Position numbers and translations under genes: made by a program. Of a stretch of DNA of 64,000 bases, positions 1 through 64,000 are shown piece by piece. Numbering within the stretch: position 1 is the first letter of the stretch; every line of letters starts with the position of its first letter. Below the pieces are notes generated by a model, which was given only the letters and a program-made list of their open reading frames with translations, was not told where the DNA came from and did not search any database. The DNA comes from Candidatus Woesearchaeota archaeon (GTDB lineage Archaea; Nanobdellota; Nanobdellia; Woesearchaeales; JACJVV01). Location of the stretch: positions 78,936 to 142,935 of the forward strand of contig JBLKOM010000005.1 in the NCBI GenBank assembly GCA_047602755.1, written 5' to 3'.

Positions 1-216
<216 letters not shown>

Positions 217-380
217 TTAAACCTCCTAGTTTTTATTTTTGTATAAGATTATTATTCTATATAAAATCGGCTTTTAGATGATTTATATATATTTTGGTAT
301 GTAAGAATATTAATTTTTGTTGATGTTTAAACAAATTTTTTAAAAAGTATAAAAAATAAATAAAATAATTTATGTTAAAT

Positions 381-1166
381 TTATGTTAATATATAATCCC
401 CTTTTAAAAGTTTATTTGGATATACAATTATTCCTTTTTTGTCTTTGATTTCAAATTCAACAATCTTTCTTGCAGCATCATCACCACGCATTTTTAATAT
501 CTCTAATGCTCTTCCTCTTTTTCCACTGGAATATATTACATTGTAAATAACAACAATTCCGTCAGAGAGAAAACTAATTGCTTCACCTGCCTCTGAAAAT
601 GAATTTTTTAAGTGTGAAGGATGTGCTTCTTCTCTGATAAGAAATGAGCTAATTTTATTTGCTTCTAAATACCTAAATAGTTGTTCCATATAAATTCTAA
701 ATCTGTTTTGTTCTCCAGTAAATGCTGATGAAATACTACTTAATGAATCTACTACTAATAAATCAGGTGTGAAATCTTTAGGGATTAATACTGGATGCAA
801 ATCAATTAGTAATTCTTTTTTTGCTTCAGATAATAATGCTTCAACACTTCTTGCAATATCAAGTGCATTAAAACGTTTTATTCTAAGAACATCTTTGTGT
901 TCATAAATTTCAGGATCAAATCCAAAATCTTCCATGTGTTCTCTTAATCTTTCCTCTGGTTCTTCAAAACTCATATATAGTACTTTTTTTCCTGCTTTAC
1001 ATGCTTCGTGTAGTATGTGTAGGCATAATGCTGTTTTTCCTGAACCAGGACCACCTTCTACTATTACAGCATTCCCTTCAGGTATTCCATACTTTAAGAG
1101 ATCATCAAAACCAGGTACATTTGTTTTAAAACGATTAATTCTTTTTCTCTTTTTCATCCTTATCAC
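381..1166 (-). CDS. KaiC/RecA-superfamily P-loop ATPase (KaiC-like, single domain)
   Basis: Walker A GGPGSGKT and overall KaiC/RadA-like domain layout. Its start overlaps the upstream membrane-protein gene by 32 nt. Confidence 0.75.
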   Translation of the reverse strand: MIRMKKRKRINRFKTNVPGFDDLLKYGIPEGNAVIVEGGPGSGKTALCLHILHEACKAGKKVLYMSFEEPEERLREHMEDFGFDPEIYEHKDVLRIKRFNALDIARSVEALLSEAKKELLIDLHPVLIPKDFTPDLLVVDSLSSISSAFTGEQNRFRIYMEQLFRYLEANKISSFLIREEAHPSHLKNSFSEAGEAISFLSDGIVVIYNVIYSSGKRGRALEILKMRGDDAARKIVEFEIKDKKGIIVYPNKLLKGDYILT

Positions 1167-2013
1167 CTTTTTTTAATATCATTGCTTTTTGTTCTTTTAG
1201 TAATGGTATTTGTCTATTTAAATCACGTAAGATTTCCCCATATTTTTTTACTTTTGTATGATACATACTTTCATTTAGTGTTCCCTCTTCAAAATAATCT
1301 TTTTGTGTTTTAGCAACTAAATTTCTAACTGAGTTAACTCTTACTTCCATATTTTTTATTTTTTTGTTAATTATAAATATCCTTACATGTTTTTGAGAAA
1401 TTAAGATTAACAGTAATATTATACCTATTGTTATTAAGATATTTTTATAATTTTGTTTAAGATAAGTTGTTAAGTTTCTAGAGTATGCATCATACAAGGC
1501 TCTAACTCTTGTTTCTGTTGCTTCTTGTTCTGAAATTCTAACATAAGTTCTTTCTATCAGAGTTAGTGATTCTTCATATCGTTCTGCCCTAAATGAGGCA
1601 TATGCTTGATCGTATATTTCATAGATTACGGTGATATTTACTGCAGTTGAAGCATTTATTATTTGTTCTAAAGTTGTTAATTCATCTTTTACTAAATATG
1701 CTAATTCTCGAAGTTCAGTTAATTCATTTAACCTAGTTTCTACAAGATTATAATTTGGTGTACCATTGTGTGATTCAATTTCTTTTTGTGCTGCAAAAAA
1801 TTGTTTTGCTAATAATAATGTATCATTATATCTTACAATTGTAAATCCTTCTTCTTTTAGATCAAGTAGTTCTAATTCTTTTTCTTGTATTTGTTCAGAT
1901 AAGAATAATGCTTGTTCAGATAATGCAATTGTTTCATTGTTATTAGCATATACAGGTATTATAAATAGTAAAGCTAAAATAATTATTAGTTTTAAATCTA
2001 ATTTATTTACCAT
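1135..2013 (-). CDS. Membrane-anchored coiled-coil protein: signal peptide, long extracytoplasmic helical region, one C-terminal TM and a Lys-rich tail
   Basis: Hydrophobic N-terminus, heptad-like E/L/K-rich middle region and a hydrophobic stretch near the C-terminus. No motif recognised. Confidence 0.45.
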   Translation of the reverse strand: MVNKLDLKLIIILALLFIIPVYANNNETIALSEQALFLSEQIQEKELELLDLKEEGFTIVRYNDTLLLAKQFFAAQKEIESHNGTPNYNLVETRLNELTELRELAYLVKDELTTLEQIINASTAVNITVIYEIYDQAYASFRAERYEESLTLIERTYVRISEQEATETRVRALYDAYSRNLTTYLKQNYKNILITIGIILLLILISQKHVRIFIINKKIKNMEVRVNSVRNLVAKTQKDYFEEGTLNESMYHTKVKKYGEILRDLNRQIPLLKEQKAMILKKGDKDEKEKKN

Positions 2014-2186
2014 ATTTAAATTGTATATAGATGATTTTGTTTTAAAACTTAGTTTTAATTCTGGAGTAGTTAATATATCTGGATTTGAGGGCTATATTTT
2101 CAATGGTTATTTTTTGCATTGTTTTTTTTGCAATAACTTAATAATAGCAATAAAAGTTTAAATAGCCGGGCTAATATTAAATAGAC

Positions 2187-2423
2187 ATGTTAATAGAGAT
2201 ATTTATGATAGTTGTTCAAATACAATTGTTTGTAATTTTAGGAATTTTATTTTATACTTTAACTAAGCACCCAAAACATAAGAAACCAGATCCTTTACTG
2301 AGACATTTAAAAGAGTATATTGCTGAAGGCTATACTATAAAGCAAGCAAAAGAAAAACTTGAAAAGATTGGTTTTGAAAAAGAAAGAACTGAGAAAATAT
2401 TACGTGATTTCTTGATGCATTAA
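2187..2423 (+). CDS. Small membrane protein, hypothetical
   Basis: 78-aa ORF with an N-terminal TM helix. No homology recognised. Confidence 0.3.
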   Translation: MLIEIFMIVVQIQLFVILGILFYTLTKHPKHKKPDPLLRHLKEYIAEGYTIKQAKEKLEKIGFEKERTEKILRDFLMH

Positions 2424-2441
2424 TTTAATTCTTAATTAAAT

Positions 2442-2786
2442 TTAATTCACTGAATTAATAACTATTTTAAGTCTTTTAAAGAAAATAAAAAAATAAATTA
2501 TGCTCATTAGTGCTCCAACACCTAATGAATATGATAATCTTAGGTTATTTGTAGTGTAAGCCCATGCTATTAAGATTGATAGAACACTTACAATTATTAT
2601 AATTCTATTTCTCATTTTTTCAAATTCTTTAGTATACTTTCCATCAAAAATTATTTTTTGGTACTTATTTGAACATTTTTTATGCAGTGTAGTAAATGGT
2701 CTAGTAGTTGTGCTATAAAGAAAACTAACAGCTAAATCATTTCTGTATAGTATTTCTTTTTTACATTCATAACATATTGGCTTCAT
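2442..2786 (-). CDS. Zinc-ribbon-containing membrane protein, hypothetical
   Basis: N-terminal CYEC...C(x)n motif and a C-terminal TM helix. Confidence 0.4.
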   Translation of the reverse strand: MKPICYECKKEILYRNDLAVSFLYSTTTRPFTTLHKKCSNKYQKIIFDGKYTKEFEKMRNRIIIIVSVLSILIAWAYTTNNLRLSYSLGVGALMSIIYFFIFFKRLKIVINSVN

Positions 2787-4333
2787 AGTATACTTTCTCC
2801 ACTCATTTCTTTTGGTTTTTCTACATTTAATAATTTTAAAACAGTTGGTGCAATATCTTGTAAACCTTTATTTTCTGGTAATATTATTTTATCTTTTTGC
2901 AAATGGGGATTATTACTTACAATTAAAAGATGAACTGGATTGATTGTATGTGATGTTTTGTATTTTCCTTCCATTTCTTCACAATTTCCATGATCTGCAA
3001 ATACTAATGCAATTCCATCTTTTTCAAGAATTTTTTCGCATGATTTTTTCACACAATCATCAACAGCTTCACAAGCTTTAACTACAGCTTCCCATACGCC
3101 AGTGTGACCAACCATATCTCCGTTAACAAAATTAACTATGATTACGTCGTATATTTCTTTATCTATTGCTTCACATAATTTATCGCATACTTCATAGACA
3201 CTCATTTCTGGTTTTAAGTCATATGTTGCAACTTTAGGACTATTGACTAGTATTCTATCTTCATTTTTCTTTGGTTCTTCAACTTGTCCATTAAAGAAAA
3301 AGGTAACATGTGCATATTTTTCTGTCTCAGAAATTCTTAATTGTTTTAATTCGTTATCTGCAATAACATCTCCTAATAAATTTGATAATGATTGTGGTCT
3401 AAAAGCAATACTAGCACGTGGATTCATGGGATTATAATAATCAGTCATTGCAACAAATTTTACATTTAGTGGTGTTCTATTCCATCCTTCAAATTCATCT
3501 TCAATTATTGCTTTTGTTAGTTGTCTTGTTCGATCTGTTCGGAAATTATAAAATATGATCCCATCATTTTCCTTTATTCCATTATACCACTTCGCTTTTT
3601 GTGGTATTATAAATTCATCTGTTTCATTGTTTTTATAGCTATTTTCAAGTGCTTTAATTGGGTCATCAAAAATAAGTTCTGTTTCTCCATTAACTATAGT
3701 ATCATAAGCTTTTTTTGTTCTTTCCCATCTTTTATCGCGGTCCATAGCATAATATCTACCTGAGATAGTGGCAATCTTACCTATTCCTAATTTGGATATT
3801 TTGTCTAATAATGTTTTTGTATGTATTACTGTGTCATTAATTTCACTATCACGTCCATCAGAAAAAATATGTATAATTACATTTTTATGTTCTTTTTGCT
3901 TGCATAAATCTAATATTGCCATTAAATGATCTAGATGTGCATGAACTCCTGCAATTTGTAATAGTCCCATTAAATGAAGTGTTTTATTATTTTTTTTACA
4001 ATCTTCAATTACATTAACTAATGCAGGATTTTTGAAAAATGAACCAGATTCAATTTCTTTATTTATACGAACCATAGCTTGATAGATAATACGTCCAGAG
4101 CCAATAGTCATATGTCCTACTTCAGAATTACCCATATATCCCTCTGGTAATCCAACTGCTTCACCTGACGCATTAATTAGTACTTTTGGATATTTATCCA
4201 TTATATAATCAGTATAAGGTGTGTTTGCTTTTATAGGACCATTTGCTTCAGCTTGTTCTCTGAAACCCCATCCATCCCGTATCATTACTACTATAGGCCT
4301 ATGAATATTTTTATTATTGTTGTTTTCTAGCAT
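2783..4333 (-). CDS. gpmI: 2,3-bisphosphoglycerate-independent phosphoglycerate mutase (bacterial-type iPGM)
   Basis: The N-terminus PIVVMIRDGWG and the SEVGHMTIGSGR metal/Ser motif, together with a length of about 516 aa, are typical of GpmI. Confidence 0.9.
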   Translation of the reverse strand: MLENNNNKNIHRPIVVMIRDGWGFREQAEANGPIKANTPYTDYIMDKYPKVLINASGEAVGLPEGYMGNSEVGHMTIGSGRIIYQAMVRINKEIESGSFFKNPALVNVIEDCKKNNKTLHLMGLLQIAGVHAHLDHLMAILDLCKQKEHKNVIIHIFSDGRDSEINDTVIHTKTLLDKISKLGIGKIATISGRYYAMDRDKRWERTKKAYDTIVNGETELIFDDPIKALENSYKNNETDEFIIPQKAKWYNGIKENDGIIFYNFRTDRTRQLTKAIIEDEFEGWNRTPLNVKFVAMTDYYNPMNPRASIAFRPQSLSNLLGDVIADNELKQLRISETEKYAHVTFFFNGQVEEPKKNEDRILVNSPKVATYDLKPEMSVYEVCDKLCEAIDKEIYDVIIVNFVNGDMVGHTGVWEAVVKACEAVDDCVKKSCEKILEKDGIALVFADHGNCEEMEGKYKTSHTINPVHLLIVSNNPHLQKDKIILPENKGLQDIAPTVLKLLNVEKPKEMSGESIL

Positions 4334-4412
4334 TTGATCACCTAATTTAATCTGTTGTTAAATATTTATATTTTTTATGTTATTCATCACGATTATTTTA
4401 ATTGTTTTGAGA

Positions 4413-4754
4413 TTAGAATAATAAACTTGTTCCTAGTGTGTTCACAAAAAGAATTGCAATTATTATATAAAAAATGATTATGAAAATAAATTGTAATAAC
4501 CACGCAAAAAATGATCTAAACCATCCAATTTCAAAAAACATAGCATAAACTGCAATCATTAGTATAAATGCAATAATTCCTGCCCATATTCTAAGAAGTG
4601 CATGAGCTAGTTCAAATACTATTGCACCTATAAATACTACTCCAGCAGTTTTTAATAATGTTGTTTTCCCACCTAAGAATCTAACTGAGAAATATAATGG
4701 TATTGAGGATACTATAAATATGATTATTCTTAATAATATTGCAGATAGACTCAT
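4413..4754 (-). CDS. Polytopic small membrane protein, hypothetical
   Basis: 113 aa, about 3 TM helices. Confidence 0.4.
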   Translation of the reverse strand: MSLSAILLRIIIFIVSSIPLYFSVRFLGGKTTLLKTAGVVFIGAIVFELAHALLRIWAGIIAFILMIAVYAMFFEIGWFRSFFAWLLQFIFIIIFYIIIAILFVNTLGTSLLF

Positions 4755-4919
4755 AAAACATTTTAAAATTAATACATATAAAAACTTTTTGTTTGATGCT
4801 ATTATTATTATTGTTTGAAATAGTCTTTTTTGATTACTTTTGCTTAAAATAGTTTTTTTAAAATTATTTTCTTATTTTATCCATTACATTTTTATAATAG
4901 TTATATTAAATATACAAAA

Positions 4920-5552
4920 ATGACTGAGAATATTGAATTTGCCAAAGATAATATTTTTACTTATAATATTAGTAAGAAAAGATTATTTGGGATATTTGTA
5001 ATATTTGGAGGAATATTTTTGTTGTTAATGGCATCATCATATTTTTTCTTTTTTCAGTATTTAGATAATTCATTTGTTAGGGCAGTTAATTTGTTTTTTG
5101 GTCATATATTTTCCCATATGACAAATATTACTTTGCTTGGTTCTTTTTATGTTGCTCTTTTTGGTGGTTTATTTTTTGTTTATGCACCAATAGAAGCATT
5201 ATTTGCCACATTTGTTTCTAGGCATAATCCTTTTTTAGTGACATTCTTTTTTGTTTGTGGCTTTTTGATATCTTATAGTATTAATTATCTTATAGGTTTT
5301 AAATTAGCTGAGTTGTCAAAATCATTAATTGGTGCACGAAAGTTTTACAAAGTTAAAGTTAAATTAAATAAATATGGTAGTTTAGCTATTTTTATGTTTA
5401 ATGCGCTTCCATTACTTCCATCACAGCCATTATCAACAATGTTAGGGATCTTTAAGTATAATAAAACTAGGTTTTATTTCTTTTTTTTATTAGGTCAGTT
5501 AAGTAAATTTACGGTTATAATAATTACTGTTACAGGTTTTGGTTTTAGGTGA
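4920..5552 (+). CDS. DedA/TVP38 (SNARE-associated) family membrane protein
   Basis: Multi-TM protein with a DedA-like core (F-N-A-L-P-L-L-P...). About 210 aa. Confidence 0.5.
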   Translation: MTENIEFAKDNIFTYNISKKRLFGIFVIFGGIFLLLMASSYFFFFQYLDNSFVRAVNLFFGHIFSHMTNITLLGSFYVALFGGLFFVYAPIEALFATFVSRHNPFLVTFFFVCGFLISYSINYLIGFKLAELSKSLIGARKFYKVKVKLNKYGSLAIFMFNALPLLPSQPLSTMLGIFKYNKTRFYFFFLLGQLSKFTVIIITVTGFGFR

Positions 5553-6004
5553 TAAAAATGAAAAATTTGCAAATATTATCAAAGAATTTTAGAAATGTTG
5601 ATTCAATGTTGAATTTACGAAATTATATTAGAAAAAAAGTATTTTCTAGTTCAGGCCAATACGTTGGTAAAGTTAAAGATGTGTATTTTCAGGGTAGTAC
5701 ACTAAATGGTGTATTAGTGAAAGGAAAGATTTCACTTTTTGTTGATAAGGAATATATTAGTTCTGATACTGGTGAATCTGTGATGTTAAGTATTGAGCCT
5801 GTTACCTCAATTATGGGTAAGCAAGTTTTTGATGCAGATGGAAGGAATTTAGGCAAAGTTATTGCACTTGAAAGGAAAACTAATGCAAACTCTTATGTAT
5901 CATTAATTATTAAAAGAGGTTTATTTCGAAAGAATCAAGTTATTCCAAAAGAGCATATTCAAGTTTGTAGTGATAATATTATTTTAAATAAAATTTATGA
6001 ATGA
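5549..6004 (+). CDS. PRC-barrel domain protein
   Basis: GKVKDVYFQG...G..V pattern typical of PRC barrels. Paralogue of the next gene. Confidence 0.5.
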   Translation: MIKMKNLQILSKNFRNVDSMLNLRNYIRKKVFSSSGQYVGKVKDVYFQGSTLNGVLVKGKISLFVDKEYISSDTGESVMLSIEPVTSIMGKQVFDADGRNLGKVIALERKTNANSYVSLIIKRGLFRKNQVIPKEHIQVCSDNIILNKIYE

Positions 6005-6006
6005 TT

Positions 6007-6030
6007 TTATTATTATTATTATTATTATTA
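6007..6030. repeat. (TTA)8 microsatellite immediately after the stop codon of the first PRC-barrel gene
   Basis: Perfect trinucleotide repeat ttattattattattattattatta seen directly in the sequence. Confidence 0.9.
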
Positions 6031-6062
6031 TTTGATAATGCTAAGAAAAGTTAGAAAAAAGT

Positions 6063-6500
6063 ATGGCAAAAATGGGTAATACAATAACGAGTGATGATAT
6101 TCTAGGAAAGACAGCTATTGCTCCGAATGGTGCAGTTTTAGGAGTAGTCATTAAAATGCATATCCAGAAAGACGCTAAGATTATAACTGGTTTAACAATT
6201 GATCAAGGTTTTATGAAGCCTGACCTTTTTGTCGGAATTGATTATATTAAGAATTTTGGGGTAGATACTGTTTTTTTGAGTAAGATGCCTTTTAATAAAT
6301 ATATTGGTATGCAAGTTTTAACTTCTGAAGGAAATAGTATTGGCCATGTAAAAGACTTTGTGATTGAAAGAAAGCGGATCTCAAAGTTTGTAGTATCTCA
6401 TAAATTTTCAAAGAAAATAGTATATATTCCTACAAATTCTATAAAAGAAATTGGCGGGAGTATTATTTTAAAAAGTGGGTTTAAAGAAGATTTGGTTTAG
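6063..6500 (+). CDS. PRC-barrel domain protein (paralogue)
   Basis: ILGKTAIAPNGAVLGVVIKMH... resembles the first PRC barrel. A second barrel-like half is present. Confidence 0.5.
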   Translation: MAKMGNTITSDDILGKTAIAPNGAVLGVVIKMHIQKDAKIITGLTIDQGFMKPDLFVGIDYIKNFGVDTVFLSKMPFNKYIGMQVLTSEGNSIGHVKDFVIERKRISKFVVSHKFSKKIVYIPTNSIKEIGGSIILKSGFKEDLV

Positions 6501-6508
6501 CTTATAAA

Positions 6509-7294
6509 TTATAATCTCATTTGTTTTAGAGGTGTAAATGACAATACTATTTTATGTTTGAATTTTTCATTAATATCATCTATAATTGTTTTTGCATACC
6601 CAGTTTCAGAAATGCTTAAGAATCTTGCATATTCTCTATGTGCACGATATTGTTCAAAGAATATTTTGTATTCATCTATTGTATTAAAAGAAAGATCTCC
6701 AAGTAATCTTATTTTGGTCATACCAATGGGTGATGCAATTCTAAAATCCATATTTTGATTACAGCATTTCATTAATTGATATAATGTCATATCTTTTACT
6801 GAAGGTATAGCTGAGTATGCAGAATATAATATATCACAATATTTTATGTCATCTTCTGTAGCACCTTGACTTTTTATTTGCTGTTTAAATTCATCAAAAC
6901 CAGTTTCAAAGTGGATATGATAATGTGTAACATGTTTTTTGATTAAAGCTATTTTTTTACTGTTTGGTGGGATTTTTGGTTTTTGATGATTAATAGCATT
7001 ATGAAATTCTAATCCTACATTATACCATATATTCTCTTCTTGATTGAAAAACCATGAGAATTCTCTAGATGATTCCATTGCATTGCACACTAATTCTAAT
7101 TCACCTTCTGATCTTCTAAGACGGGATTTATACATGGCTTCATCAATGGGAAGTTCATCTGATTCTAATAGTATCATCTTAGGAATGGGATTATTTACTA
7201 AGAAATCTCTTAAATGTTCACCTGAATTAGCTAAAACTTGATCTATTGTAATAAATGGCTTTGTTATTTTTTGTCTGATCTCATTTAGTTTCAT
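6509..7294 (-). CDS. Hypothetical cytoplasmic protein (261 aa)
   Basis: Long ORF with coherent coding composition. No motif recognised. Confidence 0.5.
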   Translation of the reverse strand: MKLNEIRQKITKPFITIDQVLANSGEHLRDFLVNNPIPKMILLESDELPIDEAMYKSRLRRSEGELELVCNAMESSREFSWFFNQEENIWYNVGLEFHNAINHQKPKIPPNSKKIALIKKHVTHYHIHFETGFDEFKQQIKSQGATEDDIKYCDILYSAYSAIPSVKDMTLYQLMKCCNQNMDFRIASPIGMTKIRLLGDLSFNTIDEYKIFFEQYRAHREYARFLSISETGYAKTIIDDINEKFKHKIVLSFTPLKQMRL

Positions 7295-7353
7295 ACTTTT
7301 ATAGAAGATTAAATATCTTTATAAATTTTTTTAGAATAACTACTGTAAAGTGA

Positions 7354-7857
7354 TTAATCCTTTTTAAATTCAAATTTATAGGATAATACGAAGAACAGAT
7401 CAGATAGTCTGTTTATGTATTTATATACTGATTCTCTTAATTGTTCATTACGCAGTAATTTTACAGCTTTTCTTTCTAGTGATCTTGTTCTAACCCGTGC
7501 TTCATTAAGATATACAGAAACTGGATGACTGAATCGTATAAATTTATTTGGTATTACATAGCTTAGATTAGAAATAACTAATTCCATTTCTTCAATATCT
7601 TTTTTTGTTACAAGCATAGACTCATCAGTTATATATCCTGAAATTTCACCTGCCATAAATCTTAGTTTATCTTGAATTCTTTCAATTAATTTAACATCTG
7701 TACTGCAATGTAATCGAACAAGATCTAATGCTGATTGAAGTTCATCTATTGCACCAACAGTATCAATAATTTCTGAATCTTTTGGAACTTTTGCATTTTT
7801 TATAGTGGTGCAACCAAAATCACCTATTTTTGTAGTAACTTTTGCCATCTTCATCAC
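7354..7857 (-). CDS. PduO-type ATP:cob(I)alamin adenosyltransferase
   Basis: TKIGDFGCTTI...IDTVGAIDELQSALDL matches the PduO/MMAB N-terminal signature (T-x-x-GD-x-G-x-T ... E-x-x-G-x-x-DEL). Size about 167 aa. Lies next to the adenosylcobalamin-dependent RNR. Confidence 0.75.
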   Translation of the reverse strand: MMKMAKVTTKIGDFGCTTIKNAKVPKDSEIIDTVGAIDELQSALDLVRLHCSTDVKLIERIQDKLRFMAGEISGYITDESMLVTKKDIEEMELVISNLSYVIPNKFIRFSHPVSVYLNEARVRTRSLERKAVKLLRNEQLRESVYKYINRLSDLFFVLSYKFEFKKD

Positions 7858-7902
7858 CCTTTTTATTAATATGTTGTGAAATATAGATTATAAAGTTATT
7901 TT

Positions 7903-8124
7903 TTATATATCACATTTACTAAATCCACATTCATCATTAACACAGCTATGGCATCCACCTTCAACTTTAAGTGTTTGTTTACCGCATGCAGGACACTTTG
8001 CTAGTGTTAAGTCAGCAACTATTGAATTATCTGCAACTTCATTTACTTTTACAGTACTTGCATTTGTAAAAACTTCTTCATCTTCTTCTATTTCTTCAAT
8101 TGTAAAATAACTCACTATCTTCAC
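7903..8124 (-). CDS. Stand-alone Cys-rich zinc-finger protein corresponding to the C-terminal redox zinc finger of class II RNRs
   Basis: CPACGK...CHSCVNDECGFSKC, i.e. CxxC...CxxC plus extra Cys. A GTG start overlaps the nrdJ TGA stop (GTGA). Confidence 0.6.
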   Translation of the reverse strand: MKIVSYFTIEEIEEDEEVFTNASTVKVNEVADNSIVADLTLAKCPACGKQTLKVEGGCHSCVNDECGFSKCDI

Positions 8125-10970
8125 CTCTGTGCTTTTAATAAATGATATACTGTTGATAATTTACCATCAGGCATATGGATAACTGTATCTCCTTTGCCTT
8201 CAATTATAGAACCATCTGGTCCTGTAAGTTTATAGGATTTATCCTTAAATGTCTGAAATTCAGTCTTTTTTGCTTCTGATGACAAAATTGGGAATCTGCT
8301 TCCTTCACGGTAGATTGTTATACCTTTAAGATTATGTTTCCATGCATCTAAATAAATCTTTGAAATTGTTTCAGGTTCAATATCTTCTGGAAGATTCACT
8401 GTTGATGATATACTTTGATCAATATAATCTTGACATATTCCTTGAATTCTAACTCTTTTATGTGCATCAATATTATGAGCTGTTCTGAAAAAGTAAGGTG
8501 GAAGATATTTTTTTAACTCTTCTTCATTTGCATTTTTTGCTTTTTCTGTTAATCCTTTCTTGTCTAAATATGCTTGGACTGTTGGATGGAATACCTTAAA
8601 GAATACATTTCCAAAGGATTCACTTCTTCTAGTATAATACAATGCAAATATTGGTTCAACGCCACCACTCACTCCAATATAATTTTTGTTACCTTCTCTA
8701 AAACCAACACATATATTTGAAATAGTTCCTGTTGGTGCAATAGCCATTGTAGCAACATTTCTAACTCCATGTTGTTTTATTAGCGTTTTAACATCATCAT
8801 TAAGTGCTTCTTTAAAGAAAGGGCATTCACTATATTTAGAATAATCAAAAATAGGAATTGCTCCTTTTTCTTCTGCTAATAATGCAGTTGCTTCATAAGA
8901 TTTATTTGCAATATATTTCATTACTTTTTCAATAACTATAATACCTTCATCACTATCATAACCCATACCTAATTGATTTAACATGTCTGCAATTCCAATT
9001 ACTCCCATACCTATTCTTCGTGTTAATTTTGCAGCTTCACGTTGTGTATCAAGAGGATTCATTTTTTCATTCCAACTTATAACATTGTCTAAAAATCTAA
9101 CTAAAGTATGGATTGTTTCTCCTAACCTATCCCAGTTTATTTCTGCTGAATCAGTATATCCATTATCAACCATTCTTGACAAATTAACACTTCCTAAATT
9201 ACAAGCCCCACCTTTTTCAAGTGGAACTTCGCCACAAGGGTTTGTTGAAGAAATAGGTCTTCCTAAATAATTAGATGGACTATATCCAGCCATTCTTGAC
9301 CATAAAATTAGTCCTGGTTCTGCAGTCTTATAGTTTCCTTCTACAAAAAGATTCCATATATTTCTTGCTTTTACTAATTTTTTAATTTCACCAGTAGGCT
9401 TTGAATTAAAATAAAGCATATAATCTCCAGAAAATTTAATTGCTAATTGTGATTCACCTGTTTTAACTATAAAATCACCAAAAACATCTCTATGGTTTTG
9501 TTCATTTAAGTCATCTTTGTTTAATGGATTTAAGTATCCATGATTCTCTTTTAGATATTTATTTAGCTTTTCGATGTTGTCAAATTTTTCAAGAAGTTTA
9601 TACTTCTCAACAGGTTTTGAAGGCATACCAAACGAATAATTAACATTAGGTATATCTTGCATTTTTGGTGAATTGTCTACAGATTTATCCATTTCATATA
9701 CTAAAACTGTGTCTTTTCCATATTTATTTTGTTCTTCAACAGCTGTCATAAATTCATCAGTGACTTTTAAGCTAATATTTGCAAATCTTACTTGAGTGTT
9801 TTCTCTTACTTGTCTTTCAATTTCATTAAGATCTGCTTCATCAAATTTATTGGACCATTTACATTGTTCAACAATTTGGCTTGTGACCCAATTAGAAACT
9901 TTTTTTACTTGAACAAATGATTCAACATCAGGATGCTTTACATCTAATGTTAACATTAACGCTCCTCGCCTTCCAGATTGGCCAATTAATCCTGTTGTTA
10001 AGCTATATAATTCCATGAATGAGACTGCTCCTGTGCTATGATCTGCAGCATTATGAACTACTGCATTTTTTGGTCGAAGAACAGATATATCAATACCAAT
10101 CCCACCACCATAAGAATATGTTCTTGCAGCTTCAAAAGCAGCATTATATATTGATTCTATATTATCATCATCTATTAATGTAACAAAACAGTTAGATAGG
10201 GTTTTAAGCCTGTATAAGTCTCCTGCACCAGCATTTACTCTACCACCAGCAACAAAATATCCTTCATAAAAACAATCATAAAACTTTTTTGCCCAAGCTA
10301 ATTGTTTCTTTTCTGTTGGTTCAACTGTAGCCATAAAAGCAGATAATCTTGCAAACATATCTTCCGGTCGTTGTTCAATCGGATGCCCTTCAAGATCTTT
10401 TAAATAGTATTTCTTTCTAAAAATATTATCCGCTAAATCATTTCCACTTATATAATCATTTTCAGAATGAATTGGAAGTTCACCGCTTACTTGCATTTTT
10501 CTTAATCTGAAAAGAAGTACTTTATAATCATTTAACATATCTTTTTCAATTATATTACTTAATTTACTTTTATGCTTAAACATTTCAGCTATTTTAACAG
10601 ATACTTCATCATCTAATTCAATGTTTTCAAGTTCTAATTTTTGAAGTCTTTCAATTTCTCTCAGTTGTTTGTGCTTTTCTCTATAAAGAATAAATGCTTT
10701 AGCTGTTTTTGCATGACCTTGTTCAATCAATATTTTTTCAACTTCATCTTGAATTTGTTCAACATCTAATGGTTTATCAACATTATATTTATTTTTGATT
10801 GAAGAAATTACATTTTCACTTAATTCTTCTGCAACTGAGATATCTGACCCACCTACAGATTGGGCTGCTTTGTAAATAGCATTTGTAATCTTTTGTTTTT
10901 CAAAAGAAACAATTTCACCAGTTCTTTTTTTAACATTTAATTCAGATAATTGTTGAGTTGATAACACCAT
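8121..10970 (-). CDS. nrdJ: Class II (adenosylcobalamin-dependent) ribonucleotide reductase with N-terminal ATP cone
   Basis: ATP-cone-like N-terminus VKKRTGEIVSFEKQKI. Finger-loop NPCGEV, ACNLGSVNL and AIAPTGTIS motifs. 949 aa. Confidence 0.95.
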   Translation of the reverse strand: MVLSTQQLSELNVKKRTGEIVSFEKQKITNAIYKAAQSVGGSDISVAEELSENVISSIKNKYNVDKPLDVEQIQDEVEKILIEQGHAKTAKAFILYREKHKQLREIERLQKLELENIELDDEVSVKIAEMFKHKSKLSNIIEKDMLNDYKVLLFRLRKMQVSGELPIHSENDYISGNDLADNIFRKKYYLKDLEGHPIEQRPEDMFARLSAFMATVEPTEKKQLAWAKKFYDCFYEGYFVAGGRVNAGAGDLYRLKTLSNCFVTLIDDDNIESIYNAAFEAARTYSYGGGIGIDISVLRPKNAVVHNAADHSTGAVSFMELYSLTTGLIGQSGRRGALMLTLDVKHPDVESFVQVKKVSNWVTSQIVEQCKWSNKFDEADLNEIERQVRENTQVRFANISLKVTDEFMTAVEEQNKYGKDTVLVYEMDKSVDNSPKMQDIPNVNYSFGMPSKPVEKYKLLEKFDNIEKLNKYLKENHGYLNPLNKDDLNEQNHRDVFGDFIVKTGESQLAIKFSGDYMLYFNSKPTGEIKKLVKARNIWNLFVEGNYKTAEPGLILWSRMAGYSPSNYLGRPISSTNPCGEVPLEKGGACNLGSVNLSRMVDNGYTDSAEINWDRLGETIHTLVRFLDNVISWNEKMNPLDTQREAAKLTRRIGMGVIGIADMLNQLGMGYDSDEGIIVIEKVMKYIANKSYEATALLAEEKGAIPIFDYSKYSECPFFKEALNDDVKTLIKQHGVRNVATMAIAPTGTISNICVGFREGNKNYIGVSGGVEPIFALYYTRRSESFGNVFFKVFHPTVQAYLDKKGLTEKAKNANEEELKKYLPPYFFRTAHNIDAHKRVRIQGICQDYIDQSISSTVNLPEDIEPETISKIYLDAWKHNLKGITIYREGSRFPILSSEAKKTEFQTFKDKSYKLTGPDGSIIEGKGDTVIHMPDGKLSTVYHLLKAQR

Positions 10971-11019
10971 CTTTTTTTCACCTTTTGTCTTTTTTACTAT
11001 TTGTTAAGAGTTAATTTGA

Positions 11020-11066
11020 CCGCAATATATTGTGTTTTTTGGGTCATTAAACCACAACATGTTGTG
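11020..11066. promoter_or_regulatory. Two palindromes resembling NrdR boxes upstream of nrdJ, centres about 32 bp apart
   Basis: CGCAATATATTGTGT at 11021-11035 and the perfect palindrome CACAACATGTTGTG at 11053-11066. The NrdR consensus is acaCwAtATaTwGtgt. Confidence 0.5.
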
Positions 11067-11197
11067 TTTAATCATATCTTGGAATAACTTGTTTATATAC
11101 TTTATGTAAATAAAAAAGAGGTGTCCAATGGAATAATTATAAGCTATGTCTAAAATAGTAATAATAAAAAAAATAAATTGCTATTTTGTTAAATACT

Positions 11198-12265
11198 TTA
11201 ACATTCTGCGCAAAAACTGTTAATAGTCATTTGTTGATCAGCTTCAAATATTAAATTACTAACCTTAATACCTAGTAATCTAACTTTAGTTTCTTCGTTT
11301 GTACACTTTAAACTATTTAACAAATATTGAATTTTGTTTTTGATAATCTCTTTGGATGTCATTGGAATTTTTAATGATATATCACGAGATATTGTGTTAA
11401 AATCTGAAAATCTAACTTTTAGTGAAACTGTTTTAAAACTATATTTATCCATATCAAGTTCATTTATTAATTCAGTAATATAATTATCACAGTTTGTTAA
11501 AAATATATCTGTGTCAAATGTCATCTCTTTGCTTATTGATTTTCTTGGACCATATTCTTCATTAACTTTGCTTTTGTCATTACCTTTTGCTAATTCTTGT
11601 AGTCCAATTATCCAAGTACCAAAATTATCAATTAATTTGAAAGTATTATATTTAGCTAGGTTGTCTATTGTAAGGATATTTAGTTTTTTAAGTTTTTCAA
11701 ATGTTTTTTTCCCAATTCCTGAAATTTTAGTTACTTCTAGTGGTGCTAAAAAGCTCTTCATATCATTAACAACAGTTATTCCATATGGTTTTTTGAAGTC
11801 TGAAGCAATTTTAGCTACATATCTAGATTCAGAAACACCGATGGAACATTTTAATTTTGTTGTATTATATATATGATCTTGGATATATTTTGCAGCATCT
11901 TCAATATTAGGAAATCTTTTTGCAAATGCAGTAATATCTAGATAAGCCTCATCAATAGAAACTTGCTCAATAAATGTTGCAAACTTTTTTAATTCAAACA
12001 TTACATTAGAAGATTCATTTTTATATAATATGAAGTTAGGCTTTAGATATGTTCCGTTAGGGCAAAGTTTTATGGCTTTGCTAATGGGTAATGCACTTTT
12101 AAGGCCATATTTTCTTGCTTCATAATTTGCTGTGCATAAAACACCCCTATTTGATGAAGGTAGTGCACCTATTGCAACAGGTTTTCCAACTAAACTTGGA
12201 TCATATTTTTCTTCACATGCTGCAAAAAAACAATCCATATCAATATGAGCAATTATTTGTTTCAT
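11198..12265 (-). CDS. dinB: Y-family DNA polymerase IV (Dpo4/Dbh/DinB)
   Basis: N-terminal HIDMDCFFAACEE, followed by the SIDEAYLDIT and GIGKKT motifs typical of DinB/Dpo4. Confidence 0.9.
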   Translation of the reverse strand: MKQIIAHIDMDCFFAACEEKYDPSLVGKPVAIGALPSSNRGVLCTANYEARKYGLKSALPISKAIKLCPNGTYLKPNFILYKNESSNVMFELKKFATFIEQVSIDEAYLDITAFAKRFPNIEDAAKYIQDHIYNTTKLKCSIGVSESRYVAKIASDFKKPYGITVVNDMKSFLAPLEVTKISGIGKKTFEKLKKLNILTIDNLAKYNTFKLIDNFGTWIIGLQELAKGNDKSKVNEEYGPRKSISKEMTFDTDIFLTNCDNYITELINELDMDKYSFKTVSLKVRFSDFNTISRDISLKIPMTSKEIIKNKIQYLLNSLKCTNEETKVRLLGIKVSNLIFEADQQMTINSFCAEC

Positions 12266-12384
12266 AAATAATTAAGAATAGCTTTAGTATATAAACAAAT
12301 CTGGAGTCAATGTCCATTGCTAATGGGGAAATATAGCTAGAATGTATTATTCAGTTAGAATCAATTTTATAGTTTAAACAATTT

Positions 12385-12471
12385 GTTAATAAAAAAAAGG
12401 GTTGGCAGTCCCTAAGAACTGCCCCCCAGATGATGGATGAAACCTCTCTTTTTAGAGAGAGGAGCATGAAT
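12385..12471 (+). repeat. Copy 1 of a conserved ~87-nt non-coding element (candidate small structured RNA), in the dinB/12701 divergent intergenic region
   Basis: About 85% identical to 15434-15520. Hairpins GGCAGT-loop-ACTGCC and CCTCTCT-loop-AGAGAGG flank the invariant CCCAGATGATGGATGAAACCTCTC core. Confidence 0.6.
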
Positions 12472-12700
12472 TTTTCTGTTTATGATTAATGATATATATT
12501 TTTTATAATTTTTTACCAATATATGTACTTTAATATATATCTTATTTGGCTAATAGAAGCTATATAATACAGAATTGACCCCCATCAACCAAGGTATAGT
12601 AATTGTCTCTTATATATAAATTTAATGGTAGTCAGATAAATGTGTATCATATGTTGTTCTATCTACTACAACTGAAGTTTAAATATTATGGAATAAGTTA

Positions 12701-13732
12701 TTGATAATGATTAGAATGAAGGCTCTGGAAAAAGAAGAAAATAAGCTAAAAGGCCTAGATTACTTGCTTTTAGTTCAGCATGGAGCTTTTTTATATTCTA
12801 CTGGCAAATATGTAGTGTTACCCTCTATTAGTTTTGGTCAGGAAGTAGATAATATAAGCTATAATTTGCACCAAGGTATTGAGAATGTGATGAATGTTGT
12901 TCAAAATATTCAGGAAACTGTTCAAAAACTAGCATTAAAAAATGGTGCGGAGATTCGGGCAGGTAAAAGAATGCTTGAAGATATAGCATTAAAAATGGAA
13001 TATGATATTAATAATGAGATGCAATCTAATCCTAATGAGGTATTAATTCATCAGTTAGAAGCCTTAAATTTATACCGAATGGAACTGAATAATTATTTTA
13101 ATATGTCTTCAAAGTCTTTACAAGATTTATATCATAATATTAATCAAAATACAATTAGTATTGCAAATGTAGGAGATTATATTAGGCCTGAATCTGGAAT
13201 TGTTAATTATTTGTTAAATATTAGAGAAAATTTAAGTAAGGAGCTTGGAGCACCTTCTGGAGAATTACATAAGACAAATCAAATTGATCTTGAGCAAGAA
13301 TATTCTAATATTTTTGGTTTAATATCGGATATCCAAAGAGCATTAACACAAGTGTCAAATATTTATCTTGCAAGTAATCAGGATTATAATGCAAGGCAAG
13401 ATTGGATTAATAATGGTAGATCTTTAATCGAAAAATATCAAACTCTTCAACAATCAAATCAACTTCTTCATGAAATGGATCTTGTTTCTGATAATTTTAG
13501 AGAACAATTAAGTGAGATTGTTCATACAAAAGTTGATACTATTGATTATATGAAAACTAAAGGATATGATGTTTCTGAACCAATGTCATTTATGGTATAT
13601 TTTATTCCTGCGATTGCAGCAGCAGGAAGTTTGATTTTGTATGATAAGATTGTAAAGATTGAAAGAAGAATATTAAATCAAATGTCTACCATTGTGAAAT
13701 CGGTAAGAGGAGTAGTGAATAAAAATGGATAA
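12701..13732 (+). CDS. Hypothetical coiled-coil protein with a C-terminal TM helix
   Basis: 343 aa, Q/N/E-rich helical, hydrophobic segment near the C-terminus. Start overlaps the next gene, suggesting an operon. Confidence 0.45.
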   Translation: MIMIRMKALEKEENKLKGLDYLLLVQHGAFLYSTGKYVVLPSISFGQEVDNISYNLHQGIENVMNVVQNIQETVQKLALKNGAEIRAGKRMLEDIALKMEYDINNEMQSNPNEVLIHQLEALNLYRMELNNYFNMSSKSLQDLYHNINQNTISIANVGDYIRPESGIVNYLLNIRENLSKELGAPSGELHKTNQIDLEQEYSNIFGLISDIQRALTQVSNIYLASNQDYNARQDWINNGRSLIEKYQTLQQSNQLLHEMDLVSDNFREQLSEIVHTKVDTIDYMKTKGYDVSEPMSFMVYFIPAIAAAGSLILYDKIVKIERRILNQMSTIVKSVRGVVNKNG

Positions 13733-14132
13733 TTCAATTAAAATTAATAAAGCATTAGTATGTAATTCGGAAGAAACAGTGATTGAAGTAGCAAGAAGAA
13801 TGCGTGAATCAAATGAGAGACATGTATTTGTTATTAATTCAATGATTGATAAAAAAATTGATTCTAATAATAATAATCAAAAATTAGTTGGTATAATAAG
13901 TACTGTGGATATATGTAATAAGATTGTTGCTGAAGGAAAATCATTATCTACAATGGTAAAAGATGTAATGAACCCAGTAGAAACTGTAGAAAAAAAACAA
14001 GATGAAGAATATGCATTAAAAATAATGATGGAAAGAAATACTTTTACTTGTCCTGTCGTTGATAATGGGATTTTCTTAGGTGTTGTCAACTATAATGATA
14101 TATTTCAGAAAGTTGTTCAAAAGGTGAAATAA
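13725..14132 (+). CDS. CBS-pair domain protein
   Basis: Two CBS-like halves (VGIISTVDI..., GIFLGVVNYNDIF). Confidence 0.65.
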   Translation: MDNSIKINKALVCNSEETVIEVARRMRESNERHVFVINSMIDKKIDSNNNNQKLVGIISTVDICNKIVAEGKSLSTMVKDVMNPVETVEKKQDEEYALKIMMERNTFTCPVVDNGIFLGVVNYNDIFQKVVQKVK

Positions 14133-14133
14133 T

Positions 14134-14781
14134 ATGGATTTAGGAGATAAAGTAAAAAAAATTTGGGATAAAGCTAGATTACAATTTTTTGTTCCATCAA
14201 CAAAAATTGGAATCAAAAATCATTTATTAGATCAATTAAATTCATATTTTGAAGGAAAAGATTCTGAGTCTCAAAAAAATTATTTATCAATTTTAGAAAG
14301 TAATGTTGATGAAAGTTTTGCAAAGTATGAAAAATCATTTAATAGTACAATATCTCAAATAGGCACAGGCATTGGTGGTACTACAGCATTATGGGAGATT
14401 GCAACTCATGCAACAAGGTTAAATGCATCTTTTTTTCCAAATGTAGCATTGACAATAATGGCTGGTAAGACTTCTTTAGAGTTGCCTCATATATATCATT
14501 ATATGAAGAATGCAAAAGACATTAATGGGATTTATGGTTTAGCATTGTATGGTTTAAAGAAAGCTTTTGGGCTTGCAGTTCCAATAATTGGTCCTGCGTT
14601 AGAAGGTAGTTCACTTAGAGACATGTTAGCATCACGTATATCGTATGAAGCAAAGAAAAACTTTTTAATAAAAATTGGCGCATATGAAAATTTATATGAT
14701 AGAATAAAGAGTCACATTGAAAATGTTGCAGGTAAGTTAAAAAATTCAAATTTATACTTGCCAAATCTTCAACCAGTTTGA
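14134..14781 (+). CDS. Hypothetical protein (215 aa)
   Basis: ORF with coherent coding composition, 2 nt after the CBS gene. Confidence 0.45.
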   Translation: MDLGDKVKKIWDKARLQFFVPSTKIGIKNHLLDQLNSYFEGKDSESQKNYLSILESNVDESFAKYEKSFNSTISQIGTGIGGTTALWEIATHATRLNASFFPNVALTIMAGKTSLELPHIYHYMKNAKDINGIYGLALYGLKKAFGLAVPIIGPALEGSSLRDMLASRISYEAKKNFLIKIGAYENLYDRIKSHIENVAGKLKNSNLYLPNLQPV

Positions 14782-14870
14782 ATTTTTTTTTATTTTTTTT
14801 ATTTTTTTTAGAAATTTTTTTATTTTTTTGAATATTTTTTGTTTTTTCTGAATTGTCTCTGGTTTTCATT
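14782..14870 (+). terminator. Extended oligo-T tract (tandem T7-8 A runs), a probable archaeal-type intrinsic terminator
   Basis: tttttttttatttttttatttttttt... immediately after the 14781 stop. Archaeal RNAP terminates at oligo-T. Confidence 0.45.
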
Positions 14871-14884
14871 TATGAAATTTAATA

Positions 14885-15385
14885 ATGAATAACTTAATTA
14901 TTATTTTTATGACTCTATTAAATAGATTTAATAAAATAATATTATATACTGCTATATTTGGATTAGGATATAGTACTTGTTATGCGGATGGATTTTTGGA
15001 AAGAATAAAAAATAAAGTAAATAATTTTACAATTGCAGCTTCTGAATTGGGTGAGGAAATTAAACCTAAATCTATTGATCATCTTTTAATAATACGTTCT
15101 TCGATATCTGAGTTATTAGGTTCTGAATCAGGAGATAAACATAAATTATATTCTTCTTGGAGAAGTAGAGAATATCAGAATATCGATAATTTGATTAAAT
15201 TCTATGAAACTATTATTAATGATGCAAATATTTCTTCTAATAGTTATTCTAAGCTTGACAATTCTTATAATCTATACGAATTAAATACTCTTTTGAATAA
15301 ACTTGTAACACTTAATGTTGATTGTGGTGAATTTAAAGAAAAGATGATTTCTATTGAACTAAAACGTCAAAGATATATTCCATGA
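14885..15385 (+). CDS. Secreted or lipid-anchored hypothetical protein
   Basis: N-terminal signal-like hydrophobic segment ending ...STCYADG. Confidence 0.45.
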   Translation: MNNLIIIFMTLLNRFNKIILYTAIFGLGYSTCYADGFLERIKNKVNNFTIAASELGEEIKPKSIDHLLIIRSSISELLGSESGDKHKLYSSWRSREYQNIDNLIKFYETIINDANISSNSYSKLDNSYNLYELNTLLNKLVTLNVDCGEFKEKMISIELKRQRYIP

Positions 15386-15433
15386 TATTTTTACAATTAG
15401 ATTTTATTTTAATAATCTATAGAATAAAATTAA

Positions 15434-15520
15434 GTTAATAAAAAAAGAGGAGGACAGTTCCGAAGAACTGCCCTACCCAGATGATGGATGAAACCTCTCC
15501 TTAGAGAGAGGATCATAAAT
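15434..15520 (+). repeat. Copy 2 of the conserved ~87-nt non-coding element
   Basis: GTTAATAAAAAAAGAGGAGGACAGTTCCGAAGAACTGCCCTACCCAGATGATGGATGAAACCTCTCCTTAGAGAGAGGATCATAAAT, with the same two hairpins and core as copy 1. Confidence 0.6.
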
Positions 15521-15800
15521 CCCACAGTAAGCTGTGGGTGCCAAATTCGTTGTGATTGATTTTATCAGCTGCTAGTTAGAACTCGGCGATAGCCAGTTTT
15601 TTTGTGTGCCGCTTTCTTTTCGCGATGCTTCATATTAAAACCTTTTGTGATGCGAGCTTGTATAAGCTCAAGCATTATAAAACAAAAGTGCCCGAGGGGT
15701 ATGAGGGGTGTTTGCAAAGAACTTGTGGGCACTTTGTTTCATTTTACATAGGTTAAAGGCTGTAACCAATGATTACAGACTTTGAATGTGATTTTGTAAT
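15521..15800. ncRNA. GC-enriched, hairpin-dense non-coding island (candidate structured RNA of unknown class) in a convergent intergenic region
   Basis: No ORF of at least 60 aa. Contains the perfect hairpin CCCACAG-TAAG-CTGTGGG, the 9-bp stem AAAGTGCCC...GGGCACTTT enclosing a duplicated GAGGGGT, and the palindromes GAGCTTGTATAAGCTC and CTGTAA...TTACAG. GC is clearly above the local background. Confidence 0.35.
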
Positions 15801-15819
15801 GAAAAATTTTGATTAAAAA

Positions 15820-16224
15820 TCATTCATATGAGTGAGCTGGTTTTCGTAATTCTTCTTTCCACATTAAACCAACTTTGAGCATATCATTGTAAAATTTATC
15901 ACTTAAACGGTATGTTTTTTTGTAAAGATCATATTCAACTATACCCATACTTTTAAGAGGGGTTAGTATTCTATCGTAAAATTGTCTTTTATTATATGAT
16001 AGTTTTACTTTTTTTCCTTTAAATTTAGGGTCATCAATCATTGTAACAAATTGACCTTCATGTAATTGGGTCGCAAATAGACTCATTTCAGTTTTATTTA
16101 CTTCATTTTCGTGATCTTTCATAAATTCAACTAATGCTTTTGCAACTATTTCTTGTTGCTTGGTTGCAAATATGACTTCATAAATGTCTTTCGGGAAATT
16201 AAATCTGTCATAAAGTATAACCAT
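15820..16224 (-). CDS. Hypothetical protein, possibly a winged-helix DNA-binding protein
   Basis: 134 aa. The C-terminal region is helix-turn-wing-like. Weak. Confidence 0.4.
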   Translation of the reverse strand: MVILYDRFNFPKDIYEVIFATKQQEIVAKALVEFMKDHENEVNKTEMSLFATQLHEGQFVTMIDDPKFKGKKVKLSYNKRQFYDRILTPLKSMGIVEYDLYKKTYRLSDKFYNDMLKVGLMWKEELRKPAHSYE

Positions 16225-16390
16225 TTTATGTCATTTGTCTATATTAGAATGCTTAATACATGTACTGATATATAAATATTTCTATTATTAGCTAATTATA
16301 CCAACTAGTATACATAATAGTATATTATATTTTGTGGATTTTTTTCAACAAATTTATAAACTTGCTATTTGTTATATATTTAGGTGATTT

Positions 16391-17608
16391 TTGATGTATG
16401 ATAATATTAAATCAATTGATAAATTTGATTTCTCAAATAAACGTGTAATTATGCGCTGTGATTTTAATGTACCTATTGATAAAAAGACAGGCGAAATAAC
16501 TTCTTGTAAGCGTATTGAAGCTGCTTTACCCTCAATTAAAAAAATATTAGAGAGTGCAGATCAATTAATTTTAATGTCACATTTGGGTAAACCTAAAAAA
16601 TTAGTAGAAAAAAATCAGGATTTTAAGAGTCAATTGTCATTATCAATTGTAGCAAATAAACTTAAATCTTTACTTGGGCAAGAAATAGTTTTAGCAAAAG
16701 ATTATCTTGAAAATGAATTACCAAAGGGGAAAATTATTCTTTTAGAAAATGTTAGATTTCATTATGATCTTGAGCAATCAAAATCAGATGAACAACGAGA
16801 TATATTTGCAAAACGTCTTTCATCTTTTGGAGATATTTTCATTAATGATGCATTTGGAACGTGTCATCGTAAAGAAGCTTCAGTTTATGATATTGTGAAA
16901 TATTTACCGTCAGGTATTGGATATTTAGTTGCTAAAGAAATTAAAATGCTTTCAGCAATACTTGAAAATCCAGAAAAACCTTATTATGCAATTTTGGGTG
17001 GTGCTAAAGTTGAAGATAAAATAAAAGTTATTGAATCTTTGGCTACTAAAGTTGATGGTATTATAATTATAGGTGCAATGGAATATTCATTTATGAAAGC
17101 GATGGGTAAAAATATTGGTAATTCATTGTGCGAAGGGTTAGATACAGCAAAAAAATCATTAGCATCAAATTATAAAGATAAATTAATTTTTGCAAAAGAT
17201 ACTGTTGTAGCAAAAAGAGAAGATGATAATTTTGTTGACATAAAAACAGTTGTTGCTGGTGCAATACCGGATGACTATATTGGATTTGATATTGGTGATG
17301 AAACTATAAAATTAATTGAAGAAAAAGTTTCAAATGCTCAAACAATATTCTGGAATGGACCAGCCGGAATGTTTGAGGTTAATCCTTTTGAGAAAGGCAC
17401 ATATGCAATTGCAAAGATTATTGCTAACTCCAATTGTAAATGTGTTGTTGGTGGTGGAGATAGTGTTACTGCTATTGAAAAATCAGGGATTCCAGAGGAA
17501 AAATTCACTCATCTTTCAACAGGTGGTGGAGCTTCAATGGAATTTATTGAAAGCAATGGTAGACTACCTGCTTTAGACATTCAAGAGGAAAAGAATGCAG
17601 GAAATTGA
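16391..17608 (+). CDS. pgk: Phosphoglycerate kinase
   Basis: LMSHLGKPK, GGGDSV and STGGGASMEF motifs. 405 aa. Confidence 0.95.
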   Translation: MMYDNIKSIDKFDFSNKRVIMRCDFNVPIDKKTGEITSCKRIEAALPSIKKILESADQLILMSHLGKPKKLVEKNQDFKSQLSLSIVANKLKSLLGQEIVLAKDYLENELPKGKIILLENVRFHYDLEQSKSDEQRDIFAKRLSSFGDIFINDAFGTCHRKEASVYDIVKYLPSGIGYLVAKEIKMLSAILENPEKPYYAILGGAKVEDKIKVIESLATKVDGIIIIGAMEYSFMKAMGKNIGNSLCEGLDTAKKSLASNYKDKLIFAKDTVVAKREDDNFVDIKTVVAGAIPDDYIGFDIGDETIKLIEEKVSNAQTIFWNGPAGMFEVNPFEKGTYAIAKIIANSNCKCVVGGGDSVTAIEKSGIPEEKFTHLSTGGGASMEFIESNGRLPALDIQEEKNAGN

Positions 17609-18137
17609 TGCAACTAAATTTTGGATAACAAATGGATGGATTATTAGCTTGTTAGTTATTATTGGTCTTTTATTTTATTTTTTTGGAATTTTTGAATTTT
17701 TTTTTATTTCATCTGAAAAATGTATGGTAGGTGATGGTTTTGAATGTGTTGATTTTAATGTTAAAACTATTTCTGTTCGAGGTTTAAGCCAAGGTGAAGA
17801 AGAAGATGTTGTTAGTTTTTTAATTAAAAATAATTTAGACACTGATGTTAATTCTTTTCATATAATTGTTGATAAATGTAATCAAATAGAATTTGATAAA
17901 ATTAGTATTCCTAAAAATCAGACATCTGAATATATTGTAAAAAATTGTAATAATATAAAACCAAATTCTTTTTTTAATAGTAAAATCACTACTAGATATG
18001 TTATTATAGGAGATAAAAATACATCTCACATTAGTTATGGGACAATTTTTAAACGTACTCAGTCTCCTTTACCTGATAATTTTAGAGCTAAATCTGGAGA
18101 TAGAATTAAATTATGGATTCAACAAAATGTTGGTTGA
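17595..18137 (+). CDS. Membrane-anchored Cys-containing hypothetical protein
   Basis: N-terminal TM followed by a domain containing 4 Cys. Overlaps the pgk end by 14 nt. Confidence 0.4.
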   Translation: MQEIDATKFWITNGWIISLLVIIGLLFYFFGIFEFFFISSEKCMVGDGFECVDFNVKTISVRGLSQGEEEDVVSFLIKNNLDTDVNSFHIIVDKCNQIEFDKISIPKNQTSEYIVKNCNNIKPNSFFNSKITTRYVIIGDKNTSHISYGTIFKRTQSPLPDNFRAKSGDRIKLWIQQNVG

Positions 18138-18188
18138 TAATATAATATATAGAAATATTTATGAATTCTAATTTTTGTTGAGATAATA

Positions 18189-18458
18189 ATGGTAAATTAT
18201 GAAAAGCGACTCAAAAATATTGAAAAAAGAAATAAAAAAGTTGAATTAGATAAAGCTTGGGAAATCAGTTGGTCTAGAAAAATACTTATTGCTGTTTTAA
18301 CATATCTTACTATAGTGCTATTTTTTTTTATTGCTAATTTACCAAACCCTTTTATTAATTCAATAGTTCCAACTACAGGTTTTGTTCTTTCTACTTTATC
18401 ATTACCTTATTTTAAGAAAATATGGATAAAATGGTATTTAAAAAATAAGCCACGTTAA
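18189..18458 (+). CDS. Small two-TM membrane protein, hypothetical
   Basis: 89-aa ORF with hydrophobic core segments. Confidence 0.3.
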   Translation: MVNYEKRLKNIEKRNKKVELDKAWEISWSRKILIAVLTYLTIVLFFFIANLPNPFINSIVPTTGFVLSTLSLPYFKKIWIKWYLKNKPR

Positions 18459-18478
18459 TACTAGCATAAATCTATAAA

Positions 18479-19024
18479 CTATTTTATTATATAATCCCAT
18501 CCAGGTTTCCATGCTTTGTTTTTTCTCCAATCCTCTTTGAATGCTTGATTCCAGTTCTTATTTTTTAATAAAACATCTAGTGCTAGTTGAGGGGCTTTAT
18601 GTGCAACAATTGCTATTGTTTTCTGTTGATAATATTTTTTTAAGAAATTTAAAAAATCATTTATTCTAATTTTAACATCTTCATATGATTCTCCATCTGG
18701 AAATTTTTTTGTAATGTTTCGCTCTTGCATGGGTTCAACAATAAATGAAGGGTACCCATTTAATTGGCCATAGTTGCATTCACGTAATCTTTTATCTTTA
18801 ATTATTTTAACTTTATTTCTAAAAGTTAAGTCTGCAGAATCAATAGCTCTTTTTAGATCAGAACAAAATACAATATCAAAATTATTATCCTTGATTTTTG
18901 TTGATAATTCTTTAGATTGTTTAATACCTAATTCTGATAATCCTACATCATTCCATCCTGAGGAAATTTCTTTTTCATTGTCAGTTGTAGTTCCATGAAC
19001 AAAATAGGTTATTTTTATAGGCAT
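18479..19024 (-). CDS. Histidine phosphatase superfamily (PGAM-like) protein
   Basis: N-terminal YFVHGTTTDN (a variant of the RHG catalytic motif). About 180 aa. Confidence 0.65.
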   Translation of the reverse strand: MPIKITYFVHGTTTDNEKEISSGWNDVGLSELGIKQSKELSTKIKDNNFDIVFCSDLKRAIDSADLTFRNKVKIIKDKRLRECNYGQLNGYPSFIVEPMQERNITKKFPDGESYEDVKIRINDFLNFLKKYYQQKTIAIVAHKAPQLALDVLLKNKNWNQAFKEDWRKNKAWKPGWDYIIK

Positions 19025-19131
19025 AATATATTAAAAAAAAGATTATTATATAAGTTTTATCAACAATCTAATCATATTAGAATTTAATACTTCAAGTTAT
19101 TATACTAATAATAATTAGTTATTAGAAAAAG

Positions 19132-19953
19132 TTATATCTGATTTGGTATATCACTTGGTCCAGAAGAACCCCCTGTTCCTCCACTTTCTCCAGCAAGTTG
19201 TGATTGCATATATGAAGGTGCATTATATGGACTAGAGGCATCATCTGTCAATACAATATTGTTACATAATTCACTTATTTCTGAAGCTTTACTCAATGGT
19301 CCAACTATGGGATGTGGTTTTTGAAACCTAATACATATTTTATTGTAATTATTTTCAGATACCTGAGTTATCATATTTGCACCAATTTTATTAAATGTTG
19401 AACCTTTTTTTACTTCTTGTGTATCATTATAAAGTTTAACATTATCAATATATACATTAAATTTTAAAGTAGTATTTGCTTGTTGTTTATTATCAACTAA
19501 AATTGAGAATTTATATTGCCATGATGGTATTACTTCAACTTCTCCAGTTGTTTCATTCGTTTCATTATATATAACCAGTGGTCTTTTTTCTCCTGATACA
19601 TGAATCCCAACATATAGTTTTCCATCAGTCTCAACAAAAGCAGTACCTTGCCCCAGTCTAGGAATATTTGAGTTACAAATTTGATCAAGAATTCCATCTG
19701 TTGTTAAGCCATATAAGAAAGATTCTCTGTATTTCATCTGTGCTTCTTGTCGCATACGTGTCATTTCTTCTGGATCTCGTTTTAAATTAGCAATTCCTGA
19801 ACCTGGTTGTGGTGTTCTACTCATAATGGTGCTTAAAACATCAATTGACCAATAATCTGCATTAGAAGCTGATGCTGTAGCATTATTTATACCAAGAATA
19901 AAGATAGGAAGTAATAATGCTATAATTATGATTATACTATACATCCATCTCAT
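19132..19953 (-). CDS. Secreted or surface protein with an N-terminal anchor and a C-terminal Gly/Ser-rich tail
   Basis: Hydrophobic N-terminus and the tail GESGGTGGSSGPSDIPNQI. Confidence 0.45.
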   Translation of the reverse strand: MRWMYSIIIIIALLLPIFILGINNATASASNADYWSIDVLSTIMSRTPQPGSGIANLKRDPEEMTRMRQEAQMKYRESFLYGLTTDGILDQICNSNIPRLGQGTAFVETDGKLYVGIHVSGEKRPLVIYNETNETTGEVEVIPSWQYKFSILVDNKQQANTTLKFNVYIDNVKLYNDTQEVKKGSTFNKIGANMITQVSENNYNKICIRFQKPHPIVGPLSKASEISELCNNIVLTDDASSPYNAPSYMQSQLAGESGGTGGSSGPSDIPNQI

Positions 19954-20075
19954 ATTATTGTATGTAAAATAAGTAGTATTTAAAACTTACCCTTATTTAG
20001 ATTTGTTTTTGAATAAGTATTATGACAAATTTTATAAATGCTCTTTATGATTATTTTTAATAAAGAGGTGTTTAG

Positions 20076-22178
20076 GTGAAAAGATCACAGATTTCAATAT
20101 TTTTAGTTTTAGGTATTGTTTTAATTGTAATGCTTGCTTCGTTCATTTTAATAAATTTCAATATTGCTGATTTAGAGATTGAACAGGATACAGCAATAAA
20201 TATGGAATTTGTTAATGATCCTATTTTTCTTTATGTTACAGAATGCTTGAATTCAATTAGCTATGATGCTATTATTGAAATAGGTGAACATGGAGGTTAT
20301 GCAGATATAGAGCGTTATGGACTAAATGTAAATCCAAATGATCCTTTAAATTCAGAGGCTGTAGCTTTATCATTAACTGGTTCTTCAGATGCTTCTTCAA
20401 GTTTATTTGCTATACCATATTTTTTTCATATGGTAAGTCCTACAGGTTGTGCTGTAGGTTGTGAGTTTTTAATATCAATCCCTGAATTGTATAAAACTTC
20501 AGGGGTGCGTTCTATTGAAGGAGAATTAGATTATTTTGTCGATGCACATCTTGAAAGATGTATTGATGATTTTAGGACTTTTAGGCAAACAGGTTATGAT
20601 ATTACTATTTTAGATAAGCCAAAAGTTGATTCTAGAGTAAATATTAACTCAATTAGTTTTATGTTGTATTATCCTATCCAGATTTCACAAGGCGGAAATG
20701 TTTATACTATTGACAGATACTATTATGAGCATGATATTAATTTTGGGAATATACTTGAGATGGCAATTGATGTAACATATACACAAGCAGAATATAGGTT
20801 TTTAGAATATCAAGTATTAGATATGTTAAGTGCTTATTCAGGTTTAGATAATGTTTTGCCACCTTTAGCAGATTCTACTTTTAATTTTGGTGATCCAGGA
20901 CAAATCTGGGTAAAATCAGATGTTAAAAATTCTATGCAGGATATTTTAATGAAATATGTCAATGCATTAAGAGTATATGGTTCTAATAATTATGTTGATT
21001 TAGGTGATGATGAATTTTCTGCACGATATTTAGATCACCAAATGCGTGTTGTTTTATCAAGAGATTATGATTTAGATATTTTTTTTAATTATTTATCATT
21101 GTGGCCCATTTATTTTGATATGAATTGTGAGGGAGAAATATGTCGACCTGAATCATTTTCAACTTCTTTATTACCATTTATAGGAACACAGCGTTATGAA
21201 TTTTTTTATTCAGTATCTCATCCAGTTCTAGTTAAAATACATGATCCTACTGCATTTAATGGTGAAGGTTATAATTTTTATTTCTTTTTAGAGTCAAACA
21301 TTTTTAATAATGATATTATTTGGCCAGGTGGTTTTGGTGCTTTTGAATCACCTACTTCAGGCTCTAGTTTAATGTGTAATGAGAATCAAAAAACGTCTGG
21401 AGTTCATACTATGGAAATTATAGATGGAATTACAGGTGAATTAGTTGAAGATGTTTTATTAATGTTTAATTGTGCAACTGAAAGTTGTACAATGGATCCT
21501 ATTACTAACGGTACATTTGAAAGTTCTTTACCTGTATGTGTAGGAGGTAGATTAATATTACAAAAAGAGGGTTATATGACTAAATCTGTTTATGTTGAAC
21601 CAAGATTAGATGAAGATGATAATATAGGTGAAGTGGTATTTGAACCTTTACGAAACGTTGAAATTAATATAAATAAAATTAAAATATTAAAAGATCTTGA
21701 TATTAATAATTGGACTCAGCAAGGCCAAGGTGGTTTAAGAGCAAATCAAGAAGCAACTATTATACTTACATCTGTTAATAATCCTGAATTTATTCAGCTT
21801 GTTACTATCGATGGAAATGATAAGGGTACAGCTAGACTTGTTCCGGGTGAATATCATGTTCAAGTGTTTTTGCTTGATAAAAATACGATTATAATACCTG
21901 AAGATGAGCGTCAAGAAACAGCTTTAGGAGGGATTATACGAAATAGATACACTATGCCAGAAGTTATTTTTAATGAATCAAATCCTTGGCAATTAGGAGG
22001 ACTTGATGGAAATTATAGGTTAAATCGTGTTAATGAAGGTGATACAGTAACAATTAGTGTTATTGCTTTAGAAATGGGTGAAGTTCTTGAAGAAAATAGG
22101 AAAATTGAAGATATAGAAGTATTATCTTTTTTAGAAGATTATATGGAACGCTATAATCATTTATTAGGTTTTAGGTAG
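20076..22178 (+). CDS. Large (700 aa) Cys-rich surface protein with an N-terminal TM anchor
   Basis: N-terminal TM and many paired Cys. No cytoplasmic motifs. Confidence 0.55.
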   Translation: MKRSQISIFLVLGIVLIVMLASFILINFNIADLEIEQDTAINMEFVNDPIFLYVTECLNSISYDAIIEIGEHGGYADIERYGLNVNPNDPLNSEAVALSLTGSSDASSSLFAIPYFFHMVSPTGCAVGCEFLISIPELYKTSGVRSIEGELDYFVDAHLERCIDDFRTFRQTGYDITILDKPKVDSRVNINSISFMLYYPIQISQGGNVYTIDRYYYEHDINFGNILEMAIDVTYTQAEYRFLEYQVLDMLSAYSGLDNVLPPLADSTFNFGDPGQIWVKSDVKNSMQDILMKYVNALRVYGSNNYVDLGDDEFSARYLDHQMRVVLSRDYDLDIFFNYLSLWPIYFDMNCEGEICRPESFSTSLLPFIGTQRYEFFYSVSHPVLVKIHDPTAFNGEGYNFYFFLESNIFNNDIIWPGGFGAFESPTSGSSLMCNENQKTSGVHTMEIIDGITGELVEDVLLMFNCATESCTMDPITNGTFESSLPVCVGGRLILQKEGYMTKSVYVEPRLDEDDNIGEVVFEPLRNVEININKIKILKDLDINNWTQQGQGGLRANQEATIILTSVNNPEFIQLVTIDGNDKGTARLVPGEYHVQVFLLDKNTIIIPEDERQETALGGIIRNRYTMPEVIFNESNPWQLGGLDGNYRLNRVNEGDTVTISVIALEMGEVLEENRKIEDIEVLSFLEDYMERYNHLLGFR

Positions 22179-22196
22179 AATAATATTTTTTTGATA

Positions 22197-22808
22197 TTAT
22201 TGATTTTTGTTTTTATTTCTACCACGTATTTCTACTTTTTTGAATCGGTCTATAATTTCTTTTGCATTGTCTACTTTTTTTGTATATTCTATGATAAAAA
22301 TTTCAAACATTTTCTCCCATATCTTATTATGTTTACTTTCTAATGCTTGTCTAAAAAGGTGAATGTCTACTGCTTTATCTTCTGATTTTGTTGAGAAAAA
22401 TGATAAACCAAAATCTATAAAATAAATTTGATTGTTATTTGTTAAAATCATATTTGATGTTGTTAAATCACCATGTATGATATTGTTATTGTGAATAATT
22501 GCAATATCTTTTGCTATATTCTTTGCGATTTTCTCATAATTACTATTTTTTAATTTATCTCTTAATTTATTACCGGTTATTTTATCCATTATAATTTCAA
22601 ATTTTTTAAGATCTACTGTCCTAATTTTTGGGACATTAACACTTAATTCATTTAATGTTTTTAGTATCTTTGCTTCACGCTTTGTTCTAAATTTTCTTAA
22701 TGAAATATCTATTTCATTAATTCTATATTGTTTAGCATTTCTTTGTTTTATAATGGTGTCATTTATTTCATAAATTTTAGCTTCTGCTCCGGATGTTATT
22801 AGTTTCAT
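22197..22808 (-). CDS. bud32: KEOPS complex kinase Bud32 (Kae1-associated RIO-type kinase)
   Basis: Catalytic loop IHGDLTTSNMIL and IYFIDFGLS. About 200 aa. This is an archaeal/eukaryotic family. Confidence 0.85.
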   Translation of the reverse strand: MKLITSGAEAKIYEINDTIIKQRNAKQYRINEIDISLRKFRTKREAKILKTLNELSVNVPKIRTVDLKKFEIIMDKITGNKLRDKLKNSNYEKIAKNIAKDIAIIHNNNIIHGDLTTSNMILTNNNQIYFIDFGLSFFSTKSEDKAVDIHLFRQALESKHNKIWEKMFEIFIIEYTKKVDNAKEIIDRFKKVEIRGRNKNKNQ

Positions 22809-22907
22809 ATTAAGCTCTTTTTTTGTATTTATTTATTATTTTTACGGATTTTTAATAGAAAAATATTAAATATTAATAATATTTATATAATCATCACTTT
22901 AATATTA

Positions 22908-23399
22908 TTGAATATGAATAAAATTAAGAAGATATTGCATAATATTGAGAGAGAATGGAGATGGAATGATAACTTTCGTATTTTTACACTCGTGTTTATT
23001 ATAATTCTTATTGTTTTTTTGCTTAGTATGACTTTTGTAGCAAGTCAAAATCGATTTCTAAAGTATAATTTTAAGTCATGTTTTGATAGAATGCCAGATG
23101 TTACAGATAGAGATCCACAATATAATATTTATTCAATAGGTAATGAGATTATTGTTCAATATTATTTTGAACAAAAGTGTTATTCAAGCATGTCTGTTGA
23201 TTATATTTTGACAGAAAATAATTTAAAATTATTTTTTGAACCTAAAAATATGGATGCTACATGTGTTTGTTATAGTGAATTTAAGGGTGTTGCAGGCCCA
23301 GTTGAGCCTGGAGTTTACAATATAGAGATACATAAAATGACTGATAATGTAAATTATTTAGTTCATAGTCGAGAAATTATAGTAAATTATGATAATTAA
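22908..23399 (+). CDS. Membrane-anchored extracytoplasmic hypothetical protein
   Basis: N-terminal TM and a Cys-containing C-terminal domain. Confidence 0.4.
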   Translation: MNMNKIKKILHNIEREWRWNDNFRIFTLVFIIILIVFLLSMTFVASQNRFLKYNFKSCFDRMPDVTDRDPQYNIYSIGNEIIVQYYFEQKCYSSMSVDYILTENNLKLFFEPKNMDATCVCYSEFKGVAGPVEPGVYNIEIHKMTDNVNYLVHSREIIVNYDN

Positions 23400-23513
23400 G
23401 TTTAAAATTTTGTAATTAAATATTTTAAGGATGATTATGCTAATAATTAACGAGATTGTTTTTATTTTTAAAATAAGATTATATAAACTTATAATCTAAG
23501 TTTATTTTGACAG

Positions 23514-23819
23514 ATGAAGAAAGAAAAAATAAAATATAAATATATTTTTCAACCTAATTTTTTTAATATAGTTTTAACTTTTATACTTGCCCTTTTTTCA
23601 TTATTTTTCTGGTTATGGATTTTGCAGTCTCAAAATTTAACTCTTTTCTTAGTTATAATATATTTTATATTTACTTTTGTTTGGATTGTATTTAGTGCTT
23701 TTATTAGTTCTATTTTTGTTTTTTTTGCTTCTAAAAATAGATTAACAAGAATTTTCTCTTTTGTTTTTTTATCACTTGTATCGATTATATTATTTACTTA
23801 TATTTATGTATTGTTTTAA
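23514..23819 (+). CDS. Small polytopic membrane protein
   Basis: 101 aa, three hydrophobic helices. Confidence 0.3.
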   Translation: MKKEKIKYKYIFQPNFFNIVLTFILALFSLFFWLWILQSQNLTLFLVIIYFIFTFVWIVFSAFISSIFVFFASKNRLTRIFSFVFLSLVSIILFTYIYVLF

Positions 23820-23850
23820 TTAAATTTTTTAATTTAAGTTATTTCTTTTT

Positions 23851-25335
23851 TTGATAATTCATCTATTTACATTGTGCACTAGTAATATTTATAAATTCAC
23901 GTTTTATTATATAAATATGTTAAATAAAAAAGGTGTTGGGTTCAGCACAATAATGGCTACTTTAGGAGTTATTCTTATCGGAATGGGTTTTGCATGGTTA
24001 ATCGCTCAAAATTGGCATATATTACCTTCTGCGATAAAGATTATTTTAATGGTTACATTAACGTCTGCTGCTTATTTTGTTGGCGTTATTCTTCAAATTA
24101 GAAAGTATGAGAAAATATCACATGTAGTATTATTGCTAGGTTCTTTTCTTTATAGTTTAAGCATTTTCTTAATAGCTCAAATCTTTCATACTTCTACTTC
24201 TATTCAAGGAACAGCATATTTATTCTTGCTTGCATGGCTAGGTGTAATTGCTGCAGCATATATTTTTAATTCATCACCAAGTTTGGTATTAGGTTTGGTT
24301 GAATTTTTTATTTGGATAGTATTACAATATTTTGCTTTTATAGAAATGCATAGATATGATGATTTTTCATTTGGATTAATAGTTTTAATTTTCCTTGCAA
24401 TTGGTGTTTTGTTATATGGTTTATATCTTATTCATAAATCAAAAGCATTAAGGTTTGCAAGAGTTTATCAGTGGTGGACTGCAGCATACTTTTTGCTTTT
24501 TGGTTATTGTTTAAGTTTTCAAAGTTTTTTACCGTTATTATCATTAACACATGTTACAGCATTACCAAGTACGATTACTTTTCTTGCATTCATATCTGTA
24601 TTAGCTTTAATAACATTTTTTGCAGGTATAATTGTTGCGACTGGAAATAAATCGGTTACAAGTAAAGAACTTATAGGGGTTGGTTTAATTATAGTTTTAT
24701 TGTTAATACTTATTTTGTTTGCTTCTATAATGCCAAATAGATTTGGAAATTGTTATTCTAAATCATGTTATGATAATGTGGATAGAGATACTTGTTTAAC
24801 ATATGCAGATTCTTTAGGTTGTGAATGGAATTATTATCAAGATCAATTTGATAATGGTGTTAGTAATGAATTTTCTGGGCGTGGATATTGTTCAGTAAAA
24901 GAGGGAATTGCATTTCAAACAATTAATCGTGAGATATCAAGTATATGCAGAGAATATAATAATAATCCTGATAAATGTTTGTCTAGGAAAGACGTTTGTT
25001 CATGGAGTCCAACTTACTATTATTCAGGTGGGTGGGGAAGATCTGTTCCTATGGAGTTATGGGTATTATGGATTTTCTCTAATATTGTTTTTTTAGGATT
25101 AATATTATCAATTATACTTTATGGTACATGGCAAAAACTTCCAAAAATAGTTAATCTTGGTATATTCTTTTTTGTATTAAATGTTATAAGTAGATATATT
25201 GGTTTTTTAATGGATTATGGTGGCTATCTTGGGTTTGCATTTGTATTAATTTCAGGTGGATTGCTTTTAATTTTTGGTGGATGGGGTATTGAGAAATGGC
25301 GAAGAAATCTCGTAAACAAAACAAGGAAAAACTAG
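23851..25335 (+). CDS. Polytopic membrane protein with a Cys-rich extracellular loop (DUF2157-like)
   Basis: More than 10 TM segments. The loop contains CYSKSCYDN...C...C...C...C. Followed by a GDYXXLXY-like gene. Confidence 0.5.
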   Translation: MIIHLFTLCTSNIYKFTFYYINMLNKKGVGFSTIMATLGVILIGMGFAWLIAQNWHILPSAIKIILMVTLTSAAYFVGVILQIRKYEKISHVVLLLGSFLYSLSIFLIAQIFHTSTSIQGTAYLFLLAWLGVIAAAYIFNSSPSLVLGLVEFFIWIVLQYFAFIEMHRYDDFSFGLIVLIFLAIGVLLYGLYLIHKSKALRFARVYQWWTAAYFLLFGYCLSFQSFLPLLSLTHVTALPSTITFLAFISVLALITFFAGIIVATGNKSVTSKELIGVGLIIVLLLILILFASIMPNRFGNCYSKSCYDNVDRDTCLTYADSLGCEWNYYQDQFDNGVSNEFSGRGYCSVKEGIAFQTINREISSICREYNNNPDKCLSRKDVCSWSPTYYYSGGWGRSVPMELWVLWIFSNIVFLGLILSIILYGTWQKLPKIVNLGIFFFVLNVISRYIGFLMDYGGYLGFAFVLISGGLLLIFGGWGIEKWRRNLVNKTRKN

Positions 25336-25817
25336 CACGATTAGTCTTAGGATTAGGTCTTATTTTGGTTATTTTAGTTGTTTTTATAACTGTATTATCA
25401 TGGCCATTATTAACTGGTACAACAATTGAACTTGCTACATACCCAGTAGACCCTTTTGATCCCTTACGAGGACAATATATGATTATTAATTATGAAATAA
25501 ATAATATTCATCATCAATTTGTTCCTGGACAAACTATTTATGTGATGCTTGAGCCAGATGATGAAGGCATCTGGAGATATGTTGAAGCATCACTTAGTAA
25601 ACCAGCAAAGGGTGTTTTTATAAAGGGAAGAGTTACTTCCAGAATTGTTGAATATGGTATTGAACAATTCTTTTTTGAGAGAAATGCTATTGTTCCTGAG
25701 ACAGATATAACTGTTGAAGTAAAAGTTGATTCAAATGGTAATGCAAGGCTTGTGCAACTTCTTCAAAATAGAGAGCCAATAAATATTAAATATAATCCTA
25801 GAAAAGTTTCAAGATGA
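25296..25817 (+). CDS. Membrane-anchored GDYXXLXY-like protein
   Basis: N-terminal TM and a GQYMIINY motif resembling the GDYXXLXY family, which partners DUF2157. Confidence 0.45.
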   Translation: MAKKSRKQNKEKLARLVLGLGLILVILVVFITVLSWPLLTGTTIELATYPVDPFDPLRGQYMIINYEINNIHHQFVPGQTIYVMLEPDDEGIWRYVEASLSKPAKGVFIKGRVTSRIVEYGIEQFFFERNAIVPETDITVEVKVDSNGNARLVQLLQNREPINIKYNPRKVSR

Positions 25818-25901
25818 TAGTTTTTAATATATAATTTTTTAGTTCTTATTACCTATAAAATCTCATAATATTTATATAATTTCAATACTTATACCTATTC
25901 A

Positions 25902-28166
25902 ATGGTAGCAATTAGAGCATATCTGGTAGATTTAAAGTATGTAATAGAAGAAACTATATTAGTTTCATTATACTGTAGAACACCAGAAGGTAAAATAGTA
26001 GTTATAAAAGATTCATTTAGACCAAATTTTTTTATTTTGCCAAAAAAAGATATAGATGTCACAGCCTTAAGGGCAAAGATAGGTCGCTTAAGAATAGATG
26101 ATAATAATTATGTTATATCTACTAATATCTCAAAACTAATTCTAAATTGTCAAGAAGAAAGTTTTATCCAGGTTTTTTTATCAAGGCCTGAAGCAATGCG
26201 CGGTATACGAAATATAATACGTAATTGGCCAGAAATAATTAACTTTTTTGAAGATGATATTTCTTTAACAAGAAGATATTTACTTGAGAATAAGATTGTA
26301 CCATATAGTGTTTTTGAGGCTGAAGTTACTGAAGAAGATGATTATTATAAATTAGTAAAATTTACAAATAAAGATATTTCTTTTATTGAGCCTAAACTAA
26401 TGTCAATCACTGCAATTTATGATTTTGATAGGCATGGTCAAAAAGCAATTTCTTCAATATGTTGTTCTTCTGCAAAAACAACTGTAATTACATGGAAGCA
26501 TTTGCAACAAAAAAATGAGATACTTACAGTTAAAAGTGAGGAAGAATTATTGAATGCTTTTAAACAATTAATTTTGCGTGAAAAGCCAGATATAATCTTG
26601 TTTGAAGATACTTCATTTAGATTAAAAGATATTATGATTCGTGCGAAAAAATACAATATTTCAATGAATATATGTATTGATCATACAGAGCCTTATATAA
26701 GTCCAATTAATTCTAGGATTAGAACAATTGGTATTAATGAAGTTTTTATTACAAGAATTATTACTAATTTTATTGATATGTCATTAGCTGACAAGAACCT
26801 TGAAAATGCATACCAGAATATAACTGGTATTGTTAATATTGTTGGTTTATTAGAAAATAATGATGTAATTAATATGATTTATAGAAAAGCAAAAATCAAT
26901 CATTTACTTTTTTCATCTTTATTTAATAATTTAACAGAATTATTTAAATTAGTAGGATTACGTGCTGCTGATGTATTAAATTTTTCGCTTAGTAGTGTTA
27001 TTGAATGGTCATTAATTAAACAATGTATTCAAAATAGACATATTGTACTTAATCGGCATGCTTATGATTTTAAAAATGAAGCTTTATTACGATATCATCC
27101 AGTAATTGATCCTGTTCCTGGTATTTATGATAATGTAGCAATTATTGATCTTTCATCAGTCTATCCTCAGCTAATAATAGCAGAACAAATTTCTCCTGAT
27201 ACTATCTCTTGTGACTTAGAAAATGTAAAGGGGGTTTTGCCAATAATTATTGAAGATATGGTATCAAGAATTGATAGGATTAATATTGCATTAAGTAAGA
27301 CACAAAATGATAATTTAATTAGAAGGAAACTAATTTTGTTGCGAATAACAAACTATTTTTATGAATATCTTAATAATCAATATTCGCGTTGGTATTCTAA
27401 AGAATTGCTTGAAAAAATTAATTCTGCAGCTAAGAATAAAATTCATGAATTAATCGGTGTAATTAATTCAATTAATAAAGTTGTTTTTTCAGATTATCAT
27501 GAATTATTTATTGAGTTAAAAGAACCAGAGAATGATTTATTATTACGGTTACATAGAATTTCAAGTATAACTTCCAAGTTAGAATGTAAAGATATTGCTA
27601 AGAAAATTTTATTTCTTCCAAGAGATGATAAATTTCATAAGAAAAGATATGCATATATTAATTCTGAGAATAAAATAGTTACACAAAATATTATAAAAAA
27701 CTCATATCCTATTTACATTAATGAAATTCTTACAAAAGTCATAAACATGGTTTTAACTGATTCTCCTAAAAATGAAATAATAATTGAGCTTCATTCGATG
27801 ATATTAGATTTGTTAAAGCATAAAATCTCAAATGAAAAATTATTAATTAATTCTAAATTAACTAAAGACATTCGTTTGTATCATGAGCGCACTATTCAAT
27901 TTCATTTAATTAATCATCTAAAAAAGCAAAATATTAATGTTGTTAAAGGTGATAGAATAAGTTACATTGTCGCTGAGATGGATGAACCAATTTCAAAAAG
28001 ATCTTTTCTTTTAAATGAAATGGATAATAAGAAATATGATCCCGATTATTATATTGAAAAATTGTTATTACCTATTCTAGAAGATTTGCTTAGGTTAAAA
28101 GGAATATCAATACAAGAAGTTGAGCAAGCAAGTTCACAAATGCAGTTAAGTAAGTTTTTAAAGTAA
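25902..28166 (+). CDS. Family B DNA polymerase homologue with degenerate exonuclease and motif C catalytic residues (probably inactivated PolB)
   Basis: PolB-like N-terminus (SFRPNFFIL, LTRRYLLENKIVP). Motif A is DLSSVYPQLI...SPDT. Motif B is KLILLRITNYFYEY. Motif C reads SDYHE instead of DTD. Exo I reads YDFDR instead of FDIET. Confidence 0.75.
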   Translation: MVAIRAYLVDLKYVIEETILVSLYCRTPEGKIVVIKDSFRPNFFILPKKDIDVTALRAKIGRLRIDDNNYVISTNISKLILNCQEESFIQVFLSRPEAMRGIRNIIRNWPEIINFFEDDISLTRRYLLENKIVPYSVFEAEVTEEDDYYKLVKFTNKDISFIEPKLMSITAIYDFDRHGQKAISSICCSSAKTTVITWKHLQQKNEILTVKSEEELLNAFKQLILREKPDIILFEDTSFRLKDIMIRAKKYNISMNICIDHTEPYISPINSRIRTIGINEVFITRIITNFIDMSLADKNLENAYQNITGIVNIVGLLENNDVINMIYRKAKINHLLFSSLFNNLTELFKLVGLRAADVLNFSLSSVIEWSLIKQCIQNRHIVLNRHAYDFKNEALLRYHPVIDPVPGIYDNVAIIDLSSVYPQLIIAEQISPDTISCDLENVKGVLPIIIEDMVSRIDRINIALSKTQNDNLIRRKLILLRITNYFYEYLNNQYSRWYSKELLEKINSAAKNKIHELIGVINSINKVVFSDYHELFIELKEPENDLLLRLHRISSITSKLECKDIAKKILFLPRDDKFHKKRYAYINSENKIVTQNIIKNSYPIYINEILTKVINMVLTDSPKNEIIIELHSMILDLLKHKISNEKLLINSKLTKDIRLYHERTIQFHLINHLKKQNINVVKGDRISYIVAEMDEPISKRSFLLNEMDNKKYDPDYYIEKLLLPILEDLLRLKGISIQEVEQASSQMQLSKFLK

Positions 28167-28201
28167 TTGTGTTAAGTAATAAGTAGACTATACTAAATTG
28201 A

Positions 28202-28759
28202 TTATTTGTTCTTGAGAAATTTTTTTAACATGTCAAATGCTTTTTTTCTTTGACTAATTTTATTCTTTATTTCAGCAGGAATACTTGCAAAAGTATCATC
28301 TAATCCATTTGCTTTGAAAATAGTATCCCATCCATTCTTAAAACCATAACCTTTTGAAGATGGTTTAACAATTGTACCATTACATTTCCCAGTGAAAACT
28401 ATTGTTTGTTTTCCGTCACAATAACCTATTGAAGTAAAGCTATATCCTGACTTATCATCAAATCCATATAATAATTTGTAAACGCCTTTAGGACCTATTG
28501 CTTTAAGAAAATGTTTAATATATATCCCAGGCATACCATTTAAAGCATTAAAAGCAAGACCTGTATCATCTACAATTACTGGTTTTTTAGTTTTTTGATA
28601 TGCTAACTTTGCTTTCTCAGAGACTACTTCTTCAGGTGTTCCTTGAAGTTCAGGCAGATCAATATCAATTGCTTTAACAGTGACATTTACAAGAATCTCA
28701 GATGCTTCTCTTGCCTTGTCAGGATTTCCTGTTACAAAATATAATTTATTTTTTTTCAT
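28202..28759 (-). CDS. rdgB: Non-canonical purine NTP pyrophosphatase (RdgB/HAM1/ITPase)
   Basis: GNPDKAREASEIL and TGLAFNALNGMPGIYIKHF motifs. Confidence 0.9.
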   Translation of the reverse strand: MKKNKLYFVTGNPDKAREASEILVNVTVKAIDIDLPELQGTPEEVVSEKAKLAYQKTKKPVIVDDTGLAFNALNGMPGIYIKHFLKAIGPKGVYKLLYGFDDKSGYSFTSIGYCDGKQTIVFTGKCNGTIVKPSSKGYGFKNGWDTIFKANGLDDTFASIPAEIKNKISQRKKAFDMLKKFLKNK

Positions 28760-28777
28760 TTTCTTATATTTATTTTC

Positions 28778-31384
28778 TTAATGTACTTCTAAAAAGTTGT
28801 ATCTTCTGTTGAGTAATTTTATTATATCAAATATAGTTACAACTATCACTGATATTACAATTGCAATAGCCCAGTATTGCCAAGTAATAGGTACAACTTC
28901 AAAGATTGTGTGTGCAGCTGTATAAATTATACCTATTGTAATTATTAATGATAAGATTGAGGCATATAATAAATATTTATTTGCATCAAATGGTAACTCA
29001 TATACTGGATATCTAAATGACCTAAAAGTAAATGCATTCATTACTCCAAATAATACTATTGTTATAAAAGCCGTTGTTCTGGCAATCTCGATTGGAACGT
29101 TGAATATATTTAACATTACTGTAAATGTACCCATAGCAAATAATGTCATAAGAGCTGTTGCAAATATTAAAACTTTAAACAAGTTTTTATCAATTAATTC
29201 AGATCCTTTACGAGGAGGAACTTCCATGACGTCAAATGAAGGTGGATTAAATCCAAGCATAATAGCTGTTATTTCATCTGAAAGTATATTTACAAATAAA
29301 ATTTGTATTGCAACTAATGGTAAAGGCATTTCAAGCATAATTGCAATAAATATGAATAGTAATTGTGTTAATGTAATTGATATTTGATAAATTGAAACTT
29401 TTTGAATATTCTTAAAAATTGTTCTACCTTCTGCAACGGCATCAACTATTGTTGCAAAATTATCATCTTTTAAAACAAGATCAGCAACTTCTCTTGATAC
29501 ATCAGTACCATTTTTACCCATTGCAATACCAATATGGGATTCTTTAAGTGCAGGTGCATCATTTACACCATCACCAGTCATGCTTACTATTTCACCATTT
29601 TCTTTTAATGCTTTTACAATTTTTAATTTATGTTCAGGACGCACTCTTGCAAATATATTAATCTCTTTTACTTTTTGTCGTATTTCTTCATCACTTAAAT
29701 GGTCAAGATCATTACCTTCCATTACATTTCCAATTAGCCCTATCTGTTTTGCAACAGCCATAGCTGTTATTTTATTATCACCAGTTAGCATTTTTACATT
29801 TATGCCTGATTTTAGACATGCTTCAATAGCAGCTTTTGCTTCTTCACGAGGAGGATCTTCCATCCCAACAATTCCTAAGAAAATGAGATTCTTTTCTATT
29901 GATTTTTTGTCTAATGATTTGTAGGCTAAACCTAAAGTTCGTAAACTTTGTTTAGTCATTTTTTCATTTTCAGTTAATATCTTTTTACGTTCTTTTTTGG
30001 TTAGTTTTAATACACGATTACCTTTACGATAATGAGTACATCTAGAAAGTAATATTTCTGGTGCGCCTTTTGAATAAACTTCTTTATTTTTTGATTCTTG
30101 GCAAACTACTGTCATAACTTTAGCATGCGAATTAAATGGTATTTCTTCAAGCCTTTCATTTTTAATATCTTCTTTGTATAAATTTGCTTTTCCAGCAAGA
30201 ATTAAAAGTGCAATTTCTGTTGGCGAACCATATGTTTTAACTTGTTCATGATGTTTTTCTATTCGTGAATCATTACATAAAACTGAAGTTTTTAGTAGTA
30301 AGCTTAAGTGTTGATTTTTTTCTGGTGATATCTTTTTTTTACCGTTATAAAAATCCCCTGTTATTTCATAACCTGTTCCTTTAACTTCAAAAAGAGAATT
30401 ATTAGTAAATATTTTTTTAACAGTCATTTCTCCTTTTGTTAATGTTCCTGTCTTATCAGTACAAACAACAGTTGTTTCTCCTAATGTTTCAATAATTGAC
30501 ATACGGTTAACTATTGCATTCTTTTTTGCCATTCCTCTAGCTCCAGCTGCAAGAGTTGTAATTAATACAACTGGAAATCCCTCTGGGAAAGCTGATACAG
30601 ATAATGCAATTATAACAATAAGAATTTCAACAAAATCGCTACCTGTTAAAGGAGCACCTCTTACACTCATAACAACACCCGTAACAATAGCGAAAAAAAT
30701 TGCGTTTAAAGCCATGTATTTTACAATAGTATTAACTTTTTTTTGTAGTGTTATTTCTTTTTCAGCAGAGGAAATCATACCTGCAATTTTCCCAAATTCA
30801 GTATTCATACCAGTATGAGTTATCTTAACAGTACATTTACCATTAACTATAAATGTACCCATATATACTTGATGTTCTTGTTCATAATTTTTCTCATCAG
30901 GTGTTGCTTTTTTATTTATTTCTTTAGATTCGCCTGTTAAAATACTTTCATTTACACGTAAGTCTTTAGAATCTAATATGATTCCATCAGCAGGGATCTT
31001 ATCACCCATTCTTAATAATAATATATCTCCAGGCGCTAATTCTCTTGAAGGGATTGTTTCTTCTTTCCCGTTTCTTATTACTGTTGACATTTGTGTTATC
31101 ATTTGTTTTAATGATTTTATTGCTGATTCAGCTTTGTATTCCATTATGAAACCAACAACAACAACAATTATTATAACGGCTAGAATAGTGTATGCAGTAA
31201 TTGCTTTATCAACATAAAACGATACAATCATAGCAAAAATCAATAAATAAATAATGTAATTTGTTTTTATTTGTCTGAGAAATATTTTAAGTGGGGATAC
31301 AGTTAACATCTCTGTTATTTCATTATATCCATATTGCTTTATAGCATCTTTTGCTTGTTCTGCAGTCAAACCTGTATAATTCAT
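28778..31384 (-). CDS. P-type cation-transporting ATPase (type II, Ca2+/Mg2+-like)
   Basis: CTDKTGTLT phosphorylation site. TGDNKITA and GDGVNDAPAL motifs. 10 TM. 868 aa. Confidence 0.9.
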   Translation of the reverse strand: MNYTGLTAEQAKDAIKQYGYNEITEMLTVSPLKIFLRQIKTNYIIYLLIFAMIVSFYVDKAITAYTILAVIIIVVVVGFIMEYKAESAIKSLKQMITQMSTVIRNGKEETIPSRELAPGDILLLRMGDKIPADGIILDSKDLRVNESILTGESKEINKKATPDEKNYEQEHQVYMGTFIVNGKCTVKITHTGMNTEFGKIAGMISSAEKEITLQKKVNTIVKYMALNAIFFAIVTGVVMSVRGAPLTGSDFVEILIVIIALSVSAFPEGFPVVLITTLAAGARGMAKKNAIVNRMSIIETLGETTVVCTDKTGTLTKGEMTVKKIFTNNSLFEVKGTGYEITGDFYNGKKKISPEKNQHLSLLLKTSVLCNDSRIEKHHEQVKTYGSPTEIALLILAGKANLYKEDIKNERLEEIPFNSHAKVMTVVCQESKNKEVYSKGAPEILLSRCTHYRKGNRVLKLTKKERKKILTENEKMTKQSLRTLGLAYKSLDKKSIEKNLIFLGIVGMEDPPREEAKAAIEACLKSGINVKMLTGDNKITAMAVAKQIGLIGNVMEGNDLDHLSDEEIRQKVKEINIFARVRPEHKLKIVKALKENGEIVSMTGDGVNDAPALKESHIGIAMGKNGTDVSREVADLVLKDDNFATIVDAVAEGRTIFKNIQKVSIYQISITLTQLLFIFIAIMLEMPLPLVAIQILFVNILSDEITAIMLGFNPPSFDVMEVPPRKGSELIDKNLFKVLIFATALMTLFAMGTFTVMLNIFNVPIEIARTTAFITIVLFGVMNAFTFRSFRYPVYELPFDANKYLLYASILSLIITIGIIYTAAHTIFEVVPITWQYWAIAIVISVIVVTIFDIIKLLNRRYNFLEVH

Positions 31385-31561
31385 AAAATATGCACACCAT
31401 CCTTTTTTTTTTAAAGTTAGTTTATTAACTTATGTTACTTCTATTGTGTTATAAACATAATATTTGCAAAAAACCTATAACTAATTAAATGAATAAAAAT
31501 AATTTAGATTTAATTTGCAACCATAATATATATATATGGATATTAGTTCTTTATAAGAGTT

Positions 31562-31948
31562 ATGGTGTGGATATATGCTGTCATAGGAATAATTGTATCA
31601 ATTTATGTTATGTATGTTGAAAAGAAGCTAAAACATAATGCTAAATATAAGGCAATTTGTGATATTAATAGTAAAATTTTTTGTACAAAAGTAATATTAG
31701 ATAGATCAGCTTATCTTGTTTTTGGACTTCATAATTCAATAATAGGTATTTTATATTATATTACAGTTATTATTGCATCATTTTATGCTAATTTTATATT
31801 AATAGTTGTTATTTCAATTCCTGCTATAATGATGACAATTTATTTGATGATTGTTACTTTAATTAGAATTAGAAAAATATGTATTATGTGCAGCATAACT
31901 CATATACTCAATATAATTATATTTATAATTGCTGTATATGGGTTGTAA
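31562..31948 (+). CDS. VKOR-like (vitamin K epoxide reductase family) membrane oxidoreductase
   Basis: Four TM helices, loop cysteines (KAICD...KIFC) and a CIMC (CxxC) at the start of the last TM. Confidence 0.45.
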   Translation: MVWIYAVIGIIVSIYVMYVEKKLKHNAKYKAICDINSKIFCTKVILDRSAYLVFGLHNSIIGILYYITVIIASFYANFILIVVISIPAIMMTIYLMIVTLIRIRKICIMCSITHILNIIIFIIAVYGL

Positions 31949-32157
31949 TGAATTTTGTTTTATTATAAAATGAATAAGAAATGTAGTATTAAACTAACAC
32001 TTGATGCATTTGTTGTTATAATTCTTGCTATATTTTTTCTTATTTTTGCAATATTGTTTATTAGAAATATTTTTGGTGATTATTTTTGTATAAGAAAATG
32101 GTGTCTTTTTAAGTGAACACTTAATAGATTTTTTTAAATTGTTGTTTTCTATTGGTT

Positions 32158-32727
32158 TTATTCAAACTTTGAAAGAATAGTTAGACCGATTGCTTCAACA
32201 GTGTCTTTTGCTTCTTCACTTCCTTTAGATGTTACAAGAATTAAATATTTATCCTTGACAATCCAAAGATGATAAAAATACACATCAGGATCATTAAATT
32301 CAGCTCCATAATCTTTTTCACTATTTCTATAAAACCTACTCATATCGCCATATTCATTCTCACTAATCAATCCTTCAGCACTTCGATAATGTGATGAAGA
32401 GTATTGATATGTACCGTTTAAATCATCAAGATTTGTAAATTTTTGAATTTGAATAATTACTTCAGAATCATAACTGTTAATGTTAAAATAACACATATAG
32501 TCTTGCTCTAAAGGAGAAGTTGGACTTGTTTCATACACATTTACTTCACAATCTGAATTTAAAATACTTATGTCAAGTTCTACTAAATCCTTTTCGTCTA
32601 AAAGTAAGTTATTAATAGAAGTAATTTCATAACCTACTTCTAAATCATTATTTTGTATTGAATTACATCCTAATATAAATATAAAAGAAAGCATTAGTAT
32701 TATTAAATATTTCATGTAATTAGCCAT
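32158..32727 (-). CDS. Putative lipoprotein
   Basis: Signal peptide with an ILGC lipobox-like motif. Confidence 0.45.
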   Translation of the reverse strand: MANYMKYLIILMLSFIFILGCNSIQNNDLEVGYEITSINNLLLDEKDLVELDISILNSDCEVNVYETSPTSPLEQDYMCYFNINSYDSEVIIQIQKFTNLDDLNGTYQYSSSHYRSAEGLISENEYGDMSRFYRNSEKDYGAEFNDPDVYFYHLWIVKDKYLILVTSKGSEEAKDTVEAIGLTILSKFE

Positions 32728-32849
32728 ATATTTAGAGATTAGCTTTTATTAGTTATAAACTTTTCTTTGTTTTGAAGAAGATCATTTTGAAGGTTTTAAT
32801 TTTTATAATTAGTAATTTTTAACAAAATAAAAAATAAAAATAAAAAAAA

Positions 32850-33344
32850 TTAAATCTCTTTGTTAAAAAGATATTTCTCAAGATTTAATTTGTTTCCACC
32901 ACCTGACATTACTAATGATAATGCAATAACAAGAAATGCTAATACTAATATGAAATTTCTAATTTGAAATGCCATAAGATCACCTAAGTGTCTTCCAAAA
33001 ATAATAATAACCATTACGCTTGCAATTGCTAGTGCTGCATATCTTGTATATAACCCAAGTAAAACAAAAATACCACCAATAAACTCAAATAATGTCGCTA
33101 AAAGTCCCCAAGCTACAGGAATCATTGTAAATCCAACACTTGTTGCTAAACCCACCCATCTTTCAGGACCTGCTGTCATTTTTCCTAAGCCGTAAATAAA
33201 TATGAAGGATAACCCTAGAAAAATTCTTAGTATTAATATACTATATTCACTGCAATTACATTTGCAAAGTGATTTTGTTTTATTATCTGATTTTGTAGCG
33301 TTTGATTTTGTACTATTTGATTTTTTTATTTTTTTCTTAACCAT
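32850..33344 (-). CDS. DoxX family membrane protein with an N-terminal Cys-rich tail
   Basis: RIFLGLSFIFIYGLGK...FEFIGGIFVLLGLYTRYAA fits DoxX. Confidence 0.65.
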   Translation of the reverse strand: MVKKKIKKSNSTKSNATKSDNKTKSLCKCNCSEYSILILRIFLGLSFIFIYGLGKMTAGPERWVGLATSVGFTMIPVAWGLLATLFEFIGGIFVLLGLYTRYAALAIASVMVIIIFGRHLGDLMAFQIRNFILVLAFLVIALSLVMSGGGNKLNLEKYLFNKEI

Positions 33345-33418
33345 AATCTTATCACCTTTTAGTATTTTTAATAATATTATTTAAAAAATTTTTTTAAAAA
33401 TTGTATAGAAAAAAGACT

Positions 33419-33859
33419 TTAAGCGTTATTCTGCTTTTCTTTATTTAATGCAGAACATATGCATTTATCATTGAAGTTACATGTAAGATTATTTTTGTTG
33501 CAATGTTCAATAAAAAATTTGATTTTATTAATTGTTTTTGGATGTAATGAATGTTCTATTTTTAATGCATCCTTTGCAGCAATCTCTTTTGGAATACCTA
33601 ACAAAATAAAGAATTCTTCAAATAAAATATGCTTATTCTTTACAACATTTGCAATACTTTTGCCTTTTTCGGTTAATGTGATTGGTGAATGAGAATCTTG
33701 ATTTATTAAATCAAATTTTCTTAAAGAATTCATCATAATGCTTACAGAAGCAGGTGTAACATTATGGATTTCTGCTAAATCTCTTACTCTTGCATAACCT
33801 TTTGTCTTAATAAGGCTTGAAATATCATGTAAATAATCTTCTTGAGTTCGTGTTAGCAT
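33419..33859 (-). CDS. DtxR/MntR-family metal-dependent transcriptional regulator
   Basis: N-terminal wHTH (TQEDYLHDISSLIKTKGYARVRDLAEIHNVTPASVS) followed by the metal-binding/dimerisation helix region. Confidence 0.85.
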   Translation of the reverse strand: MLTRTQEDYLHDISSLIKTKGYARVRDLAEIHNVTPASVSIMMNSLRKFDLINQDSHSPITLTEKGKSIANVVKNKHILFEEFFILLGIPKEIAAKDALKIEHSLHPKTINKIKFFIEHCNKNNLTCNFNDKCICSALNKEKQNNA

Positions 33860-33872
33860 GTTTTTAGTTAAT

Positions 33873-33911
33873 TTTAGGTTATTTAAAAAAGTTTAGGTTA
33901 GCTTAATAAAC
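33873..33911. promoter_or_regulatory. DtxR-type operator (iron-box-like) in the divergent promoter region
   Basis: TTAGGTTAGCTTAATAAAC at 33893-33911 matches the DtxR consensus TTAGGTTAGCCTAACCTAA at 14 of 19 positions with a perfect left half. A second TTTAGGTTA half-site lies at 33873-33881. The inverted repeat GCTTAAT-N12-ATTAAGC spans 33901-33926. Confidence 0.55.
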
Positions 33912-33960
33912 TTAAATTAATTAAGCAAAAGGATATATAAGCTTAAACATTACTTATAAT

Positions 33961-34338
33961 ATGGTTTGTAATATATGTCATATTAGAAATGAAAGAATAA
34001 GATCAGGTAGAAATTTAAAAGCACTTTTATTGACTTCAAGAATTTTTGCAGATTTAGAAGATAGTGATGTTTGTGAAATAGGTGATGTTGTAAAAAAACT
34101 TCAGGAGCAATATTTAGGTAACAATGAACAATCTGAGAACACAACTTATGTTTTTTATAATGGTAAAGATGCATATATATTTCAAAACAAAGGAATTAAA
34201 ATTGTAGAAGGTGTTGATTTTGAAGAACTTTTTGCTACACATATAGCTCATCCCAATGTAGTTCTTATTAGACCAGACCATGAACATGGCAAATGCTTGT
34301 ATAATCAGGGTTATACGACTATTGACAAAATTGTTTAA
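33961..34338 (+). CDS. Hypothetical protein (125 aa), first gene after the DtxR-type operator
   Basis: ORF with N-terminal CNICH and C-terminal His/Cys residues. Confidence 0.4.
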   Translation: MVCNICHIRNERIRSGRNLKALLLTSRIFADLEDSDVCEIGDVVKKLQEQYLGNNEQSENTTYVFYNGKDAYIFQNKGIKIVEGVDFEELFATHIAHPNVVLIRPDHEHGKCLYNQGYTTIDKIV

Positions 34339-34362
34339 TGATTAGATAACATAAAAAAATGT

Positions 34363-34983
34363 ATGAAACCTCTTAAAATGAAAGTTTTTAGCACAAAAAT
34401 ATCAAATGAAATTGATTTTATTGGATTTTTTAGAAAAGTTTATTTAGTTCTTTTTTCTATATCAAAATCACTATTAAGCTCAAATAAATTAAAACTTTTT
34501 TTTATGATTACATTAGGGATTTATTTCTACATGAACAATCAATTAATATTTTTTATGATTGCGTTTGCTTTGATTGAAGCAATATCCTGTTTTGTGTTAA
34601 GGGCAGTTTATGTTAAAGGTTGGGTAGAAATTCTATCTTTTACAACAATACTAATATCACTTAATTATGGATTTAAAGTTGCTTTTTTTTATTTTATATT
34701 TGCTTATATGGTATCTATGGCATCACGAATGAGAATATATCCTGTTGAGCCCCCTTATTTGTTAATAAGAGCACTTACTTTAGGATTAATTCCAGTAATT
34801 TTACCATTCTCAAATCTTATAATGGTAACATTAATCACAATGATAATTCAGCGCTTATTAATTGGTCCTGTTTTAGTGTTTTTTGGAGTTCCATTTGTTA
34901 GAGTTGCGTATGAATCAGTACTTAATATAATATTTACTTTGGCGTTAATCAATTATTTTGCTCCAATAATGACTTTCTTATAA
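34363..34983 (+). CDS. Polytopic membrane protein, hypothetical
   Basis: About 6 TM. 2 nt before the next gene. Confidence 0.45.
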   Translation: MKPLKMKVFSTKISNEIDFIGFFRKVYLVLFSISKSLLSSNKLKLFFMITLGIYFYMNNQLIFFMIAFALIEAISCFVLRAVYVKGWVEILSFTTILISLNYGFKVAFFYFIFAYMVSMASRMRIYPVEPPYLLIRALTLGLIPVILPFSNLIMVTLITMIIQRLLIGPVLVFFGVPFVRVAYESVLNIIFTLALINYFAPIMTFL

Positions 34984-34985
34984 AA

Positions 34986-36494
34986 ATGGAAAAAAAACTT
35001 AATAAAAATATTAAACTATTGAAAGATAATGCTTTTTTTATTAATCCAGTAAATATTGGATTTGAAGAAATAACGCAAAAAACTCAAGATATTACTGAGC
35101 AACTACATAGTAGTTCATATCTTAAGTTCTGCTTTAACTCAAACGTTACTAAAATAATTGGTAGAGAAACATTTGATTCAATTTTAGAATTATCATCTGG
35201 AAACAATGATCTTGGGTTTTTTTCATATTTTATTGATGAAATTAAGAGTGATGCAGAAAAAACAGATTATAATTTATCAAATTATTCTGGCGGTAGAGGA
35301 GACTATTTTACAATTAATAAGATGTTATTAATTGAGAATAAACTTTATGAGAGATTAACAAAAAAAAAGAATAAGTATTCTGTAAATAATATTACATTAA
35401 CTTTTTCTGGACAGGGTGCATATTCTGCAATCGCATCTTATCTGAAATCAAGTATTCATTCAAAAAAAAATATTTTATTTTTTGATTCAACTTATTGTTC
35501 TAATTACAAACCCTTTTCAAGAAAAGATCTCAATTTAAAATTTATTAAAACTGATAAAAATAAATTTTTACCAAAAGTTTCTGAATTATTAAAGGCCATA
35601 AATAAAAATTCGTCTATGTTATTTTTAGTTAAATTTCATAATCCTTCTGGTCAATTTTATTCAAGAAATGAATTAGAGCAAATAATTAAGAAATTAAAAG
35701 AATGTAATGTCTACTTAGTTTATTCTGAAGCATATGATTATCTTTCTTGGGACACAAAATATGATAATCATGTGATTAGTATTTCAGAAGAATTGAATTA
35801 TGATAAATTAATACGTGTAAAAACATTGTCTAAAGATAGAGGCCTTGCAGGACTTCGTGCAGGATATATGATTGGTCCAGAGGAGATAGTAAAACATACT
35901 ATAAAATTTAATGATGAAATAGCCTACAATCCACCTATGATTAATAATCCTATATTTATTATTCACCTTTATATTACTTATTTTAATGCTACTGGGAAAT
36001 ATATCTCTGATTTAAATAATGAAATATCTAATGCAAAAATAAGAAAGATTTCAAATAAGACAAAAAAAAATGAAATCAAACAGATAAATTATGTAAAAAA
36101 TAATTTTCAATTTATTCTGAAAGAACTCTTCAATAAAAAAATGGATAAAAAATTATATGGAGAATATATTGAAAATCAAAAATATGGGTTAGTTATACCC
36201 TCTGGTGGTATCAATTGCATTCTAAGAATAAAATATCTTGAATCATTTGATGAAATTGATATCTTTCGTAAGTTATATATTAATACAGGTTTAATAATGC
36301 ATAGTTCTAAGTTTATTTTAAAAAAAAAAGATGGTTATTGGATTAGAATTACATTATCGCATAAATTTCAAAAAATTAAGAAAATAATCTCGGTATTGAA
36401 AGAATTAGAATTAAATTTATCAAAATCAAATAATGATTATGAATTTCTGAATAAAAATACTATAAAAGTTAAAATAGGTGGAAAATATGAATGA
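34986..36494 (+). CDS. PLP-dependent aminotransferase class I/II fold enzyme with a ~140-aa N-terminal extension
   Basis: HNPSGQ (NPTG-like) motif and SKDRGLAGLRAGY, the PLP-lysine motif SK..G..G.R.GY. Confidence 0.65.
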   Translation: MEKKLNKNIKLLKDNAFFINPVNIGFEEITQKTQDITEQLHSSSYLKFCFNSNVTKIIGRETFDSILELSSGNNDLGFFSYFIDEIKSDAEKTDYNLSNYSGGRGDYFTINKMLLIENKLYERLTKKKNKYSVNNITLTFSGQGAYSAIASYLKSSIHSKKNILFFDSTYCSNYKPFSRKDLNLKFIKTDKNKFLPKVSELLKAINKNSSMLFLVKFHNPSGQFYSRNELEQIIKKLKECNVYLVYSEAYDYLSWDTKYDNHVISISEELNYDKLIRVKTLSKDRGLAGLRAGYMIGPEEIVKHTIKFNDEIAYNPPMINNPIFIIHLYITYFNATGKYISDLNNEISNAKIRKISNKTKKNEIKQINYVKNNFQFILKELFNKKMDKKLYGEYIENQKYGLVIPSGGINCILRIKYLESFDEIDIFRKLYINTGLIMHSSKFILKKKDGYWIRITLSHKFQKIKKIISVLKELELNLSKSNNDYEFLNKNTIKVKIGGKYE

Positions 36495-37167
36495 AAACTT
36501 AAAAACAACATGGGCTAGTACACAAAATGAAGAAGATGGTATGAATAATGATCATTATCCTCTTTGGATTGAAATGATAGAAAAGATGACTGAAAAAGAT
36601 TTAACTAACTTAACTGTCTTTGATTTTGGTTGTAATCAAGGACAATTTTTACGCGTTTTATATAGCAAAAAACCTTTTCTTAATGGTTTTGGAGTAGATA
36701 TCGCAAAAAATTCAATTGAAATTGCTAATCAAAATAAAAAAGAATTGCCAGTCGAATATCATGCAACTGATGACATTTCTTTTTTAGATAATTCTATTGA
36801 TATTGCCTTTAGTCATGAAGTTATTTATTTGCTTGAAGATTTAGATAGGCATGTCAAAGATATTTATTCAGTCTTAAAAGCAAAAGGTGTATATTATGTA
36901 GCACTAGGATGTCATACAGATAATCCAACCTGGCCTGCAATACGAAAATATGTTAGAGAAAAAATAAAATCTAATTTTTGTGATTATAGTTTAGATTATA
37001 TTTCAGATATTTTTAGAAAAAATGGATTTATTATATCTGCACAAAAATTTAAACTTAATGGTTTTATAAAAATATCAGATAATAGTAGTTGTTTTCATAG
37101 TGTTATGCAATTCTTAAATTATTATGATGATTATAAGATTTTGTTTAAATTTGAAAAAAAAGATTAA
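36478..37167 (+). CDS. Class I SAM-dependent methyltransferase
   Basis: Motif I VFDFGCNQGQF and an acidic residue after beta2. Confidence 0.65.
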   Translation: MENMNENLKTTWASTQNEEDGMNNDHYPLWIEMIEKMTEKDLTNLTVFDFGCNQGQFLRVLYSKKPFLNGFGVDIAKNSIEIANQNKKELPVEYHATDDISFLDNSIDIAFSHEVIYLLEDLDRHVKDIYSVLKAKGVYYVALGCHTDNPTWPAIRKYVREKIKSNFCDYSLDYISDIFRKNGFIISAQKFKLNGFIKISDNSSCFHSVMQFLNYYDDYKILFKFEKKD

Positions 37168-37199
37168 AGTCTTAGTTTAACGTTTTATGGAATGCTAAA

Positions 37200-38042
37200 A
37201 TGATACAAAAAGATTTGTTGATTGATGGCCAATTTTGGAGTTATTATTCAAATAAAGCTGATAATAAAAGTTTAGGTAGTGATAAACCATTAATTGTTTT
37301 ACTTCATCCTTCGTCAACAGATGGAAGAATTATGAATGAGCAATTAGATTATTTTGCTAATGATGATTTTCATGCAATTGCACCTAACTTAACATTGAGT
37401 AGAAACAAGAATAATAAAGAAACTATTGATTATTTAATTCAGAAAATAGAAGAAATACCTTTCTTTGATGAATTACCTATCACCGAATTTTTAGAATTAT
37501 ATTCTTTACAAGCTTTATCAGAACAAACACAAACCATTGTTGAGTCTGAGTTAAATAATAATTCTAAAGCAATTTTTATTGGTGTTTCACTAGGTGGATA
37601 TGTAGCTTGTCAAATTAAATTGGATAATGAGAAAAATGAAACTTTTTCTTATGGTATCCAACAAAGTTCATTATCAGATAAAGAAAAAAAAGATTGGATA
37701 CTTGGTTCGTTATCAAGTTACATTCATCTAAATAATTCATCAAAAAAACAAGAGAGTGCAGAACATTTTTTACAAAGAAGAAGACATTATTTTGGAAATC
37801 CTGTTTTAGTAGGCAATAGTTGGAATCATTATTTTGAATATATGAAAAAATCAATTTTAGATGACACTCAACTATTTGGTTTATCTCATATTGCGCTCCA
37901 CGTTGCTATTTCCCATTATCAAGGAAATGCTAATTTTGCAAATTCAGATTTATTTAAAGATGTTAAATTACCTCATATTCCAGTTATTGGGGAATATGGG
38001 AAAGAGTTCTATAAGTTAATAAAAACAATTAGTAGTAATTAA
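37200..38042 (+). CDS. Alpha/beta-hydrolase fold protein
   Basis: Nucleophile elbow GVSLGG. HP-rich N-terminus LIVLLHPSS. Confidence 0.55.
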   Translation: MIQKDLLIDGQFWSYYSNKADNKSLGSDKPLIVLLHPSSTDGRIMNEQLDYFANDDFHAIAPNLTLSRNKNNKETIDYLIQKIEEIPFFDELPITEFLELYSLQALSEQTQTIVESELNNNSKAIFIGVSLGGYVACQIKLDNEKNETFSYGIQQSSLSDKEKKDWILGSLSSYIHLNNSSKKQESAEHFLQRRRHYFGNPVLVGNSWNHYFEYMKKSILDDTQLFGLSHIALHVAISHYQGNANFANSDLFKDVKLPHIPVIGEYGKEFYKLIKTISSN

Positions 38043-38139
38043 AAAGCGCTTAAAATTAACTAGCTAGTTATTACTAAATAGTAAGTAAAAGAGTAAGCTT
38101 TATAAATTAATATGAAATAATATATTTTGGTGATTCCAA

Positions 38140-38430
38140 ATGACAGAAAAGAGCGAATTTACAATCGATAAAGTATTAACAATGTCAGCTGAGGCTTATA
38201 TGCGTAGTAGAGATTTGCCAGGTGATGCATACCGTTTTGTTGGTGTTCATACATCTTCTGTGCGAAGCGTAGATGTTATGGCTGAATTTGTTAAGTGTGT
38301 TCCAAAAAAAGCAACTGTTGTTGTTGATTATCAAATGACGCCTCTTTTTGCAAATGGTATTGATCGAATGGTGATGGCATCAGGAACTGCAATAATTATT
38401 GACACATCAGCATATCGTGGTGGGGGTTAG
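38140..38430 (+). CDS. Hypothetical small protein in a locally GC-enriched segment
   Basis: 96 aa. GC is noticeably above the neighbouring genes. Confidence 0.4.
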   Translation: MTEKSEFTIDKVLTMSAEAYMRSRDLPGDAYRFVGVHTSSVRSVDVMAEFVKCVPKKATVVVDYQMTPLFANGIDRMVMASGTAIIIDTSAYRGGG

Positions 38431-38601
38431 AAAACTAAAATTACTTTTTTTATTTTTTTACAACATACATTAAATGACACTTTTATTAACAATACTAATT
38501 ATCAATTATATCATTGTAATTATAAACAATAAATTATTGTCAGAAACAAAATTTAATTATTGAATCTTCAATCATCAGAATTTCACAAATAACTGGTTTT
38601 C

Positions 38602-38937
38602 CTATTGTTTTCCTAGAAATCGGTAAAGATTTTCAAATTCTTCAAAATCCATATTATTTTCAGTTACTCTATAAACATCATAAACTGGTCCATCAACTCT
38701 TAACCAATGCGATGCGACTCTTTCATCTTCAATAGTTAACTCACCCCACTGCAAATCAATATGCCCATATTTTTTTTGTTCTCTAATAGAATGACCTTGA
38801 GGTTTATTTGAAAAAGATGAAAGCAATGACACCAATTTGTCCACTGCACATTCTAGAGTAATCCCTTCTTCAAAGTGGATTTTGAAATTACTTCCATTAC
38901 TTCTATCTCTCCTTAATTCCTCTACTAAATATTCCAT
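38602..38937 (-). CDS. Hypothetical small acidic protein
   Basis: 111 aa. No motif recognised. Confidence 0.4.
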   Translation of the reverse strand: MEYLVEELRRDRSNGSNFKIHFEEGITLECAVDKLVSLLSSFSNKPQGHSIREQKKYGHIDLQWGELTIEDERVASHWLRVDGPVYDVYRVTENNMDFEEFENLYRFLGKQ

Positions 38938-39140
38938 ATGTTAGAGGAATAATAGAATATTTAAAAGGCTTTTCTAATTAAGAAAAATTAGTTAGCATTT
39001 TAATTTGTCTAATAACTTCTTCAGATTTTTTTAGAATCTTTGACTACACTGTGCTTTCACTTATCTGATTTAGGCAATTAACAGCATCTTAAAGAATATT
39101 CTTCAATAACCTTTATATAACAAGCCACTATCTTTCTGCT

Positions 39141-40109
39141 ATGAATGCACTAAGAATTGAAAATCTTACCAAAACTTATTTTAGTTCTGGAAATGGCAAA
39201 AAAAATAATCGTAAAGTAGAGGCTGTTAGAGATATAAATCTTGTTATTCCTGAGAAATCATTTTATGGTTTACTTGGCCCAAATGGTGCTGGAAAAACTA
39301 CCATAATAGGTATCATAACTGATTTAGTTGTGAAAACATCTGGGAAAGTTTTTATTTTTGATAAAGATATAGATACTAATTTTAGTTCTGCAAAAAGTTT
39401 AATTGGTGTTGTACCCCAAGAATTAAATTTTGGGATCTTTGAAAAAGTTGAAGATATATTAATACAGCAGGCGGGATTTTATGGTGTAGGTAGGAAGGTT
39501 GCAATTCGAAGATCAGAAATGTATCTAAAGCAATTAGGTTTATGGGAAAAAAGAAAAGAACAAGCAAAAAATTTATCAGGTGGAATGAAAAGAAGATTAA
39601 TGATTGCAAGAGCATTAATTCATAAACCAAAACTTTTGATCCTTGATGAACCTACTGCAGGTGTTGATGTTGAATTAAGAAGAGGTATGTGGGATTTCTT
39701 AAAACAGCTAAATAAATCTGGTATAACTATTATACTTACAACACATTATCTTGAAGAAGCTGAGCATCTTTGTAAAAAAATAGCAATTATTAATGATGGA
39801 AAAATTATTGAGGATACAACAACTAAAGAACTAATAAATAAGTTGGATAAACATAGTTATATAATAGATATTGAGAATTATAAAGGAAAATTACCAAATG
39901 TAAAAAATTGTACTCTAATAAAAATAGATGATACTACTATTGAGATTGAATTACAAAAAACACAAAATATTACAGCTATCTTTAAGGCACTAGAAAAAAG
40001 CAGAATAAAAATATTATCTTTAAGAAACAAGTCAAATAGACTTGAAGAAATGTTTATTGGACTTACTGATAAGAAAACAAAAAAAGAATTATTAAGCGAT
40101 GAAACATGA
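39141..40109 (+). CDS. ABC transporter ATP-binding protein (ABC-2 exporter type)
   Basis: Walker A GPNGAGKTT, signature LSGGMKRR and Walker B LILDEPTAGVD. Confidence 0.9.
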   Translation: MNALRIENLTKTYFSSGNGKKNNRKVEAVRDINLVIPEKSFYGLLGPNGAGKTTIIGIITDLVVKTSGKVFIFDKDIDTNFSSAKSLIGVVPQELNFGIFEKVEDILIQQAGFYGVGRKVAIRRSEMYLKQLGLWEKRKEQAKNLSGGMKRRLMIARALIHKPKLLILDEPTAGVDVELRRGMWDFLKQLNKSGITIILTTHYLEEAEHLCKKIAIINDGKIIEDTTTKELINKLDKHSYIIDIENYKGKLPNVKNCTLIKIDDTTIEIELQKTQNITAIFKALEKSRIKILSLRNKSNRLEEMFIGLTDKKTKKELLSDET

Positions 40110-40870
40110 GCTGGATTATACCATTAATTACATTATCAAGAAAAGAAGCAGTAAGAATATTTAGAGTTTGGAAGCAATCGTTTTTGCCTTCAACTGTTAC
40201 TACTGCATTATATTTTATAATTTTTGGTAATTTTATTGGTTCACAAATTTATGATATGAATGGTTTTAGATATGTTGATTTTATAATGCCAGGACTAGTT
40301 ATGCTTTCTGTTATAACTACATCTTATACTAATGTTGCTGGTTCAGTTTTTCTTGCTAAATTTCAAAAAAATATAGAAGAGATGATGGTATCATCAATGC
40401 CTGTTTGGACTATTGTTTCTGGACATTCAATCGGTGGTATGATTAGGGGTTTTGTTGTTGGAATTATTGTAATGATTATATCATTATTTTTTACACAAAT
40501 ACATATCTTTAATTTAATAATAATTATTTTATATTTTATATTGACATCATTAATGTTTTCATTAGCTGGATTTATGAATGGTCTTATTGCAAAAAGTTTT
40601 GATGATATTTCTGTAGTTCCTAATTTTGTTTTGACACCATTAATTTATCTTGGTGGAGTATTTTATTCAATATCTGTTCTACCAGAATTTTGGCAGAAGG
40701 TGTCTTTGTTTAATCCTATTTTGTATATGGTTGATGGGTTCAGATATGGTTTTTTAGGAATAGCTGATATTAATATATGGATTGGGTTCATGATATTAAT
40801 TATTTTTGTAGTAATATTTTTTATTGGCAACATGTTATTAGTAAAAAAAGGAGTAGGAATAAAAAATTAA
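40106..40870 (+). CDS. ABC-2 family transporter permease
   Basis: Six TM. Start overlaps the ATPase stop. Confidence 0.8.
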   Translation: MSWIIPLITLSRKEAVRIFRVWKQSFLPSTVTTALYFIIFGNFIGSQIYDMNGFRYVDFIMPGLVMLSVITTSYTNVAGSVFLAKFQKNIEEMMVSSMPVWTIVSGHSIGGMIRGFVVGIIVMIISLFFTQIHIFNLIIIILYFILTSLMFSLAGFMNGLIAKSFDDISVVPNFVLTPLIYLGGVFYSISVLPEFWQKVSLFNPILYMVDGFRYGFLGIADINIWIGFMILIIFVVIFFIGNMLLVKKGVGIKN

Positions 40871-40943
40871 AAAGAATAATTTTTCAAATAAAGTTTTAGA
40901 TATAGTAAAAAAAATTCCTAAAGGAAAAGTTACTACATACAAA

Positions 40944-41171
40944 TTGATTGCTGATAAACTTAGTTCAAAAGCATATCGTTTAGTAGGTAGTGTTCTTAGA
41001 AAAAATCCAACACCAATTATTATTCCATGCCATAGAGTTGTAATGAGTAGTTTAAGAGTAGGTGGTTATCTTGGCCATAAAAAGAGTAACGTCAAATTAA
41101 GTTTGTTAAAAAAAGAAGGAATTTTTATTCTTAAAGGTAAAGTTTTACAAAAATATTTATGGAAACCTTAA
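40944..41171 (+). CDS. ogt: Methylated-DNA-protein-cysteine methyltransferase (Ogt/MGMT) C-terminal active-site domain; canonical start codon missing for the N-terminal part of the domain
   Basis: Active-site IIPCHRVV. The same frame reads KVLDIVKKIPKGKVTTYKLIA upstream of the TTG at 40944 with no ATG, GTG or TTG. Confidence 0.6.
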   Translation: MIADKLSSKAYRLVGSVLRKNPTPIIIPCHRVVMSSLRVGGYLGHKKSNVKLSLLKKEGIFILKGKVLQKYLWKP

Positions 41172-41251
41172 CTGATTTTAAATATGATTTTCTATGTTCT
41201 ATTCTAATTTAAGATAATTTTATATAATGATTTAGACTAACATCATCTATT

Positions 41252-41518
41252 ATGTTAAGAAAAGATTTAGAAGCTGCAGTAAATAAAATACGAACTCATA
41301 ATCTTAGAGAGCATGCTATTGTGGAAGAAATTCTTCGTGCTACTCAGTTTTCTGGTGTTCCACAATTTACTAGTGGTTATAGAAACAGTTGGCTAACAAG
41401 TGGTTGGAGAAATAGTTGGGCTACAAGCGGCTGGAGAAATAGTCCAATTACAAGTGGACATTATTCAGTATCTGCTGCTGTAGACTATATAATGCAGCAA
41501 ATACCTGAAAATGAATAA
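41252..41518 (+). CDS. Small protein with three tandem 9-aa SGWRNSWxT repeats
   Basis: Tandem 27-nt repeats at 41372-41452 encode SGYRNSWLT, SGWRNSWAT and SGWRNSPIT. Confidence 0.4.
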   Translation: MLRKDLEAAVNKIRTHNLREHAIVEEILRATQFSGVPQFTSGYRNSWLTSGWRNSWATSGWRNSPITSGHYSVSAAVDYIMQQIPENE

Positions 41519-41541
41519 AATATTATTGTTCTAATTATTAA

Positions 41542-42162
41542 TTATTTATCTCTTACTAATTCATTTAATATGGTTGCACCATTTGAAGTATTAATATATC
41601 CATAAGATTGTGTACCTGAATCTAAGAAATAAATAATATGCTGAGGATGTCTTATTTTTAGCATATCTTCTTTAGGCATATCAAGTAAGTAACCTATCAT
41701 TGTTTTCTCAATTCCTTCATGTGAAACAATTGCAACTGTATCTTCTAATTTTTCCATAATTGTATCAATGAATAAAATTCCTCTTTGTTCAACATCACGA
41801 TAACTTTCCCCGTCTGGATTTCTAAAACCATATATATCCATATTTCTTTTATCCCATAATTCTGGATATTCAACCTTAATCTCAGTAAATGTTTTTTCTG
41901 ACCATTGCCCAAAATTCATTTCTTTTAATTCATTATGAAAGGTAGGTTCAATGTCAATGACTCTTGAAATTATTTGGGCAGAAGTTGCAGCTCTACCTAA
42001 TGGACTTGATAATAGTAATTCAATACCCATTCCATTTAAATATTGTCCATTTATTAAAGATTGTTGAGCTCCTTTGATAGTAAGTGGGGAATCTTCCCAT
42101 CCTTGAATTTTTCCAAGTTTGTTCCAAATTGTTTCTCCATGACGAATAAAATAAAATTTCAT
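41542..42162 (-). CDS. Histidine phosphatase family protein (PGAM/cobC-like)
   Basis: N-terminal FIRHGETIWN (the RHGE catalytic motif). Confidence 0.8.
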   Translation of the reverse strand: MKFYFIRHGETIWNKLGKIQGWEDSPLTIKGAQQSLINGQYLNGMGIELLLSSPLGRAATSAQIISRVIDIEPTFHNELKEMNFGQWSEKTFTEIKVEYPELWDKRNMDIYGFRNPDGESYRDVEQRGILFIDTIMEKLEDTVAIVSHEGIEKTMIGYLLDMPKEDMLKIRHPQHIIYFLDSGTQSYGYINTSNGATILNELVRDK

Positions 42163-42208
42163 AAGAATGTAGTTATTATTGCTTTTATAAACCTTAACAC
42201 TTAAATAT

Positions 42209-42787
42209 ATGTTATTTAATTATACATTTATGACTAAATTTATAATTGAGCATTTAGACCCAAAATTATGGAAATGGAGTTTTGTAGAATATAAGCATAT
42301 TTCTGAAATTGTTGGTAAAAAAAATACTATATATACTAATATAAGAAATACTAAAGAAAAAGATAAACTGTCTAAATATGGTAAGGTTGAAAAAAGATCT
42401 GTGAAAGAAATGATATTAAAAAATGCATGTATTCTTGATCCTTCTGCAAAAAAATTATTGGAGCCTAATGAAAAGTTTGATTATATTGTATTAGGTGGTG
42501 TTCTAGGAGATTATCCACGAAAAAAACGAACTAAAAAAGAACTAACTGATAAAATACGAGGAATGGATGCAAGGAATTTAGGAAAATTTCAAATGTCAAC
42601 AAATACTGCAGCGTATGTTGCTTGGAAAATAATTAATGGTACTCCTTTAAAAGATATTAAATTCAGAAGAAAATTAAAAGTAAAAGATACTAATAATCTT
42701 GAAATAGAATTACCATTTAGTTTTGTAGAGGAGAATGGAGAATTAGTTCTGCCTAAAGGTTATATTGATTTAGTTAAGAATTCTTAA
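42209..42787 (+). CDS. Hypothetical basic protein (192 aa), possibly RNA-modification related
   Basis: Lys/Arg-rich, with a GGVLGD glycine motif. No confident family. Confidence 0.4.
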   Translation: MLFNYTFMTKFIIEHLDPKLWKWSFVEYKHISEIVGKKNTIYTNIRNTKEKDKLSKYGKVEKRSVKEMILKNACILDPSAKKLLEPNEKFDYIVLGGVLGDYPRKKRTKKELTDKIRGMDARNLGKFQMSTNTAAYVAWKIINGTPLKDIKFRRKLKVKDTNNLEIELPFSFVEENGELVLPKGYIDLVKNS

Positions 42788-42903
42788 TGCTGAAAAAAAT
42801 CATCAGTTATATTTTTTTATATATTAGTATTTATGATCTTATAACTACTAAATAATAATTACAATAGTAAAGTTTATATACAATATTATACTCTCATCTA
42901 TTT

Positions 42904-44685
42904 ATGTCAGAAGTTATTAACTTAGCAACTATATTAGGAGCTACTGATTCGCAAAACACTGCACCTCAACAAGCACCAAGACAAGAATCTCGACAGATTT
43001 CTGTAGATTATTTATCAGCATTAAATGATTTAGTAGGTCCTAAATCTGCTTTAGCAATTGCAACAAAATATTCACCAAAGGACATTTCTCGAATCGAGAA
43101 TCGTTATGATGAATTTAAATTTGATACTCAACCAAAAACTCCTAAAGGTAAACTTCAGAGAATTTTGAAATTTTTAGAATGGGAAAAAGAATTTTCTGAA
43201 GTAGTACATATGGGTTATTATATGGAAAATATTACTGAATCTTTTAGTGGATTTGAAACTTTAGTCAATAAACTAATTGCAACAGGAAATAAAGAAGTTA
43301 TGAATTTTAATCCTTTTATTAGAGACCAATTAAATGGCGTTGCAAGAAATTTATTATTATATTATGGTGAAGAGCTTACTGATGAAAATAAAAAAACAGG
43401 TCATGTAGCAAGAATAGCAGATTATACTCCAAAAAAAGTTGTTCCCGGAATAAGTACAGATGAACTTGTTGATTTTCTTATTGCAAAGAAACTTGCAAAC
43501 ACTCCTGCTTGTGAATATTCAATTGTTCCTGGGTTTGATGATGCAAAAACTGCGCTTGAAGTGTCAGTAATGACAAACCATCCTTCACTGGCAGAGATGT
43601 ATGTTAGAAATGGATTTACTTCATTATCACAAATTCAAACTGTTAGTTTAGATAAATTAAAAAAAATTGAAGAAGAAATGCAATTTAGAGGAAAATTGAA
43701 TTCAGAAACATATCATCAAAAAAACTATAGAAGATTTGTTGGTAATTATATAAGAGGAAATCCTCAAAGAGTTGATGAAATATTAGCTCTTGCTCAAGCA
43801 GGTGGTCAAGAATATTTGGTTGCATTTGATGGTAGTGTTAGACAAACACAAAGAATTTTAAAAATACTTGAAGAAGAAAGACCTTCTGCAAGTGCAATCC
43901 AGTATGCAAGAGATGTATTAAAAGTTCATGAGTTTAAGGCTGCAGTTGCACTTGCAAAAGAAATAGATTCTCCTTACAAAAAAGTATTTGAGCAAGAATT
44001 TACAACAAAAGAAGAGTTTTTAGCTTTCAGAGATGATTATCAAGCAACTCTTGATGATTTTATTGAAAAAACTGGAATACAACCTGATGACAATGGAAAA
44101 ATTTCAAGATTTTCTTATGATGATATTAAAGCATTTAAAGGAGATTTAAGATTTTTTTCAGATAATTTTAGCACAGGCAACTTAGATCAACTAGCAAAAA
44201 TCGAAAGTGTGATGGATTTTGAAACTTATCAATCTCTTAATATAAGTGCAAAACCAACTCTAATTCCTATTTTAATTGATAATGGATATACAGTACAGGA
44301 AATGCAAGAGGCTTTTAGTGGTAAACCTAAAGTAGATGGATATCAATTAGCGAGATATTTCGAAAAACTAAAAGTAAATATTCCATTAATAATTTCATTA
44401 ATAGATATAATTGATGTAATTGCAACAGGTGTAACTGCTCAATATGCTAGTGATATGTTAGTAGCTGTTCCTTTTAACGAAAATGGAATACCTTATGGAG
44501 TTTTAAGTAGCTTACAATCGCATGAAGTTACTCCATCACAATTTAAGTCATTTATACAAACTGTAGGGGTTAGCAGATATCAACCTAGTCAAGAAGAATT
44601 GAAAGGACTAAGATCTGCAGAAGCAAACTTTGATGCAGTAAGCATGATTAGAGATTTTAAAACATTTTATAATCAAAAAGAATAA
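42904..44685 (+). CDS. Large soluble hypothetical protein (593 aa), orphan
   Basis: Long ORF with no TM and no recognised motif. GC slightly above neighbours. Confidence 0.55.
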   Translation: MSEVINLATILGATDSQNTAPQQAPRQESRQISVDYLSALNDLVGPKSALAIATKYSPKDISRIENRYDEFKFDTQPKTPKGKLQRILKFLEWEKEFSEVVHMGYYMENITESFSGFETLVNKLIATGNKEVMNFNPFIRDQLNGVARNLLLYYGEELTDENKKTGHVARIADYTPKKVVPGISTDELVDFLIAKKLANTPACEYSIVPGFDDAKTALEVSVMTNHPSLAEMYVRNGFTSLSQIQTVSLDKLKKIEEEMQFRGKLNSETYHQKNYRRFVGNYIRGNPQRVDEILALAQAGGQEYLVAFDGSVRQTQRILKILEEERPSASAIQYARDVLKVHEFKAAVALAKEIDSPYKKVFEQEFTTKEEFLAFRDDYQATLDDFIEKTGIQPDDNGKISRFSYDDIKAFKGDLRFFSDNFSTGNLDQLAKIESVMDFETYQSLNISAKPTLIPILIDNGYTVQEMQEAFSGKPKVDGYQLARYFEKLKVNIPLIISLIDIIDVIATGVTAQYASDMLVAVPFNENGIPYGVLSSLQSHEVTPSQFKSFIQTVGVSRYQPSQEELKGLRSAEANFDAVSMIRDFKTFYNQKE

Positions 44686-44776
44686 TAAATCAACTAATTT
44701 TTTATTAGGATTAATATATTATAATTTATACTAATTCTAAATATTGCAATACAGTTAACCTCATATATTAATATAT

Positions 44777-44932
44777 TATTGCCAGCCAATTATAGCTGAT
44801 AAATGATCATCTTTTTTTATGCATTTTGTGCAGTAGCATTCACCCATATAGCGTATAAGAACTTTATTTTGCTTACAGCTTGAACATTCTCCAATTACAA
44901 CTTCATAGCCATTAAATGTGTCTGTATCCATG
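44777..44932 (-). CDS. Small (51 aa) zinc-ribbon protein
   Basis: Reverse-strand ORF MDTDTFNGYEVVIGECSSCKQNKVLIRYMGECYCTKCIKKDDH... with CxxC...CxxC. It falls below the ORF-track length cut-off. Confidence 0.35.
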
Positions 44933-45016
44933 TTTATCACCTAAGAATATTGTCAGTATACTTATTTATATACTCTACATAAGAATGTCCAATGATAATG
45001 ATATTATTTGTTTCTT

Positions 45017-45039
45017 TATTGATAATGATTATCAATAAC
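45017..45039. promoter_or_regulatory. Perfect Fur/Zur-box palindrome in the promoter of the COG0523 GTPase gene
   Basis: TTATTGATAATGATTATCAATAA is an 11-1-11 perfect inverted repeat containing the Fur-box core TGATAATNATTATCA. It lies about 30 nt upstream of the ATG at 45070. Confidence 0.65.
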
Positions 45040-45069
45040 ACTTATAAATAACCCCTAAATTATTTTTTT

Positions 45070-46326
45070 ATGGCAAAAACAAAACAAAAAATAACAAAAA
45101 AAGATACTAAAGCTAAAGTGAAAAAAAATAAAGTAAAAAAAGGTAAAATAAACAAAAAAATACCAGTTACTATTCTTAGTGGTTTTTTAGGCAGTGGTAA
45201 GACCACACTAATTAATCATATTCTTAAAACTAAGAAAAATATGAGAGTTGCATTAATAGTTAATGACATGGCTGCATTTAATATTGATGGACAAAATGTT
45301 TCAGATAAAATATCACAAACTGAAGAAAAACTAGTTCAAATCCAGAATGGATGTATATGTTGTACACTAAGAGAAGATTTATTTAAAGAAGTAAAAAAAA
45401 TTGCAAAGGAAAATAAATATGATTATTTAATTATAGAATCAAGTGGGATTTCTGAACCTTTACCAGTGGCTGCAACTTTTACTTTTCCACTAAATGAGAA
45501 AGAATGTTTAAGTGATGTTGCAGAAGTTGATACAATGGTTACAGTTGTTGATGCAAAAAATTTTATTGATGAGTATAATTCAACTGAAACATTAAAGGAT
45601 AGAAAACAACAAGTATCAGAAGAAGATGAAAGATCAGTTGTTGATCTGATGGTTGATCAATTAGAATTTGCGAATATTATTTTAGTCAATAAAGTAGATT
45701 TAGTTAATAAAAAACAATTAAAAGAGATACATGGAATGATTCGTTCCATTAATTCAGAAGCAGAAATTATTGACACTATAAATGGACAAGTTAAGCTTGA
45801 TAAAATAATGCATACTAAAAAATTTAATTTTGAAAAAGCATCAGAATATCCAACTTGGCTGAAAGAGATACAACGAAAAAATGATCATGTTCCTGAAACA
45901 GAAGAATATGGTATTTCAAGCTTTGTTTTTAAGTCAAAATTACCACTTCATCCTGAGAGATTTTGGAAGTTTATACATACAAAACATCCAGGTTTAATAC
46001 GTGCAAAAGGATACTTTTGGTTATCAACAAGAATGAAATTTGTTGGAGATTATCAACTTGCAGGTAAACAAAAAGAATTTGGGGTTGCTGGTGAATGGTG
46101 GGTAACTGTAGACAAAAAAGAATGGCCTAAAGGATTAAAGAAAATAATAAAACCAGTATGGGATGAAAAATTTGGTGATAGACGGCAAGAGATGGTTTTT
46201 ATAGGAATAAAGATAAGTAAAAAACAAATTGAAAAACAATTAAAAGAATGCCTTTTAACCAAAGAAGAATTAAAGCAAGATTATGAGAACTTTAATGACC
46301 CATTTCCTAAGTGGGTAGCTAAGTAG
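45070..46326 (+). CDS. COG0523 (CobW/ZigA/YjiA-family) metallochaperone GTPase
   Basis: Walker A GFLGSGKTT, metal-binding GCICCT (CxCC) and a CobW C-terminal domain. Lys-rich N-terminal extension. Confidence 0.85.
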   Translation: MAKTKQKITKKDTKAKVKKNKVKKGKINKKIPVTILSGFLGSGKTTLINHILKTKKNMRVALIVNDMAAFNIDGQNVSDKISQTEEKLVQIQNGCICCTLREDLFKEVKKIAKENKYDYLIIESSGISEPLPVAATFTFPLNEKECLSDVAEVDTMVTVVDAKNFIDEYNSTETLKDRKQQVSEEDERSVVDLMVDQLEFANIILVNKVDLVNKKQLKEIHGMIRSINSEAEIIDTINGQVKLDKIMHTKKFNFEKASEYPTWLKEIQRKNDHVPETEEYGISSFVFKSKLPLHPERFWKFIHTKHPGLIRAKGYFWLSTRMKFVGDYQLAGKQKEFGVAGEWWVTVDKKEWPKGLKKIIKPVWDEKFGDRRQEMVFIGIKISKKQIEKQLKECLLTKEELKQDYENFNDPFPKWVAK

Positions 46327-46370
46327 ATATGATTATTGTTGCAATCTTCGTTATTAATTTTAATATTAGT

Positions 46371-46754
46371 TCATAGAGATTCATACAATTCTATTGGAAT
46401 TCCATCTGGGTCTCTTAAAAAACAATACCATGCACAAGTTGTTCCTTTTTTTGGTTCATCGATATCTATGCCTTTATTTTGTAATTCTTTATATTTTTGC
46501 CTAACATTATCTACTTCTATACCAATATGCTTTAAACCAATAACTTTAAGATTTGATAGATTATCTTTTTTGTCAGTAGAATTCTGAAATTGAAAAATTT
46601 CTAATTGAAGATGATTTAATTCAAGAATAATAGCACTACCATCCCATCCTGGTTTTGTGAATCTATTTATCTCTTGAAACCCAAAAATATTTTTGTAAAA
46701 AAAAGCAGATTTTTCTAAATCTCTTACAGATATTGCGATATGATGAATTTTCAT
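46371..46754 (-). CDS. VOC/glyoxalase I family protein
   Basis: HHIAISVRDLEKSAFFY...GF and a second half, i.e. paired beta-alpha-beta-beta-beta modules. Confidence 0.8.
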   Translation of the reverse strand: MKIHHIAISVRDLEKSAFFYKNIFGFQEINRFTKPGWDGSAIILELNHLQLEIFQFQNSTDKKDNLSNLKVIGLKHIGIEVDNVRQKYKELQNKGIDIDEPKKGTTCAWYCFLRDPDGIPIELYESL

Positions 46755-46899
46755 TATTGCTGATATTAATTTAAAGTATATAAATTTTCTGACAAGTTCA
46801 GATTATCTCACATCAATTTAAAAGTAGCTTACGTACATTTAATAAAAACGAATAATTAATAAATCGCTAATTCTAAAAACAGGTAAATTAAGATTAAAA

Positions 46900-47847
46900 A
46901 TGCCAGCAATACAAATAAGAAATTTAATAAAAAAATTTGGTGATGATAAAGCAGTTGACAATTTATCGTTAATCGTTCCTGAAAATAAGATATTTGGTCT
47001 TCTTGGAAGCAATGGTGCAGGTAAAACCACTACTATAAATATACTTACAGGTTTATTATTACCAGATAATGGCTCTGTAAATATATTAGGCTTAGATGTA
47101 GTAAAAGATATTCAAAAGATAAGGACAAAAATATCGCTTGTTCCTCAAACCATTTCCTTATATGATAATCTTACAATTTATGAGAATATGGAGTTCTTTG
47201 GTGGGTTATATATCAAAACAAATTCTGAATTAAAATCTAAAATTGATTATTATCTTGATTTGTTTCATATGAAAGATAAAAAAAATGTAAAAATATCAAA
47301 TCTCTCAGGTGGATATCAGAGACGATGTTCAATTGCATGTTCAGTTATTTCTTCACCAAAAATTTTATTCTTAGATGAACCTTCAACAGGAATAGATATG
47401 TATACAAATAAAATTATACTTGATTTTATTAAATCACTAAAAGATATTACAGTAATTATAACAACACACTCAATTAAAGAGGCTGAAACACTATGTGATT
47501 ATGTTGTTTTCATGGATAGAGGAAAAAAAGTTTTAGAAGGAGTTCCAAAGCAAATAATTAAAGAATATTCAAAATATATTGGTGAAACAATAACTATTGA
47601 TTTTGATATTAATATTGATGTTAACAAAGTCAAGCAATATCTTGAAAAATCAAATTTTAACATAAGAGATATGAATGTAAAAAACAAATCAATTTCTTTT
47701 GTTACATCAGACTTAGGCAATAGTGTAATTGATGTTATGAATTCATTAAAATCACTAAAATCTAACATAATAAATATTGATATTAGTAAACCAACACTTG
47801 AAGATATATTCAATAAATTTATGGAGAAAAACAATGAGATTATTTAG
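46900..47847 (+). CDS. ABC transporter ATP-binding protein (ABC-2 type)
   Basis: Walker A GSNGAGKTT, signature LSGGYQRR and Walker B LFLDEPSTGID. Confidence 0.85.
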   Translation: MPAIQIRNLIKKFGDDKAVDNLSLIVPENKIFGLLGSNGAGKTTTINILTGLLLPDNGSVNILGLDVVKDIQKIRTKISLVPQTISLYDNLTIYENMEFFGGLYIKTNSELKSKIDYYLDLFHMKDKKNVKISNLSGGYQRRCSIACSVISSPKILFLDEPSTGIDMYTNKIILDFIKSLKDITVIITTHSIKEAETLCDYVVFMDRGKKVLEGVPKQIIKEYSKYIGETITIDFDINIDVNKVKQYLEKSNFNIRDMNVKNKSISFVTSDLGNSVIDVMNSLKSLKSNIINIDISKPTLEDIFNKFMEKNNEII

Positions 47848-49510
47848 AGTAATCAAGAAAGAAATTCTTGATTTTCTAAGAGATAGAGGCTTTATCTTAA
47901 CTTTAATACTTGAACCATTAATTTTAATACTTGTTTTTGGGTATACCTTCCAAGCAGATATTGATAATCTAAACACAATTGTAATTGATCTAGATAATAC
48001 AGATTATTCAAGCAAGATAATCAGTGCCGTTGAAACTTCTGAATATTTTAGAATTATTGAATTTACAGGGGATATAGAATCTGCTAAGGATCATCTGGAA
48101 AAGGGAAATGCACGAGCAATTTTTTATATACCTGATGGTTTTGGAAAACAATTAAACAATGCTAATAAATCAGATATAGAATTATACATTGATAGTTCTG
48201 ATTATACAATATATAATATAATAAAAGGTGCTTCTGCACAAGTAATGAAAGATTCGCTTCAAGATATTGTACAAATTATAGTTTTTGACCTTGAAGCAGA
48301 AAGAGATTTAAAGCAAGAAAGAGTTGATGAGGTACAAGCTTTAGTTGACAGTATAGAACAAAAAGCAGATTTTACAATTGATAAAGTAGATTCTCTTTAT
48401 GAGCAATTTAATATTCTTAGAACCTTAATTAGTGATACAGAACAAAAAATTAGTGAGACTACTAAGGAATTAGACAATATCAGTTCTTCTCTTGATAATT
48501 TTGATAGAGACATTGGATCAACTATCAATTCGTTAATTCGTTTAAGAGGCTCTTTACTCGAAATTAGAAGTGCAAGTCCTTCACTTGCAGAACCAGTAGA
48601 TAATGCTGTACGAGAAATAAATATTTTAAGAACAAATCTAGATGATTTATTAAAAAAAGTAAATGAAATAGATCCATCAACAAGGATAAATATTTCTGAT
48701 GATTATTTCAATATACCTGAATTTACTGATAAACTTGATTCAAATGAATTAGAAGTTAAAAGTATTGATGAAACTGCTAAAGAGATTGAACAGATATACA
48801 AAGACATTCAACAACGAATTGATAGTATCCATCTTGAGTTAAAAACTTTGCAACGAGAATTTCTTGCACAACCAATGGATATAAATAAAATGTATTTGTA
48901 TGGTGAAATCACTTATTTTCAATATTTAACACCAGCAATACTGACTTTAATTTTGTTTTTTATTGGTGTAGTCCTAACCACAGTTAATATAGTCGATGAA
49001 AGAAATAGTAAAACACTTTTTAGGATTGCAACAACTCCTTTGAAAAAATGGGAATTAGTAGGTGGTAAATTTATTGTTTTTTTTATAATTGGTATAATTG
49101 AAGCTGTATATGTATTATTACTTGCAATATTTTTGTTTAAAGTTATAATTATTGGTAGTATTCCACTTGTTTTCTTAGTATTAATATTACTTATGGCAGC
49201 ATCAATTGGTTTAGGATTACTTATTTCAGCTGTTGTAAAGACAATGAGACAAGCTATAATGCTTGTTCCATTAGTTTTAATACCGTCTGTACTTATATCA
49301 CAAACATTTTCTCCTATTGAAGTAATGCCAATATTTATGCAATATGTTGCATATTTTAGCCCAATGTTTTATTCTAATGTTGCACTTAGAGAAATAATGA
49401 TTAAAGGGTCAGGAATTGAAGCTGTAATATTACCAATAATAATCTTGGGTATATATGCGCTAATTACTGTGATATTAGGGATAATTATATATAAGAAAAG
49501 AATTGAATAA
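47834..49510 (+). CDS. ABC-2/YhgE-Pip-like permease with a large extracytoplasmic coiled-coil domain
   Basis: N-terminal TM, a helical domain of about 300 aa, and then 5 C-terminal TM. The track ORF opens at 47777, but an ATG at 47834 gives a 14-nt coupled overlap with the ATPase gene. Confidence 0.7.
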   Translation: MRLFRVIKKEILDFLRDRGFILTLILEPLILILVFGYTFQADIDNLNTIVIDLDNTDYSSKIISAVETSEYFRIIEFTGDIESAKDHLEKGNARAIFYIPDGFGKQLNNANKSDIELYIDSSDYTIYNIIKGASAQVMKDSLQDIVQIIVFDLEAERDLKQERVDEVQALVDSIEQKADFTIDKVDSLYEQFNILRTLISDTEQKISETTKELDNISSSLDNFDRDIGSTINSLIRLRGSLLEIRSASPSLAEPVDNAVREINILRTNLDDLLKKVNEIDPSTRINISDDYFNIPEFTDKLDSNELEVKSIDETAKEIEQIYKDIQQRIDSIHLELKTLQREFLAQPMDINKMYLYGEITYFQYLTPAILTLILFFIGVVLTTVNIVDERNSKTLFRIATTPLKKWELVGGKFIVFFIIGIIEAVYVLLLAIFLFKVIIIGSIPLVFLVLILLMAASIGLGLLISAVVKTMRQAIMLVPLVLIPSVLISQTFSPIEVMPIFMQYVAYFSPMFYSNVALREIMIKGSGIEAVILPIIILGIYALITVILGIIIYKKRIE

Positions 49511-49515
49511 AGAAT

Positions 49516-50328
49516 ATGTTTTCATTAGAATTAAGAAATCTAGCAATACAGTTGATTTTAATATTTTTGATAGTTTATATATCCATAGGAATATATTTAT
49601 TCTTAGCGCAGAGATCTATGATATATTATCCAGATAAACAAGATTTTGATAATTGTCCAGGATTTAGTGATTATGAAAGAAAAAATTACGATGGTACACG
49701 ATTTTATTTTAAACAAGGAAAAGATAATGAAAGTAATAACGTCATTGTTTTTTATCATGGTAATGCAGGATCAACATGTGATAGAAGCTATATGAAACAA
49801 CTTTTTGAACGAACAAAGGCTTCACTTATCTTTGTAGAATATGCAGGATATTCTAATGATAAAAAAAGACCTAATATTAAAAGAATTCTAGATGATGTTA
49901 GAAATATTAACAGCTTTATTATAAATAATGGATTTGAAAGTGTTATGGTTTATGGTGAAAGTATAGGTACAGGGCCGGGTAGTTATCATGCAAAAATAGG
50001 ACAAGTAGATTTTTTAATATTTGTTACTCCTTTTTATTCCTTGCAATATTTGGCACAAAGTATGTATCGGATATATCTTGCATCAATATTAGTAAGAGAA
50101 AGATATGATAATGCAAGATGGTTAAAAGATTACAAAGGAGATATTGTTATAATTCATGGAAGTCAAGATGATATAATACCTTATCAACATTCTAGAAGAT
50201 TGTATGATAACCTAGTGACAGAAAATAAAGAATATATTTTTATACAAGGTAGAGGTCATAATGATTTGTGGCATTCTGATGAATATCGTATAAGATTAGC
50301 TGACTTAATTATGAGAATAAATAATTAA
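49516..50328 (+). CDS. Alpha/beta hydrolase (membrane-anchored)
   Basis: N-terminal TM, GESIGTG nucleophile elbow, HGNAGS oxyanion region and a late HG.DD.I acid/His segment. Confidence 0.7.
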   Translation: MFSLELRNLAIQLILIFLIVYISIGIYLFLAQRSMIYYPDKQDFDNCPGFSDYERKNYDGTRFYFKQGKDNESNNVIVFYHGNAGSTCDRSYMKQLFERTKASLIFVEYAGYSNDKKRPNIKRILDDVRNINSFIINNGFESVMVYGESIGTGPGSYHAKIGQVDFLIFVTPFYSLQYLAQSMYRIYLASILVRERYDNARWLKDYKGDIVIIHGSQDDIIPYQHSRRLYDNLVTENKEYIFIQGRGHNDLWHSDEYRIRLADLIMRINN

Positions 50329-50347
50329 ATACCAATTAAAGATAAAA

Positions 50348-51475
50348 TTAATAATTTAATTCATAGATTTCTACAAGTTCATGAAAGATATCTTTTATTG
50401 ATTGATCTGGTATTTCTCCAGTTGGGAAATTATAACCATATTTTATTATAGGGATAATCATATCTGTTGGAAAACAATGTCGGTGATCATTATCAGTCAT
50501 GCCATGATCTGATAAAATAATTATTTGTGATTCTTCAAATAAGTTTAATTCTTTTAATTTCTTAATTAATAATTTTAAAGCAGAATCAGCTTCATTTATT
50601 GCATTAAGGTATTCTTGGCTATCGTGACCAAAAGTATGTCCTGTATAATCAACGATAGGTAATAAAATAAAAGAAAAATCAGGTTTATGTTCCATAAATA
50701 TTTCAATAAATGTATTCACTACTTTTGAATCAATATTTCTTACACCATCTATGAATTCATAGTAATAGTAATCATCTCCATAATAATAGCTAACACTTCT
50801 TTCTAAACCTTTAATTCTTTTCATACCTTTACCGTCAATTAAAGCAGTAGTATAACCATTTTTCTCAAATACCTCAAAAATAGTTATTCCATTAAAATTG
50901 TCATTTGCATTGTGAAAATTATGTTCTTCAGGTGATAAACCTGTAAATAATGATGCATGAGCTGAAGGTGTAGTTGATGGGCAAACAGTTGTTGAATTAA
51001 ATGAATATGCACTATTATAATCATTAATTAGACTATCTATATAAGGGGTATTTGCTTCTTTAAACGAATCTGCCCTCATGCCATCAATAATTATTAGAAA
51101 TATAGGTTTGTGATCTCTCTCACACCAGAGATAGCTATATTCACAATCTAAGCTATTAAGGTAGTACCCTTCGTTACAACTATCATTTATTGCAATTTTA
51201 GAATTTCTTTTTGACATTGCGATTGTTGAAGCGATACAGCAATTAAAATCTTCAGATAAATAACAATTCTTGATTAAATCATGATAATATAAATCAAATT
51301 TTCTAAAATCGAATGTTGTTTGATTATTTTTTTCAATTGTTATGTTATTAATAATTAAATAAATAATTAAAAATAATACAAATAAATTTGAAAATAGAAT
51401 AATTTTAAATCTATTCTTTTTTTGCATAAATATACTTGGATTGATTCCTTTAAAAGTGTTTATATATAAACTCAA
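50348..51475 (-). CDS. Alkaline-phosphatase-superfamily nucleotide pyrophosphatase/phosphodiesterase-like enzyme (secreted)
   Basis: N-terminal TM/signal. Metal-site motifs IIDGMRAD, CPSTTPSAHASLFTG and LSDHGMTD. Confidence 0.75.
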   Translation of the reverse strand: MSLYINTFKGINPSIFMQKKNRFKIILFSNLFVLFLIIYLIINNITIEKNNQTTFDFRKFDLYYHDLIKNCYLSEDFNCCIASTIAMSKRNSKIAINDSCNEGYYLNSLDCEYSYLWCERDHKPIFLIIIDGMRADSFKEANTPYIDSLINDYNSAYSFNSTTVCPSTTPSAHASLFTGLSPEEHNFHNANDNFNGITIFEVFEKNGYTTALIDGKGMKRIKGLERSVSYYYGDDYYYYEFIDGVRNIDSKVVNTFIEIFMEHKPDFSFILLPIVDYTGHTFGHDSQEYLNAINEADSALKLLIKKLKELNLFEESQIIILSDHGMTDNDHRHCFPTDMIIPIIKYGYNFPTGEIPDQSIKDIFHELVEIYELNY

Positions 51476-51498
51476 TTAATTATATATGCTCTATTTTT

Positions 51499-52335
51499 TT
51501 ATGCAATTGATTTTATTCTAATATAATTAATTACATTTTGATATAGTAATATTAAAATAAATATTAGTGCATTAAATAAAATAATTGTTCCGGACACTGC
51601 AAAGTCAAAATAATATGCAATAATTAGTCCTAAAATAACAGTTAATACAGAAATTATAATTGAAGAGAATGTTGTTTTTTTAAAGCTGGTTTTTAATTGA
51701 AGTGCAGACGCTGCAGGTAATATTATTAATGCAGAAGCAAGCATTAGTCCAACAATATTCATTGCTGATACAATCGTTATTGCTGTAAGTATAATTAACA
51801 TTGTATTTAAGAAATTAACATTTATTCCAGATATTTTTGCAGATTCTTCATCAAATGAAATATAAAATAATTCTTTGTTAAATACAAGAATAAAAATAAT
51901 AACAGTAATAGCAAGAAATACTGATAAATATAATTCAGTAGTACTAACTGATAAAATACTCCCAAATAAGTAACTTAGAATATCAACATTAAAACCACTT
52001 GCCATACTTATTATAAAAATGCCTATGCCTAAACTTGCATGACTAACAATCCCTATTGCTGTATCTCCATGAATATTTGATTTTTCTTTTAGTTTTAATA
52101 TACCTAATGATCCGATTAATCCAAATAATAATGCACTAATAAATGGTACAAAATTAAATAAAAGACCAGTAGCAACTCCACCAAATGAGATGTGCGCAAT
52201 ACCATCTCCAATCAATGAAAATCTTCTTAGAACTAAAAATATTCCAAGAAGTGAGCATGCAATTGCAATAAGTATTCCTACAATAAAGGCTCTTTGCATA
52301 AATCCATAAGATAAAATTTCAATCATATTTTTCAC
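51499..52335 (-). CDS. znuB: Zn/Mn ABC transporter permease (ABC-3/ZnuB family)
   Basis: 8 TM. Family-typical G-rich helices. Part of an operon with the ATPase and the binding protein. Confidence 0.85.
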   Translation of the reverse strand: MKNMIEILSYGFMQRAFIVGILIAIACSLLGIFLVLRRFSLIGDGIAHISFGGVATGLLFNFVPFISALLFGLIGSLGILKLKEKSNIHGDTAIGIVSHASLGIGIFIISMASGFNVDILSYLFGSILSVSTTELYLSVFLAITVIIFILVFNKELFYISFDEESAKISGINVNFLNTMLIILTAITIVSAMNIVGLMLASALIILPAASALQLKTSFKKTTFSSIIISVLTVILGLIIAYYFDFAVSGTIILFNALIFILILLYQNVINYIRIKSIA

Positions 52336-52357
52336 AATTTATTTTTGTTTAATAATA

Positions 52358-53191
52358 TCATTTATCGAAACATAATTCATGCTCCTCATGATTATGTTTA
52401 TGTTCATGTTTATGATGATTAAGGTGGTCATGAATCTGTTCATGATCTGGGTCATTAGCACAAAATTCTTTATGACTTCCATAAAATTTTAAAGTTTGAT
52501 TAATACTTGCAACTTTAGTTACATATTTAGTTATTCTATTAACATCATGTGAAACTAGTATTATTGTAATACCATCTTGATTCAGTTTTCCAAGCAAAAA
52601 ATAGAATGATTTTTGATTTTGTTGATCAACTCCTGTAGTTGGTTCATCTAATATTAGTATTTCTGGATTTGTAATTATTGCTTTTGCAATTAAAACACGT
52701 TGTTGTTCACCACCTGATAATTCACTAATTCTAGAATCTTTATACTTGAGCATTTTTACAATAGATAATGCTTGAATTATTTTCTCATTATCAATCTTAT
52801 TAAGTATTTTTGGGAATTTTTTGCTTGATAATAAGCCCATTGCTACTACTTCATATACTGTAGCAGGAAAATTTTTTTCGATATTTGTTGCTTTTTGTGG
52901 TACATACCCTATTTTATTCCACTCGCTAAATTTGCTAATTTCTTTTCCAAATAACTTAATTGTTCCTTTTCTTGGTTTAATTATGCCTAATATGATTTTT
53001 AGAAGTGTTGTCTTACCTGATCCATTTGGTCCTATCAAACCTATAAAATCACCCTTTTTAATAGACATAGAAACATCTTTAACAACATCTTTTTTGGTAT
53101 ATGAAAAACTTATACTATTTAATTCTAATAACTTTTTTGTATTTGAATTAGTTCTATTTTTTGTTATTAATTTATTCATTATTGCATTCAA
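52358..53191 (-). CDS. znuC: Zn/Mn ABC transporter ATP-binding protein with a His-rich C-terminus
   Basis: GPNGSGKTT, LSGGEQQR, ILDEPTTGVD and the C-terminal tail HDHLNHHKHEHKHNHEEHE. Confidence 0.85.
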   Translation of the reverse strand: MNAIMNKLITKNRTNSNTKKLLELNSISFSYTKKDVVKDVSMSIKKGDFIGLIGPNGSGKTTLLKIILGIIKPRKGTIKLFGKEISKFSEWNKIGYVPQKATNIEKNFPATVYEVVAMGLLSSKKFPKILNKIDNEKIIQALSIVKMLKYKDSRISELSGGEQQRVLIAKAIITNPEILILDEPTTGVDQQNQKSFYFLLGKLNQDGITIILVSHDVNRITKYVTKVASINQTLKFYGSHKEFCANDPDHEQIHDHLNHHKHEHKHNHEEHELCFDK

Positions 53192-54467
53192 GACCTATCT
53201 CTAGGTTATCAAGATTTTCTTTCATAAGATCAATAAATGTAATTCCTTGATCTATTTCATCTTGCATTAAATTATGTCCTGGATTTAATACTAGTATCTC
53301 AGCACCTACTTCTTGTGCGATTGTTTGAGCCATTCTTGGATTTACCATTTTTTCAAAGTAGATATATTTTATATCATTTTCTTTAGTTAAATCAACAATC
53401 TGCCTCAATGTCTGAGGTGTTGGCTCTGCATTAGGTGATAAACCATATGCTGATTTTACCTCTAAATTGTATCTACTTGCAAGATATCTAAATGAATCAT
53501 GTCCACCAGTTATAAAAATTGAATGTTTACAATTTGTTAAACTATTTGTATATAACTTATCTAATTCGTCAAATAATTCCATATATTCAATTGCATTATC
53601 AAGATAATAATAATTATTTTCTGAATCTATTGCTGATAAAACTTCATAAAGTTCATGTAAGATTAGTTTATTATTTTCAAAATCAAGCCAAAAATGAGGA
53701 TCATATTCTCCATGATGGTGATCATGTTCTTCATGATGTTCATATTCATGTTCTAAAAATTCATAAATTATTTCTTCAATCTCATGTAAAGCATCATCTG
53801 AAGTCATTATATTATCTTCCCATTCATGTATGATTTTATCAATTATCTTTATTATTTCATGGAAATCATGATTATGTTCTTCATGATCATTCTCATCATG
53901 TTCTTCATGATGATCATTTTCTAAAAAATGATGGATTATTTCTTCAATCTCATGTAAAGCTTTATTTGAAGTCATTATATTATCTTCCCACTCATGTATA
54001 TAATATTCAATATTTGTTATTATTTCTTTTATTTCATGATTATCATGATATTCATCATGTGAGTCTAATAGATTTACAAAAGAACTTGTATCTATTATTT
54101 TTAAATTTGGATTATTTATTCCTTCTAATATATCATGTGCCCAAGGTTCCATATCTTCTCCAATGAAAATGAAAATATCTGCTGAATTTATTTTTCTTAT
54201 ATCGCTTGGTTTTGGTTCAAATGTATGTGCTTCTGCTCCTGGCGGTAATAATAATGTGGTTTCTACATTCTCTCCTCCGACTTGTTTAGCAAATTCATAT
54301 AATGGATATAATGTTGTTACAATAACTATTTTGTCTTCAGTTTCATATTCTTTAGAACCAGTAGAACATGCCATTAGTGAGAAAAGAATCGTACTTACTA
54401 ATACTGAAATAATAGTAATTTTCTTTAATATTTTTAGATAATTATTGATTTTTTTAATATTATACAT
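53172..54467 (-). CDS. znuA: Metal (zinc) ABC transporter substrate-binding protein with a duplicated His/Glu-rich loop
   Basis: TroA/ZnuA cluster A-I fold motifs: N-terminal lipoprotein-like signal, HTFEP, DPHFWLD and a long H/E/D-rich insert. Confidence 0.8.
   Translation of the reverse strand: MYNIKKINNYLKILKKITIISVLVSTILFSLMACSTGSKEYETEDKIVIVTTLYPLYEFAKQVGGENVETTLLLPPGAEAHTFEPKPSDIRKINSADIFIFIGEDMEPWAHDILEGINNPNLKIIDTSSFVNLLDSHDEYHDNHEIKEIITNIEYYIHEWEDNIMTSNKALHEIEEIIHHFLENDHHEEHDENDHEEHNHDFHEIIKIIDKIIHEWEDNIMTSDDALHEIEEIIYEFLEHEYEHHEEHDHHHGEYDPHFWLDFENNKLILHELYEVLSAIDSENNYYYLDNAIEYMELFDELDKLYTNSLTNCKHSIFITGGHDSFRYLASRYNLEVKSAYGLSPNAEPTPQTLRQIVDLTKENDIKYIYFEKMVNPRMAQTIAQEVGAEILVLNPGHNLMQDEIDQGITFIDLMKENLDNLEIGLECNNE
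53771..53999. repeat. Internal ~60-nt direct repeat, two copies about 168 nt apart, within the znuA His-rich loop region
   Basis: 53771-53830 and 53939-53999 are about 90% identical and encode IHEWEDNIMTS(N/D)(K/D)ALHEIEEII twice. Confidence 0.7.
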
Positions 54468-54508
54468 TATATCACCTTATATAGTAAAGCAGAATCTTTT
54501 TATATAAC

Positions 54509-54531
54509 TTATTGATTTAGATTATCAATAA
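54509..54531. promoter_or_regulatory. Fur/Zur-box-like inverted repeat in the znuA / 54579 divergent promoter
   Basis: TTATTGATTTAGATTATCAATAA shares both arms with the 45017 box and differs at 3 central positions. Confidence 0.55.
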
Positions 54532-54578
54532 GGCAATAATATCTGAGATTATATTAATTAGGTATTTATACTAAAAAA

Positions 54579-54881
54579 ATGAAGAAAAAAATAAATATTA
54601 AGCTACAAAATAATATTAAGATTTATTTTTCTAATCTTTACAAGAATTCAAAAGTTTTTAGAAATTTAACAAATTTCTTTGGAATAAGCTTTGGTGCTTC
54701 TACTATGTATTATATCATTCCAGGATGTCCATGTTGTGGAAAACCACCTGCAATGTGTGCGTTATCAATTTTTACAGGATTAATAATTGGGTTTATAGTA
54801 GGAATCTTTTTTTATTTATGGCTAGGTATAAAGATTGTTTATAATAATGTTAAGAAAATTTTGGTTTTTAATGATGATTAA
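54579..54881 (+). CDS. Small membrane protein with a CPCCGKPPAMC motif
   Basis: 100 aa, 2 TM and a Cys cluster. Lies between znuA and the fur-family gene. Confidence 0.4.
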   Translation: MKKKINIKLQNNIKIYFSNLYKNSKVFRNLTNFFGISFGASTMYYIIPGCPCCGKPPAMCALSIFTGLIIGFIVGIFFYLWLGIKIVYNNVKKILVFNDD

Positions 54882-54921
54882 TATAATTATGATACATAGT
54901 AACAAAAACAACTGACTAAAA

Positions 54922-55305
54922 ATGGTAAAAAAACGTAATACTCGTCAAAAAGAAATAATGGAAAATGAATTAGCTAAGATAGATTCATTTTTTACAGCAG
55001 ATGAATTTCATGAGAAAATATTAGCAAAAGATAAAAATATGGGGATTGCGACAATTTATCGTTTTTTAAGTGAATTAAAAGAAAACAATAAAATTTATTC
55101 TTATATTTGTGATAGGAAAACAGTATTTACAACACAAGACAATAGTCATTGTCATTTTATTTGTGAGAAAACAGGTAAAATTATTCATTTCAAGATTGAT
55201 TCAATAGATTTTCTAAAGAATAAAATACCAGGTTCAATAAAAAGTTTTCAACTGGAAATAAGAGGAGAATGTAAAGATGATTGCAATAAATGTTGCAAAG
55301 ATTAA
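54922..55305 (+). CDS. Fur-family metalloregulator, probably Zur
   Basis: The wHTH region (IYRFLSELKENNKI) is followed by a HCHF and a C-terminal Cys cluster CKDDCNKCCKD. Confidence 0.8.
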   Translation: MVKKRNTRQKEIMENELAKIDSFFTADEFHEKILAKDKNMGIATIYRFLSELKENNKIYSYICDRKTVFTTQDNSHCHFICEKTGKIIHFKIDSIDFLKNKIPGSIKSFQLEIRGECKDDCNKCCKD

Positions 55306-55907
55306 GGTTCTAAATTAATTACAGTACTTTTTTGAGCAATAACCATTTCTTCATCTTTTAACGTTGCAATAATCTCATAAGCACCAGGAGTTACACCACC
55401 ACAGCCAGTTGTACAATATGGAGCGGTTCCTGTCATCTTGACTTCGTTTCTTCCAAGTTTTAATTTATAGATTTGAAATAATTTTATATATTCATAATTT
55501 ATAGGTCTTATTCCGTTAATATTTAGAGATAATTCTTTATTCTCAATATTGCTATTAAAAATTAAGGTAAATTTAATGTCTTCTCTTGATGAATATACTT
55601 CTTTATCTGATTTAAATTCAATTATTTCTATTTGATTATCCAAATTAATTGATGATTTATCTTGGTCTACAATTCTTATACCTTTTGGATTATTATCTAA
55701 TAGATTTTGGTTAATACCGTCAGCAGTATTATCTTTAATATTGCTATTATAATTAAATAAGCTTAAAATAACAAGCAATAAAATGCATAGTCCTAATATG
55801 ATTGAGAATAATAGTGGAAAATTATCTTTTTTTAGTTTTTTATTTTTTATTTTTGTGTGACTATTAATTTTAAAATGTTTGTTTCTTTTATTTAATTTTT
55901 GTGCCAT
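55302..55907 (-). CDS. Secreted or membrane-anchored hypothetical protein
   Basis: N-terminal Lys-rich tail plus TM, and a C-terminal CTTGCGG segment. Confidence 0.4.
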   Translation of the reverse strand: MAQKLNKRNKHFKINSHTKIKNKKLKKDNFPLLFSIILGLCILLLVILSLFNYNSNIKDNTADGINQNLLDNNPKGIRIVDQDKSSINLDNQIEIIEFKSDKEVYSSREDIKFTLIFNSNIENKELSLNINGIRPINYEYIKLFQIYKLKLGRNEVKMTGTAPYCTTGCGGVTPGAYEIIATLKDEEMVIAQKSTVINLEP

Positions 55908-55969
55908 TTTTATTTTTATTTCTTTGATTTATTTTTTGTTATGTTATGAATTATATTATTTAATATTTA

Positions 55970-56959
55970 TTAATTCTTTTTGCAATATTGATATGCATAA
56001 AAAGAAGCTGTAACAGCCTGCGAAACACCAATTATTGCTTGCTTCCAATCAACATCAGTTACATCTCCAGCAGCAAAGAATCCCTTAATATTTGTTTGAG
56101 ATTTTTTATCAATAATAATTTCTTTTTTCTTATTAATTTTTACACCCAATTCTTTTGCTAATTCGCTTCTAGGGATATGGCCAATATATACAAATACGCC
56201 TTCAACATTAAGTTGTTTGTTTTTCTTATATGGCTTCTTCAATAAAATGTTATTCACAGTTTTATTTCCTTTTATTTCTACAATTTCATTATTATTTATT
56301 ACTTCTATTTTTCTTTTTTTTACTAATTCATCAAGTATTTTTTGATTGTGATGTTCTGGATGGAGTTCAGATTCATTATTAACAATAAAAACTTTTTTTG
56401 CATATTCTGTTACTAGAATTGCTTCTTTAACAGCGCTATCTCCTCCACCTGCTAGTGCTACAATTTTACCTTTGATATATGCTGCATCACATAAAGCACA
56501 ATAATTAACACCTCTACCCATAAATTCTTTTTCACCAGGAATGTTTAGATGTTTTACCTTGCTTCCTGTTGCATAAATGATTGTTTTAGAACTAAAAGTT
56601 AAACTTCCTACTAAAACCTTAAAGCCTTTTTTTGTTTTTGTTATTTTGTTGACAATATCAATAAGAAAATCAACATCATAATCCATAGCATGATTCTCCA
56701 TCAATTCAGTTAGTTTTTGTCCAGGAATAGATATAAAACCAGGATAGTTTTCAACTCTTCCTGTTTCTACAAGAGTTCCACCTGGTACTTCACCTATAAT
56801 TAAAACTTTTAACCCCAGTCGTGCAGCATACATTGCTGAAGAATAGCCTGATACACCTGTCCCTATAACAATAGTGTCATAAAACTTATTTACATCAGGT
56901 TCATGTTTAAAATTATTTCTTGGAGAAAAGATTATATCATTTGTAATATTATTTTTCAT
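55970..56959 (-). CDS. trxB: Thioredoxin-disulfide reductase
   Basis: FAD-binding GTGVSGYSSA, redox-active CALCDA (CxxC) and NADPH-binding GGGDSAVKEA. Confidence 0.85.
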   Translation of the reverse strand: MKNNITNDIIFSPRNNFKHEPDVNKFYDTIVIGTGVSGYSSAMYAARLGLKVLIIGEVPGGTLVETGRVENYPGFISIPGQKLTELMENHAMDYDVDFLIDIVNKITKTKKGFKVLVGSLTFSSKTIIYATGSKVKHLNIPGEKEFMGRGVNYCALCDAAYIKGKIVALAGGGDSAVKEAILVTEYAKKVFIVNNESELHPEHHNQKILDELVKKRKIEVINNNEIVEIKGNKTVNNILLKKPYKKNKQLNVEGVFVYIGHIPRSELAKELGVKINKKKEIIIDKKSQTNIKGFFAAGDVTDVDWKQAIIGVSQAVTASFYAYQYCKKN

Positions 56960-57023
56960 TTTAGTGTTTTAGTTTTTTCTTGTATATTAATAATTTCTTA
57001 TACATTAACAATATTAAATATTT

Positions 57024-58394
57024 TTATCTTAATAGATGTGGTGCAAAAAGTAAAATTAATCCTATAATAAACATTACTACACCACCAATTAACTTACAAT
57101 ATTTTGCATACTTTTGTGTTAAACCGCTTCCTAACGCAAATGCAGCCATACCAAAAATAATTATATGATCAAGCATATAGAAAAATACATACAATAATAT
57201 ATACATATAATGTTGGAATGTTGTCAAACCACTTAATGCTAATATTTGTGTGAAAACAGCAGGAATAGCAGCAGAGCATACAAATTCAATTGCATTAACA
57301 ACAAATGCTAAAACAATAATTGAACCTATAACTCCTAATGTAATAGGTTGTGAGATTATTTTTTGTATTTTATCCATAGTTTTTTCATGGCTCTCATCAT
57401 CACCAACCTTGCATGTTAAATCACCTTTAGTAGTCATCCATTCTTTTACATGTAGAATTCCAACTCCTAAAGCAAACATTCCAATAATTATAGTTAATAA
57501 TTTAACATACCCTATGAATAAAAATAAATTTAGCCATGCTGTCATAAATAAGAAATATGAAATTGCTGATGCAAGAACAAAACTTCCTACAACTAACCAA
57601 ATCTTTTTCTTGCTTTTTTCTCCCATTAATAATGTTATTAAGAAAATTAGAACCCATAATGCACATGGATTAAAACCATCAACAAGTCCAAGGATAATAG
57701 CAAGTACTGGTAAAGACCATGCAAGTAAATCAACTCTACCTAAAAAAGGTAATTCAAATTCACGATATCCATCTTCAACATTATGCATTGTATCTGTTTG
57801 ATATTGTTCACCTAAACATTCATCTTCACATACATCAATTGCTGATAGTAAATTCTCTTTTGATTGAAGACCAACAAGCGGTCTTCCACCAACGATAGTT
57901 GTAGGGACTGATAAACGTGAACTATCAAGTCCAAGTTCATTATAAATTTTCAAAAAATATGCTGAACCTTCTTGAGTAGAAGCATCATATTCAATAAATT
58001 GAACATTAGGTCGTAATTCTTTAACTTCATCAAGAATTGGTCTTTGTTGATTACAATATGGGCAAGTAGGTGTATAAAAATAATAAACTACTGGTAAATC
58101 TGGATCAAAATCTTGAGTTGATGCATCATCTGTATACATATAAGCAAAAACACCTAATAAAAGTATGAAAATAACAAGCGAAACATTAAATGGTGATGAG
58201 AAAAAAGAAGTTATTGCACTAACAAACTTATTACGTTTTTTAGAGCTATTATCAGTAGTATTACTATTTGATGAATTATCTGAATTATTTTTATCTAAAC
58301 TTGATTTACTTTTCTTTTTGTTTTTTTTAGCCATTTTCGTGTTTTTATTTAATCTGTAACGCTTCTTTAAGCTTTGCGATATTATATCCAACAA
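57024..58394 (-). CDS. Thioredoxin-like domain fused to a CcdA/DsbD-type transmembrane thiol-disulfide transporter
   Basis: Periplasmic Trx-fold with CPYC, followed by the CcdA core (FNPCALWVL... and a second conserved Cys in FVCSAAIP). The true start is probably the second Met (MAKKNKKK). Confidence 0.7.
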   Translation of the reverse strand: MLDIISQSLKKRYRLNKNTKMAKKNKKKSKSSLDKNNSDNSSNSNTTDNSSKKRNKFVSAITSFFSSPFNVSLVIFILLLGVFAYMYTDDASTQDFDPDLPVVYYFYTPTCPYCNQQRPILDEVKELRPNVQFIEYDASTQEGSAYFLKIYNELGLDSSRLSVPTTIVGGRPLVGLQSKENLLSAIDVCEDECLGEQYQTDTMHNVEDGYREFELPFLGRVDLLAWSLPVLAIILGLVDGFNPCALWVLIFLITLLMGEKSKKKIWLVVGSFVLASAISYFLFMTAWLNLFLFIGYVKLLTIIIGMFALGVGILHVKEWMTTKGDLTCKVGDDESHEKTMDKIQKIISQPITLGVIGSIIVLAFVVNAIEFVCSAAIPAVFTQILALSGLTTFQHYMYILLYVFFYMLDHIIIFGMAAFALGSGLTQKYAKYCKLIGGVVMFIIGLILLFAPHLLR

Positions 58395-58596
58395 TTATCG
58401 TACCATTTGCATCTACAACAGGAACATTTGATTGTTCACTTTTCTTTTCCATCTCAGCTGCTTTCTTTTTATCTTTACTTATATCAATCTCAGTGAATTT
58501 AATATTATTTCTTTCTAAATACTTTTTTACAATTATACAAAAAGGACAAGCCGGAGCTGTATATAAAATCACTTTCATTTTGACTACCTTAGTCAC
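58345..58596 (-). CDS. Glutaredoxin/NrdH-like small redoxin
   Basis: ILYTAPACPFC...TEIDI...VPVVDANGTIIVGYN is a Grx-fold signature. Confidence 0.75.
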   Translation of the reverse strand: MTKVVKMKVILYTAPACPFCIIVKKYLERNNIKFTEIDISKDKKKAAEMEKKSEQSNVPVVDANGTIIVGYNIAKLKEALQIK

Positions 58597-58722
58597 CAGA
58601 CTGTGGGACTCTTTAAGTATTTTTCGATGTAATATAACATTTTAATTTTTTAATGTATTACTTAAATATGAAAACAATTAATTTTGCATAAGATTTAAAA
58701 ATAGACTAGTTTTAGTTAATTT

Positions 58723-59337
58723 ATGAAAAATATAAAAAAAATATTTTACTTTGGAGAAAAAGTTAGAGGTTATGATGTACCTGTGCTAAATGAACGTGAA
58801 GCAAGAGCAGGAGCAGGTATTATGTTTTTATTTGCGTCAATTGCTTTTTTTAATGCATTATTGTTAGCAAATTTTTACTATATAAAATTAGTTGTTATTG
58901 CATTTCTTATTGATTTTTTCATAAGAGTAATGGTTAATCCTAAATATGCACCAAGTTTAATAATAGGTCGTTTGATTGTTTCTAATCAAAAACCTGAATA
59001 TACTGGTGCACCACAAAAAAGATTTGCTTGGAGTATTGGTTTAGTTTTAGCAACAATAATGTTTTATTTTATTGTACTTCAAAATTTACGAGGACCAATT
59101 AATTTAGCAATTTGTTTGTTGTGTTTAACATTATTATTTTTTGAAACTGCATTTGGAATTTGTATTGGCTGTAAAATGTATAATTTTTTTACCAAAAAAA
59201 GTGCAAAACATTGTCCAGGGGGTGTATGTGAATTAAATGTTAAGGAACCTATTCAGAAAACAAATTTTATTCAAATAATAGTTGCTTTAGTAGTAATTGG
59301 ATTACTTATTGCAATACATTATTTTAGAATTTTATAG
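58723..59337 (+). CDS. Polytopic membrane protein with a conserved Cys pair (CIGC...HCPGGVC)
   Basis: 4-5 TM. Lies next to the redoxin cluster. Confidence 0.4.
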   Translation: MKNIKKIFYFGEKVRGYDVPVLNEREARAGAGIMFLFASIAFFNALLLANFYYIKLVVIAFLIDFFIRVMVNPKYAPSLIIGRLIVSNQKPEYTGAPQKRFAWSIGLVLATIMFYFIVLQNLRGPINLAICLLCLTLLFFETAFGICIGCKMYNFFTKKSAKHCPGGVCELNVKEPIQKTNFIQIIVALVVIGLLIAIHYFRIL

Positions 59338-59407
59338 TTTTTCTTATTTTTTATACTAATGATAATGCTGAAATTTGAACTTGTATTAAGAAGAAAAAAT
59401 TAGAGTT

Positions 59408-59905
59408 TTGGATTTCGAGAATCATCTTTTCGTTAAGTTTTTAAAGGTAATAATTTATAATAATATTGTGATGGAATCGTCAAAAATAAAACATATATTT
59501 AATACAATCTTTTTTGCTTTCTTTTCAATTCTTTTAATTTTTAATGTAATAAGATTTTTATTGAAAGATCCTAATGCAATTAAATATTTTTCTTTTAATT
59601 TAGTAATTATATTTCCTGCAATAATTTTTGTTTGCCTTACTATTTTACATATTATTTCATTTTACAAAAAGGATGTAAATTTTTATTTATTCAGTAAAGA
59701 ATATAAAATTAATCTTATATTAAGTATATTGTTCCTGATAATATCACTAATAACTATTTTATTATTTAATTATGGAAAGTATATCCCTAACGAATATGCT
59801 CCCCTCGAAATGTTGTTTTTGGGTCCAATTATTTTAGGATTTATTCTATTAATAGTTTCTATAATTTATTTCTTTAAAGGTTTTTTTGATAGTAATAGCA
59901 CTTAA
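59408..59905 (+). CDS. Polytopic membrane protein, hypothetical
   Basis: 165 aa, 4 TM. Confidence 0.35.
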   Translation: MDFENHLFVKFLKVIIYNNIVMESSKIKHIFNTIFFAFFSILLIFNVIRFLLKDPNAIKYFSFNLVIIFPAIIFVCLTILHIISFYKKDVNFYLFSKEYKINLILSILFLIISLITILLFNYGKYIPNEYAPLEMLFLGPIILGFILLIVSIIYFFKGFFDSNST

Positions 59906-59975
59906 TTATTAATTTTTTTGTTAAAAACCTAAAACAAAATATAATTAATATTAATTAAATAAAAAATAAATAAAT

Positions 59976-60794
59976 CTAAGCTTTAACAGAAGCTTTTTGT
60001 GTTCCTTTCTGTACACTTGCTTGTTCAATAATTACATTATACTTTTGTTCATCGCGAATTACTGATTGTACCAATCTTGTATAATCTTTTGTAGCTTGAC
60101 TATTAGGAGCATACTTGAAAATACTTTCTCCTTTACTAGGTGCTTCTTTTAATTTTGAACAAGTATGAATTGGATCTGCAACAATTTCATAATAATCATT
60201 TGTAATTTTGCTCAATATTTCTTTACATACTTTTAGGCGTTTATCATACATTGTTGGTACTATTTTTGTAATTTGACAATCATGATCAAAAACACTATTT
60301 AAACTATCAATTGCAAGTATTATCTTTTTTAATGCTTTGAATCCTAAAATGTCAGTGCTTGTTGGGATTATTGCTTCGTTTGCAGCAAGTAAAGCATTTT
60401 GATTTAATAATCCTAAACTAGGACTACAATCAATCAAGATATAATCATATCCAACAATTTCTTTTAGCTTATTTCTAAATATTAATTCTCTATTTTGCTC
60501 ACCAACCAATAAAAATTCTGCTTTGGTTAATGTTTCTTTACTTGTCATTAAATCTAAATTTTCACCTAAATGAATTAAACATTCTCTATAATCACAAGTA
60601 TTTATTAAGAAATCATAAACATCTTTTACACTTTGTGATCTCAATGCTACTCCAACATTACCTTGTGCATCTAAATCTATAACCAAAACTTTCTTACCTT
60701 TTCTGCTAAGTCCAGCGGCAAGAGAAATTGTTGTAGTTGTCTTTGCGACACCACCTTTTTGATTTATAATCGCTATTGTTCTCATCCACTTCAT
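59976..60794 (-). CDS. parA: ParA/Soj/MinD-family partition ATPase
   Basis: Deviant Walker A KGGVAKTTT, and VLVIDLDAQGN. Confidence 0.85.
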   Translation of the reverse strand: MKWMRTIAIINQKGGVAKTTTTISLAAGLSRKGKKVLVIDLDAQGNVGVALRSQSVKDVYDFLINTCDYRECLIHLGENLDLMTSKETLTKAEFLLVGEQNRELIFRNKLKEIVGYDYILIDCSPSLGLLNQNALLAANEAIIPTSTDILGFKALKKIILAIDSLNSVFDHDCQITKIVPTMYDKRLKVCKEILSKITNDYYEIVADPIHTCSKLKEAPSKGESIFKYAPNSQATKDYTRLVQSVIRDEQKYNVIIEQASVQKGTQKASVKA

Positions 60795-60980
60795 CCTCCT
60801 TTCTATAATATAAATAGACTATAAGTATAGAGAATTGTATACTGATATATAAATATTACGCTTATTTGAAATATAAACTTTAAAAAATATTTTTCATATA
60901 TATTATATGCTCAATATATTTTAGTAGTTAAGAATCTAAAAAGAATTAGTTGTGTTATTTGGGGAATGAGGAGGTGGAAA

Positions 60981-61103
60981 ATGCAAAAATTAGTTGAAAA
61001 AACCAGCTTTCTTGGACACAAGAGAATTGTTGTATTTGAAGAAGACTATGATAGCGGAGATTATTCATACATTGATGGAGAGTGGATCTGGGGAAGAAAA
61101 TGA
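60981..61103 (+). CDS. Candidate 40-aa small ORF with a strong SD, divergent from parA
   Basis: AGGAGGTGG followed 4 nt later by ATG, encoding MQKLVEKTSFLGHKRIVVFEEDYDSGDYSYIDGEWIWGRK. Locally GC-enriched. Confidence 0.25.
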   Translation: MQKLVEKTSFLGHKRIVVFEEDYDSGDYSYIDGEWIWGRK

Positions 61104-61200
61104 AAATACATAATAAATAGTTTAATCAATTTTTAGTAGTTTTACCATTATTTAATATTTGTTTACTATATATTTTCTATGTTTATTTGATCTATTTTTA

Positions 61201-61854
61201 TTATTTAATTAAATAGGAAACATCATCTCTGAATTGACTGGTATTTAGATTTCTTAATAATGGTAATTCATGAGCTATGCAAGTAAACACATCTTGTGTT
61301 ACTTGATCAAGATTACGATTAGTTGTATCAATAATATACCATCCTTCATTTTTTGCTGTTGACATAAAATATTCACGTGTCTTTCTTCGAAAAAAAGTAT
61401 CAGTTAAGATTCTTTCATCATGAGGTTCATTAATTCCTTGATTACGTTCATTTATTCTTCTAAATTGTTCTTCTTCGCTTACTGTTAATAAAATTGTAGC
61501 AACAGGTTTTTTTAGATCATAATTTTCTGCATTTTTTATTGCTTGATTGACTGATTTGCCAAAGAGTAAGCTATTAGATATTATTGTGCTATGCATATAT
61601 CGACCAAGTAGATAAATGTCTTCAGGTGATAACTCACTTAATGTAAATTCATTGCCTTTCATGAAATAATTAAAACGTGAGTCAAAAGTATTATTCGGTT
61701 TTGGAAATTCAGCAATATATCTTTTAGAGGGTGTTTCTAGGTATTTAATTCCTAATTTTTCAATATTTTTTCCTACACTAGTCTTTCCTGAGCCATCTAT
61801 TCCCTCGAGTACAAAAAAATCAATACTTTCTTCGCTATTAATTTGTTGAATCAT
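61201..61854 (-). CDS. Thymidylate-kinase-like P-loop (d)NMP kinase
   Basis: P-loop FFVLEGIDGSGKTS is Tmk-type. It has a Tmk-like lid/DRY-like region but is otherwise divergent. Confidence 0.6.
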   Translation of the reverse strand: MIQQINSEESIDFFVLEGIDGSGKTSVGKNIEKLGIKYLETPSKRYIAEFPKPNNTFDSRFNYFMKGNEFTLSELSPEDIYLLGRYMHSTIISNSLLFGKSVNQAIKNAENYDLKKPVATILLTVSEEEQFRRINERNQGINEPHDERILTDTFFRRKTREYFMSTAKNEGWYIIDTTNRNLDQVTQDVFTCIAHELPLLRNLNTSQFRDDVSYLIK

Positions 61855-62425
61855 TTTTTACCCCATTATTAAAAAAAGAATTTTTCTCCATATATAATGA
61901 AGTTATACTTGTATCTATTCTATCATTTTCATCTATACCTAAATCATCCATCAATGAATGAATTAAATCTTTATTTTTCTGGAATTCACCACTGTCTATT
62001 ATTTCAACCTCAATACATAAAGGAAAATTTTCAAACTTTTCAATGTTAATACACATTTTTTCATTTTTATATGTCTCTCGTTTCTTTTTTACCGTACAAA
62101 ATACTTTGAATCCTAAAATATCCAGTATTTTTTGCATTGATTTCACATCTTTGAATTCAGTCTCGGATTCATCAAAAATTTGATGATCAGATTCATTTAC
62201 AATTGTCTTTATAGTTAATTCAGGGTATTTATTATCTTGAAGTCTTATCCTTAGACCATAAGAACCAACTTTATTCATTTTAGTATCTGCATAACTTTGT
62301 ATTGATTTTTTGCAATACCAAATATCTTCAATTGATGTTTCACTAATTTTTTTAATTCCTTTTAATTCTAATTGTTTTCTTAATAATTCTTCATTCTTAA
62401 TATAAGATCTTATTTCGATTTCCAT
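61838..62425 (-). CDS. CYTH-domain protein (CyaB/thiamine-triphosphatase-like triphosphate tunnel enzyme)
   Basis: N-terminal EIEIR...K and later E-x-E-x-E acidic patterns on alternating beta-strands. About 195 aa. Confidence 0.55.
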   Translation of the reverse strand: MEIEIRSYIKNEELLRKQLELKGIKKISETSIEDIWYCKKSIQSYADTKMNKVGSYGLRIRLQDNKYPELTIKTIVNESDHQIFDESETEFKDVKSMQKILDILGFKVFCTVKKKRETYKNEKMCINIEKFENFPLCIEVEIIDSGEFQKNKDLIHSLMDDLGIDENDRIDTSITSLYMEKNSFFNNGVKNDSTN

Positions 62426-62437
62426 TTTATTTCCTCA

Positions 62438-63973
62438 TTATTTCTTTAAGCCTATTGGTTGATGCATTTTACTTTGATCGCGATAAATTGTTATACCTTT
62501 TAGTCCTAGTTTCATTGCTTCAACATATATTGATTTAACATCTTCTGGTGATGCATATTGATTGATATTTACTGTTTTTGAGATAGCTTCATCTGTGAAT
62601 TTTTGGAATGCAGACACTATTGCAAGTTGCCTATCAGCTGAGATATCTAATTGAGATAAATAAATATTCCGAATTTCTTCAGGTATTAAAATTGGATCAC
62701 CTTGGTCTTTTAATTCTAATATTTTTTCAATTGCAGGTTTAACATAACCATATTCTTCTAATTGGTTGTATAACACTTCTCTCATGTTTGTTGATAATTT
62801 ATCTGAAAAATATGGTTCAATAGATGGACTTGCATCAATAACAAGTGAGCTTCTTCCAGTGGGAGGTAAAGCAGTAGTACTTACATGTCTTATTCCAGTC
62901 TTAGCTATTGTTTCTTCTAGCTCAATCCAATCTCTTACAGTCACCATTGCAGTAGAATATTTCCCAAATCTATCTGCAATATATCCTTTCCCAATTTTAG
63001 TTTCAGTATCATAAAAGGCAGGGAATGGTCCACGTTCTTTTGATAGTTCTATTGAAGCTTCTTTAGAGGTATAATTTACAAAACTCATTAGTTCTTCGGC
63101 AATTATTTCTGCATCAAATGAATCATAAGGAATTTTTAATTTTGCTAACATATCAGCAAATCCGCAAATCCCTAATCCTATTTTTCTTTTTTTATTCATT
63201 ATATCTACACTTGTGTCATTACCATAATTTGATATGCTTATATCTAATGCATCATCAAGAAATCTTACAACATCATGTATTGCTCGTCTTAATTCAGAAT
63301 ATGAAATTCTATTTTTATCTACAAATGCACCTACATTAAGATATGTAAATTGACATGTTTCACCTTCAGTCATTGCTATTTCACCGCAAGGAGCTAATGA
63401 AACATATTTTCCAAGGTGTGGTGCAGGATTATCTGTTTCAAACCGATCTAAAAAAGCAAGACCTGGATCTCCACATTCCCATGCAGAATTAACTATCTTT
63501 TCAAGTAATTCATTTGGATCAACAAAACTTCCATCTGATAATGTATAAACACTATTATTAAATAAAACTTTTACAAATTCATTTGGAACATTTACTGAAA
63601 TGTTAAAAATCCATTCTTTGTCTTTTGATTTTGTTTTACTTTCTATAAATTCAAATATCTTTGGATGATTTAAAGATATTATACCCATATTTCCTACAGG
63701 CCTATCTTGTTTGCCACTGTATTGCCCTTTAATTGCTACTTCATTTAGATAATTAAGCATCTCTACAGGATTATCACATTCATCAAAATTAAAACCAGTT
63801 CCCATCCCATTGATATGGTATTGATCTACAATTGCTTTAATTTTATTTAAATCATCACGAAGACTTATTGGAGGAACTGAACAAGCAGCTAATGGTTTAT
63901 CTTTATACCTACCTGCATTTGTCAGAAGGGTTGTGCTAGGGACAAATTGTTTACCATATAATCTTTTTGTCAT
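62438..63973 (-). CDS. nrdJ: Second class II ribonucleotide reductase paralogue lacking the ATP cone and C-terminal zinc finger
   Basis: FVPSTTLLTNAG, LAACSV, APCGEI and GETCQF(TYLNV) motifs, plus TTALPPTGRSS. 511 aa. Confidence 0.85.
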   Translation of the reverse strand: MTKRLYGKQFVPSTTLLTNAGRYKDKPLAACSVPPISLRDDLNKIKAIVDQYHINGMGTGFNFDECDNPVEMLNYLNEVAIKGQYSGKQDRPVGNMGIISLNHPKIFEFIESKTKSKDKEWIFNISVNVPNEFVKVLFNNSVYTLSDGSFVDPNELLEKIVNSAWECGDPGLAFLDRFETDNPAPHLGKYVSLAPCGEIAMTEGETCQFTYLNVGAFVDKNRISYSELRRAIHDVVRFLDDALDISISNYGNDTSVDIMNKKRKIGLGICGFADMLAKLKIPYDSFDAEIIAEELMSFVNYTSKEASIELSKERGPFPAFYDTETKIGKGYIADRFGKYSTAMVTVRDWIELEETIAKTGIRHVSTTALPPTGRSSLVIDASPSIEPYFSDKLSTNMREVLYNQLEEYGYVKPAIEKILELKDQGDPILIPEEIRNIYLSQLDISADRQLAIVSAFQKFTDEAISKTVNINQYASPEDVKSIYVEAMKLGLKGITIYRDQSKMHQPIGLKK

Positions 63974-64000
63974 TCGTTCTTTAAAATCAATTATCTCTTT

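Follow-up and report, generated by a model that had tools for sequence, protein, structure and literature searches.

Introduction

A separate gene for the cysteine-rich domain (CRD) of a class II ribonucleotide reductase (RNR) has already been described, in the NrdJa+NrdJb subclass (Crona 2015, PMC4520616; Loderer 2017, PMC5704485). In P. aeruginosa and other Proteobacteria, the gene for the cysteine-rich module directly follows that for the catalytic subunit within a single operon; the tail of the catalytic subunit is free of cysteines, and the subunit carries an extra folded C-terminal domain (PMC9669993). NrdJb is a protein of 229 aa that joins an IscU-like/TSCPD domain to the finger; in P. 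aeruginosa it acts on NrdJa in trans by thiol-disulfide exchange, and it is essential in vivo (PMC4520616). The finger is covalent in the NrdJs with a short C terminus described by Burnim et al. (2022, PMC9669993), in which one polypeptide ends in an accessory domain, a disordered linker and a six-cysteine finger. A six-cysteine array also occupies the extreme C terminus of S. nassauensis NrdJd, within a CRD of 150-220 aa that contains measured Zn and also drives oligomerisation (PMC5704485). Studies of this enzyme established that all six finger cysteines are required for TCEP-driven turnover and that electrons can cross between subunits; a truncated enzyme combined with the separately expressed CRD had no TCEP activity (PMC5704485), so that action of the finger in trans cannot be taken for granted. 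Class I NrdA/NrdE and the monomeric NrdJ of L. leichmannii have a C-terminal cysteine pair that serves the same purpose, as a flexible tail dithiol that feeds the active site, but it has no zinc ribbon and no sequence similarity to the finger and is always covalent.

Here we describe a class II RNR locus of a DPANN archaeon of the Woesearchaeota in which the finger is encoded by a small gene of its own. The DNA analysed is a contiguous stretch of 64 kb, referred to as the window; the features discussed are collected in Table 1.

Table 1. Features of the two nrdJ regions, in window positions
Feature	Position	Strand	Description
nrdJ (class II AdoCbl RNR catalytic subunit)	8121..10970	-	949 aa; ATP-cone, all-alpha domain, barrel, C-terminal accessory domain
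NrdJ C-terminal accessory domain	8124..8288	-	approximately residues 895-949, ...FQTFKDKSYKLTGPDGSIIEGKGDTVIHMPDGKLSTVYHLLKAQR; from tail alignment
GAGGTGA Shine-Dalgarno-type motif for the finger gene	8121..8127	-	contains nrdJ TGA 8123-8121 and GTG 8124-8122
Finger gene (mini-NrdJb)	7903..8115	-	70 aa from the probable start GTG 8115; stop 7903-7905
N-terminal motif SYFTIEE	8092..8112	-	residues 2-8; proposed docking element (alignment)
Acidic linker	7996..8091	-	residues 9-40; variable length, weak conservation, no predicted secondary structure (AF2)
Predicted zinc-ribbon finger	7906..7995	-	residues 41-70; CX2C-X10-CX2C-X4-C-X4-C
PduO-type cob(I)alamin adenosyltransferase	7354..7848	-	PF01923, TIGR00636; third gene of nrdJ - finger - pduO
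Second NrdJ	62438..63973	-	511 aa; no finger, tail without cysteine

Results

An earlier note on this DNA described a NrdJ that lacks a C-terminal finger and is followed by a cysteine-rich ORF of 73 aa, and both observations hold. The nrdJ product scores 496 bits against the NrdJ_Z model TIGR02504 (curated cutoff, 399.95), and Pfam assigns to it an ATP-cone, an RNR all-alpha domain and a barrel. The barrel motifs are LSNCFV, NPCGE and GGACNL; STNPCGEVPLEKGGACNL and LSNCFV supply the NPCXE finger loop, as defined in PMC9669993, with its thiyl cysteine, and the active-site cysteine pair. The C-terminal tail, ...DGKLSTVYHLLKAQR, contains no cysteine. Alignment of tails places the split just past the conserved L[ST]TVYH helix of the accessory domain, for which no Pfam family was matched. 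In an AF2 prediction of a fused homologue (P0159), the equivalent residues 911-960 form four strands, a helix and a hairpin at a pLDDT of 67-77; this full-length prediction was built on 13 sequences and has a mean pLDDT of 54.5, and we used it with caution, for the secondary structure and pLDDT of the C-terminal 120 residues alone. A winged-helix or excisionase-like reading of TVYH...GRYVF in this domain was considered and dropped.

The following ORF (7903-8124, minus strand, 73 codons) ends in ...CPACGKQTLKVEGGCHSCVNDECGFSKCDI, two residues after its last cysteine, and is the only six-cysteine ORF of the window. Its cysteines (C41, C44, C55, C58, C63 and C68 of the 70-aa reading) are invariant across 45 sequences. 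It matches positions 707-758 of the 759 positions of the NCBIfam B12-RNR model NF006417 (E = 1.4e-5), and a profile of the small proteins matches the last 40-70 residues of fused NrdJs (738-1438 aa) as well as NrdJb-like proteins. From these matches, homology to the NrdJ C-terminal finger is clear. The 70-aa protein has no Pfam domain and no TSCPD match; a long NrdJb-like protein run as a control (P0024) scored 29.2 bits against TSCPD (PF12637; cutoff, 22.8). AF2 predicts three strands for the finger (pLDDT 86-88) and leaves the N-terminal 40 residues unstructured. Foldseek comparison with the PDB returned zinc ribbons as best matches (eL43, TFS4 and RPA12), all of them weak (E >= 0.12); Nop10 zinc ribbons found by a PDB sequence search were at chance level and were set aside. 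A sequence search with a fused tail as query returned fragments only. In viral contigs, all 49 profile matches were C termini of fused NrdJs, and the stand-alone form was not found among them.

Ahead of the linker, five residues of the SYFTIEE motif (Y3, F4, I6, E7 and E8) are invariant in the alignment of clade A, to which the window belongs. Of 72 short homologues, 14 carry a strict form of the motif, [YF]x[IVF]EE, and the 42- to 45-aa fingers of split groups B and C have no N-terminal motif of this type. Against the tails of fused NrdJs the N terminus can be aligned in three ways, so that its register is ambiguous, and we do not claim a specific split hairpin for it.

The earlier note also placed the start of the ORF at a GTG overlapping the nrdJ stop codon. 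The overlap is present in the sequence, with GTG 8124-8122 sharing bases with TGA 8123-8121, but this GTG is probably not a start codon. Because it sits within the GAGGTGA motif, we favour GTG 8115-8113, 5 nt past the GGTGA, as the probable start, which gives a protein of 70 aa; the 73-codon reading is a less likely alternative. The NCBI annotation of an identical protein (P0001) begins at the equivalent of GTG 8115, and exact-sequence look-up recovered this record for the 70-aa reading and no record for the 73-aa reading. Motifs of the GGTGA type precede 12 of the 65 ORFs of the window (background, 1.4%), and in four further window ORFs the ORF caller picks the GTG of a GGTGA where an ATG lies 9 nt downstream. 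Among the 11 split loci, seven have GGTGA 5-6 nt ahead of the finger start. The proposed initiation site is thus plausible. A start at GTG 8115 means that nrdJ and the finger gene are 5 nt apart and do not overlap, a spacing that would still be close enough for coupled translation.

Whether the gene is truly split or has been broken by a frameshift was the main question raised by the earlier note. An independent assembly, that of run SRR28154542 in Logan, matches the window without a difference over 2871 nt that span the junction, and 10 other assemblies from several archaeal lineages have the same split between nrdJ and the finger. Stand-alone homologues include proteins of 70-82 aa that share 50-99% identity and each lie directly 3' of a nrdJ of 958-961 aa and 5' of pduO. 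At the 11 split loci the two ORFs overlap by up to 23 nt or lie up to 131 nt apart, in all three frame relations, and several loci have a stop immediately 5' in the finger frame. Fused and split versions coexist, a point that the earlier note had proposed to check: the NrdJ neighbor-joining tree holds both. In this tree the window clade is entirely split (100% bootstrap), and two more split groups are nested in a clade with fused NrdJs (93% support). Since these groups are nested among fused NrdJs, there would have been at least two fissions; the tree implies that the split arose two or more times from fused NrdJs with a short tail.

These data bear on the possibility that a single-base error near 8115-8160 interrupts a continuous nrdJ with a fused finger. 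Some features of the junction fit such an artefact: no stop interrupts the finger frame over the 13 codons 5' of GTG 8124, one A restored to the AAAA run would create a continuous ORF, and in the closest relative (L003), a MAG from nanopore data, nrdJ contains obvious frameshifts and an A7 run shortly before its stop. Against it, the independent Logan assembly has an identical junction, 10 other assemblies are split, several with stop-filled gaps of 33-131 nt or a stop directly 5' in the finger frame, and every split finger has a start codon of its own, most of them with GGTGA. We regard it as scarcely credible; the separate finger gene is genuine and conserved, and is not a sequencing error.

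A programmed -1 frameshift or stop read-through, by which some or all of the finger would be made fused to NrdJ through the junction peptide LLKSTEVKIVSYF, is very unlikely. The window does contain UUA AAA G four codons ahead of the nrdJ stop, where a ribosome slipping by -1 on AAA would pass into the finger frame, and in one relative (L034) the two ORFs are in frame with a single TAA between them. The frame relation varies among relatives, however (-1, +1 and 0), and in four of them (L040, L042, L045 and L001) either a stop closes the finger frame at the start or one codon ahead of it, or 33-131 nt separate the ORFs. No slippery site is conserved, and no structured RNA or terminator was found. 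A minor fused product may arise in the window by a slip at UUA AAA G. The split-gene half of the earlier alternative therefore stands, supported by the identical Logan junction, conservation across the clade and occurrence in other lineages with incompatible junction geometries, selection and a Shine-Dalgarno motif of its own.

The finger ORF is under purifying selection. Values of pS (0.54-0.87) exceed those of pN (0.15-0.34), with saturation at synonymous sites; where dS could be computed, dN/dS values are 0.13-0.42. These values are relevant to the suggestion that the finger is a decaying, non-functional pseudogene fragment and that NrdJ is reduced in some other way. Enzymes without their CRD are active with small dithiols in vitro (PMC5704485, PMC4520616) and many NrdJ tails are cysteine-free (PMC9669993). 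But the protein has been conserved while synonymous sites became saturated, the six cysteines and the N-terminal motif are invariant, the start and Shine-Dalgarno motif are conserved, and the gene is retained throughout a clade whose NrdJs share just 60-83% identity. We consider a remnant highly improbable.

The third gene of the cluster, pduO, has its own GGTGA 5 nt ahead of the ATG at 7848, and the order nrdJ - finger - pduO recurs in four other loci (L040, L042, L045 and L101). A scan made for bacterial promoters and terminators, in an archaeal host, found no terminator between the three genes and no structured RNA. The conserved adjacency of finger and pduO could mean that the finger is a partner of the adenosyltransferase, in cofactor loading or cobalamin reduction, and not an RNR thiol shuttle; in L049/L050, where no nrdJ precedes it, the ORF of a 37-aa finger shares an ATGA overlap with pduO. 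The finger is nevertheless homologous to the covalent tail of NrdJ, whose role in re-reducing the active site is known from mutagenesis (PMC5704485), a Zn/dithiol module is no obvious one-electron reductant for Co(II), and AdoCbl supply suffices to explain a pduO beside nrdJ. A role confined to PduO seems to us most improbable.

The second NrdJ lacks a finger, as the earlier note reported, and its tail is also cysteine-free. It keeps both active-site cysteines and has no C-terminal accessory domain of the kind beside which the split occurs in nrdJ. Its family is large, has an APC[GA]E loop (APCGE in the window protein), includes proteins of Patescibacteria and has tails without cysteine in 87 of 107 members. 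Exact-sequence look-up of the 511-aa protein found no record. At one homologous locus, no finger ORF of at least 35 aa lies within approximately 2 kb of the gene, and a metagenome scan for co-occurrence of a split nrdJ with a second NrdJ found one locus. The argument that a second NrdJ without a finger makes a shared trans-acting finger likelier is not supported by these data.

The same data bear on whether the free finger is a diffusible shuttle that serves both NrdJs, free fingers being small redox carriers for tail-less RNRs. The second NrdJ has the active-site cysteines to be reduced and no tail cysteine to do so, free fingers lie away from nrdJ in L047 and L049/L050, 9 of 12 fused loci have an extra free finger ORF, a docking motif is missing from the fingers of groups B and C, and electrons are known to pass between subunits (PMC5704485). 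Against this, the clade A finger is always linked to the first nrdJ and pduO, and in the window 54 kb separate it from the second NrdJ. The family of the second NrdJ extends to Patescibacteria, the homologous locus described above has no finger ORF near the gene, and the second NrdJ lacks the accessory domain found beside the split. We think a shared shuttle unlikely. Equally doubtful is the broader proposal that DPANN, CPR and some mobile elements have free fingers of the NrdJ type as a general class of small dithiol carriers that diffuse, and not as obligate subunits of one enzyme. If it were true, the 70-aa protein of this genome would re-reduce both its canonical NrdJ and its tail-less NrdJ of the APCGE type, the extra fingers beside fused nrdJ genes and those beside pduO without nrdJ would be parts of the same system, and the gap left by the failure of thioredoxin and glutaredoxin to reduce the S. 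nassauensis finger would be filled.

Discussion

Our results make it likely that the 70-aa ORF encodes a genuine subunit of a class II RNR that is translated separately and is the finger-only counterpart of NrdJb. In the mechanism that we propose, nrdJ, the finger gene and pduO would be transcribed together, and translation of the finger would begin at GTG 8115 from its own GGTGA; as this Shine-Dalgarno motif overlaps the nrdJ stop, NrdJ and the finger would be made together. The C-terminal 30 residues would fold as a zinc ribbon in which four cysteines hold Zn and the other two are a redox-active pair, roles that we infer by homology to S. nassauensis NrdJd (PMC5704485). After each turnover this pair would re-reduce the active-site disulfide of NrdJ and would then itself be re-reduced by an external reductant. 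The acidic linker would be a flexible tether, and SYFTIEE, judged by its conservation, most likely anchors the protein to the accessory domain of NrdJ, beside the point at which the gene is cut.

The system resembles NrdJa+NrdJb in its gene order, in a catalytic subunit with an extra C-terminal domain and no tail cysteines, and in the presumed thiol-disulfide exchange with the active site. It differs in that the small protein consists of finger and linker only, with 70 aa here and 42-90 aa in relatives, in that the host is a DPANN archaeon and not a proteobacterium, and in having come from fused NrdJs with a short tail more than once. In the neighbor-joining tree, in which Neomarinimicrobiota loci represent those with a long NrdJb, the window clade lies apart from these loci. 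The fused NrdJs compared here (L004-L006, L008, L010, L024, L029-L031 and L037) have a core approximately 60% identical to that of the window enzyme and the same accessory domain, linker and finger; in the window enzyme the break falls after the accessory-domain helix and before the linker. The S. nassauensis finger shares the array at the extreme C terminus with other spacing (CX2C-X9-CX2C-X2-C-X5-C). What is new here is a finger-only subunit (42-90 aa) that has no IscU-like/TSCPD domain, in DPANN archaea, with at least two origins.

The general picture of RNR re-reduction is unchanged by a split finger. Earlier preparations of the full CRD and of NrdJb suffered from insolubility or aggregation (PMC5704485, PMC4520616). 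A finger that occurs naturally on its own, with an acidic linker, could prove a workable reagent in the search for the physiological reductant of the finger and for solving its structure in place at the active site. Burnim et al. found 26% of finger-less tails to be cysteine-free, of which NrdJa/b accounts for only ~40% (PMC9669993), and the finger of NrdJs that seem to lack a reducing tail may be encoded by a neighbouring ORF of 40-90 aa that has escaped annotation. The redox finger of class II RNRs can work, or at least is selectively maintained, as a subunit of approximately 30 folded residues with no IscU-like domain, and evolution has detached it from NrdJ repeatedly.

RESULTS

The window NrdJ scores 496 bits on the equivalog model TIGR02504 (cutoff, 400) and carries the class II ribonucleotide reductase (RNR) motifs LSNCFV, NPCGE and GGACNL, and its C-terminal end (...DGKLSTVYHLLKAQR) has no cysteine. 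The short open reading frame (ORF) that follows ends in LAKCPACGKQTLKVEGGCHSCVNDECGFSKCDI and aligns to the C-terminal 52 positions of NF006417, the NCBIfam model of B12-RNR (E = 1.4e-5). An earlier note had described a finger-less NrdJ followed by a 73-aa ORF that encodes the finger, and this observation is correct. No other ORF in the 64-kb window, whose G+C content is 27%, has the six-cysteine pattern. The window finger protein has an identical counterpart in P0001, which comes from a Candidatus Woesearchaeota MAG and is annotated as hypothetical.

Features of the window and of related loci (L, fetched for comparison)
Feature	Position	Strand	Remark
nrdJ	8121-10970	minus	949 aa; ATP-cone, RNR all-alpha domain, barrel
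Short finger ORF	7903-8124	minus	directly after nrdJ
Second NrdJ	62438-63973	minus	511 aa; both active-site cysteines and thiyl cysteine
CYTH gene	61838-62425	minus	next gene downstream of second NrdJ
ORFs listed from the GTG of GGTGA	381..1166, 5549..6004, 7354..7857, 36478..37167		true start, ATG 9 nt downstream
Extra free finger ORFs	L004 7035-7151; L005 7046-7162; L006 7026-7142; L010 7041-7157; L022 2377-2493; L024 6975-7091; L030 7501-7617; L031 4498-4620; L037 7034-7150		downstream of fused nrdJ
Free fingers away from nrdJ	L049 1774-2339; L050 477-1042; L047 3874-4050		
NrdJb-type loci	L015-L019, L023, L025, L027, L039; about 6480-7200		ORF just after nrdJ stop
Two-cysteine NrdJ tails	L012 about 4750-4948; L020 about 6415-6556; L032 about 4838-5060; P0158 (a protein)		
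One-frame junction	L034 7985-7990		TAA, then ATG directly
Frameshifted nrdJ stretch	L003 4190-4490		about aa 195-300; seven in-frame stops
A7 run	L003 6450-6466		directly ahead of nrdJ stop

The start of the finger gene had been placed at a GTG (8124-8122) overlapping the nrdJ TGA (8123-8121), but this GTG lies inside GAGGTGA (8127-8121), a match to the locally used Shine-Dalgarno motif. The likely start is therefore the GTG at 8115, giving 70 aa, as in the NCBI annotation. GGTGA stands 5 to 7 nt ahead of the start codon in nrdJ, the finger gene and the downstream pduO alike, and motifs of this type precede 12 of 65 window ORFs versus 1.4% of random 13-nt windows. With this start, nrdJ and the finger gene are 5 nt apart and do not overlap; coupled translation is plausible. 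Four other window ORFs were mechanically listed from the GTG of a GGTGA.

The finger ORF lies in the -1 frame with respect to nrdJ, and upstream this frame stays open for only 13 codons, so the window sequence alone does not dismiss a single-base error that breaks one continuous nrdJ with a fused finger. Four lines of evidence exclude this explanation and show that the split is real. An independent Logan assembly, made from run SRR28154542, agrees with the window at every one of 2871 nt, the junction among them. Stand-alone homologues of 70 to 82 aa (50 to 99% identity) are present in JGI, ENA, Logan and NCBI data, in every case examined directly after a 958- to 961-aa nrdJ and ahead of a PduO-type adenosyltransferase. 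Junction geometry varies among eleven split loci, taken from 39 related genome loci plus metagenome loci: measured from the end of the nrdJ stop codon, the finger start is at -23, -11, -4, 0, +4, +5, +10, +33, +43, +127 or +131 nt, each of the three frame relations is represented, and in several loci a stop codon lies at the finger start or one codon ahead. Finally, the small ORF is under selection in the window's clade, with saturated synonymous sites (pS, 0.54 to 0.87), non-synonymous differences of 0.15 to 0.34 and dN/dS of 0.13 to 0.42 where computable. The split-gene reading of the earlier note thus stands. Junctions so diverse also exclude a conserved programmed frameshift as the source of a fused finger; a slip at UUA AAA G in the window, which would give an in-frame fusion, may yield a minor fused product.

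At L034, nrdJ and the finger ORF share one frame, with GAGGTGA upstream, and stop read-through would recreate a fused protein. The closest relative, L003 (83% identity), comes from a nanopore MAG in which part of nrdJ is frameshifted. Its frameshifts and A7 run are probably homopolymer errors; hence, its exact junction is unreliable and carries little weight on its own.

Relatives include both fused and split versions, a point that had been proposed for checking by alignment: NrdJ is fused in twelve related loci (Woesearchaeota and Zixibacteria), where the conserved L[ST]TVYH helix is followed by about 50 linker residues and then by the same finger. In a neighbour-joining tree of the catalytic protein, the window, L003, L001, L040, L042 and L045 form an all-split clade (100% bootstrap) to which the Iainarchaeum locus L002 is sister, with weak support. 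The split pairs L014/L034 and L026/L036, with fingers of only 42 to 45 aa, are nested in a clade holding fused NrdJs (93% support). As split groups nest among fused NrdJs, the finger was severed at least twice and probably three times. Nine Neomarinimicrobiota-type loci have a third architecture, in which the ORF after nrdJ overlaps it, is about 220 aa long and encodes a TSCPD/IscU-like domain and a finger; this is the classical NrdJa+NrdJb arrangement, outside Proteobacteria.

Several related nrdJ genes (L011, L029, L030, L031, L034 and L036) are 150 to 400 codons longer than the rest and probably carry inteins in the barrel; that of L011 is apparently in more than one piece. Another NrdJ tail in related genomes has no zinc finger and two terminal cysteines 13 to 14 residues apart (e.g., KVCKVEFINGQLVKSCGD). 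In nine of the 12 fused-NrdJ loci, an extra finger of about 38 aa, also with six cysteines (e.g., MKEFTKCPNCGGPVEKE..CFSCKDEKCGWGICL), is encoded as a free ORF 0 to 88 nt downstream of nrdJ; it is conserved and paralogous to the fused one. Other free fingers are not next to nrdJ. In L049 and L050, the ORF of a 37-aa finger and a PduO adenosyltransferase gene overlap (ATGA), and a glycosyltransferase and small ORFs lie upstream; in L047, a 58-aa finger lies amid small hypothetical ORFs in a context that may be mobile or viral.

In a nine-sequence alignment of the small protein from the window's clade, M1, Y3, F4, I6, E7, E8, E14, L38, A39 and most of the finger are invariant, and the roughly 30 residues between the conserved ends are acidic and variable in sequence and length. 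A profile of this alignment gave 142 matches among 1.84 billion representative proteins (E ≤ 1e-3): 63 of up to 100 aa, 29 of 101 to 160 aa, 23 NrdJb-like proteins of 161 to 330 aa and 27 full-length NrdJs matched at the extreme C-terminus. Some short matches are gene fragments; many begin with Met and appear complete. None of the six cysteines varies in an alignment of 45 sequences, from which AF2 predicts a three-stranded fold for the last 30 residues (pLDDT, 86 to 88) and no secondary structure for the first 40. The Foldseek matches to this finger model are weak, every one a zinc ribbon. In a viral collection, the finger is fused to NrdJ in all 49 finger-bearing loci.

To place the cut we used an AF2 model of P0159, the fused homologue from L005, which is poor overall (mean pLDDT, 54.5). 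In this model, an accessory domain spans residues 911-960 and consists of four strands, a VYHAAR helix and a hairpin (QLKK/RYVF) (pLDDT, 67 to 77), residues 961-990 are disordered (31 to 41) and the finger scores 65 to 76. As the window catalytic protein terminates three residues past the helix motif HLLK, the model places the cut at the edge of the accessory domain rather than in the middle of the disordered linker.

The second NrdJ has APCGE in the loop where NPCGE is usual, and its tail (..YRDQSKMHQPIGLKK) has no cysteine. It belongs to a large family of short NrdJ-like proteins of CPR and DPANN, with tails ending in ..QPK. Its best 120 homologues are of 516 to 752 aa, with APC[GA]E in 115; tails are cysteine-free in 87 of 107 scorable homologues. 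Some homologues are fused to CYTH or NUDIX domains, and several are from Patescibacteria. At one homologous locus, the sequence up to about 2 kb from the gene contains no finger ORF of ≥35 aa, and the family therefore appears not to need a finger next door. The second NrdJ also has no counterpart of the accessory domain that adjoins the split. That this paralogue is finger-less had been taken as an argument for a shared finger; these findings do not support a free finger serving both enzymes.

DISCUSSION

In the NrdJd of S. nassauensis, TCEP-driven turnover requires all six finger cysteines, of which four were interpreted as Zn ligands and two as the redox pair, and electrons from the tail of one subunit can reach the active site of another (PMC5704485); thioredoxin and glutaredoxin were ineffective with this finger. 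In P. aeruginosa, NrdJb is essential in vivo; it forms a 1:1 complex with NrdJa, for which it performs thiol-disulfide exchange (PMC4520616). Given its homology to the NrdJ finger, the 70-aa protein probably acts as the dithiol donor for re-reduction of the NrdJ active site. Its tether to NrdJ would be non-covalent, and adenosylcobalamin would be supplied by the adjacent PduO adenosyltransferase. Burnim et al. suggested that an extra C-terminal domain of NrdJa holds NrdJb (PMC9669993). In the small protein, the invariant SYFTIEE motif is better conserved than the linker and is likewise a putative docking element for the accessory domain, with three alignment registers possible against the hairpin strands of fused tails. 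The very short fingers of the other split groups have no such motif, so docking through it would not be universal.

What defines NrdJa+NrdJb is that the cysteine-rich module has a gene of its own; the window system shares this trait, and the principle is thus already known. However, NrdJb is also defined by an IscU-like/TSCPD domain, which the window protein lacks, and the NrdJa+NrdJb split was described from Proteobacteria whereas this one occurs in DPANN archaea. Crona et al. considered the proteobacterial split the only one in a non-viral organism (PMC4520616), and we found no mention of finger-only NrdJ subunits in the literature that could be searched.

In summary, the window holds a finger-only, archaeal and repeatedly evolved form of the known NrdJa/NrdJb split. 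It brings no new principle, but it can help annotation and possibly also biochemistry.

Follow-up and report, generated by a model that had tools for sequence, protein, structure and literature searches.

The 64-kb window, by which we mean the whole stretch of 64,000 nucleotides that was analysed, carries on its minus strand a gene for a class II (adenosylcobalamin-dependent) ribonucleotide reductase (RNR), nrdJ (8121..10970), recognised with TIGR02504 and Pfam. NrdJ scores 496.2 bits against TIGR02504, above the curated equivalog cut-off of 399.95, and contains the RNR barrel domain (PF02867, Ribonuc_red_lgC; E = 7.6e-102); these two properties identify it as a class II RNR. The protein also has a Ribonuc_red_lgN domain and, at its N terminus, an ATP-cone (PF03477; E = 2.2e-19). 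A Shine-Dalgarno-like GGTGA can be read from the sequence 7 nt upstream of the nrdJ ATG (10978..10982, minus strand), and GGTGA is also present in the related loci L003, L014, L034 and L035.

The Cys-rich C-terminal tail of NrdJ is encoded by a separate ORF of 73 amino acids (7903..8124, minus strand), which matches positions 707-758 of NF006417 and whose translation contains the motif CPACG...CHSC...C. Because the GTG start of this ORF overlaps the TGA stop codon of nrdJ (GTGA, 8121-8124), the tail is probably co-transcribed with nrdJ; translation could also begin at 8115, where an in-frame GTG follows a GGTGA. The split between nrdJ and the tail is also found in two close relatives, L003 and L001. 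Since it is shared, it reads as a conserved two-gene or recoded arrangement and not as a sequencing error. Directly downstream of nrdJ and the tail ORF is a gene for a PduO-type cob(I)alamin adenosyltransferase, the enzyme that makes the NrdJ cofactor (pduO, 7354..7857, minus strand; PF01923 and TIGR00636). The gene order is the same in L003 and L001, and pduO is probably the last or next gene of the nrdJ operon.

At a distance of 50-97 nt upstream from the ATG of nrdJ (10970) are two 16-bp boxes. The promoter-distal box is at 11052-11067 (CCACAACATGTTGTGT on the plus strand, ACACAACATGTTGTGG on the nrdJ sense strand) and the promoter-proximal box is at 11020-11035 (CCGCAATATATTGTGT on the plus strand, ACACAATATATTGCGG on the sense strand), with a linker of 16 bp between them (11036-11051); both boxes and the linker are assigned to the minus strand, as is nrdJ. 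Read along the sense strand, the order is ACACAACATGTTGTGG (distal), the 16-nt linker, ACACAATATATTGCGG (proximal), 37 nt, GGTGA, 7 nt and the ATG. The first-pass annotation had described this region, as 11020-11066, as a tandem pair of palindromes resembling NrdR boxes. The description is accurate, and the span needs extending by one position, to the end of the full 16-bp distal box at 11067. The perfect 14-bp palindrome that it reported is CACAACATGTTGTG, which we find at 11053-11066. The spacing of about 32 bp between box centres likewise holds: the centres are at 11027/28 and 11059/60, 32 bp apart and separated by the 16-bp linker.

Pairs of NrdR boxes are described as two 16-bp boxes with a linker of 15-16 bp, in which C4, A6, A8, T9, T11 and G13 are highly conserved (PMC13584703). 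All six of these positions are present in both boxes upstream of nrdJ (12/12 core positions), the linker fits the 15-16 bp rule (PMC13584703), and the pair occupies the position of an RNR promoter. Relative to the 16-mer NrdR-box consensus that we used, acaCwAtATaTwGtgt (ACACWATATATWGTGT), the proximal box has two mismatches and the distal box has three. The pair therefore shows every sequence-level feature by which NrdR operators are recognised (PMC13584703), as the initial reading of the palindromes had proposed, and the comparative data described below reinforce that reading. We propose, with a probability of roughly 85%, that the palindrome pair constitutes a canonical NrdR operator, located in the promoter of the nrdJ, tail ORF and pduO operon of a Woesearchaeota-like DPANN archaeon.

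Could two AT-rich palindromes arise here by chance and have no function? The GC content of the window is 27%, and loose single-box matches are common in such DNA. With up to three mismatches to the consensus, six matches were found in the window and 3.5 were expected, which is not rare. Single boxes with all six core positions number 26 in the window, and a rough estimate from base composition predicts ~20. The tandem arrangement, in contrast, is rare. A 12/12 pair with a 15-16 bp linker (as a regular expression, NNNCNANATNTNGNNN-N(15,16)-NNNCNANATNTNGNNN) is expected 0.007 times per 64 kb, as estimated with Markov-1 shuffles. Exactly one pair in the window scores at least 11/12, namely the pair upstream of nrdJ, which scores 12/12; the two-box core scan found no second tandem NrdR site elsewhere in the 64-kb window. 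Moreover, the pair is placed exactly upstream of an RNR gene and is kept in orthologous promoters. The statistics and the conservation together effectively refute an origin by chance.

One of the single boxes in the window, TCACGAGATATTGTGT, lies at 11382-11397, inside dinB (11198-12265, minus strand). It has the six core positions and no partner box. Given that there are 26 such single boxes in the window, we do not regard it as an NrdR site; it is most likely a chance match.

When species-representative genomes were scanned with NrdJ as the query, 39 loci were returned. The best NrdJ matches are in Woesearchaeota-type DPANN genomes: L003 (isolate HK-STAS-Nano-4, JACJVV01), with 83% amino acid identity, and L001, with 68%. 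The window is syntenic with L003 across dinB, nrdJ, the tail ORF, pduO and further. Tandem sites scoring at least 11/12 are found no more than 1.1 kb upstream of nrdJ or nrdR-nrdJ in 20 of the 39 related loci, including L003 and L001 (40.7 kb searched); the remaining 577 kb of fetched DNA contains four. In L003 and L001, the site is at the same position as in the window and has the same 16-bp linker. Orthologous RNR promoters thus share the site.

Aligning the intergenic DNA of the window, L003 and L001 three ways gives a more precise picture of what is kept. Invariant columns make up 11/12 of a BRE/TATA-like element, 12/16 of the distal box and 10/16 of the proximal box. The linker is poorly conserved (6/16), and in the rest of the intergenic DNA 42 of 173 columns (24%) are invariant. 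GC content across the three genomes ranges from 27 to 39%. The pattern is a phylogenetic footprint of three elements, these being the putative promoter and the two boxes.

Relatives of this nrdJ are not confined to archaea. Genes from Zixibacteria and Marinimicrobia (L008, L009, L015-L019, L023, L025, L027, L028 and L039) are ~60% identical to the archaeal nrdJ, as near as many from Woesearchaeota, and several of these loci have tandem boxes with a 15-bp linker. This level of identity suggests inter-domain exchange of the nrdJ type, perhaps as a module of nrdJ plus its operator.

The archaeal promoters of the nrdJ family have an A-rich BRE followed by a TATA octamer, which is AAAG-TATATAAA in the window and TTTAAATA in others. 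Of the 17 archaeal promoters examined, 14 have a TATA-like octamer located 17-30 nt before the distal box. The predicted BRE/TATA element of the window (AAAG-TATATAAA on the sense strand; 11092..11103, minus strand) is the putative promoter element with 11 of 12 columns invariant, and 24 nt separate its end from the distal box in the window, in L003 and in L026. The same layout, BRE/TATA and then boxes, is found again in other DPANN archaea, ahead of an nrdR-nrdJ operon (L045) and an nrdR-nrdD operon (L048). The usual centre of an archaeal TATA box is near -26/-27. Since the conserved BRE/TATA element is 24 nt upstream of the boxes, we infer that transcription starts near 11069, immediately before the distal box, which would place the operator at ~+3 to +50. 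In those promoters with a gap of 17 nt, the distal box would overlap the start. NrdR boxes in other systems overlap the transcription start or the RNA polymerase site (PMC13584703, PMC9110341). We also considered a bacterial sigma-70 promoter, and rejected it: four matches were found and 2.8 were expected, which is the level of chance, and such a promoter is not applicable to an archaeon.

If transcription starts where the TATA element predicts, both boxes are transcribed, and the palindromes could instead act in RNA as hairpins of the 5ʹ leader, for example as an attenuator or a cofactor-sensing leader. However, the predicted leader folds no better than shuffled sequences (z = -0.34), and no Rfam family matches at gathering score. 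What is conserved is a set of specific bases (C4, A6, A8, T9, T11 and G13) and not pairing; indeed, the outer positions of the proximal box are non-complementary. The motif is also documented as a DNA site in bacteria (PMC9110341). We therefore consider an RNA-level element very unlikely, and favour an NrdR operator that acts as DNA.

Where is the cognate repressor encoded? No nrdR was found in the 64-kb window with phmmer, using an E. coli NrdR sequence as the query, or with a profile of 120 DPANN NrdRs; the sole match, a weak one, was to the NrdJ ATP-cone. This is in line with the first-pass annotation, which had seen no nrdR in the window. Nor was nrdR found in the fetched flanks of L003 (3.6 kb upstream and 10 kb downstream) or L001 (10 kb each side). 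Among the related archaeal loci, nrdR adjoins nrdJ in 14, as detected by hmmsearch, either immediately upstream or 1-2 kb downstream. Thirteen full-length archaeal NrdRs match the E. coli NrdR query with phmmer E-values of 1e-36 to 1e-44, and the four archaeal NrdRs scanned against TIGR00244 score 174-199 bits (cut-off 125). Both CxxC pairs, D15, R17 and RRRR are kept in 13/13 of the full-length proteins. Of these residues, D15, R17 and the RRRR arginines are those that touch DNA in S. coelicolor NrdR, as seen by cryo-EM of its complex with DNA (PMC9110341). These archaeal relatives have true NrdR proteins. A database search with one of them returned thousands of relatives, and those named NrdR by NCBI include proteins from Woesearchaeota, Nanoarchaeota, Nanoarchaeia, Aenigmarchaeota and Micrarchaeia. 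These bona fide nrdR genes beside nrdJ, together with the report of NrdR in 22% of archaeal genomes (PMC13584703), largely dispel the initial concern over NrdR being mainly bacterial.

Genomic contexts of nrdR were also read from the contigs of three NCBI/JGI NrdR matches on long contigs, all of them from genomes other than JACJVV01. Tandem boxes accompany nrdR-nrdJ-cobA in L045 and nrdR-nrdD-nrdG in L048. In L046 and L047, no RNR gene is linked to nrdR and no boxes precede it, so it is not autoregulated there. L046 and L047 thus provide a DPANN precedent for a repressor gene at a distance from its target. A TP_methylase (PF00590) gene is the neighbour of nrdR in each of three unrelated contigs from DPANN archaea (L046 5001-5456, L047 1307-1762 and L048 3787-5444).

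With no nrdR in the window, the first-pass annotation had offered two alternatives: a regulator encoded elsewhere, or use of the sites by a different factor, possibly the ATP-cone-bearing RNR itself. The evidence favours the first, which would mean that this genome has an nrdR outside the window. We found no support for the RNR as the user of the sites. NrdR contacts DNA through its Zn-ribbon (PMC9110341), and NrdJ has no Zn-ribbon.

The second alternative deserves consideration in a broader form, in which the boxes are an orphan operator. The boxes would have been acquired by horizontal transfer or by descent, and nrdR would have been lost from the lineage of the window, L003 and L001, leaving either a decaying relic or a site for a different DNA-binding factor. 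Such a history would account for the lack of nrdR in the 64-kb window and in the fetched flanks of L003 and L001, and transfer of a module is suggested by the nrdJ type common to Zixibacteria and Marinimicrobia. It fits poorly with the retention of a 12/12 core and a linker of exactly 16 bp across three genomes, given that the intergenic DNA around the site is 24% invariant and that GC content varies as widely as described above. In addition, nrdR genes unlinked to RNR genes are seen in other DPANN genomes, and we know of no other factor that recognises the NrdR-box motif. Hence, we think an orphan operator unlikely. We view as improbable, too, a more radical scenario in which this lineage has no nrdR and the conserved operator has passed to another factor, whether a different DNA-binding protein of the archaeon or NrdR from a host or symbiont partner. 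In a milder version, DPANN NrdR would act on an archaeal promoter as a roadblock downstream of the TATA element and, by way of pduO or cobA, link the sensing of dNTPs to activation of the B12 cofactor. The reading that we prefer is a functional NrdR operator with its repressor encoded elsewhere in the genome.

How might such an operator work? We modelled a mechanism for the archaeal site on studies of Streptomyces and E. coli NrdR. ATP-loaded NrdR is a dodecamer that is unable to bind DNA. With dATP and ATP, NrdR forms an octamer, and tetramers derived from the octamer bind DNA. The tetramer has two pairs of Zn-ribbons ~80 Å apart, which sit on boxes about three helical turns apart, and it bends the DNA sharply, blocking RNA polymerase (PMC9110341). 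By analogy, an NrdR with a Zn-ribbon and an ATP-cone, encoded outside the 64-kb window, would form a dATP/ATP-loaded tetramer when dATP rises relative to ATP. The two Zn-ribbon pairs of the tetramer, also about three helical turns apart, would bind both boxes and bend the DNA sharply. The distal box begins ~24 nt after the TATA element, so that the operator would lie within the first ~50 nt of the predicted transcript, from about +3. Bound NrdR would leave the BRE/TATA element open to TBP and TFB, and would block recruitment or escape of RNA polymerase. Such a block would shut off synthesis of both the reductase and the enzyme that activates its B12 cofactor. With ATP alone, NrdR would be confined to a state unable to bind DNA, and transcription of the operon would proceed. 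Other archaeal repressors that bind downstream of the TATA box occlude RNA polymerase and leave the TBP and TFB sites free, and the position of the nrdJ operator fits repression through a block to RNA polymerase.

Activation of the B12 cofactor is probably under the control of the NrdR site as well. Because the order nrdJ, tail ORF, pduO is kept among the closest relatives, and because a nrdR-nrdJ-cobA arrangement is found in L045, the gene neighbourhoods suggest that cofactor activation is co-regulated with the reductase.

The window contains a second RNR gene, at its far end. This gene encodes a short NrdJ-like protein without an ATP-cone (62438 to beyond 64000, minus strand), and its start is past the end of the window. 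It heads an operon of RNR, CYTH and Tmk (thymidylate kinase) genes (61201-64000 in the window, minus strand) that is kept in the metagenomic relatives L041-L043, and in one relative (P0124, L044) the RNR and CYTH proteins are fused. The nearest homologues of the second RNR include proteins of Patescibacteria (CPR). We found no NrdR boxes upstream of the relatives of this gene in L040 (a metagenome; 51% identity) or in L041-L044 (the best second-RNR relatives in the protein database; 55-58%), a result with little bearing on the genome studied here. In L041 (1-261), a leader of ~150 nt separates a TATA-like element, GATTATATATAAAG, from the point where translation of the short RNR begins, and may have a regulatory role that has gone unrecognised.

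The proposed operator is closely similar to those described for S. coelicolor nrdRJ and nrdAB and for E. coli nrdAB, nrdHIEF and nrdDG (PMC9110341, PMC13584703, PMC12176259). As in those bacteria, there are two partially palindromic 16-bp boxes with the same core, a linker of 15-16 bp that sets the centres about three helical turns apart, and a location in an RNR promoter, which for the archaeal site would be close to the predicted start. The target, a class II nrdJ, is one shared with S. coelicolor. In contrast to the bacterial operators, whose boxes overlap the -35/-10 hexamers, the proposed archaeal operator has a predicted BRE/TATA element 24 nt upstream of the distal box, and the machinery to be blocked would be an archaeal RNA polymerase with TBP and TFB. 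A further difference is that nrdR is not adjacent to nrdJ in the window.

Archaeal precedents are also available for comparison. Halobacterial nrdR-nrdA/B operons were acquired from bacteria (PMC3019208). They resemble the system proposed here in combining an archaeal host with a bacterial-type NrdR system, and in both cases there are signs of inter-domain exchange of RNR genes. However, the host is here a DPANN (Woesearchaeota-like) archaeon, and the target is a class II nrdJ with a B12 adenosyltransferase gene, whereas the haloarchaeal target is class I. The DPANN operons of L045 and L048 are closer in layout, with a BRE/TATA element, a gap of 17-24 nt and tandem boxes, and in L045 nrdJ is likewise coupled to a cobalamin adenosyltransferase gene. 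In L045 and L048, the operon begins with nrdR, which would hence be autoregulated. The operon in the window, in contrast, starts with nrdJ, and its repressor would act in trans.

A search of a literature library found no paper that names NrdR together with DPANN, Nanoarchaeota or Woesearchaeota. Nonetheless, since about a fifth of archaeal genomes are known to have NrdR and annotation pipelines already assign the name in Woesearchaeota, we regard the site as a well-formed yet unremarkable case of a known system that leaves the general picture of NrdR biology unchanged. Its value lies in the setting: a clean and conserved site for a bacterial-type nucleotide-sensing repressor, embedded in an archaeal BRE/TATA promoter of a genome-reduced DPANN host. 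It may provide a system in which to test how NrdR represses an archaeal, eukaryote-like RNA polymerase. The site further suggests that the enzyme activating the NrdJ cofactor, B12, belongs to the NrdR regulon here.

Follow-up and report, generated by a model that had tools for sequence, protein, structure and literature searches.

A candidate minus-strand RNA module at the 3' ends of two putative non-coding RNA loci in Woesearchaeota

Two copies of a conserved element and their distribution

The window analysed here, a 64,000-nucleotide stretch of contig JBLKOM010000005.1 from a Candidatus Woesearchaeota archaeon, contains two copies of a short repeat, at 12388-12470 (copy 1) and 15437-15519 (copy 2), whose likeness is far above chance. 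They have the same orientation, lie 3 kb apart and bracket a block of four genes, the genes to either side being divergent at copy 1 and convergent at copy 2. Both contain the 24-mer CCCAGATGATGGATGAAACCTCTC, at 12425-12448 and 15476-15499; these are its only exact matches in the window, and no further match is found there with up to three mismatches (0.00 expected from shuffled sequences). Each copy forms two hairpins, with folding z-scores of -3.0 to -4.1 whichever strand is read, and the quality of the fold is about equal on both strands. The original prediction had given these positions, the gene context, the fully conserved 24-nt core and the pair of hairpins, all of which are borne out. 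A covariance model built on seven homologues and searched over the 64 kb with filters off assigns scores of 106 and 91 bits to these copies; the runner-up, at 38812-38886, reaches 15.5 bits and proves on inspection to have none of the element's motifs. An AT-rich stretch adjoins copy 1, its place being taken by repeat units in one relative (L014), and the cumulative GC skew has its minimum at ~12 kb, close to this copy.

The search for copies elsewhere that the original prediction proposed yields five more, all at syntenic positions in related Woesearchaeota contigs, giving a sample of seven copies, six of them independent, from about five genomes. The element is 78-92% identical among them, compared with ~50-60% for its flanks, and the homologues of both window loci (type A for copy 1, type B for copy 2) are retained at their syntenic sites. 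Exact 18-mer scans, which are blind to diverged copies, returned 19 matches in a genome collection (3 real, 16 by chance in GC-rich bacteria), 36 in a metagenome collection, none of them real, and a single chance match, with nothing real, in viral contigs. The real copies all come from a narrow set of Woesearchaeota. The original prediction's assumption of an AT-rich archaeon is also right, proteins encoded in the window being 100% identical to those of a Candidatus Woesearchaeota MAG.

Neither the window nor four homologous loci give a match at the gathering threshold in Rfam 15, and at E-values up to 10 only terminator look-alikes appear, so that the element stays, as predicted, outside the known RNA classes. 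A tRNA/tmRNA search of the window found none, and a full-text literature search for small RNAs of Woesearchaeota or DPANN archaea gave nothing relevant and no published description. Our verdict, based on sequence, is that the element defines a new, clade-restricted family of putative non-coding RNAs. With its strand, ends and presumed promoter defined, such a family can be searched for directly in metatranscriptomes.

Architecture and probable strand of the module

Read on the minus strand, the module comprises hairpin A (CCUCUC/GAGAGG), the 15-nt segment UUUCAUCCAUCAUCU, a GC-rich hairpin that often has a cUUCGg loop, and a tract of 5-8 U. The 15-nt core is free of G, single-stranded and invariant in all seven copies; its probability of being unpaired is 0.62-0.88 across folds; for copy 1 it is 0.87 when the element is folded by itself and 0.67 within the complete RNA. 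The stem of hairpin A is likewise without variation in the seven homologues, and is therefore silent on pairing; both it and the core are invariant even though phosphoglycerate kinase (PGK) is only 61-74% identical between the genomes. The cUUCGg loop occurs in three of the seven copies, and a further one (L056) has a UUCG loop closed by U·G. A run of at least five T (range 5-8) follows the 3' hairpin directly on the minus strand in every copy, and a terminator-like site is called on this strand at both window copies.

The stem variants discriminate between the strands. The stems vary at six positions, in each case by a transition. In the seven-copy alignment these changes give G·U in 18 cells of the minus strand, where 98.6% of stem cells are paired and no A·C occurs; read on the plus strand, the same 18 cells are A·C mismatches. 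There are no double compensatory changes inside the element. A putative 4-bp extension of hairpin A (AUGA/UCGU) is, in our reading of the alignment, U·G-paired on the plus strand only, in four copies. Taken together, the 3' hairpin, the U tract and the exclusively G·U stem variants point to a transcript from the minus strand, and we consider it probable that the element is a minus-strand non-coding RNA module. The original prediction had read the plus strand, which the stem variants indicate to be the wrong one, and what it took for a shared AT-rich 5' arm, GTTAATAAAAAAA, is really the complement of the 3' U tract. Its first hairpin exists but was understated, since on the minus strand it has 8-10 inner and 3-4 outer pairs and a 4-nt loop (UUAG or UUCG). 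Its view of a structured element under constraint holds as regards conservation and structure, the variation being one-sided transitions to G·U and not compensatory double changes. The remark that the element is not simply a terminator is half right, as a terminator hairpin with U tract is one of three parts on the minus strand.

A plus-strand product, be it an RNA (cis-regulatory or leader) or the short peptide MMDETS... (frame ATGATGGAT), would be compatible with the good plus-strand fold (z = -3.0 and -3.6) and with an ATG-initiated frame that several copies keep open over 14-20 codons. In copy 2, however, this frame ends after seven codons, with a stop at codon 8, and the loop of copy 1 is 2 nt longer, which puts the conserved downstream bases out of frame; the element is non-coding, as had been claimed. 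The genes are convergent at copy 2, leaving no plus-strand gene downstream for a riboswitch or leader to control, and no Rfam aptamer matches. Add to this the 18 stem cells that would be A·C and an upstream A-run without a role on the plus strand, and such a product is scarcely credible.

Known archaeal RNA classes fit no better. For a box C/D sRNA, the minus strand contains neither UGAUGA nor CUGA; the plus strand offers AUGAUGG only, and the would-be box D varies between GUGA, AUGA and AUAA. This unconserved box D and the 18 A·C stem cells also exclude a plus-strand K-turn, and no C/D model covers the element. An H/ACA sRNA is rejected because one hairpin has 7 pairs and the other 10-13, with loops of 4-6 nt and no two-sided pocket, the GA·AG motif is absent, and neither hairpin is followed by ACA.

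We also considered that the repeat acts as DNA, being either MITE/REP-like or a protein site such as an origin-recognition box by the GC-skew turn at ~12 kb. The same-orientation copies around a four-gene block, the skew minimum and the AT-rich stretch beside copy 1 could be read in this way. Against it, there are just two copies in 64 kb, both syntenic in other genomes, without terminal inverted repeats and with no transposase or Orc1/Cdc6 initiator gene nearby; the AT-rich stretch is not conserved, being replaced in L014 by repeat units; and the strand-specific G·U pattern, the T-run and the TATA box described below all indicate a transcript. An origin is further opposed by the direct orientation of the copies. 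We judge a DNA-level repeat very improbable. A template/variable repeat pair of a diversity-generating retroelement (DGR) is rejected, as adenines are not singled out among the positions at which the copies differ.

Two putative RNA loci that share the module

At the type A locus, a TATA box TTTATATA (12613-12620, minus strand, as for all features below) lies 22 nt upstream of GGTTGATGG in the window and in L014 alike. A conserved 5' leader, GGUUGAUGGGGGUCAAUUCUGU, at 12569-12590, is identical to that of L014 at 22 of 22 positions although the surroundings have diverged, and transcription would start near 12590. In the minimum free energy fold the leader pairs with 12548-12560 as a 5' hairpin; the leader of L014 forms an equivalent hairpin with another 3' arm. 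The AT-rich middle of the RNA (12471-12547) follows. Its part adjoining the element, ATCATTAATCATAAACAGAAAAATTCATGCT, aligns with ATCTTTGATTATTTGCATAAATGAACATGCT, which belongs to the 3' part of the final internal repeat unit of L014, and the 3' portion of the middle (~12471-12501) looks like decayed internal-unit sequence. Copy 1 then contributes hairpin A at 12443-12462 (the second hairpin of the original prediction), the core at 12428-12442, the 3' GC-rich hairpin of terminator type with a UUAG loop at 12399-12427 (the predicted first hairpin), and a U8 tract at 12391-12398, which would be the 3' end of the RNA. Copy 1 therefore probably closes an RNA of ~200 nt with its own TATA box and conserved 5' hairpin. 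TATA-like boxes are also found ~20-25 nt 5' of the ATG at leaderless genes in the window. The downstream gene is DinB in the window and an unrelated 84-aa ORF in L014. Around a DinB homologue of 54% identity (L069) the element is absent, and the neighbouring 343-aa protein, used as a query for more type A loci, matched only itself at a strict E-value cut-off.

The type B locus is quite different upstream of the module. Here a structured domain at 15539-15819 is conserved in L018, L001, L064 and L062 and is predicted to form hairpins at 15760-15778, at 15685-15735, where the loop carries ACCCCU repeats, and at 15654-15669, besides a long one at 15558-15642 in whose loop CUGGCUA is conserved; RNAalifold on the five sequences gives 30 pairs, six of them with double compensatory changes. 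A further hairpin, CCCACAG/CUGUGGG, at 15521-15538, covaries in the relatives (CCCACGG/CCGUGGG, CCCAUGG/CCGUGGG) and ends 9 nt (15512-15520) upstream of hairpin A of copy 2. This gap is too short for a promoter, and copy 2 is therefore likely to share a transcript with the upstream domain; no promoter of the type B RNA was found at this locus. Copy 2 supplies hairpin A at 15494-15511, the invariant, single-stranded core at 15479-15493, the 3' hairpin with a cUUCGg tetraloop at 15448-15478 and a U7 tract at 15440-15446. It would thus close a structured RNA of ~300-380 nt downstream of a conserved 134-aa gene (15820-16224), which lies outside the element and always precedes the type B RNA. An ACA...CUGGCUAUCG motif raised the possibility that the upstream domain is an RNase P or SRP RNA, for which Rfam gives no support. 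The GAUGAAACC block upstream was considered as a partner of the core and is excluded, since it pairs with GGUUUUG within the upstream domain.

Rather than the free-standing 87-nt unit first described, then, the element is probably a 3' module common to two longer RNA loci. The genes downstream, which are DinB or the 84-aa ORF at type A loci and a convergent gene at type B, speak against ToxI-like repeats of a type III toxin-antitoxin system.

In the relatives L014, L018 and L001 the leader is followed by 2-3 tandem internal units, each a ~30-nt repeat headed by hairpin A and a 46-56-nt insert, and then by the terminal repeat. The second hairpin of the original prediction is thus real, with an invariant stem, but its role as repeat head of these arrays had been missed. 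The repeat sequence is identical between genomes; the inserts are structured and homologous to one another and across genomes, and the internal units carry CU-rich ACCUCUU/ACCAUCUU stretches. In the window the internal units are absent or decayed and only the terminal module, with one repeat head per locus, is kept. Arrays of this kind show expansion and decay of such RNA genes.

This organisation resembles that of a CRISPR array, with an AT-rich promoter leader, a ~30-nt identical hairpin repeat present 3-4 times, regular spacing and a single strand. Unlike spacers, however, the 46-56-nt segments are mutually homologous and structured, the window loci are single-unit, and what would be the last 'spacer' does not vary and closes with a terminator. 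When 19 ORFs from the interval 2.8-25.3 kb were scanned against Pfam, only housekeeping domains came up and no cas genes, and we reject a CRISPR array. The same features do suggest a processing and 3'-end cassette, in which hairpin A, like a CRISPR repeat hairpin, is the recognition and cleavage signal of an endoribonuclease that cuts multi-unit precursors; the terminal unit would be the last cut site plus terminator, and the upstream bodies the functional RNAs. The succession of leader, repeat/insert units and terminal repeat, the identity of the repeat between genomes and the joining of one 3' cassette to two unrelated RNA bodies are all consistent with this, but a pure processing signal leaves unexplained why the 15-nt core is as invariant as hairpin A, the inserts are unlike spacers, and there is no cas6-like or other nuclease gene within ~10 kb. 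We regard it as quite unlikely. Even a merely stabilising 3' cassette would be a useful annotation feature in these genomes.

A possible role for the invariant core

We lean towards the reading that two paralogous (sibling) non-coding RNA genes, both on the minus strand, have this 3' module in common, with the exposed core as their working site. Held open between two stable hairpins, UUUCAUCCAUCAUCU would pair with mRNAs around the Shine-Dalgarno (SD) sequence and start codon, the hairpins and U tract supplying stability and 3'-end formation. The complement of the core, AGAUGAUGGAUGAAA, reads as an SD-like sequence followed by AUGAAA, and the SD of window genes is AGGTGAT (AGGUGAU in RNA). Against 65 translation-initiation regions, the core forms duplexes with energies down to -17.2 kcal/mol, the best of them lying over the SD and AUG. 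Strong target sites are more numerous than with shuffled cores, although this excess is marginal (p ~0.04-0.08; 65 genes, one window), and we put forward seed pairing with SD/start regions as a tentative mechanism. If the core does pair in this way, it could provide a simple post-transcriptional switch in tiny genomes with mixed leaderless and SD-led translation. A broader scheme, speculative and in our estimate unlikely, is a new modular archaeal RNA gene with a promoter/leader, a variable number of ~80-nt hairpin-headed tandem units and an invariant terminal unit. Its core would act as a general riboregulator against initiation regions (SD plus AUG), setting SD-led mRNAs apart from the numerous leaderless ones of these reduced DPANN genomes; a Cas-independent, hairpin-guided RNA-processing array would be just as novel.

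Invariance in sequence, as opposed to covariation, of the hairpin A stem and the core suits sequence-specific recognition by a protein equally well. The module might then be a protein-binding or decoy RNA. Its recognition sites would be hairpin A together with the (CAUC)n core, and the RNA-binding protein could be, for example, the adjacent 134-aa protein with its winged-helix likeness, one of the Sm-like proteins or a partner of L7Ae type; the tandem units seen in relatives would raise the number of sites, in the manner of CsrB/RsmZ-type sponges. The 2-3 extra units with their CU-rich stretches, the constant position of the type B RNA after the 134-aa gene and the repeated ACCCCU loop motifs of the upstream hairpin agree with this idea. 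The type A copy, however, is unlinked to that gene, and the window loci have lost their internal units and kept the terminal module, which argues that multiplicity is not under selection here. The 134-aa protein is itself highly conserved, with 93-96% amino acid identity to its L001 and L018 counterparts compared with 61-74% for PGK. Its 3698 homologues, of which all those with a named source are labelled Woesearchaeota, contain no Pfam domain, and a fold search with the protein (AF2 model, pLDDT 88) gave at most weak winged-helix matches, all with E-values above 0.06, and no RNA-binding fold. We think a decoy rather unlikely, somewhat less so than a processing signal.

The module can also be compared with characterised RNAs. 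The sole Rfam similarities, both sub-threshold and on the minus strand, are to mmgR/suhB (RF00519; 20.2 against a gathering score of 41) and sbrA (RF01489; 25.5 against 45). They arise from the generic GC-rich hairpin and U run of intrinsic-terminator-type 3' ends; both are bacterial families, and the likeness is limited to this generic terminator shape. In proposed function there is a parallel in sRNA41 of Methanosarcina mazei, an intergenic RNA of an archaeon that has been suggested to repress translation by masking ribosome-binding sites through base pairing (PMC5867862). It belongs to another phylum, so that no likeness in sequence would be expected, and the mechanism suggested here is drawn from complementarity. 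In architecture, a parallel is provided by LhrC1-5 of Listeria, and by the RsaE/RoxS-type CU-rich sRNAs of low-GC bacteria. [quoted passage not shown] LhrC has no sequence or Rfam relationship to the element, and is bacterial with a UCCC motif, whereas the module described here is archaeal, has a (CAUC)n-type core and is grafted on to two different upstream RNA bodies.

The two copies and their neighbourhood

Both copies of the element lie where the original prediction had placed them. The 24-nt core is indeed identical between them; it occurs just twice in the window even when three mismatches are allowed, and gives 0.00 matches in shuffled sequence. A covariance model built from seven homologues places both copies on the minus strand, with 106 bits at 15437-15519 and 91 bits at 12388-12470. 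The next match in the window, 15.5 bits at 38812-38886, has by inspection no element motif.

The divergent and convergent gene contexts first described for the copies are also correct. Copy 1 has a minus-strand gene for a DinB-type polymerase on one side and a plus-strand 343-aa ORF on the other; copy 2 separates a plus-strand 166-aa ORF from a minus-strand 134-aa ORF. The genes within ~10 kb have housekeeping roles (RNR, DinB, a CBS protein, PGK, iPGM, cobalamin adenosyltransferase and a RIO-type kinase); genes for Cas proteins, TnpB, reverse transcriptase, transposase and Orc1 are absent from this stretch. The two copies bracket, and are antisense to, a block of four plus-strand genes (12701-15385) encoding proteins of 343 aa, 135 aa (CBS-domain), 215 aa and 166 aa. 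The 343-aa and 166-aa ORFs, neither of which has a Pfam match, both match one 137-aa ORF of L018, a contig of the Woesearchaeota MAG HK-STAS-Nano-4 (37% and 30% identity, respectively), which suggests that they have a domain in common. An equivalent two-copy bracket, divided between two contigs, appears to be present in that MAG. The cumulative GC-skew minimum (~12000) coincides with the minus-to-plus switch of gene strand at copy 1, and may reflect gene orientation alone; the ORFs scanned in the window include no replication-initiator gene.

Transcribed strand and RNA class

Folding z-scores of -3.0 to -4.1 are good on either strand, so that folding energy does not decide which is transcribed. 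What the original prediction took, on the plus strand, for an AT-rich 5' arm is on the minus strand a run of 7-8 U directly 3' of a GC-rich hairpin; both copies are detected as minus-strand terminator-like sites, and in all seven copies the 3' hairpin is followed by five or more T. In the alignment of these copies, 98.6% of stem cells pair when read on the minus strand. There are six variable stem positions, and each varies by a transition that gives G·U on this strand (18 cells, with no A·C cell); the same 18 cells would be mismatches on the plus strand. On the minus strand, three copies have cUUCGg as the tetraloop; the related contig L056 has the identical UUCG loop with U·G as closing pair. 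One sign is contrary: a possible short extension of hairpin A (CCUCUC/GAGAGG, the 5' hairpin on the minus strand), AUGA/UCGU, forms U·G pairs in four copies on the plus strand alone. The test for compensatory changes that had been proposed for the two stems finds no double ones inside the element in the seven copies and none at all in the invariant hairpin A stem, so that the case for structure rests on strand-asymmetric G·U rather than on classical covariation.

The element was originally not recognised as any known RNA class, and Rfam 15 bears this out, with no match at the gathering threshold and only terminator look-alikes at E up to 10; the sub-threshold scores are 20.2 for mmgR (gathering 41) and 25.5 for sbrA (gathering 45). 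Readings as a box C/D or H/ACA RNA, riboswitch, CRISPR array, MITE, type III antitoxin or small ORF can be rejected, since a defining feature is missing in each case.

Type A and type B loci and their relatives

The copies represent two types. Type A, with the 3' hairpin GGGGGGCAGU...ACUGYCAACCC, comprises copy 1 and L014 (a second contig of HK-STAS-Nano-4) and lies between DinB and the homologue of the 343-aa gene. Type B, with the 3' hairpin GGGUAGGGCAG...CUGUCCUCC, comprises copy 2, L018 and the contigs L001, L056 and L060, and in every case follows the 134-aa gene (15820-16224, minus strand, in the window) at a distance of 300-700 nt on the same strand. Since both types are syntenic across genomes, the duplication predates these genomes and both copies have been retained.

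At the type A locus, a TATA box TTTATATA (12613-12620, minus strand) is followed after exactly 22 nt by the leader GGTTGATGGGGGTCAATTCTGT (12590-12569, minus strand). L014 has the identical box and spacing, and its leader is identical at 22/22 positions, the remainder having diverged; similar TATA-like boxes lie ~20-25 nt 5' of the ATG in putatively leaderless genes of the window. The conserved box, spacing and leader argue for a start near 12590, and we infer a type A RNA of ~200 nt, with the U tract at 12391-12398 as its predicted 3' end. The leader folds into a 5' hairpin in both genomes, with different 3' arms.

The type B element is preceded by a covarying hairpin (15521-15538, minus strand) 9 nt upstream of hairpin A and, between this and the 134-aa gene, by a conserved GC-rich multi-hairpin non-coding domain (15539-15819, minus strand) that has no Rfam match. 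RNAalifold, applied to five sequences, gives the upstream domain 30 pairs, six of them with double compensatory changes. A promoter does not fit between this domain and the element, and we infer that copy 2 is the 3' end of a structured RNA of predicted length ~300-380 nt, possibly co-transcribed with the 134-aa gene. The domain includes a long hairpin (15558-15642, minus strand) with the conserved loop ACA...AACUGGCUAUC; its internal loop AUGAAGC...GCUGAU (15627-15635 and 15558-15569, minus strand) resembles a box C/D-type K-turn.

Directly 3' of the 134-aa gene, a hairpin (15685-15735, minus strand) carries a large loop with the C-rich repeats ACACCCCUC/AUACCCCUC. Equivalent hairpins, with loop repeat AAACCACCCC, are found in distant relatives (L057:4440-4500, L058:4448-4500 and L066:1035-1095), and the pairing of gene and C-rich-loop hairpin reaches well beyond the element-bearing clade. 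The type A leader contains a G-run, UGGGGGU (12578-12586), complementary to the ACCCCU loop repeats of this hairpin (15695-15715), both on the minus strand, through which the two RNAs could interact.

For the 134-aa protein there are 3698 homologues, and where a source is named it is labelled Woesearchaeota; the protein is 93-96% identical between genomes in which PGK is at 61-74%. It has no Pfam domain. Its AF2 model is confident (pLDDT 88), and a fold search gave only weak winged-helix matches (eS19, PadR, MarR; E > 0.06).

Proteins encoded in the window match those of a Candidatus Woesearchaeota MAG at 100% identity. Further copies outside the window, proposed as a check on the element, were found in related contigs by two routes. 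An exact scan of 185,579 species genomes with an 18-mer of the core gave 19 matches, of which 16 are chance occurrences in GC-rich bacteria without hairpins and three are true: L014, L018 and L001 (CAZOOV010000003.1). The last is titled 'uncultured Methanosarcinales archaeon'; it has 35% GC and genes 61-93% identical to those of the window, and its bin is probably mislabelled or contaminated. Metagenome and viral scans, exact-word like the genome scan, gave chance matches only. Anchoring on the neighbouring 134-aa protein added complete elements in L056 and L060. L059 is the L060 sequence from a different run, broken off inside the element, and L062, L064 and L065 stop within repeat units; these four short-read contigs all break inside arrays. 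Upstream of the anaerobic ribonucleotide reductase gene nrdD, L056 also has about four NrdR-box-like palindromes CACAAYATRTTGTG (L056:4160-4350).

The element is absent from contigs with a 134-aa protein just 75-78% identical (L057, L058, L066-68) and from the DinB locus L069 (54% identity), which limits the family to a narrow clade. Between genomes the element is 78-92% identical, the flanking 83 nt ~50-60%, which is background, and PGK of the same loci just 61-74%. Seven copies, six of them independent, underlie these comparisons; they come from about five genomes, and 64 kb of the host genome was examined.

Two to three internal units of 75-85 nt, scoring 27-31 bits with the element covariance model, lie upstream of the terminal element in L014, L018 and L001. 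Every unit opens with the identical hairpin A UUCACGAUCCUCUCUCAGCGGAGAGG; then come a hairpin that varies, the stretch ACC(A/U)CUU and, as tail, AGGAAUU. The units are homologous within loci and across genomes and hence are not CRISPR spacers. In five of seven units a covarying partner for the 4-nt hairpin A loop lies downstream (CAGC:GCUG, CAGC:GUUG, CAAC:GUUG, CAGU:ACUG); RNAalifold favours the local hairpin over this pairing. In the window's type A locus, the portion of the middle part next to the element aligns with the tail of the last L014 unit and looks like a decayed unit, and the type B locus has none, so that selection in this organism acts on the leader and terminal module.

The conserved core

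We file the element as a candidate new, clade-restricted ncRNA family whose general kind, an sRNA module of hairpin, seed and terminator, is known. Its unusual trait is modularity: two RNA bodies share one module, and relatives carry units in tandem. The core is an invariant, G-free 15-nt stretch between two stable hairpins, and is predicted to be open: with the element folded alone, the probability that it is unpaired is 0.74-0.88, and with the full RNAs 0.62-0.67, for a whole-RNA mean of ~0.45. It would be the functional site. Its complement AGAUGAUGGAUGAAA resembles the Shine-Dalgarno sequence AGGUGAU of this genome followed by AUGAAA, and AGGUGAU is enriched ~10-fold upstream of gene starts in the window. 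Among 65 initiation regions, the best predicted core duplexes (-17.2 kcal/mol) involve one KaiC-like and one ParA/MinD-like gene and span the Shine-Dalgarno sequence plus AUG; strong core sites are only marginally enriched relative to shuffled cores, at p ~0.04-0.08. Pairing of the core with such regions should be taken as a lead rather than a result. In layout the element resembles LhrC-type sRNAs, in which a single strand between two stem-loops blocks the Shine-Dalgarno sequence (PMC4132741), and sRNA41 is an archaeal precedent (PMC5867862). Sequence-specific protein binding, or a role as a processing cassette, would account for the invariance of core and stem about as well as antisense pairing.

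Translation signals in the window are of two sorts. In many genes TTTATATA or a similar TATA-like box lies ~20-25 nt 5' of the ATG, which suggests leaderless mRNAs, and others have an AGGTGAT Shine-Dalgarno sequence; example gene starts are at 12266-12297 and 46755-46784.

Follow-up and report, generated by a model that had tools for sequence, protein, structure and literature searches.

Regulator-linked base-pairing small RNAs are familiar from bacteria, where oxyS adjoins oxyR and gcvB adjoins gcvA. The RsaE/RoxS RNAs of Firmicutes carry C-rich motifs in unpaired regions that pair with G-rich Shine-Dalgarno sites, and CsrB and RsmZ are sponge RNAs with repeated GGA loop motifs. DPANN archaea are mostly uncultivated, and our literature search found no paper on non-coding RNAs of Woesearchaeota. 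Here we analyse an intergenic island in a 64,000-nt contig segment of a Candidatus Woesearchaeota archaeon (the whole segment is called the window below). From its sequence and that of related loci, we interpret the island as encoding structured non-coding RNA, read from the minus strand in the region 3' of a highly conserved winged-helix-like protein gene. The two best-supported modules are a pyrimidine-rich large-loop hairpin (the C-loop hairpin) and a terminal unit of about 75 nt (the 3' module). All features are listed in Table 1.

Table 1. Features of the island and of the neighbouring genes, in window coordinates.
Feature	Coordinates	Strand	Description
Second, paralogous 3' module	12390-12472	-	alone in another intergenic region; nhmmer E = 7.8e-16
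Flanking genes, convergent	14885-15385; 15820-16224	+; -	
3' module, small-RNA-like unit	15439-15511	-	hairpin A, invariant single strand, hairpin B, U7
U7 run	15440-15446	-	closes the 3' module
Hairpin B	15449-15478	-	GGGUAGGGCAGUUC-UUCG-GAACUGUCCUCC
Invariant single strand	15479-15493	-	UUUCAUCCAUCAUCU; flanked by hairpins A and B
Hairpin A	15494-15511	-	CCUCUCU-CUAA-GGAGAGG
Hairpin H5	15521-15538	-	CCCACAG-CUUA-CUGUGGG (plus strand CCCACAG-TAAG-CTGTGGG)
Conserved motif	15582-15596	-	CUGGCUAUCGCCGAG; recurs in L001, L081 and L084
Conserved single-stranded motif	15641-15653	-	GCAUCACAAAAGG; recurs beside the C-loop hairpin in several lineages
Hairpin H3	15654-15669	-	GAGCUU-AUAC-AAGCUC (plus-strand form GAGCTTGTATAAGCTC)
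C-loop hairpin	15679-15740	-	core stem AAAGUGCCC/GGGCACUUU at 15685-15735
C-loop stem, plus-strand letters	15685-15735		9-bp AAAGTGCCC...GGGCACTTT enclosing GAGGGGT-AT-GAGGGGT
Hairpin H1	15760-15778	-	CUGUAAUC-AUU-GGUUACAG (plus-strand form CTGTAACCAATGATTACAG)
Winged-helix-like protein gene, 134 aa	15820-16224	-	conserved neighbour, directly upstream of the island
Putative promoter of the winged-helix gene	16269-16312	-	TATA box, BRE-like AGAAATA and palindrome-like box
TATA box	16269-16276	-	TTTATATA; preceded by BRE-like AGAAATA
Palindrome-like box	16304-16312	-	TATACTAGT; upstream of the TATA box

A sequence-only reading had singled out positions 15521-15800 as a GC-enriched island in AT-rich DNA, lying between convergent genes and lacking any ORF of at least 60 aa. 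All three statements hold. The segment has a GC content of 40.0% in a window of 27.1%, and the island is the strongest GC peak of the window, being the top non-overlapping peak at all scales tried (49% over 100 nt, 47% over 150 nt, 44% over 280 nt and 42.7% over 330 nt). The runner-up 330-nt interval reaches 36.7% (mean 27.1%, sd 3.5%). Peak intervals span from about 15447 to 15778, and RNA features begin at 15439 when the terminal U-run is counted. The true extent of the island is 15439-15800; the left end originally proposed lay about 80 nt too far right, so that the best-conserved module, the 3' module, was cut off. On neither strand does the island contain an ORF of 60 aa or more, the longest being one of 55 aa (15565-15732, minus strand).

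The island is also rich in structure. No dinucleotide shuffle of a 380-nt stretch folds as well as the native sequence, the z-scores being -5.6 (minus strand) and -4.0 (plus strand), and a consensus scan finds 4 terminator-like hairpins in 15200-16500 against 0.3 +/- 0.5 expected. The four stems quoted in the earlier reading are all present in the sequence. One of them, H1, contains a C.A mismatch on the plus strand where the minus strand has a U.G among its 8 pairs; the folding energies are -0.9 (plus) and -3.6 kcal/mol (minus). The island is probably made up of several modules, as opposed to a single RNA.

Four lines of evidence argue that the functional strand is the minus strand. We assign it so because the cUUCGg loop of hairpin B and the trailing U7 exist only in the minus reading; because G.U pairs are conserved in the 3' module, two of them being kept in four of five sequences and G-C in the paralogue; because G.U/U.G pairs number 13 versus 2 A.C/C.A pairs in the wider C-loop family; and because the element is co-oriented with the winged-helix gene in 50 of 80 loci. 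The idea of a 3'-UTR structure common to both convergent genes is unsupported for the plus-strand gene, since a T5 run lies 3 nt past its stop codon and the comparative signal is entirely on the minus strand.

A profile search with nhmmer detects the 3' module in the related loci L001, L081, L083 and L084 with E-values of 3e-12 to 7e-26; the island copy, itself a training sequence, gives 8.5e-25. The RNAalifold consensus comprises 21 pairs. Over the module, identity to relatives is 86-87%, whereas the adjacent gene reaches 54-58% at its synonymous third positions, and the consensus scan scores the module as a minus-strand terminator. The second copy in the window, matched by the profile over 12390-12469, is 81% identical to the first and follows an AT-rich, TATA-like stretch at 12491-12514. 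An invariant 22-mer of the module has 0 matches in JGI metagenome contigs, and the invariant 15-mer of its single strand lacks a good complement in the rest of the 64-kb window.

Between the two best-supported modules, smaller elements recur in relatives. Hairpin H5 is kept by compensatory change, with CCCACGG/CCGUGGG in L001, CCCAC/GUGGG in L081 and CCCAU/AUGGG in L084. The motif upstream of it in the RNA is shared as CUGGCUA(U/G)(C/U) by the window and these same three loci. In L082 a hairpin equivalent in position to H3, GCUCCUCAAUUAAUUGAGGAGC, stands directly before a CAUCACAA motif. The single-stranded motif that follows H3 takes the form GAGCAUCACAAAAGGGCUC in L001, CACAUCACAACAGG in L082, CGCAUCACACA and CGCAUCAAACA in L043 and L050, and CCAAUCACAAA in the divergent-group loci. 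The sequence of H1 is not conserved, and relatives have different hairpins at its position. A comparison with relatives had been proposed as a check on function, and its outcome is favourable: the closest relatives have the 3' module and three of the four quoted stems, with compensatory changes, and counterparts of the large-loop hairpin adjoin the orthologous gene across Woesearchaeota.

The C-loop hairpin of the window is on the strand of the winged-helix gene, 85 nt past that gene's stop codon, and is followed by U4GU4. Its 33-nt loop carries GUUCUUU (15716-15722) and then a tandem ACACCCCUC-AU-ACCCCUC (15694-15711). The closest relatives share this design on other stems (AAAAGUGUUUG/CAAACACUUUU in L085, AAAAGUGUUUG/CAAAUGCUUUU in L081 and GGGAGCAUC/GAUGCUUC in L001), with loops carrying GUUCUA and two to three AUACCCCUAA repeats, and the stem changes by compensation among the window and these loci.

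We define a wider family of such hairpins by a GC-rich closing stem of 8-12 bp and a loop of 30-45 nt with UUCU on its 5' side and a C-rich block on its 3' side. Aligned with MAFFT, the hairpins yielded no consensus structure, since the runs of G and of C fell out of register, and a bootstrap model padded with N (R1) was discarded as weak, the reverse strand being scored too. A covariance model rebuilt from real sequences (R2) finds 61 hairpins at E <= 1e-3, every one at the expected place and strand, and at this threshold the canonical hairpin is found in at least 51 of 80 genome loci. A blastn search of the island against the 80 loci returned the closest relative, L001, only. In the family stem 98% of cells are paired and double changes occur in seven of eight pairs, values that 0 of 500 shuffles reach. 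The 25-nt loop UUCUUCUCAAACCACCCCCACGUAU is almost invariant.

The window hairpin has the family's architecture, with its stem of AAAGUGCCC/GGGCACUUU and a loop of GUUCUUU then ACACCCCUCAUACCCCUC; its C-rich block is a lineage variant in which ACCCCU repeats take the place of CCACCCCCAC. It has no significant family score, R2 with filters off giving 8.0 bits (E = 7.5) and the nhmmer sequence profile of the family likewise E = 7.5. It is nevertheless the second-best R2 match in the window, with place, strand and register right. R2 also misses the closest relatives (L001, L081 and L083-L085), and the next relative, L082, at 78% protein identity, has a canonical hairpin with an R2 E-value of 2.4e-7. 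We regard the window hairpin as a divergent lineage version of the canonical C-loop, the homology being indicated by synteny and architecture only.

That the island is something other than RNA, namely a DNA-level element (inverted repeats, a recombination or attachment site, a replication repeat), a decayed coding remnant or a micro-ORF, is barely credible. Stems are inverted repeats, in principle able to bind dimeric proteins, and identical 25-nt cores on host and virus-like contigs recall attachment sites; yet stem sequences are replaced wholesale with pairing kept, and the excess of G.U over A.C pairs is strand-specific. A coding remnant, raised earlier as a possible refutation, is not favoured, as the 55-aa ORF has no protein homologue and indels between relatives do not come in multiples of three. 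A micro-ORF reading of the canonical loop, ending in ...FFSNHPHV-stop, is rejected: even would-be wobble positions are invariant, neither start nor stop codon is conserved, and the SD-like box has no start codon near it.

Comparison with known RNA families gave no assignment either. At gathering score, Rfam has no match in the whole window and only tRNAs in 20 relatives' loci; in the island region nothing is better than E = 0.28, and a scan at E <= 10 of 15300-15900, 12250-12800 and a relative's region returned nothing credible. SRP RNA (RF01857) and RNase P RNA (RF00373, RF02357) are absent from these three regions even at E <= 10, so that the covariance models agree with their earlier exclusion on motif grounds. 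ARAGORN finds no tRNA or tmRNA genes in the 64-kb window. Guide RNAs, for which we looked for a C box RUGAUGA with a D box CUGA, or for a pocket hairpin, a K-turn and a 3' ACA, gave sub-threshold matches only (snoU83 at 21 bits versus 50, sR5 at 12 versus 40). For box C/D RNA, the plus strand has a GAUGAUGG run and no CUGA; for H/ACA RNA, no conserved ACA or ANA follows the hairpins. The best Rfam resemblance of the 12.4-kb copy of the 3' module, to suhB/mmgR (RF00519), is likewise sub-threshold (20.2 bits, E = 0.09, where the gathering score is 41); no match to this family is seen for the 15.4-kb copy. The view of the island as an unclassified structured RNA is thus upheld, with modules conserved in relatives, no matching Rfam family and no homologue of the longest ORF.

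The gene immediately upstream of the island encodes a 134-aa protein with 3,698 homologues at 66% identity or more, all named 'hypothetical protein, Woesearchaeota', and with no sequence match in Pfam, NCBIfam or the PDB. Its AF2 model has a pLDDT of 71. The best Foldseek PDB matches are winged-helix proteins throughout (LmrR, MarR, SqrR, Orc/Cdc6 and cullin winged-helix domains), all with E >= 0.06. The protein looks like a DNA binder, and no RNA-binding domain is detectable in it. Upstream of the gene, the order cTATACTAGTAT then CGAAAcATTTATATA is conserved at the orthologous gene in about 25 loci. We infer that the palindrome-like box may act as an operator; in the window the palindrome has 16 matches versus 9.8 +/- 3.2 expected, which is no clear enrichment.

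The linkage between hairpin and gene also appears in the reverse direction. When metagenome loci were retrieved with nothing but the loop sequence, 25 of 35 had the winged-helix gene directly upstream on the same strand, and 5 cannot be judged. Where the hairpin is on the gene's strand in the genome loci, it mostly starts 4-60 nt past the stop codon, and a cis-acting 3'-UTR element of the winged-helix mRNA, transcribed within that mRNA only and stabilising, terminating or autoregulatory, therefore fits too. The U-runs that follow the hairpin in many loci agree with such an element, as does the finding that genomes with two paralogues of the gene have the hairpin beside only one. We nonetheless consider it improbable. 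In seven loci the hairpin is divergent, lying upstream of the gene on the opposite strand with its own CGTAAcATTTATATA promoter; five loop-retrieved loci (four distinct) have the hairpin without the gene, one of them beside a phage Mu F gene; and in the window two U5 runs separate the stop codon from the island, while the 3' module also stands alone at its second site. Furthermore, archaeal termination needs oligo-U only, so termination would leave the invariant 25-nt loop unexplained.

Several of these observations speak for the RNA as an independent gene. We regard it as such because the seven divergent loci carry their own promoter, because unlinked copies keep the loop on wholly different stems (CACGAGUAAC/GUUACUCGUG and GGGUACCAG/CUGGUACCC), and because the 3' module is also free-standing. 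One unlinked copy sits on the contig that bears the phage Mu F gene; in IMG/VR viral contigs the canonical loop has 0 matches. The divergent loci contain a AGTATACA box that resembles the palindrome upstream of the winged-helix genes.

The reading that we favour, tentatively and at slightly less than even probability, is that the island encodes trans-acting regulatory RNAs tied to the neighbouring regulator. We infer that these RNAs are transcribed and that their exposed, invariant C/U-rich segments would recognise a purine-rich partner, most probably other RNAs with which they base-pair. Expression of the RNA would be tied to the adjacent winged-helix protein, which may be a DNA-binding regulator of both its own gene and the RNA gene.

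A search for pairing partners in the window and the available loci yielded no target. No complement of the canonical loop core occurs within 59 loci. The 5-mers AGGTG and GGTGA are enriched upstream of window ORFs, giving a Shine-Dalgarno consensus of AGGUGA(U), and ACCCCUC pairs with such sites over about 4 nt only. Many genes look leaderless in the source genome. Targeting of Shine-Dalgarno sites in the manner of RsaE/RoxS was rejected, as the loops complement AGGUGA poorly. Also rejected was an anti-Shine-Dalgarno mimic or sponge, the CCUCC tail of hairpin B being paired in the stem and absent from the paralogue.

An invariant loop of 25 nt exceeds a typical pairing seed, and a protein- or ribosome-binding site therefore fits it at least as well. 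The RNA could accordingly be a decoy, sponge or RNP scaffold that titrates or guides a host protein, its site being the invariant loop or, in the window clade, the two to three AUACCCCUAA or ACCCCUC units; the partner could be the winged-helix protein or a translation or ribosome-biogenesis factor. We judge this rather unlikely. In its favour, the stems covary around a loop that stays invariant, the window clade repeats a C-rich unit inside one loop, the hairpin remains linked to one protein gene in both orientations, and the phage Mu F contig has the loop on a stem of its own, as would be predicted for a loop recognised by a host factor. What lowers its probability is that the winged-helix protein resembles a DNA binder with a conserved palindrome at its own promoter and no detectable RNA-binding domain, that no candidate C-rich-binding protein was identified, and that the 3' module, with its hairpin, single strand and terminator hairpin, resembles a classical base-pairing small RNA.

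A bolder proposal, which we think quite unlikely, is that hairpin and winged-helix protein form a lineage-wide regulatory or RNP module without a described counterpart, the loop being read by a core host machine. The RNA would then be the effector of a gene that ranks among the most conserved uncharacterised ones in these archaea with reduced genomes, and the reader might be, for example, the ribosome or a ribosome-biogenesis factor. Such a reading would account for a loop as invariant as rRNA and for a putative virus having its own version.

Very unlikely, in our view, is a cis-regulatory 5' leader of the riboswitch or protein-binding type that controls translation of a downstream gene. Many majority-clade loci do have, within 20-60 nt, a second hairpin that partly sequesters a GAGGUGAU Shine-Dalgarno, followed by a start codon, and the gene that follows often encodes a conserved 87-aa protein starting MAHEHLVKWGK; in the divergent group, a gene starting MDFVVQSA... 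comes after the hairpin. The downstream gene, however, varies by lineage or is absent, and there are no Rfam riboswitch matches. Moreover, a terminator closes the window RNA and what lies beyond is the 3' end of the convergent gene, which leaves no downstream gene to regulate.

The locus is a conserved, covariation-supported candidate that is absent from Rfam 15. Its genetic link to an unannotated winged-helix gene, which has about 3,700 close homologues, offers a starting point for the functions of both RNA and protein. The invariant loop of 25 nt and the invariant single strand of 15 nt are ready probes for metatranscriptomes and target searches. Should these prove to be ordinary small RNAs, DPANN genomes would be better annotated; a loop that is read by a core machine, or that viruses exploit, would add something new to archaeal biology.

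The island shares features with each of several described systems. Like RsaE/RoxS, it presents two to three copies of a C-rich motif (ACCCCU) unpaired between stable stems; unlike them, its loops poorly complement the AGGUGA(U) consensus, and there is no sequence or Rfam similarity. As in CsrB/RsmZ, exposed loops carry several copies of a short motif and conservation is higher in the loop than in the stem, but the motif is C-rich, there are only two to three repeats, and no CsrA-like protein was found. The 3' module has the layout of the alpha-proteobacterial suhB/mmgR RNA, in which about 80 nt hold first a hairpin, then a conserved single strand and lastly a terminator hairpin, although it belongs to another phylum and domain of life and is not a member of that family. 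Hairpin B with its U7 run meets the consensus scan for intrinsic terminators; the invariant 15-nt single strand, hairpin A, the 86-87% conservation of the module and the free-standing second copy set it apart from a plain terminator.

The comparison with oxyS and gcvB is the closest to the reading that we favour. The host here is an archaeon with BRE/TATA promoters, and the regulator belongs to an unannotated winged-helix family, while theirs are LysR-type. Control of the RNA by the protein would follow here from shared promoter motifs only, and we know of no target or Hfq-like partner for the island RNAs. As in the bacterial pairs, a short structured RNA gene stands beside the gene of a likely DNA-binding regulator, in divergent or tandem arrangement, with a hairpin and U-run at the RNA end and an exposed, conserved single strand.

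The GC-rich non-coding island lies between the convergent genes at 14885-15385 (+) and 15820-16224 (-), and is the highest GC peak of the window at 100, 150, 200, 280 and 330 nt; at the last scale it reaches 42.7%, while the runner-up has 36.7% and windows of that size average 27.1 ± 3.5%. The sequence-only reading had placed it at 15521-15800, a stretch that is indeed enriched (40% GC versus 27.1% for the window). This location held and the left edge did not: the peak windows cover ~15447-15778 and RNA features start at 15439 once the terminal U-run is included, putting 15521 ~80 nt too far right. The ORF listing agrees with that reading on the convergent flanking genes and on the lack of any ORF of at least 60 aa on either strand, the longest being 55 aa. 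All four stems it quoted were found (15521-15538, 15685-15735, 15654-15669 and 15760-15778), and folding of a 380-nt stretch beat every dinucleotide shuffle (minus strand z = -5.6, plus strand z = -4.0). A consensus scan around the island gave 4 terminator-like hairpins against 0.3 expected. The window's genes include a Family-B DNA polymerase and a RIO-type kinase, which together with the names given to homologues assign it to Candidatus Woesearchaeota, a DPANN archaeon; many ORFs have a TATA-like box ~25-30 nt before the start codon without a Shine-Dalgarno sequence and appear leaderless, and the Shine-Dalgarno, where present, is AGGUGA(U).

Rfam 15 returned no family at gathering score over the whole 64 kb, with a best E of 0.28 in the region; SRP RNA and RNase P RNA, which the earlier reading could not match, are both absent from the output for the region. 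ARAGORN found no tRNA or tmRNA in the 64-kb window. A coding remnant was rejected, as the 55-aa ORF has no protein homologue, which argues for RNA, and indels between relatives are not in threes; we consider a non-RNA explanation highly improbable. A micro-ORF (the canonical hairpin loop read as FFSNHPHV-stop) was rejected because wobble positions are invariant and the start and stop codons are not conserved. An anti-Shine-Dalgarno mimic was also rejected: hairpin B has its CCUCC tail paired within the stem, the paralogue lacks this tail, and the loops are poor complements of the genome's consensus. Complement searches in the window and loci found no local antisense partner.

The island's C-loop hairpin, GC-stemmed with a large loop, fits a wider pattern. 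Homologues of the winged-helix gene (15820-16224) led us to 80 genome loci, which we scanned with a regex-plus-stem search (L numbers denote compared genome and metagenome loci). A hairpin of this type occurs on the gene's strand in 50 of the 80, mostly 4-60 nt past the stop codon, and on the opposite strand upstream of the gene in 7 further loci. A stem GGCyCCC/GGGrGCC closes a large loop, the 5' side of which has UUCU and the 3' side a C-rich block; in the largest clade the loop, (A/U)UUCUUCUCAAACCACCCCCACGUAUAAA, is nearly invariant. With a cutoff of E <= 1e-3, R2, a covariance model built from real sequences, detects 61 hairpins in 51 of the 80 genome loci, every one of them in the position and orientation expected. 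In its alignment 98.1% of cells are paired, a percentage biased upward since alignments were chosen for or fitted to the stem; the both-sided changes in 7 of 8 pairs and the excess of G.U/U.G over A.C/C.A (13 versus 2) are unbiased. None of 500 shuffles matched the observed pairing values, and pairing collapses in slid registers.

The reverse test gave a consistent picture. Among 35 metagenome loci found by the 25-nt loop alone, the winged-helix gene lies directly upstream on the same strand in 25, and the upstream sequence is too short to judge in 5. Five loop-retrieved loci, amounting to four distinct sequences, lack the gene beside the hairpin; in L088 (= L103), L097 and L098 the gene is not nearby and the loop is identical, with stems wholly different and fully compensated (CACGAGUAAC/GUUACUCGUG and GGGUACCAG/CUGGUACCC, for example). 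Upstream of the hairpin on L097 is a large gene with a Phage_Mu_F domain (possibly a portal fusion), and a putative Woesearchaeota virus may therefore carry a version of its own; the loop has no exact match in IMG/VR. Hairpins of a divergent group come with a separate CGTAAcATTTATATA promoter, after which lies a AGTATACA box related to cTATACTAGTAT (L012, L022, L031, L052, L055, L063, L077). With a promoter of its own, the hairpin of this group is a predicted RNA gene in its own right, beyond a 3' UTR. A 5'-leader role is impossible in the window and, though plausible for some lineages, seems quite improbable overall.

The window hairpin has a stem AAAGUGCCC/GGGCACUUU and a loop GUUCUUU...ACACCCCUC-AU-ACCCCUC. 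In its closest relatives by protein identity (L001, 93%; L081, L083/L084 and L085, ~83%) the loop combines GUUCUA with two or three AUACCCCUAA repeats, and the stems differ yet pair. R2 misses this clade: it gives the window hairpin 8.0 bits (E = 7.5), although this is the second-best R2 match in the window with place, strand and register right, and a sequence profile also gives E = 7.5. The next relative, L082 (78% identity), has a canonical hairpin (E = 2.4e-7) and shares a CAUCACAA motif with the window. Since position, strand and design agree and both scores are weak, we regard the window hairpin as a probable divergent homologue, on the basis of synteny and architecture rather than score. 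A loop invariant over 25 nt and C-rich units that are repeated would also fit well with a protein-binding or RNP role, which we rate as possible and somewhat unlikely.

The best-conserved part of the island, the 3' module, lies mostly outside 15521-15800. Its profile finds L001, L081, L083 and L084 (E 3e-12 to 7e-26) and, within the window itself, a second copy at 12390-12469 (-) (E = 7.8e-16). The consensus fold has 21 pairs, including two G.U pairs kept in 4 of 5 sequences and replaced by G-C in the paralogue. The module is 86-87% identical to relatives, far above the 54-58% at third positions of identical-amino-acid codons in the adjacent gene, which indicates selection on the nucleotide sequence itself. 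Hairpin H5 (15521-15538) persists in relatives through compensatory changes (CCCACGG/CCGUGGG, CCCAC/GUGGG, CCCAU/AUGGG). In L083 and L085 a U8 or U7 run follows the C-loop hairpin, so the island may hold at least two transcription units.

The second copy, which the earlier reading did not flag, is free-standing and intergenic (12390-12514 region), with a DinB-like gene on one side and ORF 12701-13732 on the other; an AT-rich TATA-like stretch is followed by hairpin A, the invariant UUUCAUCCAUCAUCU, hairpin B and a U8 run. At L001 3830-4085 the first half of the module (CGUUCACGAUCCUCUCUCAGCAGAGAGGUACGAGA, hairpin, CUGGACCUCUUC) occurs as three tandem units with ~85 nt spacing, crossed by a spurious 103-aa ORF and followed at 4107-4172 by a second C-loop hairpin.

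Features of the island, the adjacent putative promoter and gene-less hairpin copies
Feature	Position	Strand	Remark
Hairpin B	15449-15478	-	3' module, then U7 run
Invariant single strand UUUCAUCCAUCAUCU	15479-15493	-	3' module
Hairpin A	15494-15511	-	3' module
CUGGCUA motif	15582-15596	-	Conserved piece of island
GCAUCACAAAAGG motif	15641-15653	-	Recurs beside hairpin in several lineages
C-loop hairpin	15685-15735	-	Family position, strand, design
TATA box CGAAAcATTTATATA of winged-helix gene	16269-16276	-	Conserved in ~25 loci
Putative promoter region of winged-helix gene	16269-16325	-	BRE/TATA + palindrome
Palindrome cTATACTAGTAT upstream of winged-helix gene	16304-16312	-	Conserved in ~25 loci
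Gene-less hairpin copy, L097	1807-1866	-	Identical 25-nt loop
Gene-less hairpin copy, L098	853-907		Identical 25-nt loop
Gene-less hairpin copy, L088			Identical 25-nt loop

Several observations point to the minus strand as the functional one. Hairpin B shows a cUUCGg loop with U7 (15440-15446) after it on this strand only, a U.G pair in hairpin H1 would be C.A on the plus strand, G.U pairs of the 3' module are conserved in relatives, and all comparative signal shares the orientation of the winged-helix gene. Archaeal transcription terminates at oligo-U/oligo-T runs. Such runs follow both stop codons, T5 at 15388-15392 (+) after the plus-strand gene and U5 at both 15815-15819 and 15802-15806 (-) after the winged-helix gene, and both flanking mRNAs may thus end before the island. 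A cis-acting 3'-UTR role for the island appears unlikely.

Relatives carry further structures around the hairpin. A structured stretch between stop codon and hairpin, without Rfam matches, is conserved in many majority-clade loci (L030, L045, L049, L053, L073, L092, L094, L105, L110): GGCGAG, a hairpin and CGAGCA, then a cGAAg-loop hairpin, GGAUUGAAAA and an SD-like AAAGAGGUGA box, with CUCUUCAAUU ~25 nt beyond the box, directly before the C-loop hairpin. Downstream, a small second hairpin CCCUUAUC...GAGGUGAUAAGGG partly sequesters a Shine-Dalgarno (L019, L030, L037, L051, L094, L099, L105, L110, L111, L117, L119); after it comes a conserved 87-aa gene (MAHEHLVKWGK...) without Pfam matches, whose hydrophobic stretch near the C-terminus is possibly a membrane helix. 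A sub-clade (L025, L035, L040, L043, L044, L050, L056) has a three-hairpin RNA within the 170-300 nt that follow the gene: first a C-loop hairpin (ACCCCACCCC), next a simple one (CCUUAAGG...), and last another C-loop hairpin (AUACCCCUCCCC) whose inner stem covaries (UUCUU/AAGAA versus GAUU/AAUC), with a U-run after it. Many Woesearchaeota-like contigs (L001, L003, L006 and others) are titled 'uncultured Methanosarcinales archaeon', and L012 'Candidatus Binatia bacterium', titles that are probably erroneous or due to mis-binning.

The 134-aa winged-helix protein has 3,698 homologues at >=66% identity, all unnamed or 'hypothetical' and from Woesearchaeota or Nanoarchaeota, and no match in Pfam, NCBIfam or PDB sequences; its AF2 model (pLDDT 71) bears a weak likeness to winged-helix domains (Foldseek E >= 0.06). 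Its BRE/TATA and preceding palindrome, found ~30-90 nt upstream of the gene in loci L002-L060, suggest an autoregulated DNA-binding factor. The palindrome and the related AGTATACA box look like an operator for autoregulation and control of the RNA. Several genomes have two winged-helix paralogues with the hairpin RNA after one only (L025 versus L058 on the AR15 chromosome; L043 versus L016; L056 versus L065; L040 versus L028).

The analysis shows non-coding elements in the island that are conserved, structured and strand-specific, with genetic linkage to a conserved winged-helix gene. Conservation, structure, strand-specific signal and the lack of an Rfam match support the initial proposal of an unclassified structured RNA. 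Given that a literature search found no paper on non-coding RNAs of Woesearchaeota and that Rfam 15 has no match, we see here one or more new ncRNA families of a generally known type. Our favoured reading, held tentatively, is that the island RNAs would act in trans as regulatory RNAs, because the 3' module has the layout of a classical base-pairing small RNA, the hairpin presents invariant unpaired sequence between covarying stems, and linkage to a probable DNA-binding regulator holds in both orientations with related promoter motifs. The arrangement would resemble gene pairs of a regulator and a small RNA such as oxyR/oxyS and gcvA/gcvB.
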